The notes beneath the pieces were generated by a model. The model was not told the DNA's origin. It did not search any database and worked only from the letters and a program-made list of their open reading frames with translations. The position numbers were made by a program, and so were the translations under genes. Positions 1-64,000 of a stretch of DNA of 64,000 nucleotides are shown one piece after another; position 1 is the first letter of the stretch, and the number at the start of each line of letters is the position of its first letter. The stretch is from an uncultured Alphaproteobacteria bacterium (GTDB taxonomy: Bacteria > Pseudomonadota > Alphaproteobacteria > Caulobacterales > Caulobacteraceae). Location: NCBI GenBank assembly GCA_903909375.1, contig CAIVVM010000049.1, forward strand, positions 16,568-80,567, read 5' to 3'.

Positions 1-938
1 TCTTCGACGCCAGCTTTGTGGGCCAGGCCCGGACGATCGCAGTTGGCCAACAGGTCAGCTCTACCATCCACGTTTTTGCCGGCGCCAAACAGGAACCGGT
101 TCTCAAGGCCTATCAGGAGAAGCTGGGCGTCGCCCATCTGGACGAGGCGATCGACTGGGGCATGCTCTGGTTCATCACCCGGCCGATCTTCCAGTTCCTG
201 GCCTTCATCTTCCAGCACGTCGGCAATTTCGGCGTGGCCATCCTTTTGCTGACCGTTGTTGTGCGCCTGGTCTTCTTCCCGCTCGCCAACAAACAGTACG
301 AGTCGATGACCAAGATGAAGAAGGTACAGCCGGCGATGGAGGAGCTGCGCAAGACCTTCAAGGACGATCCGGCGCGCCAGCAGCAGGAGCTGATGGAACT
401 CTACAAGCGCGAGAAGGTTAATCCTCTGGCGGGCTGCTTCCCGATCCTCCTTCAGATTCCGGTGTTCTTCGCGCTCTTCAAGGTGCTGCAGATCAGCATC
501 GAAATGCGCCATGCGCCATTCTTCGGCTTCATCAAGGACCTGTCGGCGCCGGATCCGACGACGATCTTCAATCTGTTCGGCCTGATCCCCTGGGATCCGG
601 GCACGGCGCCCATGATCGGCAGCCTTCTGGCCTATGGTACGCCGCCGGGCTTCCTGCACATCGGCATCCTGCCGATTCTCTACGGGATCACCACCTGGCT
701 CACCACCTCGATGAGCCCGCCTGCGCCGGACCCGATGCAGCAGCGGATCTTCCAGCTGATGCCGATCCTGTTCACCTTCATCATGGCCCAGTTCGCCATC
801 GGCCTGCTGGTCTACTACACCTGGTCCAACATCCTGACCGCCATGCAGCAGTATGTGATCATGCGGCGCTTCAAGGTGGACAATCCCATCGACCAGCTGA
901 TCCGGCGGATCACGGGCAAGCCCGCGGAACTGACGTGA
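1..938 (+). CDS. yidC: Membrane protein insertase YidC, C-terminal part (5' end lies outside the window)
   Basis: Motifs [36 protein letters not shown] and QIPVFFAL. The reading frame is open from the window edge, so the ORF-track start at 18 is an internal Met. Confidence 0.95.
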
Positions 939-1582
939 GCGAACACTCCGTCGCCTTCGATGAAGAGGCGCTGGAGGCGGCGCGGGTGTTTTTCGCGCAT
1001 CCCGTCGCCTTCCTGATGGGCGCCGTCGCCATCGATGGTCTGCCTTCGACAGACTTGCCGGAAGTGGCCTTCGCGGGTCGTTCCAACGTGGGCAAGTCGT
1101 CGCTGATCAATGCGGTGACCGGACGCACCCATCTGGCGCGGGCCTCCACGGCGCCGGGACGCACCCGTGAGATCAACTTTTTCGTCTGCGACGAGACCCT
1201 GCGCCTGGTCGATCTGCCCGGCTACGGCTTCGCCAAGGTCAGCCGCGAAGCCAAGAACAAGTTCCAGAACCTGGGGCGCGCCTATCTGCGCGGCCGCCCT
1301 AACCTCAAGCGCGCCTATCTGCTGATCGACAGTCGTCACGGCCTGAAGGACGTGGATCTGGAGGCTATGGAGGCCTTTGATCTGGCAGCCGTTTCCTACC
1401 AGATCATCCTGACCAAGGCCGACAAGCTCAGCGCCCGCGATGTGGCCCAGGTCACCGCTGAAACCCAGCGCAAGATCGCCAAGCGTCCTGCGGCCTTCCC
1501 GCGGGTGCTGGCGACCTCTTCCGAAAAGGGTGGAGGCATTCCCGAGCTGCGCGCCGAGATCGTGGCGGCCTGCGCCGCTTGA
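935..1582 (+). CDS. yihA: Ribosome biogenesis GTP-binding protein YihA/YsxC (EngB)
   Basis: G1 motif [16 protein letters not shown] and TKADK; overlaps the yidC stop (GTGA). Confidence 0.95.
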
Positions 1583-1700
1583 TGCGGCCACCTCAGGTGT
1601 CGAACTTGTCCTTGCGGCGTTGGCCGAACAGGCGTTCGCCGCAAGGTGCGGATTGATGCAGACCTTGACGCCGCTACCCGCCCCGGAGAGGACGTAGGCC

Positions 1701-2717
1701 ATGACCGACCTCGCCCGTTTCATTCAGGGTCTGCCCAAGGCCGAGTTGCACCTGCACATCGAGGGGAGCCTCGAACCCGAGCTGATGTTCGACCTGGCTC
1801 GGCGCAACCGCATCAGCCTGCCGTTCGCCTCGGTCGAGGCGGTGCGCGCGGCCTATGCCTTCTCAAACCTGCAGGATTTCCTGGACATCTACTACCAGGG
1901 CGCCGGCGTCTTGATGACGGAACAGGACTTCCAGGACCTGGCCATGGCCTATTTCCGACGGGTAGCCGCCGACGGCTGCCGCCACGTCGAACTGTTCTTC
2001 GATCCCCAGACCCACACAGATCGCGGACTGCCGTTCCGGATCGCTATAGACGGGCTGCTGGCCGGTATGGCCGAGGCGGAGCGGACGCTCGGCGTCTCGT
2101 CCAGTCTGATCCTTTGCTTCCTGCGTCACCTGGATGAGGACGCGGCCTTCACGACCCTCAGGGAGGCAGAGCCTTATCTCGACCGCATCCTTGGCGTCGG
2201 CCTGGATTCCTCTGAAGTCGGCCATCCGCCGTCGAAGTTCGCGCGGGTGTTCGGGGCCGCCGGGGAGATGGGCCTGAAGCGGGTCGCCCATGCCGGTGAA
2301 GAAGGCCCGCCAGCCTATGTCCGGGAAGCGCTGGACCTGCTGCACGTGGACCGCATCGACCATGGCAATCGGGCGCTCGAGGATCCGGCGCTGGTGGCGC
2401 GGCTTGTGGCGGAGGGGATGACGCTGACGGTGTGTCCGCTGTCGAACCTCAAGCTCTGCGTCGTTGACGACCTGAAGGCGCACCCGTTGAAGCGAATGCT
2501 GGACCTCGGCCTCAAGGCCACGATCAACTCGGATGATCCGGCCTATTTCGGCGGGTACCTGGGACGGAACTGGACCGAGACAGCCCAGGCGCTTTCATTA
2601 TCGCGCGCCGAACTCGTCACCTTGGCGAAAAACAGCTTCACCGGCTCGTTCCTGCCGCCGGGTACGGTCAGTGACCATCTTGCCGGGATAGACGCTTATC
2701 TGTCTTCGAACTCGTAG
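1701..2717 (+). CDS. add: Adenine deaminase (adenosine deaminase fold)
   Basis: PKAELHLHIEG, FFDPQTH, AHAGEEGPP, RIDHG and NSDDPAYFGG; AYAFSNLQDFLDIYY resembles the Pseudomonas-type adenine deaminases. GGAGAGG RBS upstream. Confidence 0.9.
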   Translation: MTDLARFIQGLPKAELHLHIEGSLEPELMFDLARRNRISLPFASVEAVRAAYAFSNLQDFLDIYYQGAGVLMTEQDFQDLAMAYFRRVAADGCRHVELFFDPQTHTDRGLPFRIAIDGLLAGMAEAERTLGVSSSLILCFLRHLDEDAAFTTLREAEPYLDRILGVGLDSSEVGHPPSKFARVFGAAGEMGLKRVAHAGEEGPPAYVREALDLLHVDRIDHGNRALEDPALVARLVAEGMTLTVCPLSNLKLCVVDDLKAHPLKRMLDLGLKATINSDDPAYFGGYLGRNWTETAQALSLSRAELVTLAKNSFTGSFLPPGTVSDHLAGIDAYLSSNS

Positions 2718-3124
2718 AAGTACAGCACGAAAGGCTCCGCCTCTGACCCGCGCCCCTTGTAGAGCGCGCGTGCGGCCTCATTGTCGACTTCAGTGCCCAC
2801 CCAGGCTTCCTCGCACCCGAGACCGCGGGCCCAGTCCGTCAGATCGTCCAGCAAGCGGGTGGCTATGCCTTCGCGTTTGCGGTCGGGGGTGACGCCGAGA
2901 TTGTCGATGTAGAGTTCGGTGGGCGCGTCCGGGTGTCGATGCACGACACCGCGCGCCTGGCCAATGACCTCTCCGTTGAAAGTCGCAACGACCATAAGGT
3001 GCGAAGGGTCCCGCAGGTAGTGCGCCAGCCGGGCCAGATCGATCCGGTCGTCGAAGACGTCCTCTGCAACCCGATCCAGCAGATCGGCCTGAGCGGGCCC
3101 CACGCGTATGATCTGGACATCCAT
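2696..3124 (-). CDS. GNAT family N-acetyltransferase
   Basis: Acetyl-CoA motif LGVTPDRKREGIAT and NEAARALYKGRG; convergent overlap with add. Confidence 0.85.
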   Translation of the reverse strand: MDVQIIRVGPAQADLLDRVAEDVFDDRIDLARLAHYLRDPSHLMVVATFNGEVIGQARGVVHRHPDAPTELYIDNLGVTPDRKREGIATRLLDDLTDWARGLGCEEAWVGTEVDNEAARALYKGRGSEAEPFVLYFYEFEDR

Positions 3125-3210
3125 GCCGCTGACCTTAGGGTTCTCGTCAACTTTGTGAAGAGCGACGCGTTTGAGGTCTAACCTCGATCTGCAGCGCCAG
3201 GAGGACCCCG

Positions 3211-4422
3211 ATGATCAAACTTGCGACAGCCCTGCTCGCCGCCACGGCCCTGGCGAGCGCCGCCCAAGCCAGAACGATCGCGGTGGGGCCGGGACCCGAT
3301 GCGCAGGAGCGCATCCAGACGGCCCTGCTCGACGCAAAGCCGGGCGACACTGTGCAGTTCGCCGCCGGCCGCTATGAGCTGACGGACGGCCTGTCGCTGG
3401 ACGTGAACAATGTCACGGTCAAGGGCGCCGGCCCCGACGCTACGGTCTTGTCGTTCAAGGGGCAGAAAGGCGCCGGTGAGGGGCTGCTGATCACCTCGGA
3501 TCAGGTGACGGTCCGCGACTTCGCCGTCGAGGACAGTCGCGGCGACGGTATCAAGTCCAAGGGAGCTGACGAGATCAGCTTTCTGAACGTGCGGGTCGAA
3601 TGGACCGGCGGACCCAAGGAGACCAACGGCGCGTATGGCGTCTATCCGGTGGCGTCCACCAATGTGCTGATCGACCGGGTGGTGGTGCGCGGGGCGTCCG
3701 ACGCCGGGATCTATGTGGGCCAGTCGAAGAACATCGTGGTGAAGAACAGCCGGGCCGAGTTCAACGTGGCCGGGATCGAGATCGAGAACTCGATGAACGC
3801 CGATGTGTTCGACAATGTCGCCACCCGCAATACCGGCGGGATTCTGGTGTTCGACCTGCCCAACCTGCCGCAGATGGGCGGGCATTCCACCCGACTTTAC
3901 CGCAACAAGGTGGTGGACAACGACACGCCGAATTTCGCGCCCAAGGGCAATATCGTGGCGAGCGTGCCCACGGGCACCGGCATCATGGTGATGGCCAACC
4001 GCAACGTCCACGTCTTCGACAACGAAATATCGGGCAACCAGAGCACGGCGGTGATGCTGGTCAGCTACACGCGCACCTTCGACGACAAGAGCTACAATCC
4101 CCTGCCGCGCGATATCGTCGTACGGAACAACCGGATCGGGAAGAATGGCTGGGACCCGAAGTTCGACGGCGGCCCGATGATCGCCAAGCTGATGGGCGGC
4201 AGCCTGCCGCCGGTGGTCTGGGACGGCGTGACCACCATCGCGGGTTCGCCGGATGTGGCCCAGGTCCGGATCAGTGACGGTCCGGTGCTGAATCTCAACC
4301 TTCCCGGCCCGGGTCAGATCGAAAAGGCCCGCCCTTCCGTCGCCAAGACGGTCAGCGACGCGCAGATCGCGGAACCTGGCGCGGTGGTCCTGCCGAAGCG
4401 ACAGGCTGACCTCGGCGCATGA
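3211..4422 (+). CDS. Secreted parallel beta-helix domain protein (TIGR03805-like)
   Basis: Signal peptide; repeated beta-helix strands (DGIKSKGAD, NGAYGVYPV, GASDAGIYVGQS, NVAGIEIENS, NTGGILVFDLP). Confidence 0.85.
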   Translation: MIKLATALLAATALASAAQARTIAVGPGPDAQERIQTALLDAKPGDTVQFAAGRYELTDGLSLDVNNVTVKGAGPDATVLSFKGQKGAGEGLLITSDQVTVRDFAVEDSRGDGIKSKGADEISFLNVRVEWTGGPKETNGAYGVYPVASTNVLIDRVVVRGASDAGIYVGQSKNIVVKNSRAEFNVAGIEIENSMNADVFDNVATRNTGGILVFDLPNLPQMGGHSTRLYRNKVVDNDTPNFAPKGNIVASVPTGTGIMVMANRNVHVFDNEISGNQSTAVMLVSYTRTFDDKSYNPLPRDIVVRNNRIGKNGWDPKFDGGPMIAKLMGGSLPPVVWDGVTTIAGSPDVAQVRISDGPVLNLNLPGPGQIEKARPSVAKTVSDAQIAEPGAVVLPKRQADLGA

Positions 4423-5474
4423 AAGCCTGGCTTGCCGGACTGGCTGCGCTGCTGTGCCTTGGCGCCTCGCCGCCGCCGCCCGGTGTTGCACTTGATCTGT
4501 TGCTGGCCGAGACCCCGGCGCCGAAACTGGCGGACTACCGGCTGTTTACCGACGCCGCCGGCCGCAAGATCAACGCCGGCCTGACTCCCTACGCCCTGAA
4601 CACGCCGCTGTTCACAGACTATGCCGAAAAACTGCGGTTCGCCTGGCTGCCGCCGGGAACCCGGGCGCAGTACCGCGGCGACGAGGTCTTTGCGTTTCCG
4701 GTCGGGACCGTTCTGGTGAAGACTTTCGCCTATCCTGCGGACCTTCGAAAGCCAGCCGAAGGCGTCCGCTACATCGAGACCCGCCTGCTGATCCACAAGG
4801 CTTCGGGCTGGGTCGCGCAGACCTACCTCTGGAACCCGGAACAGACCGAAGCGGTGCTCAAGCGGGCCGGAGCGCGGGTCGACGTGGCCTTCGTCGACAA
4901 TCAGGGGCGTGCCCGCTCGGTGGACTACGCGGTTCCCAACCAGAACCAATGCAAGGAATGCCACCAGCTCGATGAGACGATCACGCCGATAGGACCCAAG
5001 GGACGAAACCTCAACGGCGTACTCGACTATTCCGGGGCGCCGGAAAACCAACTGGTCCACTGGACCCGCAAGGGCCTGCTGGCTGGCGCGCCATCGTCCG
5101 GGACGGCGCCGCGCACCGCGCGCTGGGATGATCCTGCCGAGCCCCTGGATCGGCGCGCCCGGGCCTACCTCGATGCCAATTGCGCCCATTGTCACAACCC
5201 TCGCGCGGTGGCCAGCAACTCCGGCCTGTTCCTTGGCGTCGACGAGACCCGGCCCGCAGCGCTGGGGATCGGGAAGGGGCCGGTGGCCGCCGGTCGCGGC
5301 TCTGGAAACCTGCAGGTTAGTATCGAGCCGGGACACGCGGAGGCCTCGATCCTGGCCTATCGGGTGGCGTCGAACGAGCCTGGTGTGATGATGCCCGAAC
5401 TGGGGCGCACCCTGATCCACGACGAGGGCGTCGCCCTGATCCGGGCCTGGATCGACGGAATGAAGCGCCCTTGA
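4419..5474 (+). CDS. SO2930-family dihaem c-type cytochrome (TIGR03806-like)
   Basis: Two CxxCH motifs (CKECH, CAHCH), NTPLFTDYAEK, FPVGTVLVKTF and MMPELGR; ATGA overlap with the beta-helix gene. Confidence 0.85.
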   Translation: MKAWLAGLAALLCLGASPPPPGVALDLLLAETPAPKLADYRLFTDAAGRKINAGLTPYALNTPLFTDYAEKLRFAWLPPGTRAQYRGDEVFAFPVGTVLVKTFAYPADLRKPAEGVRYIETRLLIHKASGWVAQTYLWNPEQTEAVLKRAGARVDVAFVDNQGRARSVDYAVPNQNQCKECHQLDETITPIGPKGRNLNGVLDYSGAPENQLVHWTRKGLLAGAPSSGTAPRTARWDDPAEPLDRRARAYLDANCAHCHNPRAVASNSGLFLGVDETRPAALGIGKGPVAAGRGSGNLQVSIEPGHAEASILAYRVASNEPGVMMPELGRTLIHDEGVALIRAWIDGMKRP

Positions 5475-6274
5475 GCGTTGAGCGACGCACCCTTCTGGCG
5501 CTGGGCGCCGGCCTCGCCGCCGACCGCGCCCTGGCTCAGCCTTCAGCGCGATCTGTTCCGGCCCCACCCGCCGCCGACGCTTCCGCCTGGACCGCCTACG
5601 AGGCGAGGCTCCGCGCCCGCCTCCATGACGCCGGCGGCGGCGCCTTCGATGGGGATGGCGGTCGCCTGACGCTCGATCTCGTCAACCGCGCCCGCGCGGC
5701 GGCCGGCGCCTCGCCCGTGGCGTGGCACGAAGAACTGGACGAGACCGCCCGCGCCCACGCCGGTGACCTGGTTCGGCGCGGCTATGTGGAGCACATCTCG
5801 CCGGAAGGATTTGAACCCAGCCACCGGTTCTGGTTGATCGGTCGCACGACCATCGGATCGCCTTCCGAAAACATCGCCTACCACCGGGGATCGGAGGGCC
5901 GGGCCACACCACAACAGCTGGTGCAGCTCTGGCGTGACAGCCCTGGCCACTGGCGCAACGTGCTGCGCCCATTGCACACCCACGCCGCGTTCGCGCTGGT
6001 GAGGACGCCGGGCAAGGCGTGGCTGGTGGGCCTGTTCGCCCGGCCGCTGGCGACCCTGCCTGAGCCCCTGGCCTTCCGGGCTGTCGGGCCGGAGATCAGT
6101 CGCGCCCTGCGCAGCCTCTCCGCAGACCTGCGCGCGAGCGTCTCGATCCCTCAGGGCAGTCGCCTGGGCGATGTGAATGGCCCGCCTCCTGTGCTTCAGA
6201 TCACAGCGGTTCGCCCTGCCGGCCTGGGCGCCTATGATGTCATCGGCGGGCCGATCTTTCTGGCTGCCGCCTGA
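5471..6274 (+). CDS. CAP (SCP/CRISP) domain protein with a Tat-like signal
   Basis: N-terminal ERRTLL; CAP motifs HAGDLVRRGYVEH, SENIA and WRDSPGHWRNVL; TTG start overlapping the upstream stop. Confidence 0.8.
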   Translation: MSVERRTLLALGAGLAADRALAQPSARSVPAPPAADASAWTAYEARLRARLHDAGGGAFDGDGGRLTLDLVNRARAAAGASPVAWHEELDETARAHAGDLVRRGYVEHISPEGFEPSHRFWLIGRTTIGSPSENIAYHRGSEGRATPQQLVQLWRDSPGHWRNVLRPLHTHAAFALVRTPGKAWLVGLFARPLATLPEPLAFRAVGPEISRALRSLSADLRASVSIPQGSRLGDVNGPPPVLQITAVRPAGLGAYDVIGGPIFLAAA

Positions 6275-6346
6275 CAGTGCCCTGATTTGCCAGACCTAGC
6301 GGAAGCCCGTTAGGTCACGGACGCTTTCCCCTTTCGGAGTCCCGCC

Positions 6347-7435
6347 ATGGCCGACCTCTTCGATCCCATGACCTTCCCGCATGGCCCGGCCATGAAGAAC
6401 CGGTTCATGCTGGCGCCGCTGACCAACTGGCAGAGCCATCCCGATGGACGGCTGTCCGACGATGAGTTCAAGTGGTTGACCATGCGCGCCGAAGGCGGCT
6501 TCGGCCTGACCATGACCTGCGCGGCGCACGTGCAGGCCGTTGGTCAGGGCTTCCCCGGCCAACTGGGCGTGTTCGGTGATCAGCATCTGGAGGGCCTGGG
6601 CCGCCTCGCCGCCGCCATCAAGGCTAAGGGCAGCGTCTCGTCGCTGCAGATGCATCATGCGGGAAATCGATCGCCCAGGGAGCTCGTCGGCCAGCCGGTC
6701 TGCCCGTCGGACGATCCCGAAACCGGCGCGCGCGGCCTGTCGCTGGGTGAGGTCGAGCAACTGATCGAGGACTTTGTCGCTGCCGCTGTCCGTTCGGAAC
6801 AGGCTGGCTTCGAGGGCGTGGAGATCCACGGCGCCCATGGCTACATCATCGCCCAGTTCCTGTCGGCCGAACTCAACCACCGCACCGACCGCTACGGCGG
6901 ATCGGTCGAGAACCGCGCCCGCATCATCCACGAGATCATCGACGGTGTCCGCAGCCGCTGCGGACCCGACTTCCAGCTGGGCCTGCGCCTGTCGCCGGAA
7001 CGCTTCGGCCTGAAGCTGGCCGAGATCCTTCAGATCACCCAGACCATCCTCACCGATGGCCGCATCGATTATCTGGACATGTCGCTCTGGGACGTCGCCA
7101 AGGAGCCCATGGAAGAGGAATTCCAGGGTAGGTCGCTGATGTCGTACTTCACGGCGCTGGATCGTGGACAGGTGCGGCTGGGCGTCGCCGGCAAGGTGAC
7201 CAGCCCGGCGGTGGCGCGCGATATGCTGGCGGGGGGCGCTGATTTCGTCCTGATCGGCCGCGCGGCCATCCTGCACCACGACTTCCCGAAGCTCTCCCAC
7301 GATCCCGCCTTCGAGCCGATCGCCCTGCCGGTCACCCGCGAACACCTGGTCAAGGAAGGCCTCGGCCCGGCGTTTGTGGACTACATGTCCACCTGGAAGG
7401 GGTTTGTGCAGGAGCCGGTAGCGGCCGAGGCTTAA
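6347..7435 (+). CDS. NADH:flavin oxidoreductase (old yellow enzyme family)
   Basis: KNRFMLAPLT, GFEGVEIHGAHGY and NHRTDRYGGSVENR. Confidence 0.9.
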   Translation: MADLFDPMTFPHGPAMKNRFMLAPLTNWQSHPDGRLSDDEFKWLTMRAEGGFGLTMTCAAHVQAVGQGFPGQLGVFGDQHLEGLGRLAAAIKAKGSVSSLQMHHAGNRSPRELVGQPVCPSDDPETGARGLSLGEVEQLIEDFVAAAVRSEQAGFEGVEIHGAHGYIIAQFLSAELNHRTDRYGGSVENRARIIHEIIDGVRSRCGPDFQLGLRLSPERFGLKLAEILQITQTILTDGRIDYLDMSLWDVAKEPMEEEFQGRSLMSYFTALDRGQVRLGVAGKVTSPAVARDMLAGGADFVLIGRAAILHHDFPKLSHDPAFEPIALPVTREHLVKEGLGPAFVDYMSTWKGFVQEPVAAEA

Positions 7436-8694
7436 AGGCCGAGACGTGCCGGCTTAGGCCCACCGGTCGCCCAGTCCAGGAGCTCCACGGGGTGGACCAC
7501 TGGCGCATCCAGCACTGGCGCAAGCTGCGCGATACAGCCGATGTTGCCGGCGGCCACAACGACGGCGCCCGTGCGGTTGATGTTGGCGGCCTTGCGGTCG
7601 CGGAGTTGGGTGGCGAGGTCGGGCTGCAGGATGTTGTAGACGCCGGCTGATCCGCAGCAGAGGTGGCCTTCCGCGACCATCCGCACCTCGAACCCGGCCG
7701 CTCCCAGCAGCGCCGGAGGGCCGGTCTTGATCTGCTGGCCATGTTGAAGCGAGCAGGCGGCATGATAGGCCACGATGAGCCCGGAACTCGCCGTGACCGG
7801 CGGCAACCCCACCTCGCCGATGAACTCCAGGATGTCTTTGGCCGGTACAGCCTCGCCGACCAGCTGCTGGTAGGACTTCAGCATTGTCCCGCAGCCGGCC
7901 GCCGTGGTGATGATGGCGTCGATCGTCCCGGCGCGCGCCCAGGCGGCGAGATTGGCGTTCGCCATCAACTTCGCTTCGGCCGCGCGGCCAAGGTGTTCGG
8001 AGAGCGCGCCGCAGCAGCCTTCACCCTTGGCCAGCACGACGTCAAAACCTGCCCGGTTGAGCAATCGGATCGCCGCTTCGCGGATCTCCGGCGCCATCAC
8101 CGGTTCGACGCAGCCCTGCAACAGGATCACGCGACCTTTCACCGGCTGGGCCGCTCCTGTCGGCGCGGCGCCGTGCCCTGGCGCAGTGACGCCGGCCCGT
8201 GATTTCGGGACCAAACCGAGCATGGCTGCCAAGGGTTTCAGTCCCAGACGCCTCAAGAGGGGCTCAAGCGGCCGAGCGATCCGCCCAAGGCCAAGCGCAA
8301 TCCGCAACCTTCCAGGCCGCGTCATCACGCCCGCCAGGACGGCGCGCAGTATCCGGTCGGGCAAGGGCCGTACATGGTGGGTTTCGATGTGAATCCGGGC
8401 GTGGTCGATCAGTTGCGCATAATCGACGCCGGAGGGGCAGGTGGTCGTGCAGGCCAGACACGACAGGCAGCGGTCCACGTGGGTGACGGTGCTGGCCGGC
8501 GGCGGCCCGCCATCCTCCAGCATCGCCTTGATCAGTTCGATCCGCCCGCGCGGACTGTCGCGCTCATCGCCCAGCAGCACATAGGTGGGGCAGGTCGCTG
8601 TGCAAAACCCGCAGTGGACGCACTTGCGGATCGCCGCCGCCGAGGCTGCCGTTTCGGGATCGGCCAGCTGTTCCGGTGTGAACGAGGTTCTCAT
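7432..8694 (-). CDS. glcF: Glycolate oxidase iron-sulfur subunit GlcF
   Basis: CVHCGFCTATCPT, CLSCLACTTTCPSGV and two CCG motifs. Confidence 0.93.
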   Translation of the reverse strand: MRTSFTPEQLADPETAASAAAIRKCVHCGFCTATCPTYVLLGDERDSPRGRIELIKAMLEDGGPPPASTVTHVDRCLSCLACTTTCPSGVDYAQLIDHARIHIETHHVRPLPDRILRAVLAGVMTRPGRLRIALGLGRIARPLEPLLRRLGLKPLAAMLGLVPKSRAGVTAPGHGAAPTGAAQPVKGRVILLQGCVEPVMAPEIREAAIRLLNRAGFDVVLAKGEGCCGALSEHLGRAAEAKLMANANLAAWARAGTIDAIITTAAGCGTMLKSYQQLVGEAVPAKDILEFIGEVGLPPVTASSGLIVAYHAACSLQHGQQIKTGPPALLGAAGFEVRMVAEGHLCCGSAGVYNILQPDLATQLRDRKAANINRTGAVVVAAGNIGCIAQLAPVLDAPVVHPVELLDWATGGPKPARLGL

Positions 8695-9857
8695 CCGCGC
8701 CCCTCCATGCGGCCGGGGTTGAGTACGCCCAGGGGATCAAAGGCGGCTTTGACCCGTGCCTGTAGCGCCCCCAGCGCCCCACTTCTCGCCGTGAACGCCT
8801 CGCCGCCCTGCAGGCAAAGGGCATGGCCGCCCAGGTTCGCGACAACGGCGCGGATGCGGTCAGGCAGCGCCTCAGTCCGTAGCCAGACCTGTCCGCCGGC
8901 CCAGTCATAGAGCGCATCGCCCGCAAGCTGCTCTGGCCCGCGCCATCCCGACGCCGGGGGCAGGGACAGTCGCCAGAGCGGCCGTGGATCGTCTGCCAGA
9001 GCTTCCACCTCGCGCACCTGCTTCCAGAACGGGCGACTGTGGCCGGCGTCCAGTGTCTCGATCCGACCGAAGGGCCTGAGCGCCGCCGCAAGCGCCTCGG
9101 CCCGCGCCGTGACCGACGCCTCGAAGCCCTCAAGCCGCACCGCTGTCACCGCCATCTCGGCCTTCATGGGGCTGGCCTTGGCCGCGAAGGGCGGAAGATG
9201 GGCCGCGCCGGACACTTCAAAGGGGCCGTTCATCGCCACGCCCATGGCTTCCAGGGCCCTGGTGTCGTTCAGGCCAAACAGCATCAGGGTGGTTTCGGCG
9301 CGTGGCGCGGGGAGCACCTTGATGGTGACTTCGGTCAACACCGCCAGCGTGCCCCAGGACCCGGCCATCAGCTTCATCAGGTCATAGCCGGTGACATTCT
9401 TCACGACCTTGCCGCCGGCCTTGAACATCTCTCCCCGACCGGAGACGGCTTCGAACCCCAGGAAGTGATCCCGCGCGGCGCCCGCGCGGACCCGCCGGGG
9501 TCCCGAGACGTTGGCCGCGAGGACCCCACCGAGGGTCGGTTGCCCCGTTGCGCCCAGCAGCCGGGTCCAGTGCGGCGGCTCAAAAGCCAGCATCTGACCC
9601 TGTTCGGCCACCCGCGCCTCCAGATCCGCCAGCCGCACGCCGGGCTGCGCGGTCAGCACCAACTCGTCCGGGGCATAGTCTATGATGCGGTCAAGACGCG
9701 CCGCCGACAGGACCAGATCCGTCCGTTCCACGCTGCCGACGCTCCGCTTCGTGCCGCCGCCGACGATCTCGATGCGACGTCCCTTCGCGCCGGCCTCTGC
9801 GACGGCGTCGAGCACCTCTTCGGGCGTCGCGGGTTCCAGGGTGGGGGCGTTGGACAT
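8691..9857 (-). CDS. glcE: Glycolate oxidase FAD subunit GlcE
   Basis: GGGTKR, GKVVKNVTGYDLMKL and FDPLGVLNPGR; lies between glcD and glcF. Confidence 0.93.
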   Translation of the reverse strand: MSNAPTLEPATPEEVLDAVAEAGAKGRRIEIVGGGTKRSVGSVERTDLVLSAARLDRIIDYAPDELVLTAQPGVRLADLEARVAEQGQMLAFEPPHWTRLLGATGQPTLGGVLAANVSGPRRVRAGAARDHFLGFEAVSGRGEMFKAGGKVVKNVTGYDLMKLMAGSWGTLAVLTEVTIKVLPAPRAETTLMLFGLNDTRALEAMGVAMNGPFEVSGAAHLPPFAAKASPMKAEMAVTAVRLEGFEASVTARAEALAAALRPFGRIETLDAGHSRPFWKQVREVEALADDPRPLWRLSLPPASGWRGPEQLAGDALYDWAGGQVWLRTEALPDRIRAVVANLGGHALCLQGGEAFTARSGALGALQARVKAAFDPLGVLNPGRMEGRG

Positions 9858-11344
9858 CAGAACCGCGGCAGATCCGGGAACGCCAGCTTCCCGCGGTGAA
9901 CATGGACGCGTCCCAGTTCGGCGCAGCGATGCAGCACCGGAAACACCTTGCCGGGATTGAGCAGGAGGCCAGGATCAAAGGCGCACTTGACCCGTTGCTG
10001 GCATGCCAGATCGGTCTCGTCGAACATCTCGCTCATCAGGTCGCGCTTCTCCACGCCGACGCCGTGTTCGCCAGTCAGGACGCCGCCCACCGACACGCAG
10101 AGCTTCAGGATGTCGGCGCCGAACGCCTCGGCTTTTTCCAGATCACCCGGGATGTCGACATCGTAGAGGATCAGCGGATGCAGGTTGCCGTCGCCGGCAT
10201 GGAAGACATTGGCCACGCCCAGCCCGTAATGGCCGCTCAGCTCGGTGATCCTGGCCAGCACCTGGGGAAGCTTGCCCCTGGGGATCGTGCCGTCCATGCA
10301 GAAATAGTCCGGCGCGATCCGCCCCACCGCCGGGAAGGCGGCCTTGCGGCCCGCCCAGAAGGCCTGACGCTCGGCTTCGGACTTTGACACGCGCTCGAAA
10401 GTGACATTCCGCACCGCCGCCAGAGCCCGGATGTGGCCGGTCAGTTCATCGCACTCGGCCTGCGGCCCATCCAGTTCCACGATCAGCAGGGCCGCGCAGT
10501 CCACCGGATAGCCGACGCCCACGAAGGCCTCCGCCGCCCGGATCGCCGGGTTGTCCATCATCTCCAGGCCCGCCGGAATGACGCCCGCGGCGATGATGTC
10601 GCCCACCAGCCCGCCCGCATCTTCCACCGAGGCGAACCCAAGCAACATGGCCTTGGCAGTCTCGGGCTTCGGCAGGATCCGCACCGTCACCTCGGTGACG
10701 ATCCCCAGAAGACCCTCTGATCCGGTCACCAGTCCCAGCAGATCATAGCCGTCCGCGTCCATCGCCTTGCCGCCCAGGCGCACGATCTCGCCGCTCATCA
10801 ACACAAGTTCGCAGCCCAGCAGGTTATTGGTGGTCAGGCCGTACTTCAGGCAGTGCACGCCGCCCGAGTTCTCGGCCACGTTGCCGCCGATGGTGCAGGC
10901 GATCTGACTGGAGGGATCGGGGGCATAGTAGAACCCCTCGGCCTCCACGGCCCCGGTGATCGCCAGATTGGTCACGCCCGGCTGCACCACAGCGCAGCGA
11001 TTGGGATAGTCCACCTCCAGCACCCGGTTGAATTTTGACAGGCCCACGACGACGCCGTCGGCCAGCGGCAGGGCGCCGCCGGACAGTGAGGTCCCGGCCC
11101 CGCGCGGCACGACCTTGACGCCATTGGCCTGACACCAGCGCAGCACCTCGGCGACCTGCGCTGTGGTTTCGGGGAGGACCACGGCGATCGGCGCCTGCCG
11201 ATAGGCCGACAGTCCGTCGCTTTCGAAGGGGACAAGTTCGCTAGCGGCGCTGACCACGTGCTCGCCGGGCACGATCTGCTGCAAGGCGCGCACGATCTCG
11301 GCCTTTCGGGCGATCAGGGCGGCATCCGGCACGGGCATCTTCAT
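9857..11344 (-). CDS. glcD: Glycolate oxidase subunit GlcD (FAD-linked oxidase)
   Basis: PRGAGTSLSGGA, APDPSSQIACTIGGN, HAGDGNLHP and GEHGVGVEK. Confidence 0.95.
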   Translation of the reverse strand: MKMPVPDAALIARKAEIVRALQQIVPGEHVVSAASELVPFESDGLSAYRQAPIAVVLPETTAQVAEVLRWCQANGVKVVPRGAGTSLSGGALPLADGVVVGLSKFNRVLEVDYPNRCAVVQPGVTNLAITGAVEAEGFYYAPDPSSQIACTIGGNVAENSGGVHCLKYGLTTNNLLGCELVLMSGEIVRLGGKAMDADGYDLLGLVTGSEGLLGIVTEVTVRILPKPETAKAMLLGFASVEDAGGLVGDIIAAGVIPAGLEMMDNPAIRAAEAFVGVGYPVDCAALLIVELDGPQAECDELTGHIRALAAVRNVTFERVSKSEAERQAFWAGRKAAFPAVGRIAPDYFCMDGTIPRGKLPQVLARITELSGHYGLGVANVFHAGDGNLHPLILYDVDIPGDLEKAEAFGADILKLCVSVGGVLTGEHGVGVEKRDLMSEMFDETDLACQQRVKCAFDPGLLLNPGKVFPVLHRCAELGRVHVHRGKLAFPDLPRF

Positions 11345-11405
11345 GCGACGGACGGTAAGCGGATGTGCGCTTCGAGGCTACTGCCCTTGCTCGTCCAGCC
11401 GGGTT

Positions 11406-12251
11406 TCACCCGTCGTAGAACAGCGCCGGGTGCAGGCCGATTACCTTACGCTCGCGGGACGTGGCCGCGCGCGTGATGGCTTCTGGAGAGAGCTGATTCG
11501 CCTCATCTGTCGGGACCAGTCGCTGGGCGATATCGCGACGGCCATAGTGGACCTGCAGGAAGAACCGCCCCTGGTCGCCGTCCCGGGTTGGCATCCGGCG
11601 GTGCCAGACGTCGGACACAAACAGGCCCGCATCTCCGGCCCGGGTCAGCAAGGGAACCACGCGCTGGCCCTCATAGTCGAGGTCATCATCCATGTTGCGC
11701 GCATGAGGCGGCGCCCGGCCTGAGAGATGGCTGCCCGGCAGCACGCCGGTCGGGCCGTCTTCCAGCGCGCAGTCCTGCAGATAGAGATGCACCCCGATGG
11801 CGAACACAGGATGCGGAATCTCGGCTGGCCACCTCACGCCATCGGGCAACGGCACATGGGGACCCGCGTCGATATGCCAGCTTTGCCCGCCGTGCGAACC
11901 GGGATGGCCGGCTGGGTTGCGCCAGGCGGTGTTGGCGATCACATGGCAGTCCTCGCCCAGCAGCGGCTCGATCACTGACAGCAGGCGCGGATTCGCGCAC
12001 ACGCGCTGGGCGGCGGCGCTTCGGTTCAGCATCGCGTAACGGAACATAGCCGCATCTTCCGGCGGTCGGTCACCGCGCCGGTCGGACGGATCGCGGTCAT
12101 AGATCTCGCTGATCTCGGTCCGCAGCTCTGCAATCTCCGCCGGTGAGAGCAGGCCACGGATGATGGCGTAACCGTCCCGCTCCAGCTGGACGGACTCTTC
12201 CGGCGCCGGCTCGGTGCGGACTTCAAGATAAGGGCGGCCGCGTCGGATCAT
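11406..12251 (-). CDS. Fe(II)/2-oxoglutarate dioxygenase, phytanoyl-CoA dioxygenase (PhyH) family
   Basis: LERDGYAII, the WHID (HxD) motif, GPTGVLPGSH and the distal WHR. Confidence 0.85.
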   Translation of the reverse strand: MIRRGRPYLEVRTEPAPEESVQLERDGYAIIRGLLSPAEIAELRTEISEIYDRDPSDRRGDRPPEDAAMFRYAMLNRSAAAQRVCANPRLLSVIEPLLGEDCHVIANTAWRNPAGHPGSHGGQSWHIDAGPHVPLPDGVRWPAEIPHPVFAIGVHLYLQDCALEDGPTGVLPGSHLSGRAPPHARNMDDDLDYEGQRVVPLLTRAGDAGLFVSDVWHRRMPTRDGDQGRFFLQVHYGRRDIAQRLVPTDEANQLSPEAITRAATSRERKVIGLHPALFYDG

Positions 12252-12315
12252 GCTGATGCTCCATGTGGGCCCAGCCTATCCACTGCCCGGGCGGCGCGCC
12301 ACCAGGAAGGATCGC

Positions 12316-13098
12316 CTAAGCGCCCTTGAACGCCGGTGTCCGCTTTTCGTTGAAACTGGCCACGCCTTCGCGGCGGTCGGCGGTGGTAAAGAGGTGGTTG
12401 TAGAGGCTTAGCTCCAGGTCCATCGCCGTCTTCAGGTCCAGGTCCTGACCGCCATGGACCACCCGCTTCAGCGCCCGCACGGAAAGGGGCGCCCGGCTGG
12501 CGATCTGGGCGGCGACGGCCAACACGGTGTCGAGCAGGGCGTCGACCGGAACCACGCCGTTGACGATGCCGTAGTCCAGCGCCTTGTCAGCCGGGATCGG
12601 GGCGGCGGTTGTCATGATCTCGACGGCCCGGCGGGGTCCCACGGCGCGGGTCAGGAGCTGGGTGCCGCCCAGGCCCGGCATGATGCCGAGCCCGGCTTCC
12701 GGCAAACCGAACCGCGCGCCCTCGGCGGCATAGGCGAAGTCGCAGGCGAGCGTCATCTCGCAGCCGCCGCCCATGGCCGCACCCTGCACGGCCGCAATCA
12801 CGGGGACAGGCACGGCCAGCTGCGCGCGGGCCATGTCCTCGAAGATCTTGTGCTGGGCCGCCCAGGCCTCATCGGTCATGCCGTTACGTTCCTTGAGGTC
12901 CGCGCCGGCCTGGAAGTTCTTGCCCTCGCCGCGCAGGATCACGCAGCGCAGATCGACGCGCGCACCCAGTGTGGTCCAGGCGTCCAGCAGTTCGCGGCCC
13001 ATGGTCGACGACAGGGCGTTGGCCACCTCCGGCCGGTTGAACACCACAGCCACGATGCCGGGGCCCAGGTCTTCCAGTTTGATCGTCTCGTAGGCCAT
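12316..13098 (-). CDS. Enoyl-CoA hydratase/isomerase family protein
   Basis: NRPEVANAL, FQAGADLKE, GGGCE and PEAGLGIMPG. The real start is MAYETIKL at 13098, coupled to the upstream stop (TGATG). Confidence 0.9.
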   Translation of the reverse strand: MAYETIKLEDLGPGIVAVVFNRPEVANALSSTMGRELLDAWTTLGARVDLRCVILRGEGKNFQAGADLKERNGMTDEAWAAQHKIFEDMARAQLAVPVPVIAAVQGAAMGGGCEMTLACDFAYAAEGARFGLPEAGLGIMPGLGGTQLLTRAVGPRRAVEIMTTAAPIPADKALDYGIVNGVVPVDALLDTVLAVAAQIASRAPLSVRALKRVVHGGQDLDLKTAMDLELSLYNHLFTTADRREGVASFNEKRTPAFKGA

Positions 13099-14246
13099 CA
13101 AAAGCTCTTCGGCTGGCCCAGCACGTGGGTGGCCACGTGGCTGAGGATGAGGTTCGTGGAGATGGGAGCCACCTGGTAGAGGCGGGTCTCCCGGAACTTG
13201 CGCTCGATGTCGTATTCCTCGGCGAAGCCGAAGCCGCCGTGGGTCTGGATCGCCATGTCGGCGGCAAACCAGCTGGCCTCCGAGGCGACCAGTTTGGCCA
13301 TGTTGGCCTCGGTGCCGCAGGGCTGACCGGCCTCGAACAGTTCCGCCGCCTTCTCCACCATCAGATTGGCCGAGGTCATCTGCACGTAGGCGCGCGCGAG
13401 AGGGAACTGGACGCCCTGATTCTCGCCGATGGGCCGACCGAACACGACCCGGTCTTTCGCGTACTGGCTGGCGCGGTCGATGAAGAACTTCGCATCGCCG
13501 ATACACTCCGCCGCGATCAGGATCCGCTCGGCGTTCATGCCGTCGAGGATGTACTTGAAGCCCTTGCCCTCCTCGCCGATCAGGTTCTCGGCGGGAACCT
13601 CCAGGTCCTCGAAGAGCAGCTCGGTCGTGGCGTGGTTCAGCATGGTGCGGACCGGCGTGATGGTCAGGCCGTTCCCCACCGCCGTGCGCATGTCGACCAG
13701 CAGCACGCTCATCCCGGCCGAGGTCTTCGCCTCGTCGCGCGGCGACGTGCGGCAGAGCAGCACCATCAGATCAGAGTGCTCGGCCCGGCTGATCCACAGC
13801 TTGCGGCCGTTCAAGACGTACTTGTCGCCGACCTTCCTCGCAAAGGTGGTGATGCGGGTGGTGTCGGTGCCGGCGTCCGGCTCGGTCACCCCGAAGGCCT
13901 GCAGGCGCAGTTCGCCGCTGGCGATCCTCGGCAGATAGGCCTCTTTCTGGGCTGACGTGCCGTGCCGGAGCAGCGTGCCCATGGTGTACATCTGGGCGTG
14001 ACAGGCGCCGCCGTTGCAGCCCGACCGGTGGATTTCCTCCAGCACCGCCGACCCCGCCGCCAGACCCAGGCCCGAGCCGCCATACTCTTCCGGAATCAGC
14101 ACCGACAGGAAGCCGGCCTCGGTCAGGGCCTGGACGAAGGCCGTCGGATAGGCGCGATCGCGGTCAAGCGCCCGCCAGTACGCGCCGGGGAAGCGGGCGC
14201 ACAGCTTGCGCACCGCCTCGCGAATTTCAGGGAAGGTTTCGGTCAT
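13098..14246 (-). CDS. Acyl-CoA dehydrogenase (not the isovaleryl-CoA dehydrogenase type)
   Basis: [36 protein letters not shown] and [20 protein letters not shown]. Start chosen at MTETF (alternative 14267). Confidence 0.9.
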
Positions 14247-14332
14247 CGTGGTGTCTCTGTCATGCACGGCACTGGAGATCGACTGCCAAAAGTGATCATC
14301 TCCAGAAAACAGGAAACGCCGGGGAACCCAAG

Positions 14333-15988
14333 GTGAGTCAACTCAGCTATGTGCATGGCGCGAGTTCGCAGCCGCTGATCGGAAAGACCATCGGCGTGGT
14401 GTTCGACGAGACGTGCGCCGCCCATCCCGATCAGCTTGCGGTGATCTCCCGCCATCAGAAGATCCGCTGGACCTATGCTGAACTGCAGCGCCGCGTCGAC
14501 GCCTTCGCCGGCGGCCTGATTGCGCTGGGCCTGGAACCGGGTGACCGGATCGGAATCTGGGCGCCGAACTGCGCCGAATGGGTCGTCACCCAGTTCGCCA
14601 CCGCCAAGGCGGGCCTGATCCTCGTGAACATCAACCCGGCCTATCGTCTGTCAGAGGCCGAGTACGCCTTGAACAAGGTCGGCTGCAAAGCCCTGGTCAT
14701 CGCCGTTCGCCACAAGACCAGCGAGTATCTGTCGATGGTGCGAGAGCTGCGCGAGGCGGGCCGCCTGCCGCATCTCGAAGTCGTCATCACAATCGGCGAC
14801 GATCCGCACCGCGGCTGCCAGAGCTTTCCGCACGTGTCGAACACCGCCCGCCTGGCTGACCGGTCGCGGCTGACCGAGATCGGCGCGACCCTGCAGTTCG
14901 ACGACCCCATCAATATCCAGTTCACCAGTGGCACCACCGGCTTTCCCAAGGGCGCGACGCTCAGCCACCACAACATCCTGAACAACGGCTTCTTCGTCGG
15001 CGAGGCGCTACGCCTGAAGGCCGGATCCCGACTCTGCATTCCGGTGCCGCTCTATCACTGCTTCGGCATGGTGATGGGCAATCTGGGCTGCATCACCCGC
15101 GGCGCCACCATGGTGCTTCCTTCGGAAGGATTCGAACCCCTCGCTGTGCTGGAGGCTGTGTCAGAGGAACGCTGCGAGGCCCTTTACGGGGTGCCCACCA
15201 TGTTCATCGCCGTGCTGGCGCATCCGGCCTTCGACAGTTTCGACCTGACCTGTCTGCGCACCGGGATCATGGCCGGCTCACCCTGTCCGGTGGAGGTGAT
15301 GCGTCAGGTGATCGACCGGATGCACATGCCGGAAGTGACCATCGCCTATGGCATGACCGAGACCAGCCCGATCAGCTTCCAGTCCAGCTGCGACGATAGC
15401 CTGGAAGCCCGGGTCTCCACCGTCGGTCGAATCCAGCCCCACGTCGAGGTCAAGATCGTCGACGAGACCGGACGGATCGTCCCCCGCGGCGCGCCCGGCG
15501 AACTCTGCACCCGGGGCTACTCCGTGATGCTGGGCTACTGGGATGATGCCGAGCGGACGGACGAGGCCCTGGACCGGTCCGGCTGGATGCATACCGGCGA
15601 CCTCGCCACCCTCGATGCCGACGGCTACTGCAACATCGTCGGCCGCATCAAGGACATGGTCATTCGCGGCGGCGAGAACGTCTATCCGCGCGAGATCGAG
15701 GAGTATCTCTATGGCCATCCTGCGGTGCAGGACGTGCAGGTGATCGGCGTACCCGATCTCAGGTTCGGCGAGGAGCTCTGCGCCTGGATCGTGCTGAAGC
15801 CCGGCGAAGCGGTCACCGACGAGGATGTCCGCGACTTCTGCCGCGGCCAGATCGCGCACTACAAGATCCCCCGCTACATCCGCTTCGTGGAAGGTTTCCC
15901 CACGACCGTCACCGGCAAGGTGCGCAAGGTCGAGATGCGCGAGACCATGATCGCCGAGCTTGACCTGAAACTGGAAAAGACGGCCTAG
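14333..15988 (+). CDS. Acyl-CoA synthetase (AMP-binding enzyme)
   Basis: [27 protein letters not shown] and [13 protein letters not shown]. Confidence 0.92.
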
Positions 15989-15995
15989 GCCAACC

Positions 15996-17588
<1,593 letters not shown>

Positions 17589-17591
17589 CGG

Positions 17592-18329
17592 ATGGATAAC
17601 GCAGCGCGCTGGATTTCAATTGGCTCAATATCTCTCGTTACACTTTCGTTGTTGTATGTTGCTGGATATTTTCAGCCGATTGGAAGTATTTGGCTTCAGC
17701 AACTTTCAATTCAAGATGTTTTCTCACTATCCTGGACTATATTGCCGAGTTTGTATTTGACGATTTTATTGTGTATTCTTGCCAATTTCTTAATCCAAAA
17801 AACAACAAACAGGGCTTATTCGAAAGATTTAAGGCTAGTCGGATATTTTGCAATACTGATTGTTTCCGCATCAATTGTAACATATATATACTGCATAATT
17901 AGACAAACCGAAGACGAAACCAATTTATCAAAAGTTTATGCATTTGTAGGATCTTCCATAGTCGTATCTTCCGTACTATATTATGGATCAATATACAGAA
18001 TCAAAAAAGACCTGATGTTTTCGTGCATTGTATTGACTGTGGGTTTTTCATTTTCTGCGATACCAATCGGTGCATCGCAGTCTTCTAAGTTGATTGAAGG
18101 AAAATTGGGCGATCTAATCTACCATCGAGACGGTAGAAAGATTTGTACACATGTTGTCTACAGTGGAAGCAAGGGCATTCTCGCGGTGGATGGACCGAAT
18201 AGGCCTCGCGTGTGGATTCGCGACTCGGAGTATCGCTCCATAGCTCGACGCTTCCCCTGCAGGCAGGTGCCGGGAGAAGCAGCAAGTCGGAAGACATCGG
18301 TGCCAAACTCAACCTCGGTCACCAAATGA
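17592..18329 (+). CDS. Orphan AT-rich multi-pass membrane protein (about 4 predicted TM segments)
   Basis: 245-codon open frame filling the mccB-mccA gap exactly; hydrophobic segments; GC 18/60 at 17761-17820 versus 41/60 at 17401-17460. Confidence 0.75.
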   Translation: MDNAARWISIGSISLVTLSLLYVAGYFQPIGSIWLQQLSIQDVFSLSWTILPSLYLTILLCILANFLIQKTTNRAYSKDLRLVGYFAILIVSASIVTYIYCIIRQTEDETNLSKVYAFVGSSIVVSSVLYYGSIYRIKKDLMFSCIVLTVGFSFSAIPIGASQSSKLIEGKLGDLIYHRDGRKICTHVVYSGSKGILAVDGPNRPRVWIRDSEYRSIARRFPCRQVPGEAASRKTSVPNSTSVTK

Positions 18330-20209
18330 TCCGCTCCGTCCTGGTCGCCAACCGTGGAGAGATCGCCCGCCGCATCTTCGCCACCGCGCGCCGGATGGGG
18401 ATCGAGACGGTCGCGGTCCACTCCGAGGCCGACACCCACGCCGCGCACGTCCGAGACGCCGACCAGGCGATCCTGATCGGGCCCGCCGCCGCGCGGGAAA
18501 GCTACCTGGTCCCCGAGAAGATCATCGCCGCAGCGAAGCAGACCGGCGCCGAGGCGATTCATCCGGGGTACGGCTTCCTGTCCGAAAACGCCGACTTCGC
18601 CGAGGCTGTGACGGCGGCTGGCCTGATATGGATCGGGCCGCCGCCGTCGGCGATCCGCGCCATGGGCCTGAAGGACGCCGCCAAGAGCCTGATGGCCAAG
18701 GCCGGTGTGCCCGTGACGCCCGGCTATCTGGGCGAGGACCAATCGCCGGAGACCCTGGCCCGCGAGGCCGCCCGCATCGGCTATCCGGTGCTGATCAAGG
18801 CCGTGGCCGGCGGCGGCGGCAAGGGTATGCGGCTGGTTGAGAGCGCTGACGCCTTCGCCGAGGCGCTCGCCTCCTGCAAGCGCGAGGCCGCCGCCAGCTT
18901 CGGCGATGATCGCGTGCTGCTTGAAACCTATGTGAGCCGTCCGCGCCACATTGAGGTGCAGGTGTTCGGCGACAGCCACGGCAACGTCGTCCACCTGTTC
19001 GAGCGCGACTGTTCGCTGCAGCGCCGCCACCAGAAGGTGATCGAGGAGGCGCCGGCGCCCGGCATGGACGCCACCACCCGCGCAGCTGTCACCGCCGCCG
19101 CGGTCAAGGCGGCCAAGGCGGTGAACTATGTCGGCGCCGGCACCATCGAGTTCATCGCCGACGCGAGCGCTGGCCTGCGCCCCGACCGCATCTGGTTCAT
19201 GGAGATGAATACCCGCCTGCAGGTGGAGCATCCCGTTACCGAGATGGTCACCGGTCTCGACCTCGTGGAGTGGCAGTTCCGCGTGGCGGCCGGCGAAAAG
19301 CTGCCCTTGAAGCAGGACCAGATCCTGATGACCGGCCATGCCGTCGAGGCGCGCCTCTATGCCGAGAACCCCGCCTCGGGCTTCCTGCCGTCGATCGGTC
19401 GGCTGGACGCCTTCAGCCTGCCGCAGGGCATCCGGGTCGACGCCGGGGTCGAGGCGGGCGATGTCATCAGTCCCTTCTACGATCCGATGATCGCCAAGCT
19501 GATCGTGCATGGTGAAACCCGTGAAGAGGCCATCGCTGATCTTGCCGAGGCCTGCGCCGAGGTGGACATCTGGCCGGTGAAGACCAATGCCGGCTTCCTC
19601 GTTCGCTGCCTGGAGAACCCTGACTTTATCGCCGGCGCCGTCGACACCGGCCTGATCGCCCGAAACCTGGACACCCTGGCCGCAACGCCCGAGCCCAGCC
19701 CGGAAGTCCTGGCGACGGCCGGCTGGGCCTTCCGCGAGGTGGTCGAGCGCGCCGCCGCCGGCCAGCCGGCCACGCCCTGGGTGGAACTGCTGGGCTTCCG
19801 CCTCAACGCCCCGCCGCTGGAGACGGCCCGCGTCTTTCTGGGCGCAACGGCCGTCCATGTCCCCATGCCGCTGGAACCCAGTCGCATTGTCCATGCGCCA
19901 GGCGACGACGAGGTGGTGGTCTTCGAGGCCGGTGAGGCCTTCGTCTTCCGCGATAACCCGGCCATAAGGGCAGGTGGCGTCGCGGCTGGCGACGGCTCTA
20001 TCCGGGCGCCCATGCCGGGCAGGATCACCCAGTTGTCGGTCAAGGCGGGGGACAGGGTGACATCAGGTCAGCCTCTGTTGACGCTCGAAGCCATGAAGAT
20101 GGAGCACGCCCTGGCCGCGCCATTCGACGGCGAGGTAAGTGAGGTCGCCGCCGAACTTGGCGGACAGGTCACCGAGGGATCGGTGCTGGTGAAGCTGACG
20201 GCGGACTAG
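18326..20209 (+). CDS. mccA: 3-methylcrotonyl-CoA carboxylase alpha subunit (biotin carboxylase plus biotinyl domain)
   Basis: MIRSVLVANRGEIA start at 18326, RDCSLQRRHQK, EMNTRLQVEH and biotin motif EAMKM. Confidence 0.92.
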   Translation: MIRSVLVANRGEIARRIFATARRMGIETVAVHSEADTHAAHVRDADQAILIGPAAARESYLVPEKIIAAAKQTGAEAIHPGYGFLSENADFAEAVTAAGLIWIGPPPSAIRAMGLKDAAKSLMAKAGVPVTPGYLGEDQSPETLAREAARIGYPVLIKAVAGGGGKGMRLVESADAFAEALASCKREAAASFGDDRVLLETYVSRPRHIEVQVFGDSHGNVVHLFERDCSLQRRHQKVIEEAPAPGMDATTRAAVTAAAVKAAKAVNYVGAGTIEFIADASAGLRPDRIWFMEMNTRLQVEHPVTEMVTGLDLVEWQFRVAAGEKLPLKQDQILMTGHAVEARLYAENPASGFLPSIGRLDAFSLPQGIRVDAGVEAGDVISPFYDPMIAKLIVHGETREEAIADLAEACAEVDIWPVKTNAGFLVRCLENPDFIAGAVDTGLIARNLDTLAATPEPSPEVLATAGWAFREVVERAAAGQPATPWVELLGFRLNAPPLETARVFLGATAVHVPMPLEPSRIVHAPGDDEVVVFEAGEAFVFRDNPAIRAGGVAAGDGSIRAPMPGRITQLSVKAGDRVTSGQPLLTLEAMKMEHALAAPFDGEVSEVAAELGGQVTEGSVLVKLTAD

Positions 20210-20211
20210 GG

Positions 20212-21429
20212 TCAGCTGGCCCCTGCCACCACGCCCGCGTCGTGCAGCTTGCCGATCTCGCCGCTGCTCATGCCCAGCACCTCGGCCAGCACCTCGTCGG
20301 TGTGTTGACCCAGTTTCGGCGCCGGTAGCACCGGTCCACGTTCGTCCTGCGGGATCGTGCCCATGGCGCCGGGGGCGGGGTAGGTGAGGCCGCTGGGGTG
20401 TTTCACGGCCTCGAACACCGGGTTGTTCTTATAGAGGCGGGTGTCCTCCAGCGCCGCCTCCAGCGTCTGGTAGCTGCCCCACGTGACCCCGCCAGCGTCG
20501 AAGGCCGGTGTCAGGGCGGCGGCGTCCTTCGCGGCGAAGGCCCGCTCGAACAGCGGATAGAGCCGCGCGCGGTGGGTGAAGCGCAGGCCTTCGTCGGTGG
20601 CGAAGGAGACGCCCAGCGCCCCTTCCACGGCAGAGACCTCGGCGCCGATACCCAGCGCTTCCAGGGCCTTGCTCCACTGCTTGGGCGTGATCGCCAGCAG
20701 CATCAGCTTCTGCCCGTCGCGGGTGGTGAAGTCGCGGCCGAAGGCGCCGAACACGTCATTGCCCATACGGGGGCGCTGGTGGCCGGTCAGCATCGCCTCG
20801 GCGGTGAAGCCCATGTTGGCCATGGACGCTGCGCCGATGTCCGACAAGGGGGCCCGGATCTCGCGACCGCCCGCGCCGCGATGGCGCGCCAGAAGCGCAG
20901 ATACCAGACCAAAGGCGCAATAGGCGCCGGTGAGCAGGTCCCATGCCGCCAACACGTGGTTGACCGGCCGGTCGTCGTCGGCCGGTCCCGTCATCAAAGG
21001 CAGACCCAGCGCCGAATTGATCGTGTAGTCCATGCCCTGCGAGCCGTCGGCCCAGCCCATGACCCGCACGCAGATCAGATCAGTGCGAAGGGCGCTGAGC
21101 TTCTCGTAAGACAGGAACCCGTCGACCGGGAAGTTGGTCACAAACAGGCCCGCGTCGTCGCCCGGCGAGGCCGCCAGCCGCTGGGCGATCTCCCGCCCGG
21201 CAGGGCCCGAGAGGTCCAGGGCCACCGACTTCTTGCCCTTGTTCAGGCCCTCCCAGTAGAGGCTGGCGCCATTGTCAGCCAACGGCCAGCGCCGGTAATC
21301 CGGACCGCCGCCGATGTTGTCGAACCGGATCACCTCGGCGCCCATCTGGGCCAGGTAGAGACCGCAGGTGGGCGCGGCGACAAAGGCCGATCCCTCAACG
21401 ACGCGCAGGCCTTTCAGAAGATCGTACAT
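20212..21429 (-). CDS. mct: Class III CoA transferase, 2-methylfumaryl-CoA isomerase (mesaconyl-CoA C1-C4 transferase)-like
   Basis: LRVVEGSAFVAAP, IRFDNIGGGPDYRRWP, LYWEGLNKGKKS, GLFVTNFP and AWDLLTG match the Mct subfamily as I recall it. Confidence 0.75.
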   Translation of the reverse strand: MYDLLKGLRVVEGSAFVAAPTCGLYLAQMGAEVIRFDNIGGGPDYRRWPLADNGASLYWEGLNKGKKSVALDLSGPAGREIAQRLAASPGDDAGLFVTNFPVDGFLSYEKLSALRTDLICVRVMGWADGSQGMDYTINSALGLPLMTGPADDDRPVNHVLAAWDLLTGAYCAFGLVSALLARHRGAGGREIRAPLSDIGAASMANMGFTAEAMLTGHQRPRMGNDVFGAFGRDFTTRDGQKLMLLAITPKQWSKALEALGIGAEVSAVEGALGVSFATDEGLRFTHRARLYPLFERAFAAKDAAALTPAFDAGGVTWGSYQTLEAALEDTRLYKNNPVFEAVKHPSGLTYPAPGAMGTIPQDERGPVLPAPKLGQHTDEVLAEVLGMSSGEIGKLHDAGVVAGAS

Positions 21430-21431
21430 GG

Positions 21432-22361
21432 TCAGGCCACCAGCTTTCCGACCTCGGCCACCTCATCGGGCGTGAGCCGCCACTCCGCGGTGGCGGCGTT
21501 GGTGCGGACCTGCTCCGGCGACGTGGCGCCGGCGATCACCGAGGACACCGCCTCGTGACCCAGTAGCCAGGCGAAAGCCAGTTCCAGAATGGTGTGGCCG
21601 CGCTCGCCCGCCCACGCCTCGAGCGCCTCGATCCGGTCGAAGTTGCGGTCGCTCATCGCCTGGGCGCCGCGCGCGCCCCAGGCGGCCAGCCGTGTGCCTT
21701 CCGGCGGCGCCTCGCCGCGCTTGTACTTGCCCGACAGCAGGCCCGATGCGAGGGGGAAGAACGGCAGGAAGCCCAGGCCGAAGTGCTCGCAGGCCGGCAG
21801 CACCTCGCGCTCAACGTCGCGCTCCAGCAGGGAGTAGAGGTTCTGTGCTGACACAAACCGCGTCTGGCCGGCGGCGCTCCAGTCGGCGTCGGCGATCTGC
21901 CAGCCGTTATAGTTGGAGTTGCCGAGGTAGCGGACCTTGCCCTGGGTGACGAGGTCGTCCAGCGCGCGCAGCGTCTCGTCCACCGGCGTGTCGCCGTCGG
22001 GCTGATGGTGCTGATAGAGGTCGATGTAGTCGGTGCCGAGGCGGCGAAGGCTATCCTCGACCGCCGTCATGATCCAGCGGCGAGATCCCCCGCGCTTCCT
22101 GGGGTCCTGGCCGATCTGCATGCCGAACTTGGTGGCCAGCACGATCTCGTGGCGTCGCTTGCCCAGCGCCTTGCCCAGAAACACCTCAGACTGCGTTCCG
22201 CCATAGATATCGGCCGTATCGAACAGGGTGATGCCCGCGTCGATGGCGGCGTCCACGACGGCCTGGGTCTGGGCCTGGTCGATCCGCATGCCGAAATTGT
22301 TGCAGCCCAGGCCCACTACACTGACCTTCAGCCCCGAGTTACCCAGCCGGCGCACCTTCAT
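21432..22361 (-). CDS. Aldo/keto reductase
   Basis: GLGCNNFG, FDTADIYG, SLRRLGTDYIDLY and PFFPLASGLLSGKY. Confidence 0.92.
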   Translation of the reverse strand: MKVRRLGNSGLKVSVVGLGCNNFGMRIDQAQTQAVVDAAIDAGITLFDTADIYGGTQSEVFLGKALGKRRHEIVLATKFGMQIGQDPRKRGGSRRWIMTAVEDSLRRLGTDYIDLYQHHQPDGDTPVDETLRALDDLVTQGKVRYLGNSNYNGWQIADADWSAAGQTRFVSAQNLYSLLERDVEREVLPACEHFGLGFLPFFPLASGLLSGKYKRGEAPPEGTRLAAWGARGAQAMSDRNFDRIEALEAWAGERGHTILELAFAWLLGHEAVSSVIAGATSPEQVRTNAATAEWRLTPDEVAEVGKLVA

Positions 22362-22433
22362 CCGTCATCTCCCGTATCTGTTGTCGGGCCGGTTCTAGCT
22401 GTCCCGGCGAGGGAAGCGCCAGCGGGATCATGC

Positions 22434-22449
22434 TTAAGCCGACGTTCAC
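22434..22449 (+). promoter_or_regulatory. Putative CtrA binding site upstream of cpaB
   Basis: TTAA-GCCGACG-TTCAC matches TTAA-N7-TTAAC with one mismatch; a TTAAC half-site follows at 22484-22488. Confidence 0.55.
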
Positions 22450-22526
22450 TTTGCTTGTTGGCGATGTCGCAAGTGGGTCGTCGTTAACGTGTTCACATCA
22501 AACAGAAACTCGCGGCGGATCAGTAG

Positions 22527-23474
22527 ATGCGGCTCGTAACCATCGCCAGCCTTGGAGTTTCCGCGGTTCTCGGCCTCGGCGCTCTCTTCGTGGCCAAGAT
22601 CGCGCTGCCCAGCGCCTCGGCGGCGAAGAGTCCGGTTGCCCAAGAGATGAAGGGCGCGCCGCTCGTCGTCGCCGCCCGCGCGATCAAGTACGGCGAGAAG
22701 CTGGACGCCGGCATGCTGAAGGTGATCAAGGCCCCCGAGAACGCTGTGCCCGCCGGAGCCTTCACCACCGTCGCCGCCGCGTTGGCCGCGGACCACGGCG
22801 GCGCGCCCGTGGTGCTGTTCCCGATTTCCGAGCGCGAGGCGATCCTGCCCACCAAGGTCTCCGGCCCGGGCGCGCGGCCGTCGGTGGCCGCCGAGGTGGC
22901 CGAAGGGATGCGAGCCTATGCGGTGAAGGTGGATGACGCCACGGGCGTGGGCGGTCATGCCTTGCCCGGCGATCGCGTGGACGTGGTGCTGATGCGCGAC
23001 CTGACGCCCACCGGGCCCGAGCGGAATTTCATCTCCTATGTGGTGGTGCAGAACTCCCGCGTGCTGGGCGTCGACCTGAACGCCGATCCCACCTCGAACA
23101 AGCCGGCCAGCCCCAACACGGCCACCCTCGAAGTCTCGGTCGAGGACTCACAGAAGCTCTCTGTGGCGTCCACCCTGGGCACCCTGTCGCTGGCGTTGCG
23201 GCGCAACGGCGAGGCGGTCATCGCCGACGCCACACCCCTGCGCACCTCCGACTTTCTGGTGGGCAGCGGCGGCGGTCGCAGCACCGGGGGCGTCCGCGCT
23301 GTCTCGCGTGGTCCGGTCCGATCGTACTCGGCGATCCTGATCATCGAGGGCGAACCCTCCAAGCGTGGCGGCGGTTCGCGCCGGGCGCCCGCACCTGCTG
23401 CGCCCCCTGTGGCGAATGCGGCCGGCGCCGCCAGCCCCCAGGCCGGCTCCGCCGGCGTCGGCGCGATCGGATAA
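22527..23474 (+). CDS. cpaB: Flp/Tad pilus assembly protein CpaB (RcpC)
   Basis: N-terminal TM, SAF domain, GMRAYAVKVDDATGVGGHALPGDRVDV and TATLEV. Confidence 0.92.
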   Translation: MRLVTIASLGVSAVLGLGALFVAKIALPSASAAKSPVAQEMKGAPLVVAARAIKYGEKLDAGMLKVIKAPENAVPAGAFTTVAAALAADHGGAPVVLFPISEREAILPTKVSGPGARPSVAAEVAEGMRAYAVKVDDATGVGGHALPGDRVDVVLMRDLTPTGPERNFISYVVVQNSRVLGVDLNADPTSNKPASPNTATLEVSVEDSQKLSVASTLGTLSLALRRNGEAVIADATPLRTSDFLVGSGGGRSTGGVRAVSRGPVRSYSAILIIEGEPSKRGGGSRRAPAPAAPPVANAAGAASPQAGSAGVGAIG

Positions 23475-23477
23475 GAC

Positions 23478-24845
23478 ATGACCCCCCGTCGGATTTCCAG
23501 AACCGCCCTTGGCCTGCTGGCGCTTTCGCTCGCCCCGCTCGCCCCGCTCGTCCCGCTGGCTACGCCCGCCCCAGCGGCGGCGCAGTCGCTGTCGAGCGAA
23601 CCGGTGCTGCGCCGGACCATCCATGTCCCGCGCGACAAATCGCTGTCGTTCCGACTGCCCCAGGCGGCCTCGCGGATCGTCATCGCCCAGCCGGACATCG
23701 CCAAGGTCACGGCGACCAGCGACTCCAGCTTCTACGTCCAGGGCATCGAGTTCGGGTCCACAAACCTGTTGGTCTATGGCGCGGGCGGTCGGCTGCAGGA
23801 GGTAATCGACATCCGGGTCGGATACGACTCCGATGGCCTTCAGCAGGACTTCGCCGCCGCCTTCCCCGGCGAGGGGTTGAAGGTGCGAAACCTCGGCGAG
23901 GTGCTGATGCTGGCCGGAGAGGTTTCCACCACCGGCGTGCAGGCCGGCGCCGAACGGATCGCCGCCAAATATGCGCCGGACTCGGTCATTTCCCGTATCA
24001 CCGTGCGGGCGTCACAGCAGATCATCCTTGAGGTCCGTATCCTCGAGGCCAGCCGGAACGCCATGCAGGACCTCGGCGTGAACCTGAATGTGGCCAACGG
24101 GTCATTCTCGATGTTGAGCGGCTCCGGCCTGGTCGGCCTGACCCCCGCCGCCGGCGTCCTGACCACCCGTGGCGGATCGGGTAGCACACGGATCGACACC
24201 CAGATCCAGGCCCTGGAAGAGCGAGGCGTGATCCGGACCCTGGCCAAGCCAAATCTGGTCGCCATCTCCGGCGAGAAGGCCAGCTTCCTGGCGGGCGGGG
24301 AGTTCCCGTTTCCGGTGCCCACGCGTGACGGCATCACCATCGAGTTCCGCCCCTACGGCGTCCGTTTGAACTTCACCCCCAAGGTGCAGGATAACGGCTG
24401 GATCCGGATGAGTGTGGAGCCCGAGGTCAGCCAGCTGGATCCCAACCGATCCCTGACCATCAGTGGCGTCAACATACCGGCGCTGACCGTTCGTCGCGCA
24501 TCCACCACATTGGAGCTGAAGCCCGGCGACAGCTTCGCCATGGCCGGTCTGTTCCAGCACGACTACCAGAACAACACGGCCCAGACTCCCTGGCTCGGCG
24601 ATATCCCGGTGCTGGGCGCCCTGTTCCGCTCGGCGCAGTTCAAGCGCTCGGAGAGCGAGTTGCTGATCATCGTGACGCCACGTCTGGCCACCGCCGAGGA
24701 ACGCCAGATCACGCCGGTTGACAGCCTGCCTGGTCGCGAACCGTCTGCGGCGGACCTGTTCCTGCGCGGCAAGTCCCATGACCGACCCATGGCGCGTGAC
24801 CTTGGTCCGCCGGTCGCCGCCAACAGCTTTAGCGGGAAGAAGTAG
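23478..24845 (+). CDS. cpaC: Tad secretin CpaC (RcpA)
   Basis: LAKPNLVAISGEKASFLAGGEFP, PYGVRLNFTP, PWLGDIPVLGALFRS and ELLIIVTP. Confidence 0.92.
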   Translation: MTPRRISRTALGLLALSLAPLAPLVPLATPAPAAAQSLSSEPVLRRTIHVPRDKSLSFRLPQAASRIVIAQPDIAKVTATSDSSFYVQGIEFGSTNLLVYGAGGRLQEVIDIRVGYDSDGLQQDFAAAFPGEGLKVRNLGEVLMLAGEVSTTGVQAGAERIAAKYAPDSVISRITVRASQQIILEVRILEASRNAMQDLGVNLNVANGSFSMLSGSGLVGLTPAAGVLTTRGGSGSTRIDTQIQALEERGVIRTLAKPNLVAISGEKASFLAGGEFPFPVPTRDGITIEFRPYGVRLNFTPKVQDNGWIRMSVEPEVSQLDPNRSLTISGVNIPALTVRRASTTLELKPGDSFAMAGLFQHDYQNNTAQTPWLGDIPVLGALFRSAQFKRSESELLIIVTPRLATAEERQITPVDSLPGREPSAADLFLRGKSHDRPMARDLGPPVAANSFSGKK

Positions 24846-24853
24846 CGCCAGTC

Positions 24854-26065
24854 ATGTTGCGTTTGAAGTCCGCATCCCCGCCCCCTGCCAACCTGATCGA
24901 CGGCCGCCGCGTGCTCGCGCTGGGCGCCGCATTAGCGAACCTGATCGAGGGCCCCCTCCAGGGTGCGATCGTACAGATGGGGGCCATCCCCCAACTCCAG
25001 ACCCTGGCGGCTGGCGCGTTCGACCTGGTCCTGATCGACGCCGACGCCTGGGAGGCGCCGGCCCTGGCCGCGGCCGTCCAGGCGCTATCGGCGCTGAAGG
25101 CCTGCCCGCCGGTACTGGTGGTGGGCGCCAACCTGCCTGCCGGTCTGGTCCGCAACCTGATGCGGCTGGAGGCGGCCGACATCCTGGAGGCGCCCTATAC
25201 CGACCAACAGATGGCCGGGGAGATCCAGAATTTGCTGGCGCGCGCCCAACCCGTGCTTTCGGCGGCGACCGGCGAGGTCGGTGGCTCGCGTTGCTGGGCC
25301 GTGACCGGCGCGGTGGGGGGGTGCGGCGCCACCACCGTGGCGATCGAGATCGCCTACGGTCTGGCCACCCGCTCCGGCAAGGATCGCGGTGTCTGTCTTG
25401 TGGACCTGAACCTGACCGACGGGGCGGCTGCGGCCTATCTGGGTGTTGCGCCGACCATGCGCCTGTCAGACTTCGGCAACGCCGCCGACCGGATCGATGC
25501 AGCCATGCTGCAGGCCTTTGTGACCCCGATCTGCAAGGGTCTGGATCTGGTGGCCGGCGTGCGCGATCCATCCGCGTTCGAAACCGTAGGTCGCGACGCC
25601 ATCCTGCGCATGCTGGAGGTGGCCTGCGAGGTCTACGACTGGGTGATCCTGGATATGCCACGCCATCGCCGCAGCTGGACGCTGGAAGCGTTGGCCGGGT
25701 GCGATGAGGTGCTGGTGATCTCGGAGCTGACCGTTCCGGCCCTGCTGGCCGCGCGCGCCCAGTCGGACGAGATCGAGCAGGGGGTTGGCGTCGCTGTCGG
25801 TCTTCGTCCGCGGATCGTATTGAACCGCCTGGCCAACCGGATATTTGGACCTGCGCCCTCGGTCACGGAGGCCGAGAAGGCCCTTCAGCGCAAGGCCGAG
25901 GCCGGGGTCAGTTCGGACTGGGAAGCTGCCGCAGCGTCGGTCAATCTGGGCGGTCCGATCGCCCAGCACCGCCCGAAGTCGAAAATCGTCAAGGATATCC
26001 AGCAAATGGTCGAGCGGCTGGCCGTCCAGCCGCCGCGGCGCGACACCGCCCAGAAGGCCGCCTGA
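24854..26065 (+). CDS. cpaE: Pilus localisation protein CpaE/TadZ (receiver-like domain plus MinD-like ATPase)
   Basis: Deviant Walker A GAVGGCGATT, VCLVDLNL and position in the Tad cluster. Confidence 0.85.
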   Translation: MLRLKSASPPPANLIDGRRVLALGAALANLIEGPLQGAIVQMGAIPQLQTLAAGAFDLVLIDADAWEAPALAAAVQALSALKACPPVLVVGANLPAGLVRNLMRLEAADILEAPYTDQQMAGEIQNLLARAQPVLSAATGEVGGSRCWAVTGAVGGCGATTVAIEIAYGLATRSGKDRGVCLVDLNLTDGAAAAYLGVAPTMRLSDFGNAADRIDAAMLQAFVTPICKGLDLVAGVRDPSAFETVGRDAILRMLEVACEVYDWVILDMPRHRRSWTLEALAGCDEVLVISELTVPALLAARAQSDEIEQGVGVAVGLRPRIVLNRLANRIFGPAPSVTEAEKALQRKAEAGVSSDWEAAAASVNLGGPIAQHRPKSKIVKDIQQMVERLAVQPPRRDTAQKAA

Positions 26066-27456
26066 TGAGCCGTTTCAGCCTGGTCCGCTCCGCGCCCGCG
26101 CCGACCCCTGTCGCCCCGGCTGCGCCGCCACCGGTCGCGACCCCGGCGGCCCGGGTGGAATCCAAGCCGAAGTCGCCGGCGCGCGACGCCGGGCTGGACC
26201 TGCGTCTGCGGCTGCACGCCAAGCTTATCGAGGAACTGGATCTCGCCAAGCTGGACAAGCTGGACGAGGCGGAGCTTCGCCGTCAGGTGCTGGGTCAGGT
26301 CACCGAGTTCGCCCGCATCGAGCGCATGGCGCTGAACGCCAGGGAACTCGAGGCGCTGGGCGCCTCGATCTACGACGAGATGGTGGGGCTGGGACCCATC
26401 GAGCCGCTGCTGAAGGATGACTCGATCAACGACATCCTGATCAATGGACCCTATCAGGTTTACATCGAGCGGCGCGGTGAGCTGGAGCTCACCCCGATCC
26501 GCTTCCGCGACAACGACCACCTGTTGCGCATCGTCAACCGCATCGTCGCCGCTGTCGGCCGCCGGATCGACGAGAGCCAGCCGATGGTCGACGCGCGTCT
26601 GCCCGACGGCAGCCGGGTCAACGCCGCCATCCCGCCTGTGGCCATCGACGGCTGCTCGGTCTCTATCCGGAAGTTCTCCAAGAAGCCGCTTACGCTGGAG
26701 AAGCTGGTCGAATTCGGGGCCATGACCCAGTCGATGTCCGACTTTCTCTATGGGGCCGTCCGGAGCCGGGTCTCGACCGTGATTTCCGGCGGAACCGGGT
26801 CGGGCAAGACCACCCTGCTCAACGCCCTGTCCTCGGCGATCAGCGAGGGCGAGCGCCTGATCACCATAGAGGACGCGGCCGAGCTGCAGCTGCAGCAGCC
26901 GCACGTGGTGCGTATGGAAACCCGCCCGCCCAACATCGAGGGCAAGGGCGAGATCCGTCAGCGCGAGCTGGTCAAGAACGCCCTGCGGATGCGACCCGAC
27001 CGGGTGATCCTGGGCGAGGTGCGGTCGGAAGAAGCCTTCGACATGCTTCAGGCCATGAACACCGGCCACGAAGGCTCGATGGCGACGATCCACTCCAATA
27101 ATCCGCGCGAAGCCATCAGCCGTCTTGAACAGATGGTGGCCATGGGGGGGCTGAATATCGGCGCCGACGCCGTGCGTCACCAGATCGCCGCCGCCGTAGG
27201 GCTGGTGGTGCAGGTGATGCGCCTGTCGGACGGCAAGCGGAAGGTCACTCATGTCACCGAGATCACCGGCATGGAAGGCCAGGTCGTGCAGATGCAGGAC
27301 ATCTTTGTGTTCAACCGCACCCACACCGGCCCCGATGGCGAGGTGTTCGGCGAATTCCGCGCGACGGGCCTCAGGCCCCGCTGCCTCGACGAGATGATCC
27401 GTCGCGGCATTCCGTACGACACCGCCAACTTTGACCCCTCGAAGGTACTGGGCTGA
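26065..27456 (+). CDS. cpaF: Tad pilus ATPase CpaF (TadA)
   Basis: [41 protein letters not shown] and AMNTGHEG. Confidence 0.95.
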
Positions 27457-28424
27457 TGTTCGGGCTCGTGATCGACGCCAAGCTTGTGGTCATGGTGATG
27501 GTCGCCGCCGCCGTGTTCGCCGGCGTCCAGGGGCTGGTCGGCATGCTCACGGTCGCGACCCAGAAGCGCAAGCTGAACCAGCGCCTCAAGATCGGTGAGA
27601 AGGTTGAGGGGGTCTCTGCCCTGGTGATCGAGCTCAGGAAACGGCGGGGACTGACGTCGTCTGGCGGGCGCCCGGGTGGCCTGCGCTGGCTGTCCGACCT
27701 GATCGTCGCCTCCGGCCTGCCCTACGACCGGAGCAAATGGCTGATGTATCTGGCCGCCGCCACGGTGCTGGGTAGCATACTGGTTGGCGTCCCGACCCGC
27801 ACGCCACTTGGTTTTGCCGGCGGCGCCCTGCTGGGCGGCGTCGTCGCTCCGCTGGGACTGCTGAAGATGAAAGCGGGCCAGCGCGCGGCGGCGCTTGGCC
27901 TGCAGTTGCCCCAGGCGCTGGACATCATCGTGCGGTCGCTGGAAGCGGGGCACCCGGTGCCGTCCGCTGTCAATCTGGTGGGCCGCGAGTTGCCTGATCC
28001 CATAGGTACCGAGTTTGGCATGGCCGCAGACGAGATCGCCTACGGCGCCACCCTGGAGCAGGCGATCGAGCGGATGTCGGAGCGCTGCCAGCACCCTGAC
28101 GTCGACCTCTTTGCCGCCACCGTGCGCCTGCAGGAAAAGACCGGCGGCAATCTGACGGGCCTGCTCAAGCTCAACGCCCATACCGTGCGGGACCGCCACA
28201 AGATGCGGCTGAAGATTAAGGCCGCCTCCTCGGAAGGCCGCGCCTCGGCGATGATCCTGACGTCCGCACCCTTCATCGCCGTGGGCTTCATCATGATCTC
28301 CTCGCCACACTTCTACGGCGATGTCATCGACCAGCCGATGGTGAAGTACGGCCTGGCGGCGGTCGGCTTCTGGATCTTCCTCGGCAACATGATCATGCGG
28401 CGCATGATCGACATGCGGCTCTGA
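27456..28424 (+). CDS. tadB: Tad platform protein TadB
   Basis: QLPQALDIIVRSLEAGHP and EKTGGNL. Confidence 0.92.
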   Translation: MFGLVIDAKLVVMVMVAAAVFAGVQGLVGMLTVATQKRKLNQRLKIGEKVEGVSALVIELRKRRGLTSSGGRPGGLRWLSDLIVASGLPYDRSKWLMYLAAATVLGSILVGVPTRTPLGFAGGALLGGVVAPLGLLKMKAGQRAAALGLQLPQALDIIVRSLEAGHPVPSAVNLVGRELPDPIGTEFGMAADEIAYGATLEQAIERMSERCQHPDVDLFAATVRLQEKTGGNLTGLLKLNAHTVRDRHKMRLKIKAASSEGRASAMILTSAPFIAVGFIMISSPHFYGDVIDQPMVKYGLAAVGFWIFLGNMIMRRMIDMRL

Positions 28425-28428
28425 CGCC

Positions 28429-29379
28429 ATGAACCTTGAAACCATCATCTATCTTGTCGGCCTGGTTCTGACCGTCGGCGCGGTCGGCGGGCTTGGTCTG
28501 GTGGGGTTCGGCGAGCTGCGTACGCGCGCCCAGCGCCGCAACCGCCTGACCGGTACGGTCGAGGGCCGCCGCTCGGCCGGAAACGGGGCCGTCCCGGGCG
28601 CAGCGATTTCGGCCCAGTTGGTGGGCGCCGTGCGCAAACTGGGCCAGCAGAGCGCCGTCAGCGACCCGGCCAAGGTTTCGGAGATGCGCTCACGGCTGAT
28701 GCAGGCGGGGTTCCATTCCCGCGAGGCGCCGATCATTTTCCTGGGCGTCAAGGCGATCGGCCTGGCGCTGGCGACCCTGGGCGTGGTGCTGACGCTTCCG
28801 GCAATGATCGCTCACAAGGGTGGAAATCTCGTGGCCCTGGGGATCGCGGTGGGGCTCTCGCTGGCCGCCCTATACGGCCCCGACTTCGTGCTGAAACAGC
28901 GCAAGATCACGCGTGAGCGAGAGTATTCCGACGGGTTTCCCGACTTGCTGGATCTACTGGTGGCCTCGGTCGAGGCCGGCCTTTCGCTGGATGCGGGCGT
29001 CACCCGGGTGACCGAGGAGCTGGAGCGCCGCTACCCGACGCTGACGGTGCATCTGCGGTTCCTGGTGCTGGAACTGCGCGCCGGCCGCGCCCGCAAGGAC
29101 GCCTGGACCGCTTTCGCCGACCGTCTGGGCATCGACGACGCGCGCCAGCTGGCCACCATGCTGCGTCAGGCCGAGGAGATGGGCACAAGTCTGGGGGAGA
29201 CGCTCTCCGTGTTTTCCGCCGACATGCGTTCCAAGCGGATGCTGCGGGCCGAGGAGAAGGCACTGGGGCTATCGGCCAAGCTGACGGTGCCTCTGATCCT
29301 GTTTATCTTCCCCTCGCTGCTGGCGGCCCTGATGTTGCCGGCGGCGGCGCGGCTGGTTCATATCTTCGGCGACAAGTGA
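28429..29379 (+). CDS. tadC: Tad platform protein TadC
   Basis: FPDLLDLLVASVEAGLSL, QAEEMGTSL and AEEKA..LSAKLTVPL. Confidence 0.92.
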   Translation: MNLETIIYLVGLVLTVGAVGGLGLVGFGELRTRAQRRNRLTGTVEGRRSAGNGAVPGAAISAQLVGAVRKLGQQSAVSDPAKVSEMRSRLMQAGFHSREAPIIFLGVKAIGLALATLGVVLTLPAMIAHKGGNLVALGIAVGLSLAALYGPDFVLKQRKITREREYSDGFPDLLDLLVASVEAGLSLDAGVTRVTEELERRYPTLTVHLRFLVLELRAGRARKDAWTAFADRLGIDDARQLATMLRQAEEMGTSLGETLSVFSADMRSKRMLRAEEKALGLSAKLTVPLILFIFPSLLAALMLPAAARLVHIFGDK

Positions 29380-29395
29380 TCCGGGCGCGGTCGAA

Positions 29396-30091
29396 CTAGG
29401 CGGCTACGCCGAACATCAGGCCGACGCCCGCGGTGAGGGCCATGGCGGCGGCGCCCCAGAAGGTCACCCGCAACACGCTTTTCAGCACCGGCGCGCCGCC
29501 CGCCCTGGCGCCGACGGCGCCCAGCAGGACCAGGAACAGGATCGAGGCGATGGACACCGCCGGGGTGATCACGGCCTGGGGCGAGAAGGTCGCAGCCGCC
29601 AGCGGCAGGGCGGCGCCGACCGAGAAGGTCATGGCCGAGGTCAGGGCGGCCTGGATCGGCCTGGCCGCTGTAATCTCCGAAATGCCGAGCTCGTCGCGGG
29701 CGTGGGCGCCCAGGGCGTCCTTAGCCATCAGCTGGGTCGCCACCTGCCGGGCCAGGGCGGGCTCGACGCCGCGCGCCGCGTAGAGGCCAGCCAGTTCTTC
29801 GAGCTCGAACTCCGGCTGGGTGGCCAGTTCCGCCCGTTCCCGCGCCAGGTCCGCACCTTCGGTATCGGACTGCGAGCTGACCGAGACATATTCTCCGGCC
29901 GCCATCGACATGGCCCCGGCCACCAGGCCGGCCGCGCCAGCCACGAGGATCTCGTTTCGGCCCTGCGCCGCAGCCGCGACGCCGACAATGAGGCTGGCGG
30001 TCGAGACGATGCCGTCATTGGCCCCGAGCACCGCGGCGCGCAGCCAGCCGATCCGCTGCACCAGATGCCGTTCCGCGTGAAGTCGGCTCAT
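29396..30091 (-). CDS. VIT1/CCC1 family iron/manganese transporter
   Basis: WLRAAVLGANDGIVS, GAMSMAAGEYVSV and HARDELG. Confidence 0.9.
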   Translation of the reverse strand: MSRLHAERHLVQRIGWLRAAVLGANDGIVSTASLIVGVAAAAQGRNEILVAGAAGLVAGAMSMAAGEYVSVSSQSDTEGADLARERAELATQPEFELEELAGLYAARGVEPALARQVATQLMAKDALGAHARDELGISEITAARPIQAALTSAMTFSVGAALPLAAATFSPQAVITPAVSIASILFLVLLGAVGARAGGAPVLKSVLRVTFWGAAAMALTAGVGLMFGVAA

Positions 30092-30113
30092 CATCAGAAA
30101 GGGCTCCGTCGTT

Positions 30114-30665
30114 TCAGGTTCGCCGGACCCAAAGCATACGCTGAACGGTCCTGTCACGATCCAGCAGCAGGTGCTTCACAGCGCCCCCGACGTGCAGGAC
30201 GACGAGGGGCCAGAACAGCTTCGTCGCCAGACCGTGCACATCTTCCGCGAGGTCATGCAGCCACACGATACGGGTCGGAAACGGACTGGGCAGGCTGAAC
30301 AGGTCAAACACGGCGATGGCCCGCGGCGCAGACCACACCGCGAGCGGCCCTGTGACGATCAGCACGGCGATCATCAGCAGAAACAATCCCTGGACGACCC
30401 TCGCCGCGATCCGGAACCATTTGTTCCGCTCGAACGAATCCGGATGCGGTTGCGAAAGACTCCACAACAGCCGCGCCAGCAGGAAGGTGAACAGCAGCGC
30501 GCCGACGGAGACGTGAAGGCCCTGGGCGGCGGCTTTTGCGACCTTGTCCGGGGCGTCTTCCATCTGCTCGCCCAGCAAGTACATCGCTACGACGCCGATG
30601 GCGCTGATCCAGTGCAGGGCTATGGCGACCCAGCCGTAGCCGGCCCTCGTGTTGGTCAGTGACAT
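30114..30665 (-). CDS. Cytochrome b561 family protein (YceJ-like)
   Basis: YGWVAIALHW, HVSVG, H and LHVGGAVKH haem-ligand histidines in a 4-TM pattern. Confidence 0.88.
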   Translation of the reverse strand: MSLTNTRAGYGWVAIALHWISAIGVVAMYLLGEQMEDAPDKVAKAAAQGLHVSVGALLFTFLLARLLWSLSQPHPDSFERNKWFRIAARVVQGLFLLMIAVLIVTGPLAVWSAPRAIAVFDLFSLPSPFPTRIVWLHDLAEDVHGLATKLFWPLVVLHVGGAVKHLLLDRDRTVQRMLWVRRT

Positions 30666-30826
30666 GCGCCGATCTCCCGTAACCTTTCAGATCGGCGATC
30701 GCGTGCGGCGCTGCATTGATATGGCGCAACGGGCCAGATGTGCGCCGGGGCCTTCTATCCGGGGTCGGTTAGGCTAGAATGCGCCCCGATAGCGGCGTTG
30801 ACCGCCAGACCCAGGAACGCTCCGCC

Positions 30827-32125
30827 ATGTCCGACGCCACCCTTCACCCGGAAACCCTGGTCGTCCACGCTGGATGGCGGGCTGATCCCTCGACGGGCTC
30901 AGTGGCGGTGCCGATCCACCAGACGACGTCCTACCAGTTCCGCGACGCGGGCCATGCCGCTGCGCTCTTCTCGCTGTCCGAGCTGGGCAACATTTACACC
31001 CGCATCATGAACCCCACGACCGACGTGCTCGAAAAGCGTGTCGCGGCGCTGGAGGGCGGCGTGGGCGCTCTGGCTGTGGCGTCCGGGCAGGCGGCGTCGG
31101 CCTATGCGGTCCAGAACCTGGCGCGGGCGGGCGACAACATCGTGTCGTCCACCGCCCTTTACGGCGGCACCTGGAACCTGTTCGCCAACACGCTGAAGGA
31201 CCAGGGGATCGAGGTCCGCTTTGTCGATCCTGCCGACCCGGAAGCCTTCCGCCGCGCCACTGATGACCGCACGCGCGCCTACTACGCCGAGACCCTGCCG
31301 AACCCGAAACTCGAGGTCTTCCCCATCGCCGAGGTCGCCGCCATCGGCCGCGAGTTCGGCATTCCTCTGATCATGGACAATACCGCAGCCCCGCTGCTCT
31401 GCCGGCCGTTGGATCATGGCGCAGCCATCGTGGTCTATTCCGCCACCAAATACCTTGGCGGCCACGGCACCTCCATCGGCGGCCTGATCGTCGACGGCGG
31501 CAATTTCGACTGGGAGGCGAACCCCGAACGCCAACCCCAGCTCAACACGCCCGACGCCTCATATCACGGCGCCGTCTGGACCCAGGCGGTCAAACCGCTC
31601 GGCCCCATCGCCTACATCCTGCGCGCCCGGGTGATCCTGCTGCGCGACCTGGGCGCCGCCATTTCGCCGTTCAACGCCTTCCAGATCATCCAGGGGATCG
31701 AGACCCTGGCGCTGCGGATGGAGCGCCATTGCGCCAACGCTACAAAGGTCGCCGCCTGGCTGGCCGCGCGCGCTGGCATTACTCGCGTGATCCACCCCAG
31801 TCTGCAGACCGGCGAGGCCCGCGCCCGCGCCGATCGGAATCTCAAGGGCGGCTATGGCGGCCTTGTGGGCTTCGAAATGGCCGGCGGGGTCGAGGCCGGC
31901 GCCGCCTTCATCAACGCCCTGAAGCTGCTCTACCACGTGGCCAACATCGGCGACGCGCGAAGCCTGGCGATCCACCCGGCCTCCACCACCCATTCCCAGC
32001 TCACGCCCGACGAACAGGCCGCCACCGGGGTGACGCCGGGCTACGTGCGCCTGTCCATCGGCATTGAGCACGTGGACGACATCATCGCCGACCTTGATCA
32101 GGCGTTGAAGGCCGCGGGGATCTAG
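30827..32125 (+). CDS. metY: O-acetylhomoserine sulfhydrylase (PLP-dependent)
   Basis: PIHQTTSYQF, IYTRIMNPT, ASGQAA, SATKYLGGHG and ANIGDARSL; start at MSDATL. Confidence 0.92.
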   Translation: MSDATLHPETLVVHAGWRADPSTGSVAVPIHQTTSYQFRDAGHAAALFSLSELGNIYTRIMNPTTDVLEKRVAALEGGVGALAVASGQAASAYAVQNLARAGDNIVSSTALYGGTWNLFANTLKDQGIEVRFVDPADPEAFRRATDDRTRAYYAETLPNPKLEVFPIAEVAAIGREFGIPLIMDNTAAPLLCRPLDHGAAIVVYSATKYLGGHGTSIGGLIVDGGNFDWEANPERQPQLNTPDASYHGAVWTQAVKPLGPIAYILRARVILLRDLGAAISPFNAFQIIQGIETLALRMERHCANATKVAAWLAARAGITRVIHPSLQTGEARARADRNLKGGYGGLVGFEMAGGVEAGAAFINALKLLYHVANIGDARSLAIHPASTTHSQLTPDEQAATGVTPGYVRLSIGIEHVDDIIADLDQALKAAGI

Positions 32126-33195
32126 AAGCCCAGCGGCCGGTAGGGTCCAAGGATCAGCTGTTCGAACACGCCCACACCCACCTGATCGTCCCGGCCCGGC
32201 TGTGACAGAGTGGCGCGGCTGATGGCCTGGATGTGCAGGTTGCCGGGATCGGCGTGGTCGAAGTTCACCGTGTCCAGGTCCTCGCGCGCCACGGCCAGCT
32301 CGCCCTTGAGCGCACCGTGCCGCCACTCACCGCCATAACCGATGCCGCGCATCAGGAAGGTGGCTACAGGCTCGATCTTCACGGTCGCCTCGCCCTGCGC
32401 CAGGGGGATGATCAGTTTGCCGGATTTTGCGTGGCGGGTGCCGGGCAGGATTTCGGTCTCCATCACCGGGGCGTCGGAGTGATAGCCGCCCTCGGGTCCT
32501 GCGCCGTCCGGCAGGATCACAGCGCGGGTGTTCCAGGGCTTGCCGTCCGGATCGGCGTTGATGTGGAAATAGACGGATGTGTCGGCGAAATTCAGCGGGG
32601 TCCATTGCCAGAAGAATCCGGCGATCCCACCGCCTGGAGTAGGCTGGGTGTCGGGCGCGCCGACAGGACGGATGCCCCAGGAGCGGTCGCGCGTACCGAC
32701 CCAGCCGGATACCTCGATCCGCTCGCCGTCCACTTCCAGCCAGCCTGAAGCCCGCACGTTCTGGGTCAGGCGGGTATAGTCCATGAACAGGCGCGGGCCG
32801 TTGCGCTTGACGAAGCGCGGCTCCTCGATGGGAAAGGCGCGGCCCTCGAAGGTGATCTCGCCGGCGATGCCTTCCGTCTTCTGGACCGTCACCTTCAGCT
32901 TCTGCAGGGGCTCCAGGATGTCGATGGCGATCGGCCCCACCTTCAGGTCCAGCCGTTCCATCCCCAGGACGCGCGAGGCGTGCAGGCAACGCTCCTTGCC
33001 GTCCTTGACGATGGCGATGTGCGCATCGGCCACGTTCAGCGCCGGATAGACCCCGAAGGCGATGGCCGCGAACGCCGACCCATCCGGCGCATAGGCGTTG
33101 AAGAAGTAGCGGTCGTAGAAGTTCCGGTCCGAACCTGAATAGGCGATCGGCTCGGGTGTCTGGTGGATCGGATAGTCATCACCCTTGGTCAGCAT
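32122..33195 (-). CDS. Conserved hypothetical protein with a probable AttH/CrtC-like beta-barrel
   Basis: DDYPIHQTPEP, NFYDRYFFN and GTRDRSWG; beta-strand-rich pattern; high-GC codon usage; divergent from the P450. Confidence 0.7.
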   Translation of the reverse strand: MLTKGDDYPIHQTPEPIAYSGSDRNFYDRYFFNAYAPDGSAFAAIAFGVYPALNVADAHIAIVKDGKERCLHASRVLGMERLDLKVGPIAIDILEPLQKLKVTVQKTEGIAGEITFEGRAFPIEEPRFVKRNGPRLFMDYTRLTQNVRASGWLEVDGERIEVSGWVGTRDRSWGIRPVGAPDTQPTPGGGIAGFFWQWTPLNFADTSVYFHINADPDGKPWNTRAVILPDGAGPEGGYHSDAPVMETEILPGTRHAKSGKLIIPLAQGEATVKIEPVATFLMRGIGYGGEWRHGALKGELAVAREDLDTVNFDHADPGNLHIQAISRATLSQPGRDDQVGVGVFEQLILGPYRPLGF

Positions 33196-33331
33196 CGCAC
33201 GGCGTCTCCGGTTGACGCGCGGTCACACTTGCGGGCCGTCGCGTTGGGGGTATCAACTCCGCTAAGGATACGAACAATCAGACGGCGTCGTCTCGCGTGA
33301 CCTCACGTCAGGCCGCCTCCCCGGAGACCAA

Positions 33332-34630
33332 ATGTCCGCCACCACCGCTGCCGACCACATGATCCCCCAGGCCCATGCCGATCATCTGGCGATGCCGGCG
33401 GCCTATGCCGACAACCGGATCCACGACACCTACCGATGGCTGCGCGCCAACGAGCCCATGGGCATGGCCAAGATCGACGGCATTGACCCGTTCTGGGTGG
33501 CCACCAAACACGCCGACATCCTCGAGATCAGCCGCCAGAACGACCTGTTCCACAATGGCGACCGCGCCGCGACTCTCACCAGCCAGGCGGCGGACAAGCG
33601 CGTGCGCGAGATGATGGGCGGCAGCCCGCACCTGCTGCGCACCCTGGTGCAGATGGACGCGCCGGATCATCCCAAGTACCGGGCACTGACCCAGGGCTGG
33701 TTCATGCCGCAGAACCTGAAGAAGCTGGAAGAGCGCATTCGCGTGATCGCCCGCGCCTCGGTCGACAAGATGGCGGCCAAGGGCGGCGAGTGCGACTTCG
33801 TCAATGAGGTGGCGCTGCACTTCCCGCTGCACGTGATCATGACCATCCTGGGCGTGCCCGAGAGCGACGAGCCGCGGATGCTGAAGCTGACCCAGGAACT
33901 GTTCGGCGCCACCGATCCCGAGCTTGGCCGCAAGCCGAATGAAGCGCCGGCTACCGAGACCGGCGAGCCAGCCTTCGACATGGGCGTGATCATCGATTTC
34001 AACAACTATTTCAGCGCTCTGTCGGCCGCGCGCCGCGCCAATCCCACCGATGATCTGGCCTCGCTGATCGCCAACAGCCAGATCAACGGCGCGCCCATCT
34101 CCGACTTCGAGGCCATGGGCTATTACATCATCGTCGCCACGGCCGGCCACGACACCACCTCGTCATCGACGGCCGGCGCCATGTGGGCGCTGGTGGACAA
34201 TCCAGGCCAGCTTCGCAAGGTGAAAGCCGACCTGTCGCTGATCCCGGGCCTGGTGGATGAATCCATCCGCTGGACCACCCCGGTGAAGACCTTCATGCGC
34301 ACGCTCACCGCCGACACCGAGTTCGCCGGCCGCCAGATGAAGCAGAACGACTGGCTGATGCTCTGCTACGCCTCGGGCAACCGCGACGAAGAGGTCTTCG
34401 AGGCGCCCGACGAGTTCCGCGTGGACCGCTCGCCCAACAAGCATCTGGCGTTCGGCTACGGCGCCCACCTGTGCCTCGGCCAGCATCTGGCCAAGATGGA
34501 GATGCGCATCCTCTGGGAAGAGCTGCTGCCCAGACTTGAATCCGTCGAGATGGCCGGGACGCCTGCCATGAGCGAAAGCTTCTTCGTCAATGGACCCAAG
34601 CGCCTGCCCATCCGCTTCCGGATGAGCTGA
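33332..34630 (+). CDS. Cytochrome P450, CYP108-like
   Basis: I-helix AGHDTT, K-helix ESIR and haem motif FGYGAHLCLG; GGAG RBS. Confidence 0.93.
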   Translation: MSATTAADHMIPQAHADHLAMPAAYADNRIHDTYRWLRANEPMGMAKIDGIDPFWVATKHADILEISRQNDLFHNGDRAATLTSQAADKRVREMMGGSPHLLRTLVQMDAPDHPKYRALTQGWFMPQNLKKLEERIRVIARASVDKMAAKGGECDFVNEVALHFPLHVIMTILGVPESDEPRMLKLTQELFGATDPELGRKPNEAPATETGEPAFDMGVIIDFNNYFSALSAARRANPTDDLASLIANSQINGAPISDFEAMGYYIIVATAGHDTTSSSTAGAMWALVDNPGQLRKVKADLSLIPGLVDESIRWTTPVKTFMRTLTADTEFAGRQMKQNDWLMLCYASGNRDEEVFEAPDEFRVDRSPNKHLAFGYGAHLCLGQHLAKMEMRILWEELLPRLESVEMAGTPAMSESFFVNGPKRLPIRFRMS

Positions 34631-34638
34631 GCCTCACC

Positions 34639-35661
34639 TTGGCCCACGCGCTGGAACCGCGGCTGGCGGCCTATGTCGCCGGTCGCATGCCGCAGGCGTC
34701 CGGCGTCACGGTCTCGAATCTGGAGCGCATCTCGGGCGGCGCCTCGAGGGAGACGTACCGGTTTGTATTGTCCTGGACCGAAGCCGGCCAACCCACGTCG
34801 CGCAAACTCATCCTGCGACGCGATCCGCCCGCCAGCCTGATCGATACCGAGCGCCGGGTCGAGTTCGAGGCCTATCGCGCCTTTCACGGCTCCTCGGTTC
34901 CCGTGCCGGACATGCTCTGGCTGGAAGAGGCCTCCGACGCCCTCGACCACCCCTTCTTCATCGCCGGCGAGATCGCGGGCTTCCAGGCGGGCCCCGCGGC
35001 CCTGTTCGCCGGCGCGACCGAGGCGGTCCTGGCCCGGGTGGCCGAGCGTAAATGGACCATCCTGGGCGACATCGCCACAGCCGACCCGGCGCCCCTGGCC
35101 GCCATCCTGCCCACGCCCGCGCTGGACGACTGTTGGCGTCGCGAACTCGACCACTGGGCGGGCCTCATCGCCCGCGACGCCGACCACCCCCTGCCGATCA
35201 CTGAGGCCGCCATCCGCTGGCTGCGCGCCAACCCGCCGCCAGCGGCCCAGCGCCTCTCCATCGTCCACGGTGACTATCGAACCGGCAATTTCCTGTTCGA
35301 CGCCCACGGCGATATCCACGGCGTCCTCGACTGGGAAATGGCCCATCTGGGCGATCCGCTGGAAGATCTGGGCTGGAGCCTGCAGCCGGTCTGGACCTTC
35401 GGACGCTCAGGGATGGCAGGCGGCCTCTGCCCACCCGCCCAGGCCGTCGCCATCTGGGAACGCGCCTCCGGCCTCGTCGCCGATCCGGCGGCGTTGCACT
35501 GGTGGACCCTGTTCAACTGCGTCAAGGGCCAGGGCATCTGGGTGGGATCGGCCGCCGCCTTCAACTCGGGCGGCAACCGCGCCCCGATCATGATCTATCC
35601 GGCCTGGTGGCTGATCAACGCCCAGGAGCGCGCCATGGCCCAACTGATGGGACGCCTGTGA
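34639..35661 (+). CDS. APH-family phosphotransferase, LvaA / ACAD10-11 kinase-like
   Basis: SGGASRET, LILRRDP, Brenner motif HGDYRTGN, VLDWE and GDPLEDLGW. Confidence 0.85.
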   Translation: MAHALEPRLAAYVAGRMPQASGVTVSNLERISGGASRETYRFVLSWTEAGQPTSRKLILRRDPPASLIDTERRVEFEAYRAFHGSSVPVPDMLWLEEASDALDHPFFIAGEIAGFQAGPAALFAGATEAVLARVAERKWTILGDIATADPAPLAAILPTPALDDCWRRELDHWAGLIARDADHPLPITEAAIRWLRANPPPAAQRLSIVHGDYRTGNFLFDAHGDIHGVLDWEMAHLGDPLEDLGWSLQPVWTFGRSGMAGGLCPPAQAVAIWERASGLVADPAALHWWTLFNCVKGQGIWVGSAAAFNSGGNRAPIMIYPAWWLINAQERAMAQLMGRL

Positions 35662-36041
35662 CCCCGCCCACATCCGACGTCCTGCGTGAACTGGCCGCGC
35701 TGCTGCTGCGCAACGCCGCCCCCGGCGTGCCGGATGGCGAGCGCGCCAATGCGCTGGGCCTCACCGCCACCCTGCTGAACATCGCCGCCGAAACCTGGGA
35801 TGCCGCCGCCCACAATCTGGTGGAAGAGAACCGCGCGATCCGTGCCCTATTGGCCGAGACCGGCAATGACCCCGCCCTGCACCTCTCCGTCCTTCAGGCC
35901 GAGAACAACCGCCTTCGGTCCGCCCTCATCGGTCTCCACGCCCGCGCGGAGGCCGAGGGCGACGAGCCACTCCAGGCCCGCATCTGGGCCGAACTGATCG
36001 CCGGAACGGAGCGCCGCAGCCTCTCTACCGCGCCTATCTAG
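35658..36041 (+). CDS. Small all-helical protein, possible LvaB-like kinase partner
   Basis: GTG start overlaps the kinase stop (GTGA); 127 aa amphipathic helices (TPPTSDVLRELAALLL...LLNIAAE). Confidence 0.65.
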   Translation: MTPPTSDVLRELAALLLRNAAPGVPDGERANALGLTATLLNIAAETWDAAAHNLVEENRAIRALLAETGNDPALHLSVLQAENNRLRSALIGLHARAEAEGDEPLQARIWAELIAGTERRSLSTAPI

Positions 36042-36188
36042 GGCTGCATCCGCGTGAATGTATCCCAACCCCGAAGGCCGAGACCATGATCGTATGGCGT
36101 CTGGCTTCGCAGCATCGTCCAGGATGAGGCGCTCAGCGCATGAGAGGGCCTCTCGCCTCCGGGCGGAATGACCGGTAAAGCGCGACGC

Positions 36189-37328
36189 ATGATTGACGCC
36201 GTTGAACTGACCCGCGACCTGATCCGCCGCCCTTCGGTGACGCCCGCTGACGCCGGCGCCATGGATATCGTCGAGCAGACGCTTGCCGGGTTGGGCTTTG
36301 CCTGCCGCAGAATGAAATTCGGCGAGATCGAGAACCTCTACGCCCGCTACGGGACTGCCCGGCCCAACCTCTGCTTTGCCGGGCATACCGATGTGGTGCC
36401 GGTGGGCGATGTCGGCGCCTGGACGAAGGACGCTTTTGGCGCCGAGGTGATTGATGGCGTGCTGATCGGACGTGGCGCTGTGGACATGAAGAGCGCCATT
36501 GCCGCCTTCGCGGCTGCGGCCTCCGAGGCCATTGCTGCGGGTCAGGTTACCGGCTCGATCTCGTTCCTGATCACGGGCGACGAGGAGGGGATCGCCACCC
36601 ATGGCACAAAGCTGGTGGTCGAGTCGCTGGCCGCCGAGGGCGAGGTGATCGATCACTGTGTGGTGGGCGAACCCACCTCGGCCGAGACATTCGGTGACAT
36701 GGTCAAGGTGGGCCGGCGCGGGTCGATCAACGCCGAGATCCTGGTGGAAGGCATCCAGGGCCACGTGGCCTATCCCCATCGAGCGGCCAACCCTGTGCCC
36801 GTTCTGGTGAAACTTCTCTCGGCGCTGCAGGAGCGCAAGCTGGACGAGGGCTATGCCGAGTTCCAGCCCTCCAATCTCGAAGTCACCATGATCGACGCGC
36901 CCAACGCGGCAACCAATGTGATCCCCGGCGTAGCGCGGGCCAGGCTCAACATCCGCTTCAACCCAAACCACACGGGCCAGCAACTGGCCGACTGGTTCGA
37001 GCTGGAGGTCTGGCGCGCTTCAGTAGGGTTTGCCGGGAAAATCACTGTCACGCCCCAGATCAGCGGCGAGGCCTTTCTGACCGAGCGGGGCGCCTTTACC
37101 GATCTGGTGGCCGCCGCTGTAGCGGACGTCACCGGCGCGGCCCCGGAGTTGTCAACCTCAGGCGGCACGTCGGACGCCCGCTTCATCCGGGCGCTATGCC
37201 CGGTGATCGAAGTCGGGCTGGTGGGCAAGACCATGCACCAGGTGGATGAGCGCGCGCCCGTAGAGGAAATCCGTACCCTGCAGAAGGTCTATGCCCGGAT
37301 CATCCAGCGCTACTTCGCGCCGGCCTGA
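36189..37328 (+). CDS. dapE: Succinyl-diaminopimelate desuccinylase
   Basis: FAGHTDVVP, GRGAVDMK, TGDEEG, VGEPT, QGHVAYPH and GGTSDARF. Confidence 0.95.
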   Translation: MIDAVELTRDLIRRPSVTPADAGAMDIVEQTLAGLGFACRRMKFGEIENLYARYGTARPNLCFAGHTDVVPVGDVGAWTKDAFGAEVIDGVLIGRGAVDMKSAIAAFAAAASEAIAAGQVTGSISFLITGDEEGIATHGTKLVVESLAAEGEVIDHCVVGEPTSAETFGDMVKVGRRGSINAEILVEGIQGHVAYPHRAANPVPVLVKLLSALQERKLDEGYAEFQPSNLEVTMIDAPNAATNVIPGVARARLNIRFNPNHTGQQLADWFELEVWRASVGFAGKITVTPQISGEAFLTERGAFTDLVAAAVADVTGAAPELSTSGGTSDARFIRALCPVIEVGLVGKTMHQVDERAPVEEIRTLQKVYARIIQRYFAPA

Positions 37329-37331
37329 TCC

Positions 37332-38159
37332 CTATCGATTGCCGCCGATCAGGTCGCCGAGGCCGCCCAGAACCGAGCCCTCGCCACGGTTCCCGCCCTG
37401 TCCGCCCGCCGCCGCCAGCATCCGACCGGCAAGGCGCGAGAACGGCAAGGACTGGATCCAGACCTTTCCGGGGCCGCGCAAGCGGGCGAAGAACAGACCC
37501 TCGCCGCCGAACAGCACGCTCTTGACGCCGCCGGCCATCACCAGATCGAAATCGACGCTGGGCGTGTAGGCGGCCAGACAGCCGGTATCCACGTGCAGTT
37601 CCTCGCCGGCCGCCAGGGTGCGCTCGATCACAGTCCCGCCCATCTGGACAAACACCCAGCCGTCGCCCTCCAGCTTCTGCATGATGAAGCCTTCGCCCCC
37701 GAACAGGCCGGTCATCATGCGGCGCTGGAACTGGATACCGATGGAGACGCCGCGCGCGGCGGCCAGGAAACTGTCCTTCTGGCAGATCAGGCAGCCGCCC
37801 TGTTCCCCCAGATTGATCGGCAGGATCGCGCCCGGTGTCGGCGAGGCGAAGGCCACGCGGGCCTTGCCCCCTGCGTTGTGGGTGAAGACGGTGGTGAACA
37901 GGCTCTCGCCGGTGACCAGACGCTTGCCGGCGCCCAGCAGCTTGCCCATGAAGCCACCTTCCCCGCCTGCGCCGTCACCGAACACGGTGGTCATGCCGAT
38001 GCTGGCGTCCTTCCAGACAAGCGCGCCGGCTTCAGCCACGGCGCTCTCGCCGGGATCGAGCTCGATCTCCAGGAACTGCAGTTCCTGGCCCTTGATCTCG
38101 AAGTCGATGTCATCGGCGACGCTGGCGTTGCGGTGATGAACCCAGGGGCTCTGTGTCAT
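37332..38159 (-). CDS. TIGR00266 / AIM24 family protein
   Basis: AVAEAGAL, TGESLF, CQKDSFLAA, GLFGGEGF and GPGKVWIQSLP. Confidence 0.9.
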   Translation of the reverse strand: MTQSPWVHHRNASVADDIDFEIKGQELQFLEIELDPGESAVAEAGALVWKDASIGMTTVFGDGAGGEGGFMGKLLGAGKRLVTGESLFTTVFTHNAGGKARVAFASPTPGAILPINLGEQGGCLICQKDSFLAAARGVSIGIQFQRRMMTGLFGGEGFIMQKLEGDGWVFVQMGGTVIERTLAAGEELHVDTGCLAAYTPSVDFDLVMAGGVKSVLFGGEGLFFARLRGPGKVWIQSLPFSRLAGRMLAAAGGQGGNRGEGSVLGGLGDLIGGNR

Positions 38160-38170
38160 GACGGAGGTCC

Positions 38171-38932
38171 TCAAGATGTTGAAGGAGATGCCGGCTGATA
38201 GCCGACGTGGGTAAGGTAGAGGCCGTCAGGCGGGGCCACCGGGCCACAGGCCCTGCGGTCCCGCGCGGCCAGGGCGGCGGCGACATCGGCCCGGCTCCAG
38301 CGCCCCACGCCCACCTGCGCCAGGGTGCCGGTCATGGAGCGCACCTGTCGGTGCAGAAACGAGCGCGAGGCGAAATCCAGGATCACCTCATCGCCCTCCC
38401 GGCGCACGGTGGCGATATCCAGGGTCTTCATCGGCGACCTGGCCTGGCAGGCCAGGTCGCGGAAGGTGGTGAAGTCGTGGTGGCCCAGCAGCGCCTGGGC
38501 GGCGTCGTGCATGGCCTGTGCATCAAGGGGTTTGCGCACATACCAGACCCGGCCCTGATCCAGCGCCGGCGGGCTCTGCCGATTGAGAATGCGATAGCGG
38601 TAGCGCCGCTCGAGAGCCGAAAACCGGGCATGCCAGCCTTCCGGGGCCTTAGTGGCCTCCAGCACGCAGACGGGCCGGGGCATCAGGTGGGCGTTCAGCG
38701 CCTTGCGCACCGTATCCGCCGGCCAGTCCCGGGCAAGGTCGACATGGACGACCTGACCGGTGGCGTGGACGCCGGTGTCGGTCCGGCCCGCCGCCTGGAC
38801 CCGGACGGTCTCACCGCTGAACCCCAGAACTGCGGCCTCCAGCGCGCCCTGCACGGAGGGCAATCCGGCCTGGGTCTGATAGCCGCAGAACGGACGGCCG
38901 TCATATTCGATCAGGAGGCGATAGCGCGGCAT
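38171..38932 (-). CDS. truA: tRNA pseudouridine(38-40) synthase TruA
   Basis: [29 protein letters not shown] and APPDGLYL. Confidence 0.96.
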
Positions 38933-39858
38933 CAGCTCAGCCGAACGCCAGCGGCCACCGGCGTCCCCCTGAGGAAGACCTCGGCATCCTGCGGGCCGCG
39001 GCCTTCGCGTTGCACCCTGAGCAGGCGCACAGCGCCCTGGCCTGTCGCCACCAGCAGCCGATCGTCGAGGGTGACGCCTGGCGCGCCGCCAGTGTCCTCG
39101 AACGCCGAGAGCAGAGCTTTTACGCGCACAGGCCCTTTCTCCGACGGCAGTTCGAACCAGGCGCCCGGCGCCGGCGACATGCCCCGGATCTTGGCGTCCA
39201 GCACGGGCCCGGGCTTGGTCCAGTCCAGCCGCGCATGCCTGGGACTGATCTTGCGGGCGTAGGTGACGCCATCACCGGCCTGAGGGGTTTCCACGGCGCG
39301 CCCGGCGGCGATGTCGGCCAGGGTGCGGACGAGGAGGTCCGCGCCAATCGGGGCCAGCCGTTCAAACAGGGTCGCGGTCGTTTCCAGCGCGTCGATCCGG
39401 ACCGTTGCGGTGGCCAGAACCGGGCCTTCGTCCAGCCCCTCAGTCATGCGCATGACCTGCACGCCGGTAACCGCGTCGCCGGCCATGATCGCCCGCTGGA
39501 TCGGCGCGGCGCCCCGCCAGCGTGGTAACAGCGAGCCGTGGAGGTTGAACGACCCCAATCGTGGTGCGTCGAGCACCCCGCCCGGCAGGATCTGACCGAA
39601 CGCCACCACGACGGCGGCGTCGAGGTTGAGGGCGGCGAAGGCGGCGATCTCGGCGGGATCGCGCATCGAGGCGGGTGTACGCACCATCAGGCCATGACTG
39701 TCGGCGAAGGCATGAACCGGCGAAGGCTTCAGGTCATGCCCGCGCCCGCGCGGCGCCGGCGGCTGGGTATAGACGCAGGCCACCTCATGCCCCGCCGCCA
39801 GGATGGCGCTCAGGCTGGCGACAGCAAAATCCGGGGTGCCGAGGAAGGCGAGACGCAT
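38932..39858 (-). CDS. fmt: Methionyl-tRNA formyltransferase
   Basis: [31 protein letters not shown] and GLDEGP. Confidence 0.96.
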
Positions 39859-39905
39859 GGTCGGGGTTTAGCGCGTGGACGGGGCGAAGGCGAGGATCGC
39901 CCGGC

Positions 39906-40412
39906 TTACGCCCGCACCAGCTTCTTGACCTTCTTGATCGCCTGCTCGCGCTTCAGTCGGGACAGGTGATCGATGAACAGCACGCCTTCAAGGTGGTCCA
40001 TCTCATGCTGGATGCAGACGGCGAACATGCCGTCGGCGTCTTCCTCGACTGCCTCGCCCTGATAGTTCAGGTACTTGAGCTTCACGCGGGCCGGCCGTTC
40101 GACCTCATCATAATACTCCGGCACGGAGAGGCAGCCTTCCTCGTAGGGTGCGGTGTCGTCCGAGGCCCAGACGATCTCGGGATTGACGAAATAGCGCGGC
40201 GCCCTGGGTTCGTCCTTGCCCGACAGGTCCATCACGATCACCCGCTTGGGCACACCGATCTGCACCGCCGCCAGGCCGATGCCCGGCGCGTCGTACATGG
40301 TCTCCAGCATGTCATCCATCAGGGCGCGCAGGGCGTCGTCGACCACATCAACGGGCGTTGACACCTGTTTCAGCACAGGGTGGGGGACGACAAGGATCTC
40401 TCGGATAGCCAT
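39906..40412 (-). CDS. def: Peptide deformylase
   Basis: [13 protein letters not shown] and QHEMDHL. Confidence 0.97.
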
Positions 40413-40464
40413 GGCGCGGACGTAAGGTCGCTATCTGCAGGCGTCAAGGTGCGTGACCCTGGTG

Positions 40465-41682
40465 CTAGCCCTCGTCGCCGGCCACAAGTCGCACCGGTGG
40501 GGTCTCGCCGGCGGGCAGTTTGGTCAGCGGCCGCACGGCACTGTCCAGCGGCTCCAGCACGGCGACGGTTTTGCCCTGATGGTCGACCTTGAGGTCTTCG
40601 AAGCGGCGCGCCTGGGTCAGCACCTGGGCTTCCAGAGAGCCTACGAACTGATTGTAGCGGCCAACCGCCGTCTGCAACGCCTTGCCCATGGCATCGGCAT
40701 GGCCGCCCATAACGGCGATGCGCTTGTAGAGTTCACGCCCCAGCTCGGCGATCTTCTGGGCGTTGGCGGCCTGCTCCTCGACGCGCCAGCCGTAGACCAC
40801 GGCCTTGCACAGCGCGAACAGGGTGGACGGGGTGACGATCACCACCCGCTTGTCCATGGCCTCATTCATCAGGTTAGGCTCGCGGTCGAGCGCGGCGGCC
40901 AGGGCGGAGTCCAGCGGCACGAACATGGCCACGAAGTCCGGCGAAGCATCGAACTGGTCCCAGTAAGCCTTGGCCGACAGGCCCGAGATGTGGCTGCGCA
41001 CGCTCTGCACGTGACGGATCCCGGCGGCGTCGCGAGCGAAGTCGTCCGCGGCTTCCTGGATTTCGAGGAAGGCGTTAAGCGAGCACTTGGCGTCGATGAC
41101 GAACAGAGCCCCGCCCGGCAGGCGCACGGTTACATCAGGCCGGCGGCGACCTTCGTCGGTGTCGGTGGAGGTCTGTTCGTCGAAGTCGTAGCGGTTGGTA
41201 AGGCCCGCGGCCTCCAGCACATTGCGCAGGGTCTGCTCCCCCCACCGACCCTGCACGCCGGCGCCGCGCCGCAGGGCGCTGGAGAGTTTGCGAGCTTCAT
41301 CCTGGGTGGCGGTGGCCGCCTGCAGCATCTGGGCGATCTGTTCCTTAAGGCCGCCGGTCTCTTCCGCCCGCTGCTTCTCTACGGCCGTCACCTGCTCCTG
41401 GAACTTCAGCAGGGTGTCGGCGACGGGCTTGAGTTGCGCCTCCAGCCGGGCCTGGGCCAGCTGCTCGCGGCCCCGCACCGCCTCATCGTTCTTGCGCAGG
41501 ATCTCCTCGGCGACGCTGGTGGCCGACTGGGTCAACTGGGTTCGCACCAGCTCGCCCTGTTCCTGATAGAGCTCCAGCCTGAGCTCGGCCGCCGCCGCCC
41601 GACCGCGTTCACGCAGAGCCCAGGCGATGGCGATCGCGGCGGCCAGAGCCAGCAAAATGATCATCAGCAGCATCAGGTTCAT
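40465..41682 (-). CDS. rmuC: DNA recombination protein RmuC
   Basis: N-terminal TM and coiled coil; GRWGEQTL, RPDVTVRLP, IDAKC and DFVAMFVP. Confidence 0.93.
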   Translation of the reverse strand: MNLMLLMIILLALAAAIAIAWALRERGRAAAAELRLELYQEQGELVRTQLTQSATSVAEEILRKNDEAVRGREQLAQARLEAQLKPVADTLLKFQEQVTAVEKQRAEETGGLKEQIAQMLQAATATQDEARKLSSALRRGAGVQGRWGEQTLRNVLEAAGLTNRYDFDEQTSTDTDEGRRRPDVTVRLPGGALFVIDAKCSLNAFLEIQEAADDFARDAAGIRHVQSVRSHISGLSAKAYWDQFDASPDFVAMFVPLDSALAAALDREPNLMNEAMDKRVVIVTPSTLFALCKAVVYGWRVEEQAANAQKIAELGRELYKRIAVMGGHADAMGKALQTAVGRYNQFVGSLEAQVLTQARRFEDLKVDHQGKTVAVLEPLDSAVRPLTKLPAGETPPVRLVAGDEG

Positions 41683-41757
41683 GCTGTGTTCCTAGCGACT
41701 TAGGTGAGTCGGGACCAGCCGTGTCAGTGTCCGCGAAAAGGGGATCGGGGGAACACC

Positions 41758-43002
41758 ATGACTACGGAAACGGCGGCGAAGCCGCTGCGCGAGGCTTTCA
41801 GCCCATTCATAGTGCCGCTGCTCGCGGCGGCGGTGTTCATCAACTATGTGGACCGGGGCGGTCTGGCCACCGCCGCGCCGCTGATCAAGGACGAACTCGC
41901 CCTTACCTCGACCCAGATCGGGATCCTGATCTCGGCCTTCTTCTGGACCTATACGCCGGGGCTCGTCCTCTCCGGCTGGATGGCCGATCGTTTCAACGCC
42001 TACAAGACCCTGGCCGCCGGTCTGGCGATCTGGTCGCTGGCGACCTTCTTCAGCGGCTTCGCGGCAGGTTTCGTGGCCCTGCTGATGCTACGTTTGCTCC
42101 TGGGGGTCGGCGAGAGCGCCGCCTTTCCGGTCAGTTCGACCCTGATCGCGCGGCATGTGCCGGCAGCCCGCCTGGGCGCTGCCAACGGCCTGATCATCGT
42201 CGGCCTTTCCCTCGGGCCGGCGGTTGGCATCTTCTTCGGCGGACACCTGATGGAGACGCTTGGCTGGCGTGGGGTCTTCATCATGTTCGGCGCCATCTCA
42301 CTGCTCTGGCTTGTGCCCTGGCTGTTGGTGACGGGCAGGCTCACGGACCGCGGCGCCGCAGATCATGAGCCGGGCGCGGGGCCGTCCTTTCCGGATATCT
42401 TCCGGCGCCCGGAGCTTTGGGGGGCCAGCCTTGGCCACTTCTCGGTCAACTTCGCCTTCTACTTCGTTGTCTCATGGATCCCGCTCTACCTTGTGAAGTC
42501 GCAGGGCTACACGCTGGGAGAAATGGCCAATGTCGGCGGCGGCCTCTACCTGGTCTATGCGGCGGGTTCGTTCCTGAGCGGCTGGCTTTCAGACCGCTGG
42601 ATCGCGACCGGCGCGACGCCAAACCGGGCCCGCAAGACCATCTTTGTGTGCGCCCATCTTGTCACCGCCGCCGGGCTGCTGGCCTGCGCCTATGTGGCGC
42701 CGCAGTTGGCGATCGGATGCCTGTTCGTCGTCGCCTTCGCCCTGGGCGCTGTGGGTCCGCACATTTTCGCGACCGGACAGACGCTGGCCGGACCCAAGGC
42801 GGCGGGCAAGTGGATAGGGGTGCAGAACGGCTGGGCCAACTTCGCCGGCATTCTGGGACCGATCATCACCGGCATGATTGTTGACAGCACGGGGAGTTTC
42901 CAAGCCGCCTTCATCGTCACGGCGGCGGGCGCCTTGCTGGGCGTCGCAGGTTGGGGCCTGATGATCCGGAAGATCGAGCCGGTCCCCTGGAAGGCGGCCT
43001 AG
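41758..43002 (+). CDS. MFS transporter (ACS/anion-cation symporter-like)
   Basis: INYVDRGGL, motif A GWMADRFN and RLLLGVGES; about 12 TM segments. Confidence 0.9.
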
Positions 43003-43601
43003 GCCGGTCGTCGTGCGCGGATGGCGTGGGCGATGGTGCCGTCGTCCAGCCAGTCCAGCTCACCGCCGACAGGAACGCCTCGCGCCATCATCGAGACCGA
43101 GACGTTACATCCGCCCAGCCGCTCGGCCAGATAGTGCGCCGTGGTCTGGCCGTCGACCGTGGCTGGCAGGGCCAGGATCACCTCGGAGGTTTGGTCGCGC
43201 GAGGCGCGCTCCATCAGGTCGTCGACGCGTAGAGCCTCCGGCCCCACACCCTCCAGCGCGGAGAGCAGACCGCTCAGCACGTGATATCGTCCGCGAAACG
43301 CCGCGGCGCGCTCCATCGCCCAGAGCGCGCCAACATCTTCGACAACGCAGATAAGGGCGTCGTCGCGGCTCCAGTCGGCGCAGATGGCGCAGGGGTTCTG
43401 GGTGTCCAGCGAGCCGCACTCCTCGCAGGTCTGCACCAGCCGCGCCGCTTCGCTGAGGGCGTCGGCCAGCGGGACCAGCAACTGATCGCGCCGCTTGAGC
43501 AGCGCCAGCGCCGCACGACGAGCGGAGCGGCGCCCCAGTCCTGGAATCTTGGCCAGCAGCGTGACCAGGCGTTCGATCTCTGGTCCGGCGGACGCGGCCA
43601 T
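42999..43601 (-). CDS. recR: Recombination mediator RecR
   Basis: [10 protein letters not shown], zinc finger CEEC...CAIC, Toprim CVVED and [10 protein letters not shown]. Confidence 0.96.
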
Positions 43602-43602
43602 C

Positions 43603-43926
43603 TCAGAACTTCGGCATGCCGGGAATGTTCATGCCGGCCAGCGGCCCGGCCGCCTCGCGCATCAGTTCGCCCTGGGCGGCGTCCAGCTTCCGCTTGGCGT
43701 CGGCGTGGGCGGCGACCATCAGATCGGCCACCACTTCTCCCTCGCCCGGCGCCATGAGACCGGGATCAAGCTCGACGCGCGCCAGTTCGCCCGATCCGCG
43801 CAGCACCAGTTTCACCATGCCGCCGCCGGACGTGCCCTCCACCTCGATAGCGGCAATCCGTTCCTGCGCATCGGCCATCCGCTGCTGCATGGCCTGGGCC
43901 TGTTTCATCAGGGCATTGATGTCCAT
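43603..43926 (-). CDS. ybaB: Nucleoid-associated protein YbaB/EbfC
   Basis: MKQAQAMQ and GTSGGGMVK; located between dnaX and recR. Confidence 0.95.
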
Positions 43927-43932
43927 CAGCCG

Positions 43933-45753
43933 TTACTCCTCGTCATCATCGTCGACCTCGGTCGGGGCCACGCCCTCGATCGCCGGGGTCGGCGTCAGGT
44001 TACGGACGCCGATGATCTCGGCGCCGGGAAAGGCTTCCATCACGGAGCGGACGAAGGGGTCCTGCTCGATCTCGGCGCGGACCTCGCGCTGCTCGCGCCG
44101 TTGTTTCTCCCAGGCGCTTTCGGCGCCGCCGCCGCCTTGCGCGGCGATCAGCCAGCGCTCGCCGGTCCACTCCTTCAGCCTCGCCACCAGCCGCTGGGCC
44201 AGATTGACGGGCGCGCCGGGGCCAGGTTCATACTCGATGGCGCCCTGCCGGAAGCTGATGGGACGGATGTAGCGCTCCACATCCATCTTCAATGTCACAT
44301 CCCGTCGACGGTCGATAAGCGCCAGCAGGTCCTCGAAGGTGTTCAGGACTGCGGCTGGCTCCGGAGAAGGCGGGGCCGACGGCATAGGCTGGCGGGCCAC
44401 CGCATTTGTGGCGCTGCGCGATGCAACGCCCCCGCCGCCCCCGCCCCCGCCGCCGGCCGGGCCGCCGCCGAGCGGCCCGGCGCCCGGAAGTTCACCGGCC
44501 TGCAGCCGCTTCAAAGCCTCCTCCGGCCCCGGCAGGTCGGCCGCATAGGCCAGCCGGATCAGGGCCATGTCCACCGCCGCAGCCGCATCGGGCGCGCGCC
44601 GCACCTCCTCATAGGCCTTCAGCGTCAATTGCCAGATGCGCGAGAGGGTCCCGGCCGATACCGCCGCCCCGACAGCGGCCAGTCTCCCTGCCTGTTCCCG
44701 CGGCAGCACCAGCGCCTGCGGACCGATGGCCTTGGCGACAGATGCGCCATGGGTGTGGTCCAGCAGGTCCATCACCACCTGATCGGGATTGGCGCCATAG
44801 CCATAGAGCGCGCGGAAGGTTTCAATGGCGGCGCCGGCTTCGCCGCGCATGATCTGTTCAAACAGCGAAATGGTCTGGGCGCGGTCGGCCAGCCCCAGCA
44901 TGTCGCGGATCGAGGCAGCGGTGACGGTGACGCCCGGATCAGCCTGGACGATGGCCTGGTCCAGCATCGACTGACCGTCGCGGACCGAGCCCTCGGCGGC
45001 GCGGGCGATCAGCATCAGGCCCTCGGCCTCGACGCGGGCGCCCTCGTTCTCGCAGATCATCTCGAGATTCTTGACCAGCACATCGGGCTCCACCCGGCGC
45101 AGGTCGAACCGCTGGGTCCGCGACAGGATGGTCACCGGCACCTTGCGGATCTCGGTGGTGGCGAAGATGAACTTCGCGTGCGGCGGCGGCTCTTCCAGCG
45201 TCTTCAGCAGCGCGTTGAACGCGCCGGTCGACAGCATGTGCACTTCGTCGATGATGTAGACCTTGAAGCGGGCCTCCACCGGCGAATAGCGCACGCCTTC
45301 CAGCAGGTCGCGGATGTCGCCCACACCGGTGCGCGAGGCGGCGTCCAGCTCCAGCACATCCATATGCCGCCCCTCGATGATCGAGCGGCAGTGGATGCCC
45401 TCCTCGTGGAAATCGAGGGTGGGCGTGTCAACCGTGGCGGTCTGGAAATTCAGAGCGCGGGCCAGCAGGCGCGCGGTGGTGGTCTTGCCGACCCCGCGCA
45501 CGCCGGTCAGCATGAAGGCATGTGCGATCCGACCCGAGGCGAAGGCGTTGCGCAGGGTGCGCACCATGGCTTCCTGACCATAGAGATCGTCGAAGGTCTG
45601 GGGCCGGTACTTCCGCGCGATGACGGTATAGGCGGCGCTGTCCATGGTGGGCGCAGGCGGGGCGCCAACCGGCGCATCGCCGAACATGTCGCCCGTGTTC
45701 GGGTCACGCTCGGGAGGCTCAAGGTCGTCGCGGGGAAAGTCTTCGTCGCCCAT
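43933..45753 (-). CDS. dnaX: DNA polymerase III subunit gamma/tau
   Basis: YTVIARKYRPQTF, GVRGVGKTT, IIDEVHML and FATTE; start at MGDEDF (45753). Confidence 0.95.
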   Translation of the reverse strand: MGDEDFPRDDLEPPERDPNTGDMFGDAPVGAPPAPTMDSAAYTVIARKYRPQTFDDLYGQEAMVRTLRNAFASGRIAHAFMLTGVRGVGKTTTARLLARALNFQTATVDTPTLDFHEEGIHCRSIIEGRHMDVLELDAASRTGVGDIRDLLEGVRYSPVEARFKVYIIDEVHMLSTGAFNALLKTLEEPPPHAKFIFATTEIRKVPVTILSRTQRFDLRRVEPDVLVKNLEMICENEGARVEAEGLMLIARAAEGSVRDGQSMLDQAIVQADPGVTVTAASIRDMLGLADRAQTISLFEQIMRGEAGAAIETFRALYGYGANPDQVVMDLLDHTHGASVAKAIGPQALVLPREQAGRLAAVGAAVSAGTLSRIWQLTLKAYEEVRRAPDAAAAVDMALIRLAYAADLPGPEEALKRLQAGELPGAGPLGGGPAGGGGGGGGGVASRSATNAVARQPMPSAPPSPEPAAVLNTFEDLLALIDRRRDVTLKMDVERYIRPISFRQGAIEYEPGPGAPVNLAQRLVARLKEWTGERWLIAAQGGGGAESAWEKQRREQREVRAEIEQDPFVRSVMEAFPGAEIIGVRNLTPTPAIEGVAPTEVDDDDEE

Positions 45754-45817
45754 GGCCCCATTTAAGTGAACGGCCAACCTCCGCGCCACGCGAAAATTGA
45801 AAAGTCTGGGGAAAGGT

Positions 45818-45911
45818 GGAGACCGAACGACGACCCGGAGCGAAACTCGTTGTGGCTGCTGCCTTCCGGCCCTGACCAGGTTGGCGAGGCGTCCGCCCGT
45901 CGCCGATCTCC
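45818..45911 (-). ncRNA. ffs: Signal recognition particle RNA (4.5S)
   Basis: Minus strand reads GGAGATCGGCGACGGG...CCTGGTCAGGGCCGGAAGGCAGCAGCC...GGTCTCC, with the GGAA tetraloop, the CAGG/AGCA internal loops and paired termini; canonical position upstream of dnaX. Confidence 0.93.
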
Positions 45912-45965
45912 GCCGGGGCATATGGCGGATCGGAGGGCCGTCGGCAAGAGGCAGCCCAAGCGCGG

Positions 45966-47264
45966 CTACCCCCCGGCGTTCCTCGCCACGTCGCGCTTCG
46001 TCCACCGTCCGGCCAGAACGAACGCCGGGATCGCCAGGGCCGAGATGGCGGTGAACACCAGCACGGAGGCCGTGTAGGGTTGGGCTGTTCCTGCCTCCCG
46101 GAACTGGTCGATGGCCCAGCCGGCTCCGGTGATGCCTATACCCAGGCCGACAACGTTCAGGCAGAGGATGTAGAAGGCGGTGACGGTTGCACGGGCGCCG
46201 GGCGGCGCCAGTTCCTGTACGGTCGAGAAGGTCGGGCCATAGAACGCCGCCAACTGGAAGATGCCGATCCCCATGCCGATGAAAAAGACCGGTGAATCCG
46301 CCGGGACTACGCGGTAGGCCAGAGCCAGTGGCATCGTCACCAGGATCAGCAGCGCGAGCATCATTGGGCGCCCGGATTTCATCCTCTGCTGCCACCAGTC
46401 GCCGATGAAGCCGCCAAACAGATTCCCAGCGACGCCGGCGACTACCGTGATGTAGCCGGCCAGCTGCGCGATGTGCGCCCTTTCGAAACCACGCTCGGCG
46501 ACAAACCAGAGCTGGTCGAACTGGGCCGCGCCGATGCCGATGTGGAGCGCCACTCCGCCGCACATGGTGGCGACGAGCGCGGGTGAGCGCTTCAGGGCGT
46601 CGCCAAGAAGGCGGGTCTGCACCAGGAATCCAGGACCCTTTGCATGTTGGGCTTCGCGCTTCGGGCGCGGGTCGCGGACGAACAGGAAGGCCAGGGCCAG
46701 GACCAATCCCACCGCACCCAGCACATAGAAACAATTCCGCCAGCCGATCGCCGGGCCGAGGTAGCCCGCGATCAGCAGACCGGCGCCGGTGCCGATGGGT
46801 ACGCCCATGTAGTAGATGGCGCTGGCCAGCCCCATGCGCGAAGTGTGAACCCGGTCCGCGAGCAGCGACATGGCCGAGGGCGTCAACGCCGACTCGCCGA
46901 TACCGATCAGAGCGCGCGGAATCGCCAGCGAGATGAACCCGCGCGCCATGCCCGAAACTGCGGTCAGAACGCTCCAGACCGCAACGGCCCCGGCGATCAG
47001 CCGAGGACGGTGCGAAAGATCCGCCAACATGCCCATGAACAGGCCCGCCACCGCATAGAAGACCAGAAACACCAGTCCCGTCAGCAAGCCGAACTGAGTG
47101 TCGGTCAGGTTGAGCTCGGGCTTCAGGAAGTTGGCGAAACTGGCCAGCAGGTTGCGGTCGACGAAGTTCAGCGCGTTGGTGACCGTCAGCAGGGCGAGCA
47201 ATCCCACCGGCAGAGCCGCCGCGGTGGTCGCCGATGGTGGCGGTGTTGTCGTCTTGTCGCTCAT
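45966..47264 (-). CDS. MFS transporter (spinster-like)
   Basis: LNFVDRNLL, GMLADLSHRPR and RALIGIGES; start at MSDKTT. Confidence 0.88.
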   Translation of the reverse strand: MSDKTTTPPPSATTAAALPVGLLALLTVTNALNFVDRNLLASFANFLKPELNLTDTQFGLLTGLVFLVFYAVAGLFMGMLADLSHRPRLIAGAVAVWSVLTAVSGMARGFISLAIPRALIGIGESALTPSAMSLLADRVHTSRMGLASAIYYMGVPIGTGAGLLIAGYLGPAIGWRNCFYVLGAVGLVLALAFLFVRDPRPKREAQHAKGPGFLVQTRLLGDALKRSPALVATMCGGVALHIGIGAAQFDQLWFVAERGFERAHIAQLAGYITVVAGVAGNLFGGFIGDWWQQRMKSGRPMMLALLILVTMPLALAYRVVPADSPVFFIGMGIGIFQLAAFYGPTFSTVQELAPPGARATVTAFYILCLNVVGLGIGITGAGWAIDQFREAGTAQPYTASVLVFTAISALAIPAFVLAGRWTKRDVARNAGG

Positions 47265-47433
47265 GAACTGTTCCCCCTGGGTCGGCCCATGACACTTGCG
47301 GTCACATGGCCAACGCGCTGCCCTGCGGTACTCAAACAGAAGTCTGGCCACAGAGCACGCGGGAATCGCGGGGGCTTGCGCCTGACCTTCGACCTGACCC
47401 AAGATCGTCGTCAGAAAACCCTGGGGGCAGCAG

Positions 47434-47856
47434 ATGATCAGACAATCCATGTGCGCGGTGCTTGCGCTCAGCGCTACGCTTTCAGTCGCGAACGCGGCAC
47501 TGGCCCAGATGGTGGTGACGCCCGAGGTGGCGTTGAGATTCCTGGACGCCAATAAGGACGGGATGGTGACGCTCAACGATTATCTGAATGTCCAGATGCC
47601 GAAGATGACAGCCGGTGATCTCGATCAGAATGGCGAGCTGACCTACAAGGAGTTCAAGGAAACCCTGGAAGGCCGCGCCAGGACGAATGCCGAACAGAGT
47701 TTCAGGGCCTTCAACCGCGATGGTCGCGAGCGCACCATGAACCAGCGCGATTTCCTGAACTATCACGCCTACGTTTTCACCGGCATTCTCGATGGCGACA
47801 AGGACGGGTTCCTGACCGCGGACGAACTCGGCAAGGTCATGAGCCGCGACAGGTAA
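47434..47856 (+). CDS. Secreted EF-hand domain protein
   Basis: Signal peptide; loops DANKDGMVTLNDY, DLDQNGELTYKEF and DGDKDGFLTADEL. Confidence 0.8.
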   Translation: MIRQSMCAVLALSATLSVANAALAQMVVTPEVALRFLDANKDGMVTLNDYLNVQMPKMTAGDLDQNGELTYKEFKETLEGRARTNAEQSFRAFNRDGRERTMNQRDFLNYHAYVFTGILDGDKDGFLTADELGKVMSRDR

Positions 47857-47928
47857 GTCGGGCTTGATCGCGATCAACGCCGTCTGCGATGGGATGACGT
47901 GGGCGCTGGGTCGCACTATGAACATCCC

Positions 47929-48855
47929 ATGGCTCTCTCCTTCTTCCAGAACACCTTCGCCGGAAATCCCCTGAATCGCGCCAGCGAGCGACGGGGCGAC
48001 GCGGAATGGCTTGCCGAACAGCTGCAGTCGCCCGACAGCCTCGGGCTGGCGCTGTGGAACGGCAAACCCCTCATCGAGAAAACCAAGGACGGTGGCGCCC
48101 AGATCGCCTACCTGCCGGCGAAGCTGGTGGGTGAGCTGGCGGGCGGCCCCGAGCGGCTGCTGTTCATGGGCCTCTGGAAGGACACAGCCATCTTTGCCCT
48201 CGACATGGAGGGAACCGCCGATCCCGCACAGGGACCCCTGCAGGGTCTGGGCGAGTTCAAGGATCTCCGGCAGGTCGCCATGCAGCTTCCGGGCACGGAG
48301 GCCGCGATCTGCGGGACCGCCAAACAGATGTTCGAGTGGCGCCGGCGTCACGGCTATTGCGCCGCCTGTGGTCAGCCCAGCGAGGCGGTGGACGGCGGCT
48401 GGAAGCGCAAGTGCCCGTCGTGCCAGGTCGAACATTTCCCGCGCACCGATCCCGTCGTGATCATGCTGGCCTATCACGGCGAGCGTTGCATGCTGGGGCG
48501 CCAGGAGATCTGGCCCGCCGGGATGTTCTCGGCCCTTGCCGGCTTCCTGGAGCCGGGCGAATCCATTGAGGAAGCCTGTGCTCGCGAACTGAACGAGGAA
48601 GCCGGTCTGCGCACCCGCCAGGTGCGGTATCACTCCACCCAGCCCTGGCCCTATCCGTCATCCCTGATGATCGGCCTGATCGCGGAGGTGGAAGACGACG
48701 AGGGCACGCCGGATCAGACCGAGCTCAGCGAAGTCCGCTGGTTCACCCGCGCCGAGGCTCGCGCCCTGATCGCTGGCCAGATCGAAGCCACCTTCGCGCC
48801 GGGGCCTTTGGCGATCGCTCACCAGCTCATCAAGGCCTGGGCTGAGGAAGCGTAG
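47929..48855 (+). CDS. nudC: NAD(+)/NADH diphosphatase NudC
   Basis: Zinc finger CAAC...CPSC, FPRTDP, Nudix box GFLEPGESIEEACARELNEEAG and QPWPYP. Confidence 0.93.
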   Translation: MALSFFQNTFAGNPLNRASERRGDAEWLAEQLQSPDSLGLALWNGKPLIEKTKDGGAQIAYLPAKLVGELAGGPERLLFMGLWKDTAIFALDMEGTADPAQGPLQGLGEFKDLRQVAMQLPGTEAAICGTAKQMFEWRRRHGYCAACGQPSEAVDGGWKRKCPSCQVEHFPRTDPVVIMLAYHGERCMLGRQEIWPAGMFSALAGFLEPGESIEEACARELNEEAGLRTRQVRYHSTQPWPYPSSLMIGLIAEVEDDEGTPDQTELSEVRWFTRAEARALIAGQIEATFAPGPLAIAHQLIKAWAEEA

Positions 48856-48873
48856 GATTTACCCTGCAGAGGC

Positions 48874-50082
48874 CTACGCCGCGCTGAACGATCCGGCCAA
48901 CGCCTTCGCCAGGTCGCCCTTCGGCTCCACCCGCACGGTCTCCAATCCCAGCCAGCCGGCCATCAGCTTCAATTCGGCGGCCAGTCGAACCGGGGTCAGG
49001 TCGCTCGCCCAGGGTTCGGCGTGAGAGGCTTGCACCAGGAGCACGCCGGCCTTGCGGTCTGCCTTCAGATCCACGCGGGCGGTGATGGCGTCGCCTTCCA
49101 GGAACGGCAGCACATAGTAGCCATGCTGTCGCTTCTCGGCGGGCACATAGATCTCGATCCGGTAGCGCACGCCGAAGATGCGTTCGGTGCGCTCGCGAAA
49201 CCAGATCAGATTGTCGAAGGGCGAGAGGAGGGCGGTCGCCTCGATCTTCCGGGGGCGGCGCGCCGAAGGGTCGAGAAAGGCCGGCTCGGCCCAGCCTTTC
49301 ACGGTCACTGGCTGCAAGGACCCGGCTTCCACCAGTTCTCCGACGCGGGCGCGGGTGTCCTCCACACCCATCCGGAAGTAGTCGCGCAGGTCGCGCATCG
49401 TGGCCACGCCCATGGCGCGGGCTGCGATCCGGATCAGCTGGCGCTGCGCCTCGTCGCGGGACGGGGTGGGGGTATCGACGATGGCCCTGGGCAGCACGCG
49501 GTGCGGTACGTCGTACACCCGCTCGAAGGTTCCGCGCCGGGTAGCGGTGGTGAGTTCTCCGGTCCAGAACAGGCCCTCGACCGCGCGCTTGCCCTCGCTC
49601 CAGCCCCACCAGCCGCCCGCGCCCTTGGCGCCAAGCTCCAGTTCCGAGGCTGACATGGGCCCGCGTGTGGCGATCTCGTCCAGCGCCCGGTCAACGAAGT
49701 CGCGGCGCTCGCGCAGGAAACGCGCGATGCCCTTCCACGCGCCGACACCCTCCAGCGCGTCCGTCATCCGCCAGCGGAACAGCGGTTGAGTGGAGAGCGG
49801 CAGAAGCGAGGCCTCATGCGCCCAGTACTCGAACAGCGGTCGCTTCTTCGACCAGGCGATGTCCTCCAGCATCTCTCGCGGATAGGCGCCCAGGCGCGAG
49901 TAGGCGGGCAGGTAGTGGGTGCGCGACACCACGTTCACGGAATCGATCTGGATCACGCCCAGCCGGTCGACCAGTTGCGTAAGTTGGCGTCGGCTGACGG
50001 GACCCTCGCGTGAGCCCCCGAACCCCTGGGCCCGCAGCGCGACCCGGCGAGCCTCTCCGGCGGTCAATGTATGTGCTGGCAT
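48874..50082 (-). CDS. ycaQ: YcaQ-type winged-helix DNA glycosylase (HTH_42)
   Basis: QxD motif VIQIDSVNVV, FEYWAHEAS, LLSPFDNL, YRIEIYVP and GYYVLPFL. Confidence 0.85.
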   Translation of the reverse strand: MPAHTLTAGEARRVALRAQGFGGSREGPVSRRQLTQLVDRLGVIQIDSVNVVSRTHYLPAYSRLGAYPREMLEDIAWSKKRPLFEYWAHEASLLPLSTQPLFRWRMTDALEGVGAWKGIARFLRERRDFVDRALDEIATRGPMSASELELGAKGAGGWWGWSEGKRAVEGLFWTGELTTATRRGTFERVYDVPHRVLPRAIVDTPTPSRDEAQRQLIRIAARAMGVATMRDLRDYFRMGVEDTRARVGELVEAGSLQPVTVKGWAEPAFLDPSARRPRKIEATALLSPFDNLIWFRERTERIFGVRYRIEIYVPAEKRQHGYYVLPFLEGDAITARVDLKADRKAGVLLVQASHAEPWASDLTPVRLAAELKLMAGWLGLETVRVEPKGDLAKALAGSFSAA

Positions 50083-50140
50083 TGATCCCCCTTAGTGAGC
50101 CGACAGGAGGGCGGTCGTCATCGAACAAAGACCAAAAAAA

Positions 50141-51112
50141 TCAGCTCGCCAACCCCAGCGCATCAATCGCCGCAACCCGCGCTGGCTCCATAGGCCCGGC
50201 GGCCTCTGCGGCCACGCACTGGGCCAGTTCGGCGCGGTTCTTCACGCCCAGAACGATGGTGTCATAGTTGGCGAGGCTCAGCGCATAGTGGTGCGCCACC
50301 TGGGCGGGATCCTCGCCCCAGGCGGCGCAGAGCTCGCGGAATGGGGCGGCGCGAGCGAAGTCGGCATTGTCAGGGCTGTTGGCCGACAGATCGCGGTCTA
50401 CGCCGGAGGTCAGCGCCCCGGCCTGAACCGCGCGGATGCCCATGACGCCCACCCCCCGGGTCCTGGCCGCCGCCGCGATCGCGCGGGGTTGTGGCGCCTC
50501 GGCATAGCGACGCAGCGCGCCGGGGCTATCCATCAGGTTGGCGATCACCTGTACTGCGTCGGGCTTTTGCGCCTGATCCAGCGCGGCGAGGATCGCAGTG
50601 GGCACGCCGATGCCGGTGATCCCCCAGCCGCCGATCCGGCCCTGGGCCTTCAGCTTCAGCATGGCCGGAACAACGTGGCCCTCATAGAGCGACATCGCTG
50701 TCGAGAACGTATCCCGGCGCGCGTTGCCGTGGGCATATTCAAAGCGGTCGGCGTGCAGGTTGGAATGCAGGAAGAAGAGGTCCACCCGCTCCAGCCCCAT
50801 GGTGGCCAGGCTGGCCTCCAGCGAGGCGATCAGACGGGCTTCCACCTCCGCGGCAGGCGGTGTGGCGAGGTAGTGCTTGGTCGTGACCTTGACGCCGGCC
50901 GGAAGTTTGCCGCCAAAGGTCTTGCCGATCAGGGCCTCGCAACTGCCGTAGATCGGCGCTGCATCAAGCACCGTGATCCCGGCATCGATGGCGGCCACGA
51001 CCGTGGCCATCGCCTCCTCGTCGTTGGTCTCGCCCCAGATCTGGCCAATGCCGCCACCGCCCAGGGTCAGCCGACTGACCGGTCCCAGGGATCCCAGTGT
51101 CGAAGTCTGCAT
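50141..51112 (-). CDS. Aldo/keto reductase
   Basis: LTLGGGGIG, LDAAPIYG, SLATMGLERVDLFFLH and IVLGVKNRAEL. Confidence 0.85.
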   Translation of the reverse strand: MQTSTLGSLGPVSRLTLGGGGIGQIWGETNDEEAMATVVAAIDAGITVLDAAPIYGSCEALIGKTFGGKLPAGVKVTTKHYLATPPAAEVEARLIASLEASLATMGLERVDLFFLHSNLHADRFEYAHGNARRDTFSTAMSLYEGHVVPAMLKLKAQGRIGGWGITGIGVPTAILAALDQAQKPDAVQVIANLMDSPGALRRYAEAPQPRAIAAAARTRGVGVMGIRAVQAGALTSGVDRDLSANSPDNADFARAAPFRELCAAWGEDPAQVAHHYALSLANYDTIVLGVKNRAELAQCVAAEAAGPMEPARVAAIDALGLAS

Positions 51113-51114
51113 GC

Positions 51115-51870
51115 TCAGCGCTCCAGTCGGCCGTCGGAGAAGGCGGCGGTATCAAAGGTATAGAGGACGTCGGGGTCCGGCTTCGGAACGCTCTTTGCCA
51201 CTTCCGCAGGCGCCAGGGCATGCAGAAGGTGGCGCATGATCGCGGTGCGCGCCCTGGCCTTTTTGTCGGTGTGCACGATCACCCAGGGCGATTCTGCGGA
51301 ATGGGTTCGCGACAGCATCTCGTCGCGGGCCCGGGAATAGTCGTCCCACTTTTCCTGGGCCACGGCGTCCAGCGGGCTGATCTTGAGCGTCTTCAGGGGA
51401 TCTGTCTTGCGGGCCTCCAGACGGGTCGCCTGCTCCTTGCGAGAGATGTCCAGCCACAGCTTCACCATGCGCACGCCGTCGCCGATCAGCATCCGCTCGA
51501 ACACGGGCGTCTCGTCCAGGAAGACAGCCTTCTGTTCCGGCGTACAGAAGCCCATCACCGGCTCCACTCCGCCACGATTGTACCAGGAGCGGTTGAGGAT
51601 CACGAGTTCGCCGGCCGCCGGCAGGTGCGCCACATACCTCTGGAAATACCACTGGCTGCGCTCGCGCTCCGTGGGTTTGGGCAGGGCCACCACGCGGGTG
51701 TTGCGGACCGAGAGATACTCATTGATCCGCTTGATCGCTCCGTCCTTGCCCGCGGTGTCGCGACCTTCGAAGACCACCAGGTCGCGGCGCCCCTGGGCGA
51801 TGGCGTCCACCTGATATCGCACCAGGGCGACCTGCAGGGCTTCCAGTTCGTCGTCGTCGGAATTGGCCAT
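51115..51870 (-). CDS. ppk2: Polyphosphate kinase 2 (single domain)
   Basis: FEGRDTAGKDG, QWYFQRY, NRSWYNR and K..ARTAIMRH; start at MANSDD. Confidence 0.93.
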   Translation of the reverse strand: MANSDDDELEALQVALVRYQVDAIAQGRRDLVVFEGRDTAGKDGAIKRINEYLSVRNTRVVALPKPTERERSQWYFQRYVAHLPAAGELVILNRSWYNRGGVEPVMGFCTPEQKAVFLDETPVFERMLIGDGVRMVKLWLDISRKEQATRLEARKTDPLKTLKISPLDAVAQEKWDDYSRARDEMLSRTHSAESPWVIVHTDKKARARTAIMRHLLHALAPAEVAKSVPKPDPDVLYTFDTAAFSDGRLER

Positions 51871-51930
51871 GGCCCATTTAGACGCCTCGGAGTGATTTCG
51901 CCCAGCCCCAACCGTTGGTAGGGATGCGGG

Positions 51931-52644
51931 ATGATCCGTCTCTATGTGCCGCATGATCTGGCGCCGGGCGCCCAGCTCACCCTTGATGAGGGCCAGAGCC
52001 GCTATCTGTCGGCTGTTATGCGCCAGACGGTGGGCGACACGCTTGCGGTGTTCAACGGTCGCGACGGTGAGTGGCGGGCTTCCGTCGCCACGGTGGGCAA
52101 GCGGGCGGTCACGCTCACGGCGCTCTCCTGCGCGCGGCCTCAGGACGTGGGGCCCGACCTCGATCTGATGATCGCCCTGGTCAAGCGCGGCCGGCTGGAA
52201 ACCATCATCGAAAAGGCCGCGGAGCTGGGCGCGCGTCGCGTACGTCTGGTGACCACCGAACGCACCAACGCCGACCACATCCGCGTCGAGCGCCTGCGCG
52301 CCATCGCCATGGAAGCCGCCGAACAGACCGGGCGGCTGGATGTTCCGCAGATTGCAGAGCCCGTGAAGCTTGATCGCCTGCTGGCCGACTGGGACCCCGC
52401 GCGACGCCTGCTGTTCTGCGACGAGGCGGGGGATGCGCCAACCGTGCTGGAGGCTGTCACCACGCCCGGCCCCTGGGCCATACTGATTGGACCGGAGGGG
52501 GGCTTCTCCCCGGGTGAGCGTGACCGGCTGCGGGCCTTGCCCTACGCCGCCGCCACCACCCTGGGCCCCAGGATCCTCCGCGCCGATACCGCCGCCATCA
52601 GCGCACTGACGCTCTGGCAGGCGGCGGTGGGAGATTGGCGCTAG
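51931..52644 (+). CDS. rsmE: 16S rRNA m3U1498 methyltransferase RsmE
   Basis: FNGRDGEW, IEKAAELG, EAAEQ, IGPEGGFS and LGPRILRADTA. Confidence 0.95.
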   Translation: MIRLYVPHDLAPGAQLTLDEGQSRYLSAVMRQTVGDTLAVFNGRDGEWRASVATVGKRAVTLTALSCARPQDVGPDLDLMIALVKRGRLETIIEKAAELGARRVRLVTTERTNADHIRVERLRAIAMEAAEQTGRLDVPQIAEPVKLDRLLADWDPARRLLFCDEAGDAPTVLEAVTTPGPWAILIGPEGGFSPGERDRLRALPYAAATTLGPRILRADTAAISALTLWQAAVGDWR

Positions 52645-53087
52645 TCTTCCCCGAACACACTGTCCTCGGGCGCATCGGTAGGGCTTTCGAATTCCAGCCG
52701 GTAGCCGTCGGGGTCGTCGAAGCCGGCCAGCCACATGCCATTGCCCACTTCCGGCGGCGGGGCGTCAAGGCCGCGTGCGGTCGCTTCGGTCCAGACGACC
52801 GTAGCGTCCTCGCACGGGAAATAGATCGTCACCCCTTCGCCCACCGGACCGGCGGCGACCCAGGCGTCCTGGCCCTTGGGTTTGAACTGCTGGAGCCGGA
52901 GCGTCGCTCCGCCCAGCTTCAGGCTGCACCAGCGCAGCACGCCTCGGTCATCCCAGCGCTTGTCGATCTCGAAGCCGAGACCCTCTACGTAGAAGGCCAG
53001 CGAGGCCTTCATGTCCCGGACCCTGAAGTACGGGACGGCCTCCTTCACGTTCGCGGCGGCCATCATGTCTCCAGACTGTCGTTGCAA
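52641..53087 (-). CDS. VOC family protein (glyoxalase/bleomycin resistance)
   Basis: PYFRVRDMKASLAFYVEGLGF and DPDGYRLEF. Confidence 0.85.
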   Translation of the reverse strand: MQRQSGDMMAAANVKEAVPYFRVRDMKASLAFYVEGLGFEIDKRWDDRGVLRWCSLKLGGATLRLQQFKPKGQDAWVAAGPVGEGVTIYFPCEDATVVWTEATARGLDAPPPEVGNGMWLAGFDDPDGYRLEFESPTDAPEDSVFGED

Positions 53088-53207
53088 AGACCCTATAGCC
53101 CGCTCTTGAGCTTCACGGAATTGCGCCCACCTAACCTAACAGCGTAAAGACGCGACCGCGTGAGCCTCTTTGAGTGTTGTCGCGTTATCTCGGGGGAGGA
53201 TTTACGA

Positions 53208-54563
53208 ATGGCCGACGTGGTAAGCGACGATCGCCCCCTTGTCTTTGAAGACCTGGTGGGCTGGATGGCCGAGGGCGGAAAGCCCGCCAGCGCCTGGCGC
53301 GTAGGCGCCGAGCACGAGAAGTTCGTCTACCGCCTGGCCGACAATTCGCCGGTGGCCTACGAGCCCCGCGGCATCAAGGCGCTGCTGGACGGCCTCACCC
53401 GCTTCGGCTGGACGCCGTTGATGGAAGGCGAGAACGTCATCGCCCTGGAACGTGGGCTTGCCAATGTCAGCCTGGAGCCGGGCGGTCAGTTCGAGCTATC
53501 GGGTGCGCCGCTGGAGACCGTCCACGACATCTGCGAGGAGACCGGCAACCACCTGGCCGAGGTCAAACAGGTGGCCGACGAACTTGGCCTCGGGTTCCTG
53601 GGGCTGGGCTACAGCCCGATCTGGCGGCGCGACCAGGTGCCGGTGATGCCCAAGGGCCGTTACAAGATCATGCGCGAATACATGCCCAAGGTGGGCAATC
53701 TCGGCCTCGACATGATGTTCCGCACCTGCACCGTGCAGGCCAACCTCGACTTTGCCGACGAGGCCGACATGGTGGCCAAGTTCCGCACCTCGCTGGCGCT
53801 GCAGCCGATCTGCACGGCGCTGTTCGCCAACTCGCCGTTCATCGAAGGCAAGCCGTCAGGCTTTGTTTCGGCCCGGGCCAACGTCTGGACCGACACCGAT
53901 CCCGATCGAACCGGTATGCTGGATTTCGTGTTCCGGGACGGGTTCAATTTCGAGGCCTACGCCCGCTATGCGCTGAAGGTGCCCATGTATTTCGTCAAGC
54001 GCGGCGATCGCTACATCGACGTAGCCGGGCGCTCCTTCGTGGACTTCATGGAGGGCAAGCTGCCGGAGTTGCCGGGAGAGCGGCCCACCATCAAGGACTG
54101 GGCCGACCACATGACCACCATCTTCCCGGAGGTGCGGCTCAAGAAGTACCTGGAGATGCGCGGCGCCGACGCAGGACCCTGGAGCCGTCTCTGCGCCCTG
54201 CCGGCGCTGTGGATGGGGATTTTCTACGATGCGCCCGCGCTGGCGGCGGCCTGGGACCTCTGCAAGGACTGGAACATCGAGGACCATGAGCGCCTGCGCG
54301 CCGACGTGGCCCGGGTGGGCCTGAAGGCGCAGATCGCCGGGCGCAGCGTGCAGGACGTGGCGAAGGATATGCTGGCCATCTCGCGCTCGGGCCTGAAGAA
54401 CCGCAACCGCCTGTCCGGCGGCATGGTGGACGAGACCGGCTACCTATCCGAACTGGACCAGATCGCCGAGAGCGGGATCACGCCTGCCGAGCGTCTGCTG
54501 GAGCTCTACAACACCCGCTGGGAAGGCGACGCCAGCCGCGTGTTTGCGGACTTCGCCTACTAG
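53208..54563 (+). CDS. gshA: Glutamate-cysteine ligase (plant/alphaproteobacterial type)
   Basis: VGAEHEKF, SLEPGGQFELSG, MFRTCTVQANLD, FPEVRLKKYLEMRGAD. Confidence 0.95.
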   Translation: MADVVSDDRPLVFEDLVGWMAEGGKPASAWRVGAEHEKFVYRLADNSPVAYEPRGIKALLDGLTRFGWTPLMEGENVIALERGLANVSLEPGGQFELSGAPLETVHDICEETGNHLAEVKQVADELGLGFLGLGYSPIWRRDQVPVMPKGRYKIMREYMPKVGNLGLDMMFRTCTVQANLDFADEADMVAKFRTSLALQPICTALFANSPFIEGKPSGFVSARANVWTDTDPDRTGMLDFVFRDGFNFEAYARYALKVPMYFVKRGDRYIDVAGRSFVDFMEGKLPELPGERPTIKDWADHMTTIFPEVRLKKYLEMRGADAGPWSRLCALPALWMGIFYDAPALAAAWDLCKDWNIEDHERLRADVARVGLKAQIAGRSVQDVAKDMLAISRSGLKNRNRLSGGMVDETGYLSELDQIAESGITPAERLLELYNTRWEGDASRVFADFAY

Positions 54564-54739
54564 GGCGGTGTGAAGGTAGGCGAATTCCATCTAGTACCAA
54601 ATGGAGATGGTGTTTCCGTATTTCTCGATATCCAGAGTGAAATGATCTCCACTTCCGGTACTTTCCTGGAAACTTCAGCAGAGATTTTCTCACGCTGAGC
54701 CGCCATCCTGTCATCCTGTTCAGGACCACAGGCGGCCCC

Positions 54740-54994
54740 ATGCTCAAGGCGTTCACACAGCACCCCGAGACGGTCGGCGAGACCTATTTCGAGCATCTGG
54801 TTTCGGCGAGCGGCTATGCGGCGACGATGGCCGCCGGCGCCGTGGCCTGCCTGCTGCACGGCATCTTCCCGTTCGCGTTTCAGGCCTCGGGCAGCCGGCG
54901 CATTCGCGAACTGCACCACCGGATGGTGACGCATCGCACCGCCGGCAAGACCCGGCTGGAGCCGGGCCTAACGGGCTGGTGTCCCGAGATCTGA
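54740..54994 (+). CDS. Small conserved protein (DUF6356-like)
   Basis: FTQHPETVGETYFEH and ACLLHGIFPFAF...S..I..L match the DUF6356 pattern as I recall it. Confidence 0.75.
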   Translation: MLKAFTQHPETVGETYFEHLVSASGYAATMAAGAVACLLHGIFPFAFQASGSRRIRELHHRMVTHRTAGKTRLEPGLTGWCPEI

Positions 54995-55001
54995 GGTCTC
55001 G

Positions 55002-57119
55002 CTACCAGATGTTCACGCGCTGCTCCGGCGGGATGTAGAGCTTGTCGCCGGGCTTGATATCCCAGGCGTCGTACCAGGCCTGGATGTTTCGAATTGGGCC
55101 CATCACCCGGTAGAACGACGGCGCGTGCGGACCGGTGGCGATCTGACGGCGGGTGAAGTCCTCCCGGGCCTTCTCGCGCCAGGCCTGGGCGTAACCCAGG
55201 AACACCCGCTGTTCGCCGGTGAACCCGTCGATCACGGGCGCCGGGGCGCCCTTCAACGAGGCGTGATAGGCGTCCAGCGCCAGCTTCAGTCCACCCAGGT
55301 CGGCGATGTTCTCACCGAGGCTCAGGGCGCCCTGCACCTTCACGCCGGGAAAAGGCTCAAAGGCGTCAAACTGTGCGGTCAGGCGCCCTGCCTGCGCCTT
55401 GAACTTGGCGTCATCCTCAGCCTGCCACCAGTCGGTCAGCACGCCGCGGGCATCGGCCTTGCGGCCCTGATCGTCGAAGCCATGGGTGATCTCGTGGCCG
55501 ATAACTGCGCCGACCGCGCCGTAGTTCACCGCCGGGTCCGCGTCCGGATCAAAGAACGGGGGCTGCAGGAACGCGGCGGGGAAGGCGATCTCGATGTTGA
55601 ACAGGTGATAGTAGGCGTTGACGGTCTGCGGGGTCATGCCCCATTCGGCCCGGTCTACCGGCTTGTCAAAGCGTGCGACTTCGCGCCGCCACTGGAAGAC
55701 GCTGGATCGCATGACGTTGCCGTAGAGGTCGTCCGGCTTCATCTCCAGCGCGGAATAGTCCAGCCACTGGTCCGGATAGCCGATCTTCAGACCCAGGCGG
55801 TCCAGCTTTTCCAGCGCCTTGGCCTTGGTGGCGGGGCCCATCCACGCCAGGTTCTCGATCCGGCCGCGCATGGCGCTGCGGACGTTTGTCACCAATTCCA
55901 GGGCCTTGGCCTTGGTCTCCGGCGGGAAGTAGCGGGCGACATAGACCTTGCCGACAGACTCGCCGAGTGCGCCGTCCATCCAGCGTGCGGCCCGCTTCCA
56001 GCGCGGCGCCAATTCCTTCTGACCGGCCAGTTCCTTGCCCTGGAATTCAAACCGCGCGTCGACGAACCGCTTGGAGAGGTAGGGCGCGGCGCCATCGGTC
56101 AGGTGGAAGGCCTGCCAGGCCTTCAGCGTGTCCACCGGCGTGGCCGCATAGATCGCGGTGATCTTCGGGAAGGCCGGCTTGGTCCAGACAATGATCTTGT
56201 CGGCTTTCGGCAGGTCCGCGGCCGCCAGATAGGACTTCCAGTCGAAGTCGGGCGTATAGGCGGCCAGCTCGGCCAGGGTCATCGGATTGTAGGTCTTGTC
56301 CCGGTCTCGCTGCTCGACGCGGGTCATGCTGACCTCGGCCATTTTCGTCTCGAAAGCGACGATGGCCCTGGCGTTCTCGGCCGGCTTATCCCAACCGATC
56401 ATCGTCAGCATCCGGGCGATATAGGCCTCGTACTTGACCTTCTTGTCGGCGAAGCTGGCCTGCAGGTAGTAGTCGCGGTCAGGCAGGCCCAGCCCCGAAT
56501 TCGACGTCAGCAGCACGTAGCGGTCCGGCGCCTTGGCATCGAGGAAGATCTGCACCGGCAGGACCGAGCTAAATCCCGTGGTGTTCGACTTCGCCATCAG
56601 GGCGGTGAAGTCGGCCCTGGTCTTGACCTTGCGGATCATCGCCAGCTCCGGCGCCAACGGCCTGGCGTCCAGGGCTTCGACGCGGGCTTCATCCATGAAA
56701 GCACCGTAGGCAGCGGCGATCCTGGCCGCGTCGGGGTGGTCCAGTTTGCCGGCGGCGGCGTCTTCCAGAATGGCGCGGACGCGCGCCTCCGACAGGGCCT
56801 GCAGGGTGTCGCCAGACCCATACCGGACGCGGTCGGCGGGGATTTCCGTGCGCTCGGCCCATTTGCCGTTGACGAACCTGTAGAAGTCATCGCCGGGCTT
56901 CACCGAGCGATCCATCCCGCTGAGGTCAAAACCCCAGGTTCCGAATTTCGGTGAGACGAGCGACTCGGCGGTCGCGCCGCCCGCCGGGGTGGCAGCCGCC
57001 GCGGCCTGCGCGTCGGCGGCATGGTCGTGCGCGTCATGCGCCCGGGCTGCGCCTGTCGAAAGGGCCAATAGCGCGGCGGCGCTGGTCGCCATCAGGCGGG
57101 TGCGGAACATCTGGGCCAT
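55002..57119 (-). CDS. M13 family zinc metallopeptidase (neprilysin/PepO-like), secreted
   Basis: VNAYY, GHEITHGFD and GENIAD; signal peptide followed by a His-rich stretch. Confidence 0.95.
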   Translation of the reverse strand: MAQMFRTRLMATSAAALLALSTGAARAHDAHDHAADAQAAAAATPAGGATAESLVSPKFGTWGFDLSGMDRSVKPGDDFYRFVNGKWAERTEIPADRVRYGSGDTLQALSEARVRAILEDAAAGKLDHPDAARIAAAYGAFMDEARVEALDARPLAPELAMIRKVKTRADFTALMAKSNTTGFSSVLPVQIFLDAKAPDRYVLLTSNSGLGLPDRDYYLQASFADKKVKYEAYIARMLTMIGWDKPAENARAIVAFETKMAEVSMTRVEQRDRDKTYNPMTLAELAAYTPDFDWKSYLAAADLPKADKIIVWTKPAFPKITAIYAATPVDTLKAWQAFHLTDGAAPYLSKRFVDARFEFQGKELAGQKELAPRWKRAARWMDGALGESVGKVYVARYFPPETKAKALELVTNVRSAMRGRIENLAWMGPATKAKALEKLDRLGLKIGYPDQWLDYSALEMKPDDLYGNVMRSSVFQWRREVARFDKPVDRAEWGMTPQTVNAYYHLFNIEIAFPAAFLQPPFFDPDADPAVNYGAVGAVIGHEITHGFDDQGRKADARGVLTDWWQAEDDAKFKAQAGRLTAQFDAFEPFPGVKVQGALSLGENIADLGGLKLALDAYHASLKGAPAPVIDGFTGEQRVFLGYAQAWREKAREDFTRRQIATGPHAPSFYRVMGPIRNIQAWYDAWDIKPGDKLYIPPEQRVNIW

Positions 57120-57275
57120 AGGTCTTCTCATTGAGGTCGCAGCGAATATGATTCCGGCGTCACCGCGAATTAAGACAAATCTGCGGCTTTACCAGTCCAG
57201 CGTGCATTACAGTTCTGTCAGACTTGACCTATCAGACTGCGCCGGTGATGGGTCAGGCGATCGGGGGAGATCAAT

Positions 57276-57785
57276 ATGGTCCGGTTTTTCGTTGCGCTTT
57301 TCGCCTTGGCTTTGGCCCTGCCTGCGGCTGCCGCCCAGCCGCCGCGCGTCAGCATCAGCGACTACGGCCAGCTCAAGACCCCCTTGCCCTATCCTTATGA
57401 TGAGGCCGCCAACGCTTCGGCCCAGACGGACAAGGCCCTGGCGAAGGCCAAGGCGGGCAAGAAGCTTTTGATGATCAAGATGGGCGGAAACTGGTGCGGC
57501 GATTGCCGGATCCTGCAGGCCACCATGGATCTGCCCGAGATGAAAGCCTTCCTGGGCCGCCACTACGAGATGATCAGCATTGATGTGGGCCGCATGGACA
57601 AGAACCTGCAGGTGCCCGCCCGCTTCGGCGTGAAGGACAAGCTGGAAGGCGTGCCGGCGATCCTGATCGTCGACCCGGCCAGCGGCAAGCAACTGGTCGC
57701 GCGCGCCGACGTGGCCGCCCTGGCCGACGCGCGCCACATGACCCCCCAGGCGCTGGCCAACTGGCTGGCTAAATACACGCGGTAG
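57276..57785 (+). CDS. Secreted thioredoxin family protein
   Basis: Signal peptide, GGNWCGDCR and GVPAILIVD; GGAGA RBS. Confidence 0.85.
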   Translation: MVRFFVALFALALALPAAAAQPPRVSISDYGQLKTPLPYPYDEAANASAQTDKALAKAKAGKKLLMIKMGGNWCGDCRILQATMDLPEMKAFLGRHYEMISIDVGRMDKNLQVPARFGVKDKLEGVPAILIVDPASGKQLVARADVAALADARHMTPQALANWLAKYTR

Positions 57786-57791
57786 GAAACA

Positions 57792-58286
57792 ATGAGCGAT
57801 TCTCAGTTGCAGCGCGTCACCACCCTGCACTGGGGGGTGAAGACAAGCTTCCGGGGCTACGTGGCGATGATGGGCGGGGTGACCGAGGTCGGCGGCGGCG
57901 CCGAACTCGCCACAGACGGTGGCTTCACCTTTGCCGCTGCTCCGGACAGCGACCTTGCGGTGGCTGCGGATGGGTCACTGACCGGCCAGGGTCGGTTCCT
58001 GGGCGAGGTGCGGTTCGAGGCGCACGGCGGCATGCTGAAGGTGTTCCTGGCCGACCCGGCCATCGAGATCACCGGGACCGGCGCGGTCCTGACGGTCGCC
58101 GACAGCGCGGCGCGGACACGTCGTGTCGAGATCGCAAGGCTCGATCTGGCCGCAATCACGGCGGGCGAGCCAGGCGAGACCTCGATACCCACCTCGCTGA
58201 CAATGGATGGGAGCTTCGTGCTCGGGGACCACTATCCCCCGACGACGGCGCTGGATCCCGCCAGGCTCACTGTCGCGGCGCGCTGA
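57792..58286 (+). CDS. HtaA domain protein (haem-binding fold)
   Basis: LHWGVKTSFRGYV, FEAHGGML and DHYPPTTALDP reproduce the three HtaA conserved-region motifs. Confidence 0.8.
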   Translation: MSDSQLQRVTTLHWGVKTSFRGYVAMMGGVTEVGGGAELATDGGFTFAAAPDSDLAVAADGSLTGQGRFLGEVRFEAHGGMLKVFLADPAIEITGTGAVLTVADSAARTRRVEIARLDLAAITAGEPGETSIPTSLTMDGSFVLGDHYPPTTALDPARLTVAAR

Positions 58287-58295
58287 TCGCCGCGC

Positions 58296-59927
58296 TCAGT
58301 CCGCCCGATACACCACCTTGCCGTCCACCACCGTCAGCACGGCCCGGCCCTTGGGGATATCGGCTTCCGGCGCGGTCATCAGGTCGACCGAGAAGGCCGA
58401 CAGGTCGGCGATCTTGCCCACCTCGATGGTCCCCAGGTCCTTTTCCGCAAAGCGGGCGTAAGCCGCCTCCGACGTGAAGAGCTTCAAGGCCTCGGCGCGG
58501 GAGAGTTTCTGTTCCGGTTGCCAGTCGGGCGCTGAGAAACCGCTGAGGTCCTTGCGGGCCACGGCGGCGTAGAACTCGATCAGCGGATCACCGCGTTCCA
58601 CCGGCGCGTCGGATCCGCCCACCACGCGGGCCCCGGCCTTCAGCATGTCCTTCCAGGCATAGGCGCCGGCCAGCCGCGCCTCGCCCAGGCGCGCGGGGGC
58701 GAAGTGCAGGTCGCCGATGGCGTGGCTGGGCTGCATCGAGGCGATCACCCCCATGGCCGCGAAGCGCGGGATGTCGGCGGGCCGCACGATCTGGGAGTGC
58801 TCGATCCGCCAGCGCAGTTTCGATGCGTCCTGCCCGGCATAGAGGTCCAGCACATTGGCGTTGCCGCGGTCGCCGATGGCGTGTGTGGCGACCTGAATGC
58901 CGGCGGCTCTGGCCTTTGCCATGGTGGCGCGCATGGTCTCGGGCGACGTTACCACCAGGCCGCTGGTGGCGGGCGCGTCGGCATAGGGGGCGAACAGCGC
59001 CGCGCCGCGGGACCCCAGAGCGCCGTCCTCGTAGAGCTTGATCGCCCGGGTGGTGATCCGTCCGGATCTGGAGGCGCGCGGTCCTGTGGCGAACAGCGGC
59101 CCGGCCTGGTCGCCGTCCACGGCATTGTACACCCGCAAGGCCGCCTTGCCCTCCTTGTCCATGGCCTCCAGCAGCGATACATCGGCCCAGTCGACGCTCA
59201 TGGAATGGACGCCGGTCCAGCCATAGGCCGCTTCCACCTTGAAGGCCGCCTCGAAGGCTGCCCGACGATCCGCCTCGGTCGGGGCGGTCCGGAGTTTGCG
59301 GATCAGACCCATGGCGTTGTCCACGAATACGCCGTTGAGGCGACCCTGGGCGTCCTTCAGGATCGCGCCGCCGTCGGGCGCCGGCGTGGCCTCGGTGATC
59401 CCGGCGGCCTTCAGCGCGGCGGTATTGGCGGTGAGCGCGTGGCCATCCGCACGCACCAGGATCACGGGCTGATCGGGCGCGATCGGATCGAGATCGTCGC
59501 GGTTGAGGAACCGGCCCTCGGGCCAGCCGGTTTCGATCCAGCCGCGTCCGAACACGGGTCCCGTCGGCTTGCGCTGCGCCAGATAGGCCTTCACGCGCGC
59601 CGTAGCCTCCGCGGCGGATTTCGAGCCTTCCAGGTTCAGGCTGAGTTCGCGCTCCCCGATCCCGCGCAGGTGGGCGTGTCCATCGGTAAAGCCCGGAAAC
59701 AGCGCTGCGCCCTTCAGGTCAATCACCTGGGTGTTCGGTCCAACTTTCGCCTGGGCGCCAGCCTTCGACCCCACATAGACGATCTTGCCGCCAGCGACCG
59801 CGACCGCGTCCACGGCTTTCGGCGCAACGCCGGTATAGACCGGCCCGCCCCAGATCATCAGGTCGGCCGGCTGGGCGGCGGCGGGGGTGGCCAGGAGGGT
59901 GGCGAGGAGGAAAAGACGGCGTTTCAT
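58296..59927 (-). CDS. Amidohydrolase 3 family (YtcJ-like), secreted
   Basis: PGFTDGHAH, IKLYEDGALGSRGA, THAIGDRG, RIEHSQ and GSDAPV. Confidence 0.9.
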   Translation of the reverse strand: MKRRLFLLATLLATPAAAQPADLMIWGGPVYTGVAPKAVDAVAVAGGKIVYVGSKAGAQAKVGPNTQVIDLKGAALFPGFTDGHAHLRGIGERELSLNLEGSKSAAEATARVKAYLAQRKPTGPVFGRGWIETGWPEGRFLNRDDLDPIAPDQPVILVRADGHALTANTAALKAAGITEATPAPDGGAILKDAQGRLNGVFVDNAMGLIRKLRTAPTEADRRAAFEAAFKVEAAYGWTGVHSMSVDWADVSLLEAMDKEGKAALRVYNAVDGDQAGPLFATGPRASRSGRITTRAIKLYEDGALGSRGAALFAPYADAPATSGLVVTSPETMRATMAKARAAGIQVATHAIGDRGNANVLDLYAGQDASKLRWRIEHSQIVRPADIPRFAAMGVIASMQPSHAIGDLHFAPARLGEARLAGAYAWKDMLKAGARVVGGSDAPVERGDPLIEFYAAVARKDLSGFSAPDWQPEQKLSRAEALKLFTSEAAYARFAEKDLGTIEVGKIADLSAFSVDLMTAPEADIPKGRAVLTVVDGKVVYRAD

Positions 59928-60051
59928 CCTGTCAGGCTAAGGCCTCCGGCACGCCACCGCCAGTCGCCAGGCGCGCAGAATTGTCGGCAAGACCGACTTG
60001 ACGCAAAAGCATGCAGGGTCTTCGAAAGCTGTCTGATCAGGAGCGCTTGCC

Positions 60052-60399
60052 GTGACACCCGACGAGATGAAAGCCATCGTGATGTCGTTCCCCGGCGCCG
60101 AGGAGGGGATGAGCTACGGCAGCCCCGCCTTCAAGGTGAACGGCAAGTTCTTCACCCGTCTGCGGCGCGACGACGCCAGCGTGGTGCTGATGGATGTCAG
60201 CGCGGACGAGCGCGACATGCTGATGGAGGCCGAACCCGGCACGTTCCACATCACGCCGCACTACAAGGACTATCCCAGCGTGCTCGCCCGCATCGAGACC
60301 CTGCACCCCGGCTCATTCAGGAATTTCCTGGAGCGGCGGTTCCGGAAGGTGGCGAAGAAGAGCGTGGTGAAGGCGTGGGAGGCGGAGCGGGCGAGCTGA
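60052..60399 (+). CDS. MmcQ/YjbR family DNA-binding protein
   Basis: FPGAEE..SYGSPAFKVNGKFF and FHITPHY..YP. Confidence 0.85.
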   Translation: MTPDEMKAIVMSFPGAEEGMSYGSPAFKVNGKFFTRLRRDDASVVLMDVSADERDMLMEAEPGTFHITPHYKDYPSVLARIETLHPGSFRNFLERRFRKVAKKSVVKAWEAERAS

Positions 60400-60457
60400 A
60401 GGATAGAAGCCGACGCTTGGGGCCAGCAAGTAGAGCGGCGGCCCCCGCGCACGAAAA

Positions 60458-60483
60458 CGCCGCCGATCCTGCGACCGGCGGCG
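60458..60483. terminator. GC-rich hairpin between convergent genes (possible terminator)
   Basis: CGCCGCCG (60458-60465) / CGGCGGCG (60476-60483). On the minus strand it is followed by TTTT (AAAA at 60454-60457). Confidence 0.45.
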
Positions 60484-60505
60484 CATGTGCGTCGGGCTTC
60501 TGGGG

Positions 60506-61279
60506 TTACGCCGCCAGCGTACGGCGACGGCGGATCACGCAACCGGCAGCGCCGAAGCCAATGATCATCATCGCCCAGGTGGCGGGCTCGGGAATCGCGG
60601 CAGACGATACGGTGGCGGTATAGTCTACGGAATCATACAGATTGAAGCGGGTCAGAGGGACACATCCGGTACAGGTCCGGGCGCCATTGTGATCGACCGA
60701 AAAATCGATCGTGCCACCCGCCGCCAGGGTGAATGTCTGGGTCAGCGTCTGGTAGGTGAATGACTGAGCCTGCAATTCCGGAGTCCAGGTCGGCAAATCC
60801 TTGGTATCAGTATTCAGCAACATCCTCACGCCGTCCCGGCGGTAGTCTGGATAGCCGCCGGTGGCTATCTGGCACCCGTTGCAGGTGAAGGGATTGCTGG
60901 CCGGATCTCTCAGCTTGACCTGGAATGTCGCTGTGTAATCGCCCGCAGTCGGAGCGATGAAGCGAAGGTTGGCGAACGCCTGATCCGCGACGCAGGTATT
61001 TGCGCCGGCATCAACGCAGCCCGGGTGCATGAAGCTCGCGCCGACCAAAAGATAGGCTCCGCCCCCTGGCCCTTGATACTGTGCGCCATTCCAGGCGCCT
61101 TCGGTAAACGTTCCCCCGGCCCCATCCAGTCGGCCGTAACGCCAGACGCCGCTGGTCCCGCCCTGAACGTTGCTGAACTCGGCGCTGGCGACATAGACCG
61201 CTGCGGAGGCGCCACCAGCTGCGCTGAAAAGGGCGAATGCCGCGGCTACGGCCGCCGCCGTGGTTTTCAAAACATCCAT
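60506..61279 (-). CDS. PEPxxWA-CTERM sorting-domain surface protein
   Basis: Signal peptide MDVLKTTAAAVAAAFALFSAAGGASA; C-terminus IPEPATWAMMIIGFGAAGCVIRRRR. Confidence 0.92.
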   Translation of the reverse strand: MDVLKTTAAAVAAAFALFSAAGGASAAVYVASAEFSNVQGGTSGVWRYGRLDGAGGTFTEGAWNGAQYQGPGGGAYLLVGASFMHPGCVDAGANTCVADQAFANLRFIAPTAGDYTATFQVKLRDPASNPFTCNGCQIATGGYPDYRRDGVRMLLNTDTKDLPTWTPELQAQSFTYQTLTQTFTLAAGGTIDFSVDHNGARTCTGCVPLTRFNLYDSVDYTATVSSAAIPEPATWAMMIIGFGAAGCVIRRRRTLAA

Positions 61280-62026
61280 GCTTTTATCTTTCGCCCGAGT
61301 TTCAACTGTCAGCAGCTCAACTCCCAACAGCTCTAGGAAATGCAAGTAAACAAAAGTCCTACCTGGGTTGGGAGTCAAGCAGACTCGCCTCTCAGGGGAA
61401 TGACCGGAGCATCCACGGTTGAGCCAGAGGCCGCTCATCATGTCCCGGTCCGCGGCGAGCCCGGGTCTCCATTGGTTCAGACCCGGTAATTCTTCGACGA
61501 TCCAACGGCGAATGACGGAAATCGCCCAAGAGACGCGCAGGCCGATCATCAAAGGGGCAGGCGTCGCTCTTTTCCTCTTCTGAGGGCGCTTCATCAGAAC
61601 TGGATCGACGTGATCTGGGTCATCAATGCTCCCAGCTCAGCGCCCAAACTGGAGACCTGGTTCAAGTCGGACTGCCTGCAGTTCATGGATGGAATCGGCT
61701 CAGCTCAGAGACCGATGTCAGGGCTCATCCACGTCTGATGGAACCCTCAGTTTCCGCAGCCCAGTGCAACGCGATTTGACCGTTTTTGGCGCTGCGAAGT
61801 CCTGTGTTGTCCCTTTCGACTCACGCGCCCTTCGTTCATCCAAGTAACTCAACGAGTGTTGGGGCTCATGAACGTGATTGCGACCTATCAAGGTGAACCT
61901 GCCGAGCGAATTGGGATAACGGGCCACAAAATCCAACGCGCTCTGACAGTAAAAATTCCGGAATTTATTATCCTGGACCGAGCCGAAAAACCCAGTCCGT
62001 ATTCCGAATAGTTTCGGTCATACAAA

Positions 62027-62479
62027 ATGGCGTATGACTCAATATCCAATTCAGTGCGTTACGACCGGATCAAAATTCTGGTCGTCGATGATAACAGCTA
62101 CATGAGATTGATCATTGTTACGATTCTACGGTCCTTTGGTGTCCAGAAAATATTTGAGTGTCGCGATGGAACAGAAGGTCTCCTCGCGATGCAACGTCAC
62201 TCGATCGACGTTGTCATGACCGACCTAAAGATGTGGCCGATGGATGGCATTGAGTTTGTCCGCAGGCTGCGCAGCGGGACCTGCAGCCGCAGCAGGCAGG
62301 TGCCGGTCGTCATGATCAGTGCGGATGCTACCTTGGCGCGAATTACGGAAGCCCGCGACGCCAGCGTCGATCAGTTCATAGCGAAGCCCCTTTCGCCACG
62401 TCGCCTTGTCCAGGGGTTGCATCACGCGATCTTCTATCCACGACCCAACGTTGTTTACGAGGAGGTTTTGATTGGTTGA
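62027..62479 (+). CDS. Single-domain response regulator, Cle/CheY-like
   Basis: ILVVDDN, TDLKMWPMDG, VVMISA and FIAKP receiver motifs. Confidence 0.88.
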   Translation: MAYDSISNSVRYDRIKILVVDDNSYMRLIIVTILRSFGVQKIFECRDGTEGLLAMQRHSIDVVMTDLKMWPMDGIEFVRRLRSGTCSRSRQVPVVMISADATLARITEARDASVDQFIAKPLSPRRLVQGLHHAIFYPRPNVVYEEVLIG

Positions 62480-62580
62480 ATGGCCAATTCCATTTGATGT
62501 CTCGTATTGACGACAGTTCGCTTTGTTTAGATAAAATTAGTATTATTCATCATGAATATTTGGACTAAGTATTGAATATC

Positions 62581-63624
62581 CTAGGTCATTTGCTGCACGC
62601 CATCCATGATGGCGGAGAATATATCCTTTCCATCTGCGCTTCGTTCAGCGCTATGGAGCTTTCGATATTCATGCGGAGTGCATCCGACTGACCCCTGAAA
62701 GAATCTTCGGAATGCACGTTCATCAGAAAAGCCCAGGTCCGCAGCAATTTCGCCCATCGACTTGTCAGTTGTCGATATCAGCAATATCGCATTCGCCGCT
62801 CTGATATTCCGTTTCAGATCCCGAATGCTGTAACTGCTCTCTTCAAGCGCGAGGCGGCGCTTCTGGCGAACACCTATATTCCGCGCAAGGGCCCTTTTCT
62901 CGATCCGCTGCAGAATTATTTCGGCCTCCAGCCGTAGCTGCCCGTCAGTATTGCCGCGGGCCGCATCCTTTTCAACAAATAATCCCCATCGGATCGCATT
63001 GCTCAGAGCCGAATTCTCGAATGTTGAACGCCGCGGTAGATCCAGGAGTTGGTCATCCAGGGGGAAACCAGTCAGTTCTCCATATTCTACAGGACAATTT
63101 CCATCCAGATTGTAATCCATGAAACTGGTGTAAATTTTGGATCTTGAAAAAAGCTTCTTGATCTGAAATTTCTGTCCGACGAATGATTGCATCGCAAAGA
63201 GGAATATAAGAATCCCATTGAGTTCAACAGCCGAAGAATGTTCTTCATCTATTCCATCGACTATTATTGAGAATACACAACCATTATCAATATATCTGAT
63301 ATCAACCCATTGTTGGGGAGATATCTTTCTAGAAACTTCTTGCAATACATTTATTGCTTCTCGAAGATTGCGTCCCGAATTCATAATGCTCAAAAGAAGA
63401 TTCATAGATCCAATTGGCAGAGATGAATTTGAGTGACCATAGTATTCGTCTTGTAAAAATAGAACCGCTCTTACAAGAAGAACTTTAAGTTCGGTCGGAG
63501 CATAGTGCGATTTATCTGGATCGATTCCAGCATCGACGAGGAATGAATGGAATTTCTCCGGCGTCGGCGCGGCCTTGCTCATCTGGAATTCGACCCATTG
63601 TCTGGGAATCAGTCCTGGGCTCAT
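62581..63624 (-). CDS. AraC family transcriptional regulator (AT-rich)
   Basis: C-terminal HTH SMGEIAADLGFSDERAFRRFF...GCTPHEYR. The start may instead be MSKAAP at 63582. Confidence 0.85.
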   Translation of the reverse strand: MSPGLIPRQWVEFQMSKAAPTPEKFHSFLVDAGIDPDKSHYAPTELKVLLVRAVLFLQDEYYGHSNSSLPIGSMNLLLSIMNSGRNLREAINVLQEVSRKISPQQWVDIRYIDNGCVFSIIVDGIDEEHSSAVELNGILIFLFAMQSFVGQKFQIKKLFSRSKIYTSFMDYNLDGNCPVEYGELTGFPLDDQLLDLPRRSTFENSALSNAIRWGLFVEKDAARGNTDGQLRLEAEIILQRIEKRALARNIGVRQKRRLALEESSYSIRDLKRNIRAANAILLISTTDKSMGEIAADLGFSDERAFRRFFQGSVGCTPHEYRKLHSAERSADGKDIFSAIMDGVQQMT

Positions 63625-64000
63625 GACCTCTTGCCTCCGCAGTCTTCGCCAGATTCAGGGAGCTAAGTGACCGTCTCCGATTGGGCGTCTCTCATGTGAA
63701 GATTCCGACCGATGACGCGAAGGCTGAAGTGTCTGACCGGTCTCCGCCAGGATCGCAATTGAATCAGCACGGTCGCACCTACCTCCTTCGATTAGAGACT
63801 CCGCCAAGGTTACGGCCATGTTCGGCTGAGCTACCGGCACGACCAAGTGAAGCGGTCACAATGGCGGTTCAGCGTTTCTTCAACGTGAATTATTCGAGCC
63901 GAACGTTGAAGCGGCTCGAAGCGGCGCCAGACCGGTCACCATTTTCAGGCGGCGCCTGAAACCGACCCCGAGGCGGCACACGATTCTGCCGCCTTTGTCG

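Follow-up and report, generated by a model that had tools for sequence, protein, structure and literature searches.

Mesaconyl-CoA C1-C4 transferase (Mct) of Chloroflexus and Roseiflexus is a family III CoA-transferase that works intramolecularly. Its catalytic residue is Asp165, and Arg47 and Tyr136 hold the distal carboxylate of the substrate; a cork made of Leu43, Arg75, Phe101 and Arg104 (plus Arg314' in Roseiflexus) seals the site together with the CoA adenosine, whose 3'-phosphate is clamped by Arg75, Phe101 and Arg104 (PMC9813914, PMC9196870). Position 43, which narrows the entrance, is Leu or Ile in every known intramolecular transferase, and Arg47 occupies the space that in intermolecular enzymes is taken up by a mobile glycine loop; Mct itself shows trace intermolecular activity with succinate (PMC9813914). 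Partial gene sets of the 3-hydroxypropionate bi-cycle have been found in non-autotrophs, for example in Candidatus Kentron (PMC6593406). The itaconate-methylsuccinate pathway of Pseudomonas and Cupriavidus is formed by Ict, an (RS)-methylsuccinyl-C4-CoA dehydrogenase, Ich and Ccl; it runs through C4 esters throughout, needs no Mct, and methylsuccinyl-C1-CoA has been called a dead end in it (PMC12290011).

The gene described here lies on the minus strand at positions 20212-21429 of the window, that is, of the whole 64,000-nucleotide stretch that was analysed. Its ATG is at 21429 and its stop codon at 20212-20214, and the intact reading frame encodes 405 amino acids; the gene is conserved in more than 100 close homologues. 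The protein matches the Pfam model CoA_transf_3 (PF02515) from end to end (199.6 bits, profile positions 1-366 of 366), and its best NCBIfam model is TIGR04253 (Mct), with 410.3 bits over positions 2-402 of 403, a score that stays below the equivalog cut-off of 725 bits. The next NCBIfam model, succinate-glutarate CoA-transferase, reaches 109 bits, approximately one quarter of the Mct score. Among solved structures, the two Mct entries come first over their full length (7xkg, 398 bits; 8apq, 389 bits) and the next family follows at 99 bits, the next-best solved homologue being succinate-hydroxymethylglutarate CoA-transferase (SUGCT). The sequence is collinear with, and 47% identical to, the Mct of Chloroflexus and Roseiflexus; the alignment with the Chloroflexus enzyme has three single-residue gaps and none between residues 60 and 273. 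A monomer model made with AlphaFold2 (pLDDT 88) retrieves the Mct structures first in Foldseek (E 1e-44), with SUGCT twenty orders of magnitude behind, and the matches listed are family III enzymes. The TM-score of 0.54 that this model obtains against all family members is uninformative for a family of interlocked dimers, since a monomer cannot mimic the domain arrangement of the dimer. ThnP, considered as a possible relative, was ruled out as a family I enzyme.

The initial annotation had recognized Mct-like motifs, including AWDLLTG, and this observation was correct: the segment AAWDLLTG occupies residues 161-168, its Asp164 aligns with the catalytic Asp165 of Mct, and the matches to models and structures and the level of identity agree with it. 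The label of Mct-like gene is adequate for the branch to which the protein belongs (410 against 109 bits, 47% identity), but it does not extend to an equivalog, and of the four cork residues the protein retains one.

A protein search for Mct-like homologues returned 277 representatives at E ≤1e-30, and ten of these, tested against TIGR04253, scored 335-584 bits, none reaching the cut-off. Chloroflexus Mct sequences were recovered through a degenerate DNA motif; another route to them, by way of P0122, led instead to a huge clade of Solirubrobacterales and Binataceae and was given up. The tree comprised 93 rows, and the outgroup was formed by the family III paralogues of the query genome, which has eleven such paralogues, one of them Mct-like. 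The Mct-like superclade splits from these paralogues with SH-aLRT 100, and the transferase did not group with ordinary CaiB/BaiF enzymes. It falls in an 11-row clade (clade Q, SH-aLRT 100) that contains its own genus, three other Caulobacterales genomes, one Porticoccaceae protein and two further alphaproteobacteria. The Mct of Chloroflexus is placed elsewhere, in a clade that it shares with actinobacterial, myxococcal and Binataceae-type proteins of the same signature, and forcing the subclade of the query to join Chloroflexus cost 189.6 lnL (p-AU 0.0002), for a group that was named after inspection of the tree. Judged from its sequence, the protein is a real Mct-like member of family III that stands outside the ordinary CaiB/BaiF groups; by score (410 against 725 bits) and by its separate clade it is not an Mct equivalog, nor, by the topology of the tree, a strict orthologue of Mct.

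Homologues are present in 35 of 301 genomes of the class and 21 of 151 of the order (both at E 1e-80), and in 19 of 401 genomes sampled across the phylum (E 1e-100). In the sample of the order, each of the three other genomes of the genus has an orthologue of 70-87% identity, and 27 other genomes of the family have none; NCBI names associate the genus with Phenylobacterium. The (2S)-methylsuccinyl-CoA dehydrogenase (Mcd) is much commoner than the transferase in the same sample (76 versus 21 of 151 genomes).

Directly upstream of the transferase, on the same strand, lies a gene for an aldo-keto reductase (AKR) of 309 amino acids (21432-22361, minus strand), whose TGA stop codon is separated from the ATG of the transferase by 2 nucleotides. 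This junction and the shared strand suggest that the AKR is an operon partner of the transferase, and the pair is kept, with gaps of about 60 nucleotides, in two relatives (G336 and G441). The AKR is a generic member of its family with no known link to dicarboxylates. The intergenic region at 22362-22526, from which cpaB diverges, would be the sole promoter space for the pair; no sigma-70 consensus was found in it, and the scan for promoters and terminators did no better than shuffled expectation.

At its other end the transferase converges on the gene for the alpha subunit of a 3-methylcrotonyl-CoA carboxylase (MCC), mccA, as had been noticed before, and only 2 nucleotides separate the two stop codons. 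This enzyme is a genuine MCC, with a beta subunit that scores 823 bits against the MCC of P. aeruginosa (3u9r) and 472 against geranyl-CoA carboxylase, which rules out an Atu-type geranyl-CoA carboxylase. The closeness of both genes raises the possibility that the transferase is tied to leucine catabolism and moves CoA from one carboxyl of 3-methylglutaconyl-CoA or HMG-CoA to the other. G336 and G441 preserve the arrangement, the products of MCC are branched dicarboxylyl-CoA esters, and the next-best solved homologue of the transferase acts on hydroxymethylglutarate. However, these two genomes are 86-87% identical to the query and share the entire block of glcD, ECH, ACAD, mccB, mccA, transferase, AKR and cpaB/C; the orthologue of 70% identity in another genome of the genus (G361) has none of the neighbours of the query and no MCC genes within 9 kb, and MCC genes are found in 0 of 25 more distant homologue contexts. 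In addition, the transferase and mccA lie on opposite strands and do not share a transcript. This reading is therefore very unlikely, a functional tie to the MCC cluster was dropped, and the position of the transferase beside a carboxylase of leucine catabolism looks coincidental.

The initial annotation had argued from the same position, citing mccA, a hydratase and a nearby acyl-CoA dehydrogenase (ACAD) said to be of the C5-dicarboxylate type. The last of these (13098-14267) has generic short-chain ACADs as its best PDB and NCBIfam matches and does not allow the C5-dicarboxylate label, and the argument as a whole fails, given that the synteny is limited to two fully syntenic genomes of 86-87% identity, is lost with the 70% orthologue and involves an ordinary MCC.

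The residues of the active site give a divided picture. Asp164, the equivalent of the catalytic Asp165, is invariant across the alignment of relatives, and Asp165, Arg47, Tyr136, Asn100, Asp135 and Phe101 (Mct numbering) are kept in the query and in the whole Mct-like superclade. Arg47 and Tyr135, which corresponds to Tyr136 of Mct, are conserved in all of 119 close homologues, and the protein, like Mct, has no tetra-glycine (GGGG) loop. The cork is another matter, since Leu43, Arg75 and Arg104 of Mct are replaced by Pro43, Ser74 and Asp103, and only Phe101 is kept; further changes are Trp106 to Phe, Ser132/Glu133 to Gln/Gly and Arg314' to Gly. These positions were compared between the 119 close homologues (at least 85% identity) and 120 proteins from a second large clade of heterotrophs (Solirubrobacterales, Binataceae and others) that carries the Chloroflexus Mct signature. 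Position 43 is Pro in all 119 close homologues and Leu in all 120 proteins of the second clade, and equally complete differences separate the two sets at positions 106 (Phe and Trp), 132 (Gln and Ser) and 133 (Gly and Glu). Position 75 drifts among the close homologues (Ser in 46, Thr in 26, Gly in 26, Ala in 19) and is Arg in 91 of the 120, while position 104 is always acidic in the former (Asp in 100, Glu in 19) and Arg in 118 of the latter. The heterotroph branch that holds the query is without most of the residues held responsible for the strictly intramolecular action of Mct.

This pattern allows for an opened entrance, in which case the subclade of the genus would consist of intermolecular CoA-transferases, dependent for example on succinyl-CoA, that convert a dicarboxylic or hydroxy-dicarboxylic acid, perhaps the one formed by the AKR, to its CoA ester. 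The loss of three of the four cork residues, with drift at position 75, a conserved acidic residue at 104 and Gln/Gly in place of Ser132/Glu133, points in that direction, and the cork positions vary within clade Q whereas they are fixed in the Chloroflexus-type clade. The AKR junction of 2 nucleotides and the retention of the pair in G336 and G441 are consistent with it, as is the trace activity of Mct itself with succinate. On the other hand, Arg47 is kept and the glycine loop is absent, a broad clade-Q set differs from the Chloroflexus-type clade at only nine conserved positions, mostly by conservative changes, and the AKR is of a generic kind. An intermolecular enzyme is on the whole unlikely, but it is the main rival of the isomerase reading given below. 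A broader version of this idea, somewhat less probable still, is that the Mct scaffold has been re-purposed in the genus and its site is no longer corked, so that it would serve either as an open intermolecular dicarboxylate transferase or for a thioester with a nucleotide end other than 3'-phospho-ADP. The observations behind it are the fixed Pro43, the acidic residue at the 3'-phosphate clamp, Gln132/Gly133, the coupling to the AKR and the genomes that have no Meh or Mch; if true, it would provide a natural counter-example to the cork-up model.

The operons of relatives speak for the isomerase. A hot-dog hydratase of about 285 amino acids recurs beside Mct-like genes in many clades; its identity to a gene of the Chloroflexus mct loci is 46-47%, which makes it Meh-like. 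The tight operon of G418 comprises an HMGCS-like/DUF35 fusion (c7), an SCP2-type thiolase, ACAD389, the Mct-like gene, an Mcd-like ACAD of 553 amino acids and the Meh-like hydratase. In G761 and G734 an Mcd-like ACAD adjoins or lies near the Mct-like gene, and in G309 the latter is followed by a Meh-like gene. In five genomes that belong to one family ACAD389 immediately precedes the Mct-like gene, and in three of the five (G773, G726 and G570) a Meh-like gene is one or two genes away. In G361 the Mct-like gene diverges from a RipC/Ccl-like lyase (CitE-type), which is followed by a MaoC/MC_hydratase-type hydratase. Several of the clade-Q relatives found in such operons have Pro43 and no Arg104, so that the loss of cork residues is compatible with a context whose pathway logic needs a C1/C4 isomerase, which argues against the intermolecular alternative. 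In the window itself there is no ACAD389 or Mcd-like ACAD, no Meh-like hydratase and no thiolase/DUF35 pair beside the transferase.

These operons, with their Mcd-like ACADs and Meh-like hydratases, make a heterotrophic route through mesaconyl-CoA and citramalyl-CoA, as had been proposed for this locus, plausible for clade Q; the query genome weakens the proposal, given that it holds no Meh-like hydratase. The route had also been presented as undescribed; partial bi-cycle gene sets of heterotrophs have already been discussed (PMC6593406).

The query genome is 99.97% complete. It carries on contig C36 an Mcd orthologue that matches 6es9 over its full length (659 bits), and Mcd is present in all four genomes of the genus. 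Ccr was not found in the genome, which rules out the ethylmalonyl-CoA pathway as a source of mesaconyl-CoA, and isocitrate lyase is present. A cluster on contig C28 encodes two MaoC half-proteins (Ich/Mch-like), a succinyl-CoA:mesaconate-type CoA-transferase (437 bits against a cut-off of 700) and two CitE/Ccl-like lyases, and a further CitE-like lyase is found on C38. None of the three other genomes of the genus has the C28 cluster, which was therefore dropped as a general conserved partner. With respect to the components of the larger operons, the Meh-like hydratase has no match in the genome and was found in none of the four genomes of the genus, which counts in favour of the intermolecular alternative; the c7 fusion has no match either, the clade-Q thiolase only one of 30%, and ACAD389 only a relative of 47%. 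The search of the genome for meh, mch, ccl and mcl was thus positive in part: CitE/Ccl-like lyases and Ich/Mch-like halves are encoded on C28 and C38, but no Meh-like hydratase and no Chloroflexus-type mcl or mch were found.

The annotation of such proteins in the JGI and KEGG style, as 2-methylfumaryl-CoA isomerase, would assign the gene to the 3-hydroxypropionate bi-cycle, of which this name is a marker (PMC8139981). The statement that the window contains no bi-cycle genes was confirmed, in that homologues of mcl, mch and meh are absent from it and the tblastn matches in the genome to probes from Chloroflexus and other sources are confined to contigs C28 and C38. Orthologues of the Mcl, Mch and Meh of Chloroflexus were not found in the genome, where the best matches were CitE/MaoC paralogues of 31-38% identity, or nothing. 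Moreover, the gene is outside the Chloroflexus clade and the lineage is that of a Phenylobacterium-like heterotroph, and participation in an autotrophic or complete bi-cycle is extremely improbable.

Related genomes offer one further indication. MC_hydratase-family genes were not found in G336 or G441, which have both Mcd and the Mct-like gene, whereas sister genera that have Mcd and lack the Mct-like gene carry a full-length member of that family. The complementary occurrence of the Mct-like gene and MC_hydratase is suggestive, but it is drawn from a small number of related genomes. No conclusion was based on a further genome, G341, that turned up in this comparison.

Taken together, these observations make it the likeliest reading, at about an even chance, that the transferase is a catabolic, intramolecular isomerase of the Mct type, which would interconvert the C1 and C4 esters of mesaconyl-CoA or of a close C5 analogue. 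Similarity to Mct, the retention of Asp165, Arg47 and Tyr136, the operons of clade Q, the presence of Mcd without Ccr, the lyases and hydratase halves and the conservation of the gene were counted in favour of the isomerase. Counted against it were the score below the cut-off, the position outside the Chloroflexus clade, Pro43, the Ser and acidic residues at positions 75 and 104, the lack of a Meh-like hydratase in the genus and of an MC_hydratase-family gene in G336 and G441, the restriction of the C28 cluster to one genome, the greater frequency of Mcd and the fact that the AKR has no place in the route.

As an isomerase, the protein would be a homodimeric family III enzyme of the Mct lineage, in which Asp164 would form acyl-aspartyl anhydride and aspartyl-CoA intermediates while Arg47 and Tyr135 held the carboxylate left free in a small, branched dicarboxylyl-CoA. 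The Mcd orthologue, operating without the ethylmalonyl-CoA pathway, would supply mesaconyl-C1-CoA, and the transferase would shift its CoA to C4; after hydration of the C4 product, lyases of the CitE/Ccl type may split it into acetyl-CoA and pyruvate. The gene of this genus could be a stand-alone remnant or an offshoot of the larger clade-Q operon (ACADs, Mct-like gene, Meh-like hydratase and thiolase pair), and it would be co-transcribed with the AKR, to which no role in the route is assigned. The combination of the transferase with a C1-type Mcd in a genome without Ccr points to a candidate catabolic exit for methyl-branched dicarboxylates, unlike the route that uses C4 esters.

No description of clade Q was found in the papers searched, which report Mct only in the bi-cycle and in the partial sets of a few non-autotrophs. 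Annotation pipelines name such proteins 2-methylfumaryl-CoA isomerase (K14470), and K14470 and K09709 have been used in metagenomics as markers of the 3-hydroxypropionate bi-cycle, whose marker genes were considered a "surprising" presence in the Malaspina study of the deep ocean (PMC8139981). More than 7,800 Mct-like homologues come from heterotrophs, so that matches of the K14470 type say nothing on autotrophy, and these thousands of proteins constitute a practical problem of annotation. Clade Q also offers a set of natural variants, with Pro43 and without Arg75 and Arg104, in operons of the Mcd/Meh type, which makes it a direct test of the cork-up model, in which Leu/Ile43 and the arginine clamps account for the intramolecular action of Mct. 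For this purpose the query locus is a weak example, with a gene that stands alone in an uninformative setting, and fuller operons are found in relatives such as G418.

When compared with the known systems, the transferase shares with the Mct of Chloroflexus and Roseiflexus the family III fold, 47% identity along collinear sequences, the residues of the active site and the absence of a glycine-rich gating loop. It differs from them in its score below the cut-off, its separate clade, its altered cork, a heterotrophic host, an AKR as partner and the lack of mcl, mch or meh as neighbours. The intermolecular family III enzymes, that is, SUGCT (9br6), succinyl-CoA:mesaconate CoA-transferase (NF041294) and IaaL, have the same fold, the chemistry of aspartyl anhydrides and dicarboxylate substrates in common with it; however, identity to them is only about 24%, with 56-109 bits, and the genome has a separate paralogue of the succinyl-CoA:mesaconate type on C28.

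The operons of G418, G761, G309 and the family in which ACAD389 precedes the Mct-like gene contain transferases of the same clade (SH-aLRT 100), with Phe106 and the other signature residues of clade Q, and Mcd is likewise encoded in the query genome; unlike those operons, the query transferase stands alone with the AKR, and neither the Meh-like hydratase nor the fusion has a match in its genome. With the partial bi-cycle sets of non-autotrophs the proposed role would have in common that an Mct-type enzyme serves the assimilation of organic acids and not autotrophy, but those sets include mcl, mch and meh together with an Mct that bears the cork, and the query has neither those genes nearby nor the cork residues. 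Such partial use of the bi-cycle outside autotrophy, in the assimilation of organic acids, was reportedly treated by Zarzycki and Fuchs in 2011. Finally, the proposed route would resemble that of Pseudomonas and Cupriavidus in being heterotrophic and in leading a branched C5 dicarboxylate by way of mesaconyl-C4-CoA and (S)-citramalyl-CoA to acetyl-CoA and pyruvate; the difference is that the query genome has an Mcd of the C1 type, and an isomerase would therefore be useful in it.

Directly upstream of the acyl-CoA cluster, on the reverse strand (window positions 7432-11344), lies a glcDEF-like glycolate oxidase operon, whose products carry FAD_binding_4/FAD-oxidase_C, FAD_binding_4 and CCG/Fer4 domains, and which is a predicted local source of glyoxylate. 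The acyl-CoA dehydrogenase (ACAD) of the leucine-catabolism carboxylase (MCC) cluster (13098-14267, reverse strand) was compared with solved isovaleryl-CoA dehydrogenases, which gave 161-184 bits, and with generic bacterial ACADs, which gave 230 bits; it does not qualify as a canonical isovaleryl-CoA dehydrogenase.

Other genes lie inside or beside the MCC cluster, namely a PhyH-family dioxygenase gene (11406-12251, reverse strand) and a gene for a PRK12583-type acyl-CoA ligase (14333-15988, forward strand; 838 bits, above the cut-off). The ligase gene looks like a strain-specific insertion into the cluster, since the syntenic blocks of the same-genus genomes G336 and G441, probed for the ligase, contain none. 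Between mccB and mccA there is also a 245-aa open reading frame (17592-18329, forward strand), with no matches in Pfam or NCBIfam. The junction between the Mct-like transferase gene and mccA is itself an insertion hot spot, because the two relatives carry different genes wedged there: one for a DUF2804 protein in G336 (locus L045, 7909-8931) and one for a GlcD-like FAD oxidase in G441 (locus L046, 10244-11512).

Elsewhere in the same genome, contig C28 holds a five-gene cluster (16792-20870; L110:4793-8886) that encodes two Ich/Mch-like MaoC half-proteins, a family III CoA-transferase of the succinyl-CoA:mesaconate type (437 bits, against a cut-off of 700) and two CitE/RipC-Ccl-like lyases, and that is a candidate itaconate/mesaconate module. 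It was probably acquired, as the other three genomes from this genus lack it. An ACAD and an aldehyde dehydrogenase are encoded nearby.

The genome also has, without Ccr, an orthologue of (2S)-methylsuccinyl-CoA dehydrogenase (Mcd) on contig C36 (87375-89012, reverse strand; L111:7373-9013), which scores 659 bits to the solved structure 6es9. Two TetR regulators and a GST flank this gene. Mcd orthologues occur in 76 of the 151 genomes sampled from the order, and therefore a common role for Mcd outside the ethylmalonyl-CoA pathway seems likely.

The fullest module seen around a clade-Q transferase is a tight seven-gene operon in genome G418 (contig C26; L049:5182-12738), which encodes an HMGCS-like/DUF35 fusion, an SCP2-type thiolase, ACAD389, an Mct-like protein (Pro43), the Mcd-like ACAD553, a hot-dog hydratase resembling Meh and a protein of 269 aa. 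The putative logic of this operon is bbs-like, for a substituted succinate.

Follow-up and report, generated by a model that had tools for sequence, protein, structure and literature searches.

A four-gene unit of an uncultured Caulobacteraceae bacterium looks like an oxygen-using version of a chemistry that has so far been characterised only in anaerobic cholesterol breakdown. The unit lies in a window of 64,000 nucleotides and consists of a CYP108 cytochrome P450 gene, a kinase gene, a small partner gene and a divergent gene for a homologue of 25-phosphosteroid lyase (25-PSL). It probably encodes an ATP-driven dehydration carried out by the kinase, the small partner and the lyase, with the P450 acting on the same substrate. 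A preliminary description of this DNA had proposed a three-gene system of P450, kinase and small protein, in which an acyl-CoA dehydrogenase (ACAD) would eliminate phosphate. That account overlooked the fourth gene, and the eliminating enzyme is, judged by its homology, most likely the product of this gene and not an ACAD.

Gene organization

The features of the unit are listed in Table 1. The P450 gene ends with a TGA codon at 34628-34630 and is followed after 8 bp (34631-34638) by the kinase gene. The small gene starts with a GTG codon at 35658 within the sequence ctGTGAcc, and this start overlaps the kinase stop by 4 nt (GTGA). The tight linkage and the coordinates of these three open reading frames are as first described. 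The lyase homologue, encoded divergently 136 bp upstream of the P450, belongs to the same unit, which thus comprises four genes and not three. A promoter and terminator scan of the divergent spacer gave nothing usable; the consensus scan detected no sigma-70-like site and the inverted-repeat search no inverted repeat inside it. There is no ferredoxin, reductase, regulator, transporter or acyl-CoA ligase gene within the four-gene cluster. The absence of an adjacent LvaC-type dehydrogenase was also correctly described, the sole ACAD of the window being located ~19 kb away at ~13.1-14.0 kb. The genes flanking the unit in the window are metY and dapE/truA/fmt.

Table 1. Features of the four-gene unit, in positions of the window
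Feature	Position	Strand	Remarks
25-phosphosteroid-lyase homologue (Rv3169 family; weak DUF7065 match)	32122..33195	-	357 aa; proposed phosphate-eliminating C-O lyase
Divergent intergenic region, 136 bp	33196..33331	.	presumed shared promoter region; function inferred from gene layout only
Cytochrome P450, family CYP108	33332..34630	+	432 aa; Pfam p450
APH-fold small-molecule kinase, LvaA/ACAD10-11 type	34639..35661	+	340 aa, TTG start; Pfam APH
Small four-helix partner protein, unnamed family, tentatively a remote DUF6285 relative	35658..36041	+	127 aa

The lyase homologue

The divergent gene product matches NCBIfam NF053593, labelled 'Rv3169 family', over residues 2-348 with E 8e-115 and 383.6 bits (cut-off 150); the Pfam labels of this family are DUF7065/DUF7064, and more than 5,000 matches to the Rv3169 family/DUF7065 were found in the search. 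The family profile retrieves the PDB entries 9fzn, 9g2i and 9g4c, named '25-phosphosteroid lyase', with E 1.3e-79, and a search with the single sequence finds 25-PSL with E 7.6e-44 and 35% identity over 301 aa. The AF2 model (pLDDT 86) has the two-barrel fold in common with 9g4c, 9fzn and 9g2i, with Foldseek TM values of 0.83-0.86. Additionally, 25-PSL is identical at 32 of the 37 positions that are invariant in the lyase family, including D6, H11, Q12, D23, D28, R29, E125, R131, R135, D139, R142 and Q145 as well as the stretch R169-D170-x-S172-W173-G174-x-R176. The next folds after 25-PSL are decalin Diels-Alderases (Foldseek TM ~0.5), and because of this fold relationship of the model it is possible that the protein could run another chemistry. 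A literature search found no paper on the structure of 25-PSL.

The kinase and its small partner

The kinase is, by sequence, an APH-fold enzyme of the LvaA/ACAD10-11 branch, in agreement with its original assignment. It matches Pfam APH with E 1e-30, and all of the motifs that had been listed are present in the translation, namely ISGGASRETY, LILRRDPP, the catalytic HxDxxxxN loop IVHGDYRTGNF, GVLDWEMAH with the Mg-binding Asp of DWE, and LGDPLEDLGW. Its PDB relatives are all of the ACAD10/11 type (9o56, 9fsg, 3dxp, Rv3168 (3ats) and mouse ACAD11 (8v3v); E 1e-10 to 1e-14), and in the PDB sequence search the kinase is not nearer to 9fsg than to the ACAD-type kinases. The closest paralogue in the genome is a DUF6285-partnered kinase on contig C52, with 31% identity and E 6e-28. 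In the tree, the kinases that accompany the lyase and the small protein form their own clade (support 99/97) apart from the ACAD-linked and DUF6285-partnered kinases.

The small open reading frame is a real gene, because its profile matches 441 cluster representatives, its AlphaFold (AF2) model of four helices has a pLDDT of 92.7, and its overlap with the kinase stop is conserved. The protein has no match in Pfam or NCBIfam, and DUF6285 (PF19802) does not match it even at E<=10; the DUF6285 model likewise matches 0 of 60 members of its family, and the genome-wide DUF6285 scan found the C52 copy only. The PDB sequence search returned nothing, and Foldseek against the PDB gave no fold match, with a best E of about 1. 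There is no DUF6285 structure in the PDB, and a literature search found no paper describing DUF6285. The relationship seen by hhalign depends on the profile used: the probability is below 1% with shallow Phenylobacterium-only DUF6285 profiles, 57% with a somewhat broader one, and 92.3% (E 5e-7, residues 3-72 only) with a 32-sequence profile from several classes, for which the reversed control gave 1.0% and 30 column shuffles at most 1.3%. The C-terminal half of the protein does not align to DUF6285. The profile comparison thus tentatively suggests that the small protein is remotely related to DUF6285 over its first ~70 residues. The gene has the position of LvaB, directly after the kinase gene and coupled to it, and the term "LvaB-like" would then tentatively be right, LvaB being presumably a DUF6285 protein.

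The CYP108 P450

The P450 aligns with P450terp (1CPT/8EUH) over 419 residues with 51% identity (phmmer E 1e-139), and it matches P450tol with E 4e-122 and CYP108D1 (3tkt) with E 5e-120. The translation includes ATAGHDTTSS (AGHDTT, I-helix), ESIRW (ExxR) and the haem-thiolate loop FGYGAHLCLG. P450 nomenclature places a protein in CYP108 when it shares 40% or more of its amino acids with a named member of the family, and the protein is on this rule assigned to CYP108, as the earlier term CYP108-like implied, and to a different subfamily from P450terp because 51% identity falls below 55%. The host genome has 11 P450 genes. It also has 6 Fer2 ORFs, but none of these is beside the P450 or on its contig, and no ferredoxin or reductase gene adjoins the P450.

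Conservation of the triad and linkage of the P450

The lyase, kinase and small genes form a conserved, translationally coupled triad in Alphaproteobacteria. They occur together at 48 of the 57 loci examined, in many alphaproteobacterial families, usually in the order lyase>kinase>small, where each stop codon overlaps the next start or almost touches it, and the 4-nt overlap (ATGA/GTGA) of the kinase stop with the small-gene start is kept at 49 of 54 loci. The distribution of the triad is patchy (16/401 Alphaproteobacteria; 10/27 Caulobacteraceae genera), and it is found as a self-contained operon in unrelated non-catabolic surroundings, including genomes of 1.6-1.8 Mb.

The P450 adjoins the kinase or triad in all 23 sampled genomes of two Caulobacteraceae genera (17/17 of the host's own genus and 6/6 of the second). 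The linkage is therefore not sporadic, a possibility that had been raised, though it is clade-specific, since triad loci outside these two genera are nearly all without a P450 (31 triad-only loci). The kinases linked to the P450 form one clade in the tree, and the P450-less locus L008 is nested within this clade, which indicates one gain of the P450 and a later loss. The P450 is a later addition to the triad. A second, divergent triad at locus L099 adjoins a CYP108 paralogue and represents an independent linkage; with this locus excepted, the triad has no recurrent hydroxylase neighbour beyond the two P450-linked genera. CYP108 at E<=1e-100 is present in 79 of 82 triad-positive and 12 of 119 triad-negative Caulobacteraceae genomes, as raw counts that ignore phylogeny. 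Where CYP108 genes of other genera lie apart from the triad, no neighbour is common to them. The P450 may be only loosely connected to the triad, because the triad locus lacks it in almost all other genera sampled, and for the same reason the hydroxyl that is phosphorylated need not be made by the P450. The route of hydroxylation, phosphorylation and elimination proposed in the preliminary description is plausible in its logic, but the conserved unit is lyase, kinase and small protein and does not require a hydroxyl made by the P450.

Proposed mechanism and alternative explanations

Tertiary alcohols are not oxidisable to ketones and block breakdown of the beta-oxidation type; examples are alpha-terpineol, linalool, 25-hydroxysterols, diplopterol, geosmin and 2-methylisoborneol. 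The data presented here show homology, coupling of the genes and their phyletic distribution, whereas the class of substrate, its sharing by kinase and lyase, the order of the steps and the complex formed by the kinase and the small protein are inferred. In the proposed mechanism the kinase and its small, putatively DUF6285-related partner would, as a complex, transfer the gamma-phosphate of ATP to the hydroxyl of a hydrophobic substrate, and the best candidate for this substrate is a tertiary alcohol of the isoprenoid type. The lyase would then expel phosphate and leave a C=C bond, so that the net reaction would be the ATP-driven dehydration of an alcohol that is not directly oxidisable or dehydratable. 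Two roles can be considered for the P450. It might make the alcohol, in which case P450, kinase and lyase would together bring about a net desaturation, or it might hydroxylate an allylic methyl of the alkene product, comparable to P450terp acting on alpha-terpineol and to the molybdenum enzyme S26DH acting after 25-PSL. Alpha-terpineol, the substrate of P450terp, and the 25-hydroxysteroids have the same 2-hydroxyprop-2-yl group. Several observations count against the mechanism, namely the cluster's want of redox-partner, regulator and transporter genes, the many triad loci that have no P450, the position of the kinase relative to 9fsg, the Diels-Alderase folds next to the lyase, and the partner-free kinase and separate kinase and lyase genes of Sterolibacterium denitrificans. 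A wider proposal can be put forward tentatively: the triad might be an alcohol dehydratase of general use, driven by ATP and independent of flavin, that unites both known systems of phosphorylation and elimination by joining a two-subunit kinase of the LvaAB type to a lyase of the 25-PSL type. With CYP108 it might allow aerobic conversion of tertiary alcohols of terpenoids or sterol side chains, either as net C-H to C=C desaturation (O2, NAD(P)H, ATP) or as an isomerisation from tertiary alcohol via alkene to allylic alcohol that mirrors the anaerobic cholesterol cascade.

The surroundings of the triad bear on an alternative in which the same kinase-lyase chemistry has a housekeeping role in metabolite repair or biosynthesis. 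It would clear unwanted tertiary hydroxyl groups from endogenous isoprenoid lipids (hydrated hopanoids, carotenoids or the side chains of quinones), and the P450, added in particular lineages, would serve another purpose. This is considered unlikely. Self-contained triad operons in non-catabolic surroundings and small genomes, the location of the triad between metY and dapE/truA/fmt in the window, and the lack of a recurrent hydroxylase outside the two P450-linked genera (L099 excepted) are consistent with it; however, the patchy occurrence of the triad is unlike that of a core repair function, the MFS_1_like transporter that follows the small gene at 11 loci hints at an imported substrate, and the co-occurrence of triad and CYP108 is strong.

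The kinase type and the remote DUF6285 likeness of its partner would also fit a pair of the LvaAB kind whose substrate is a 4-hydroxyacyl-CoA that the P450 helps to produce, with an LvaC/ACAD10-11-type ACAD elsewhere eliminating phosphate and the lyase as an incidental neighbour. One ACAD gene of the genome stands beside the kinase-DUF6285 pair on C52, and in 6/6 genomes of the sister genus a set of kinase2>DUF6285>ACAD>lyase, divergent from the P450, stands directly beside the P450-kinase-small operon; two further genomes have the P450 divergent from the kinase2-DUF6285-ACAD trio alone. This explanation is nevertheless judged quite improbable. The ACAD is already served by a kinase and a DUF6285 partner of its own, and these belong to another clade; the triad kinase accompanies the lyase and not an ACAD at 48/57 loci, and the cluster is without an acyl-CoA ligase. 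In addition, the PDB matches of the C52 ACAD rank ACAD11 low, as for an ordinary ACAD without particular resemblance to ACAD11.

The kinase might instead inactivate drugs or xenobiotics as a phosphotransferase of the aminoglycoside or macrolide type, beside a P450 that detoxifies generally and two neighbours, the lyase-like and the small protein, that have nothing to do with it. This would suit the deposition of Rv3168 as a putative aminoglycoside-resistance enzyme and the weak NCBIfam matches of the kinase to macrolide, capreomycin and APH(3') phosphotransferases (E 1e-3 to 1e-5, far under the cut-offs), but it is highly improbable, as these matches span the catalytic loop only and miss the curated cut-offs by a factor of at least 10, and a pathway of several steps is the better fit to a kinase that is tightly coupled in translation with the small protein and the lyase in many genera.

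Comparison with known systems

The preliminary description knew of no account of this combination. The chemistry itself has been described: in Sterolibacterium denitrificans, it is established that a hydroxylase is followed by 25-hydroxysteroid kinase (25-HSK) and then by 25-phosphosteroid lyase (PMC8449060, PMC11061730; PDB 9fzn/9g2i/9g4c). 25-HSK is an APH-like phosphotransferase, and the tertiary C25-OH is phosphorylated before phosphate is eliminated (PMC8449060, PMC11061730). Recombinant 25-HSK from a single gene was highly active with no partner reported, and no lyase candidate is reported near the kinase gene (PMC8449060); the kinase and lyase genes are not neighbours. Like the S25DH/25-HSK/25-PSL/S26DH cascade, the unit described here associates a hydroxylase with an APH-type kinase and with a lyase that has the two-barrel fold and belongs to the 25-PSL family (35% identity, TM 0.86). 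In the cascade an unreactive alcohol is phosphorylated and the phosphate eliminated to give an alkene, and the same would take place here. In contrast, the hydroxylase of S. denitrificans is a molybdenum enzyme, whereas here it is an O2-dependent CYP108 P450; the kinase is active from a single gene there and has a small translationally coupled partner here; the kinase and lyase genes lie apart there and are clustered here; and the host here is an aerobic Phenylobacterium-like alphaproteobacterium. A literature search found no paper on a P450-kinase-lyase cluster.

LvaA/LvaB/LvaC of the Pseudomonas putida levulinate operon and the ACAD10/ACAD11 fusions share the branch of the kinase superfamily and the principle of phosphorylation followed by elimination (PMC11342911; PDB 8v3u/8v3v). 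A small helical partner is likewise encoded directly downstream of the kinase, and its N-terminal ~70 residues tentatively match DUF6285 (probability 92%), although the DUF6285 HMM misses the triad partner and the C-terminal half of the partner is unaligned. Unlike these systems, the triad is without an ACAD and elimination is assigned to a flavin-free lyase; the triad kinase lies in a clade apart from the DUF6285-partnered kinases, and there is no sign of a CoA ester.

P450terp (CYP108A1, the alpha-terpineol hydroxylase of Pseudomonas), P450tol and CYP108D1 are of the same CYP family as the P450 described here, which has all P450 signature motifs and 51% identity to P450terp. The P450terp operon includes terpredoxin, its reductase and dehydrogenases, whereas the present P450 is operonic with a kinase and has no redox partners or dehydrogenases nearby. 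In Mycobacterium tuberculosis, an APH-type kinase, Rv3168 (3ats, E 4e-11), adjoins a lyase of the same family, Rv3169, after which the NCBIfam family is named; by gene numbering the order is presumably kinase, then lyase, and we know of no small partner or P450 at this locus.

To our knowledge, the sole characterised biological bypass of tertiary alcohols by phosphorylation is that of one anaerobic cholesterol degrader. If the proposed mechanism is true, aerobic bacteria common in soil and water would have this chemistry in a clustered form linked to a P450, and it would be shown to be widespread. A function would follow for the large unannotated Rv3169 family/DUF7065 and for the unnamed family of helical partners, as well as, by extension, for Rv3168-Rv3169 of M. 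tuberculosis, and the unit would provide a compact enzyme set for regioselective alkene formation.

Other genes near the triad

Several further genes recur beside the triad and were not counted as parts of it. These are genes for DUF423 proteins (17 loci), alpha/beta-hydrolases (14) and the MFS_1_like transporter (11), a DUF35/ChsH2-like OB protein with an SCP-x-type thiolase (14 loci of the genus), and an ArsR-type HTH protein (8 loci). Homologues of the recurrent neighbours, where found in this genome, are located on other contigs.

Genomic organization of the cluster

The window has a G+C content of ~67% and the names of its nearest database homologues suggest a Phenylobacterium-like member of the Caulobacteraceae. 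The preliminary description featured a three-gene unit consisting of a P450, a kinase, and a small open reading frame (ORF), and its coordinates, intergenic gap, and GTGA junction were all exactly reproduced, as were all five quoted motifs in the kinase translation. The unit is incomplete, however, because it missed a divergent gene that encodes a homologue of 25-phosphosteroid lyase (25-PSL). As stated earlier, no acyl-CoA dehydrogenase (ACAD) adjoins the P450, kinase, and small genes; the window contains a single ACAD, which is ~19 kb away. Housekeeping genes flank the cluster: metY on the upstream side, and dapE, an AIM24-family gene, truA, and fmt on the downstream side. The kinase start codon is only apparent and is not preceded by an obvious Shine-Dalgarno sequence; kinase homologues feature ATG at the equivalent position, for example MSLEPRIAAY... 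in locus L006.

Features of the cluster, of related sets on other contigs of the same genome (C47, C52), and of loci from other genomes (L-numbers)
Feature	Location	Strand	Remarks
Lyase homologue	window 32122-33195	-	136 bp upstream of P450, divergent from it
P450	window 33332-34630	+	ORF
P450-kinase gap			8 bp
Kinase	window 34639-35661	+	apparent TTG start
Small ORF	window 35658-36041	+	127 aa; GTG start inside ctGTGAcc
Kinase	C52: 2532-3527	-	in LvaABC-like set, C52:~600-5000
DUF6285 gene	C52: about 2179-2535	-	Pfam E 3e-28; the genome has no other DUF6285 gene
ACAD	C52		449 aa; divergent from kinase-DUF6285
Second lyase-family paralogue	C47: 2088-3197	-	22% identity, E 2.5e-7; in C47:266-3197
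618-aa ORF	C47: 266-2122	-	start overlapped by the lyase paralogue
P450-triad-ACAD locus	L058:6001-12437		one of L058-L063, sister genus g328
Second triad	L099:5010-10102		3' of CYP108 paralogue (59% identity); kinase 45%, lyase 39% identical to window's
MFS_1_like neighbour	L030, L032, L037, L064, L067, L070, L071, L075, L077, L078, L080
DUF35/ChsH2 + SCP-x-type thiolase-like neighbours	L042, L044, L045, L048-L050, L052 and others		window's genus

The lyase homologue

The divergent ORF matches NCBIfam NF053593, "Rv3169 family protein", with an E-value of 8e-115. A lyase-family profile matches PDB entries 9fzn, 9g2i, and 9g4c, which were deposited as 25-phosphosteroid lyase and released in January 2026, with an E-value of 1.3e-79, and a search with the window lyase alone aligned it to 25-PSL over 301 residues with 35% identity (E 7.6e-44). 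The AlphaFold model is all-beta (pLDDT 86) and superimposes at full length on 9g4c, which contains 25-PSL, phosphate, and desmost-1,4-diene-3-one, with a TM-score of 0.83-0.86; the runner-up folds are fungal decalin Diels-Alderases with a TM-score of ~0.5. The family alignment revealed that 32 of 37 family-invariant residues are identical in 25-PSL, which shares all invariant Asp, Glu, Arg, His, and Gln residues and the RDRSWGxRP motif. A distant lyase paralogue on contig C47 lies beside a 618-aa ORF whose N-terminal sequence looked like that of a Baeyer-Villiger-type monooxygenase, and no kinase gene is located beside this pair.

The kinase and its partner protein

The solved relatives of the kinase (9o56, 9fsg, 3dxp, Rv3168, and ACAD11) are at similar distances and all fall in the ACAD10/11-type branch, in agreement with the LvaA/ACAD10-11 type assigned previously. 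The window genome has four kinase paralogues, the closest of which (31% identity) is on contig C52, where it is accompanied by a bona fide DUF6285 gene and a divergent ACAD. The search for an LvaC-type partner that had been proposed thus led to an LvaABC-like set with a kinase of its own. The kinase tree separates triad, DUF6285-partnered, and 3dxp-like kinases into three well-supported clades.

The small protein is confidently modelled as a four-helix protein, and it has no match among Pfam and NCBIfam models or PDB folds. Profile-profile comparison with DUF6285 varied with the depth of the DUF6285 profile: 20 near-identical sequences gave a probability of <1%, the addition of eight more distant sequences gave 57%, and a 32-sequence profile of several classes gave 92.3% (E 5e-7) over 69 columns with the N-termini in register. 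Controls for the latter comparison gave 1.0% (reversed) and ≤1.3% (30 column shuffles). The profile match suggests that the first two helices are probably remotely homologous to DUF6285; the C-terminal half does not align. The proposed likeness to LvaB is tentative and concerns the N-terminal region.

Distribution of the triad

A profile was built for the small-protein family, which has 441 representatives when clustered at 50% identity, most of them ~148 aa long. Genome searches with this profile identified the protein in 16/401 Alphaproteobacteria and 82/201 Caulobacteraceae. Of 18 further genomes sampled from the window's genus, 17 have it, and the phylum-wide genome sample gave no match outside the window's own order. 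Gene maps of 57 fetched loci show the order lyase>kinase>small on a single strand in 31 loci outside the two P450-linked genera, and these represent many families and include 1.6-1.8 Mb genomes. In the loci checked, the lyase and kinase genes overlap by 1-4 nt or are spaced by just 3-14 nt, and in 49/54 loci the kinase stop and the start of the small gene overlap in an ATGA or GTGA. The lyase is clustered with the other triad genes in 48/57 loci; some of the remainder end at the boundary of the fetched stretch. Beyond the two P450-linked genera the neighbourhoods are unlike each other, and the triad there includes neither an ACAD nor a hydroxylase, except at locus L099. The conserved unit is the triad of lyase, kinase, and small protein. 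The kinase, its coupled and probably DUF6285-related partner, and the 25-PSL homologue are co-inherited as an operon, which CYP108 joined in the window's lineage.

Linkage to the P450

The window P450 shares 51% identity with P450terp (CYP108A1), while P450tol and CYP108D1 are nearly as close. The window arrangement, lyase< >P450>kinase>small, is found in 17/17 sampled genomes of its genus, and the P450>kinase>small operon is retained in 6/6 sampled genomes of a second genus, so that the linkage described earlier is not sporadic. In this second, sister genus (g328, loci L058-L063), the operon, read as small<kinase<P450, is divergent from kinase2>DUF6285>ACAD>lyase, in which an LvaABC-like trio precedes a lyase that starts 6 bp past the ACAD. 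The arrangement brings the two phosphorylate-then-eliminate systems together at a single locus. The kinase tree groups the P450-linked kinases in a single clade (support 97/98) with one P450-less locus, L008, nested within it, which indicates a single gain of the P450 linkage followed by loss. The linkage is clade-specific, and the module it was added to is older.

Other triad-bearing genera have CYP108 genes (60-69% identity) at sites apart from the triad. Two genomes have the gene divergent from the kinase2-DUF6285-ACAD trio, L099 has a CYP108 paralogue next to a divergent second set in the order kinase>small>lyase, and the gene is solitary elsewhere. The L099 arrangement is an independent linkage with a different gene order. 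The repeated contact with the trio suggests that both phosphorylate-and-eliminate systems may serve one pathway. Within Caulobacteraceae, a close CYP108 is present in 79/82 triad-positive and 12/119 triad-negative genomes, and 9 of 10 triad-positive genera, out of 27, are P450-positive (hypergeometric p = 2e-5), both values being uncorrected for shared ancestry. No ferredoxin or reductase gene is near the P450; the 6 Fer2 ORFs of the genome, which carries 11 P450 genes, are all located on other contigs.

Comparison with known systems and proposed mechanism

In the anaerobic degradation of the cholesterol side chain by Sterolibacterium denitrificans, a Mo-hydroxylase forms a tertiary 25-alcohol, an APH-like 25-hydroxysteroid kinase phosphorylates it, and 25-PSL, the final enzyme of this ATP-dependent dehydration, expels phosphate to give a delta-24 alkene, the substrate for a subsequent hydroxylation at the allylic C26 (PMC8449060, PMC11061730). 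The Lva and ACAD10/11 systems utilize the same phosphorylate-eliminate chemistry with an ACAD as the eliminator (PMC11342911). The window cluster differs from these in combining an LvaAB-type two-gene kinase with a PSL-type lyase. In contrast to S. denitrificans, its genes lie together in a cluster, a CYP108 that depends on O2 takes the place of the Mo-hydroxylase as the associated hydroxylase, and the host is an aerobe. The literature search yielded no description of a P450-kinase-lyase cluster, no paper dealing with DUF6285, and none on the structure of 25-PSL. The earlier statement that no description was known thus stands for the cluster and not for the chemistry; phosphorylate-eliminate chemistry is already known and it is this gene combination that differs.

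The small partner would bind the kinase (LvaB reportedly binds LvaA), the kinase would phosphorylate a hydroxyl on a hydrophobic substrate, and the lyase would expel phosphate to form an alkene. A tertiary carbon, such as that of 25-phosphosteroids, is chemically the most favourable site for flavin-free direct elimination, and for this reason our guess is that the substrates are tertiary isoprenoid alcohols. The P450terp substrate alpha-terpineol and 25-hydroxysterols have a 2-hydroxyprop-2-yl group in common, and P450terp hydroxylates an allylic methyl. The P450 might therefore act after the lyase, like the Mo-enzyme S26DH after 25-PSL, or, equally well, before the kinase. Since most triads have no linked hydroxylase, the alcohol need not come from the P450.

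Recurrent neighbours

In 11 triad loci from several families, an MFS_1_like transporter gene is located 3' of the small gene, and in some of these the two genes are directly adjacent. In 17 loci the lyase is preceded by a gene for a DUF423 membrane protein, and 14 loci have alpha/beta-hydrolase genes at a distance of up to ~3 kb. In the window's genus, 14 loci encode a DUF35/ChsH2-type OB-fold protein together with an SCP-x-type thiolase-like protein 0.1-4 kb after the small gene; their homologues in the window genome are on contigs C12 and C19.
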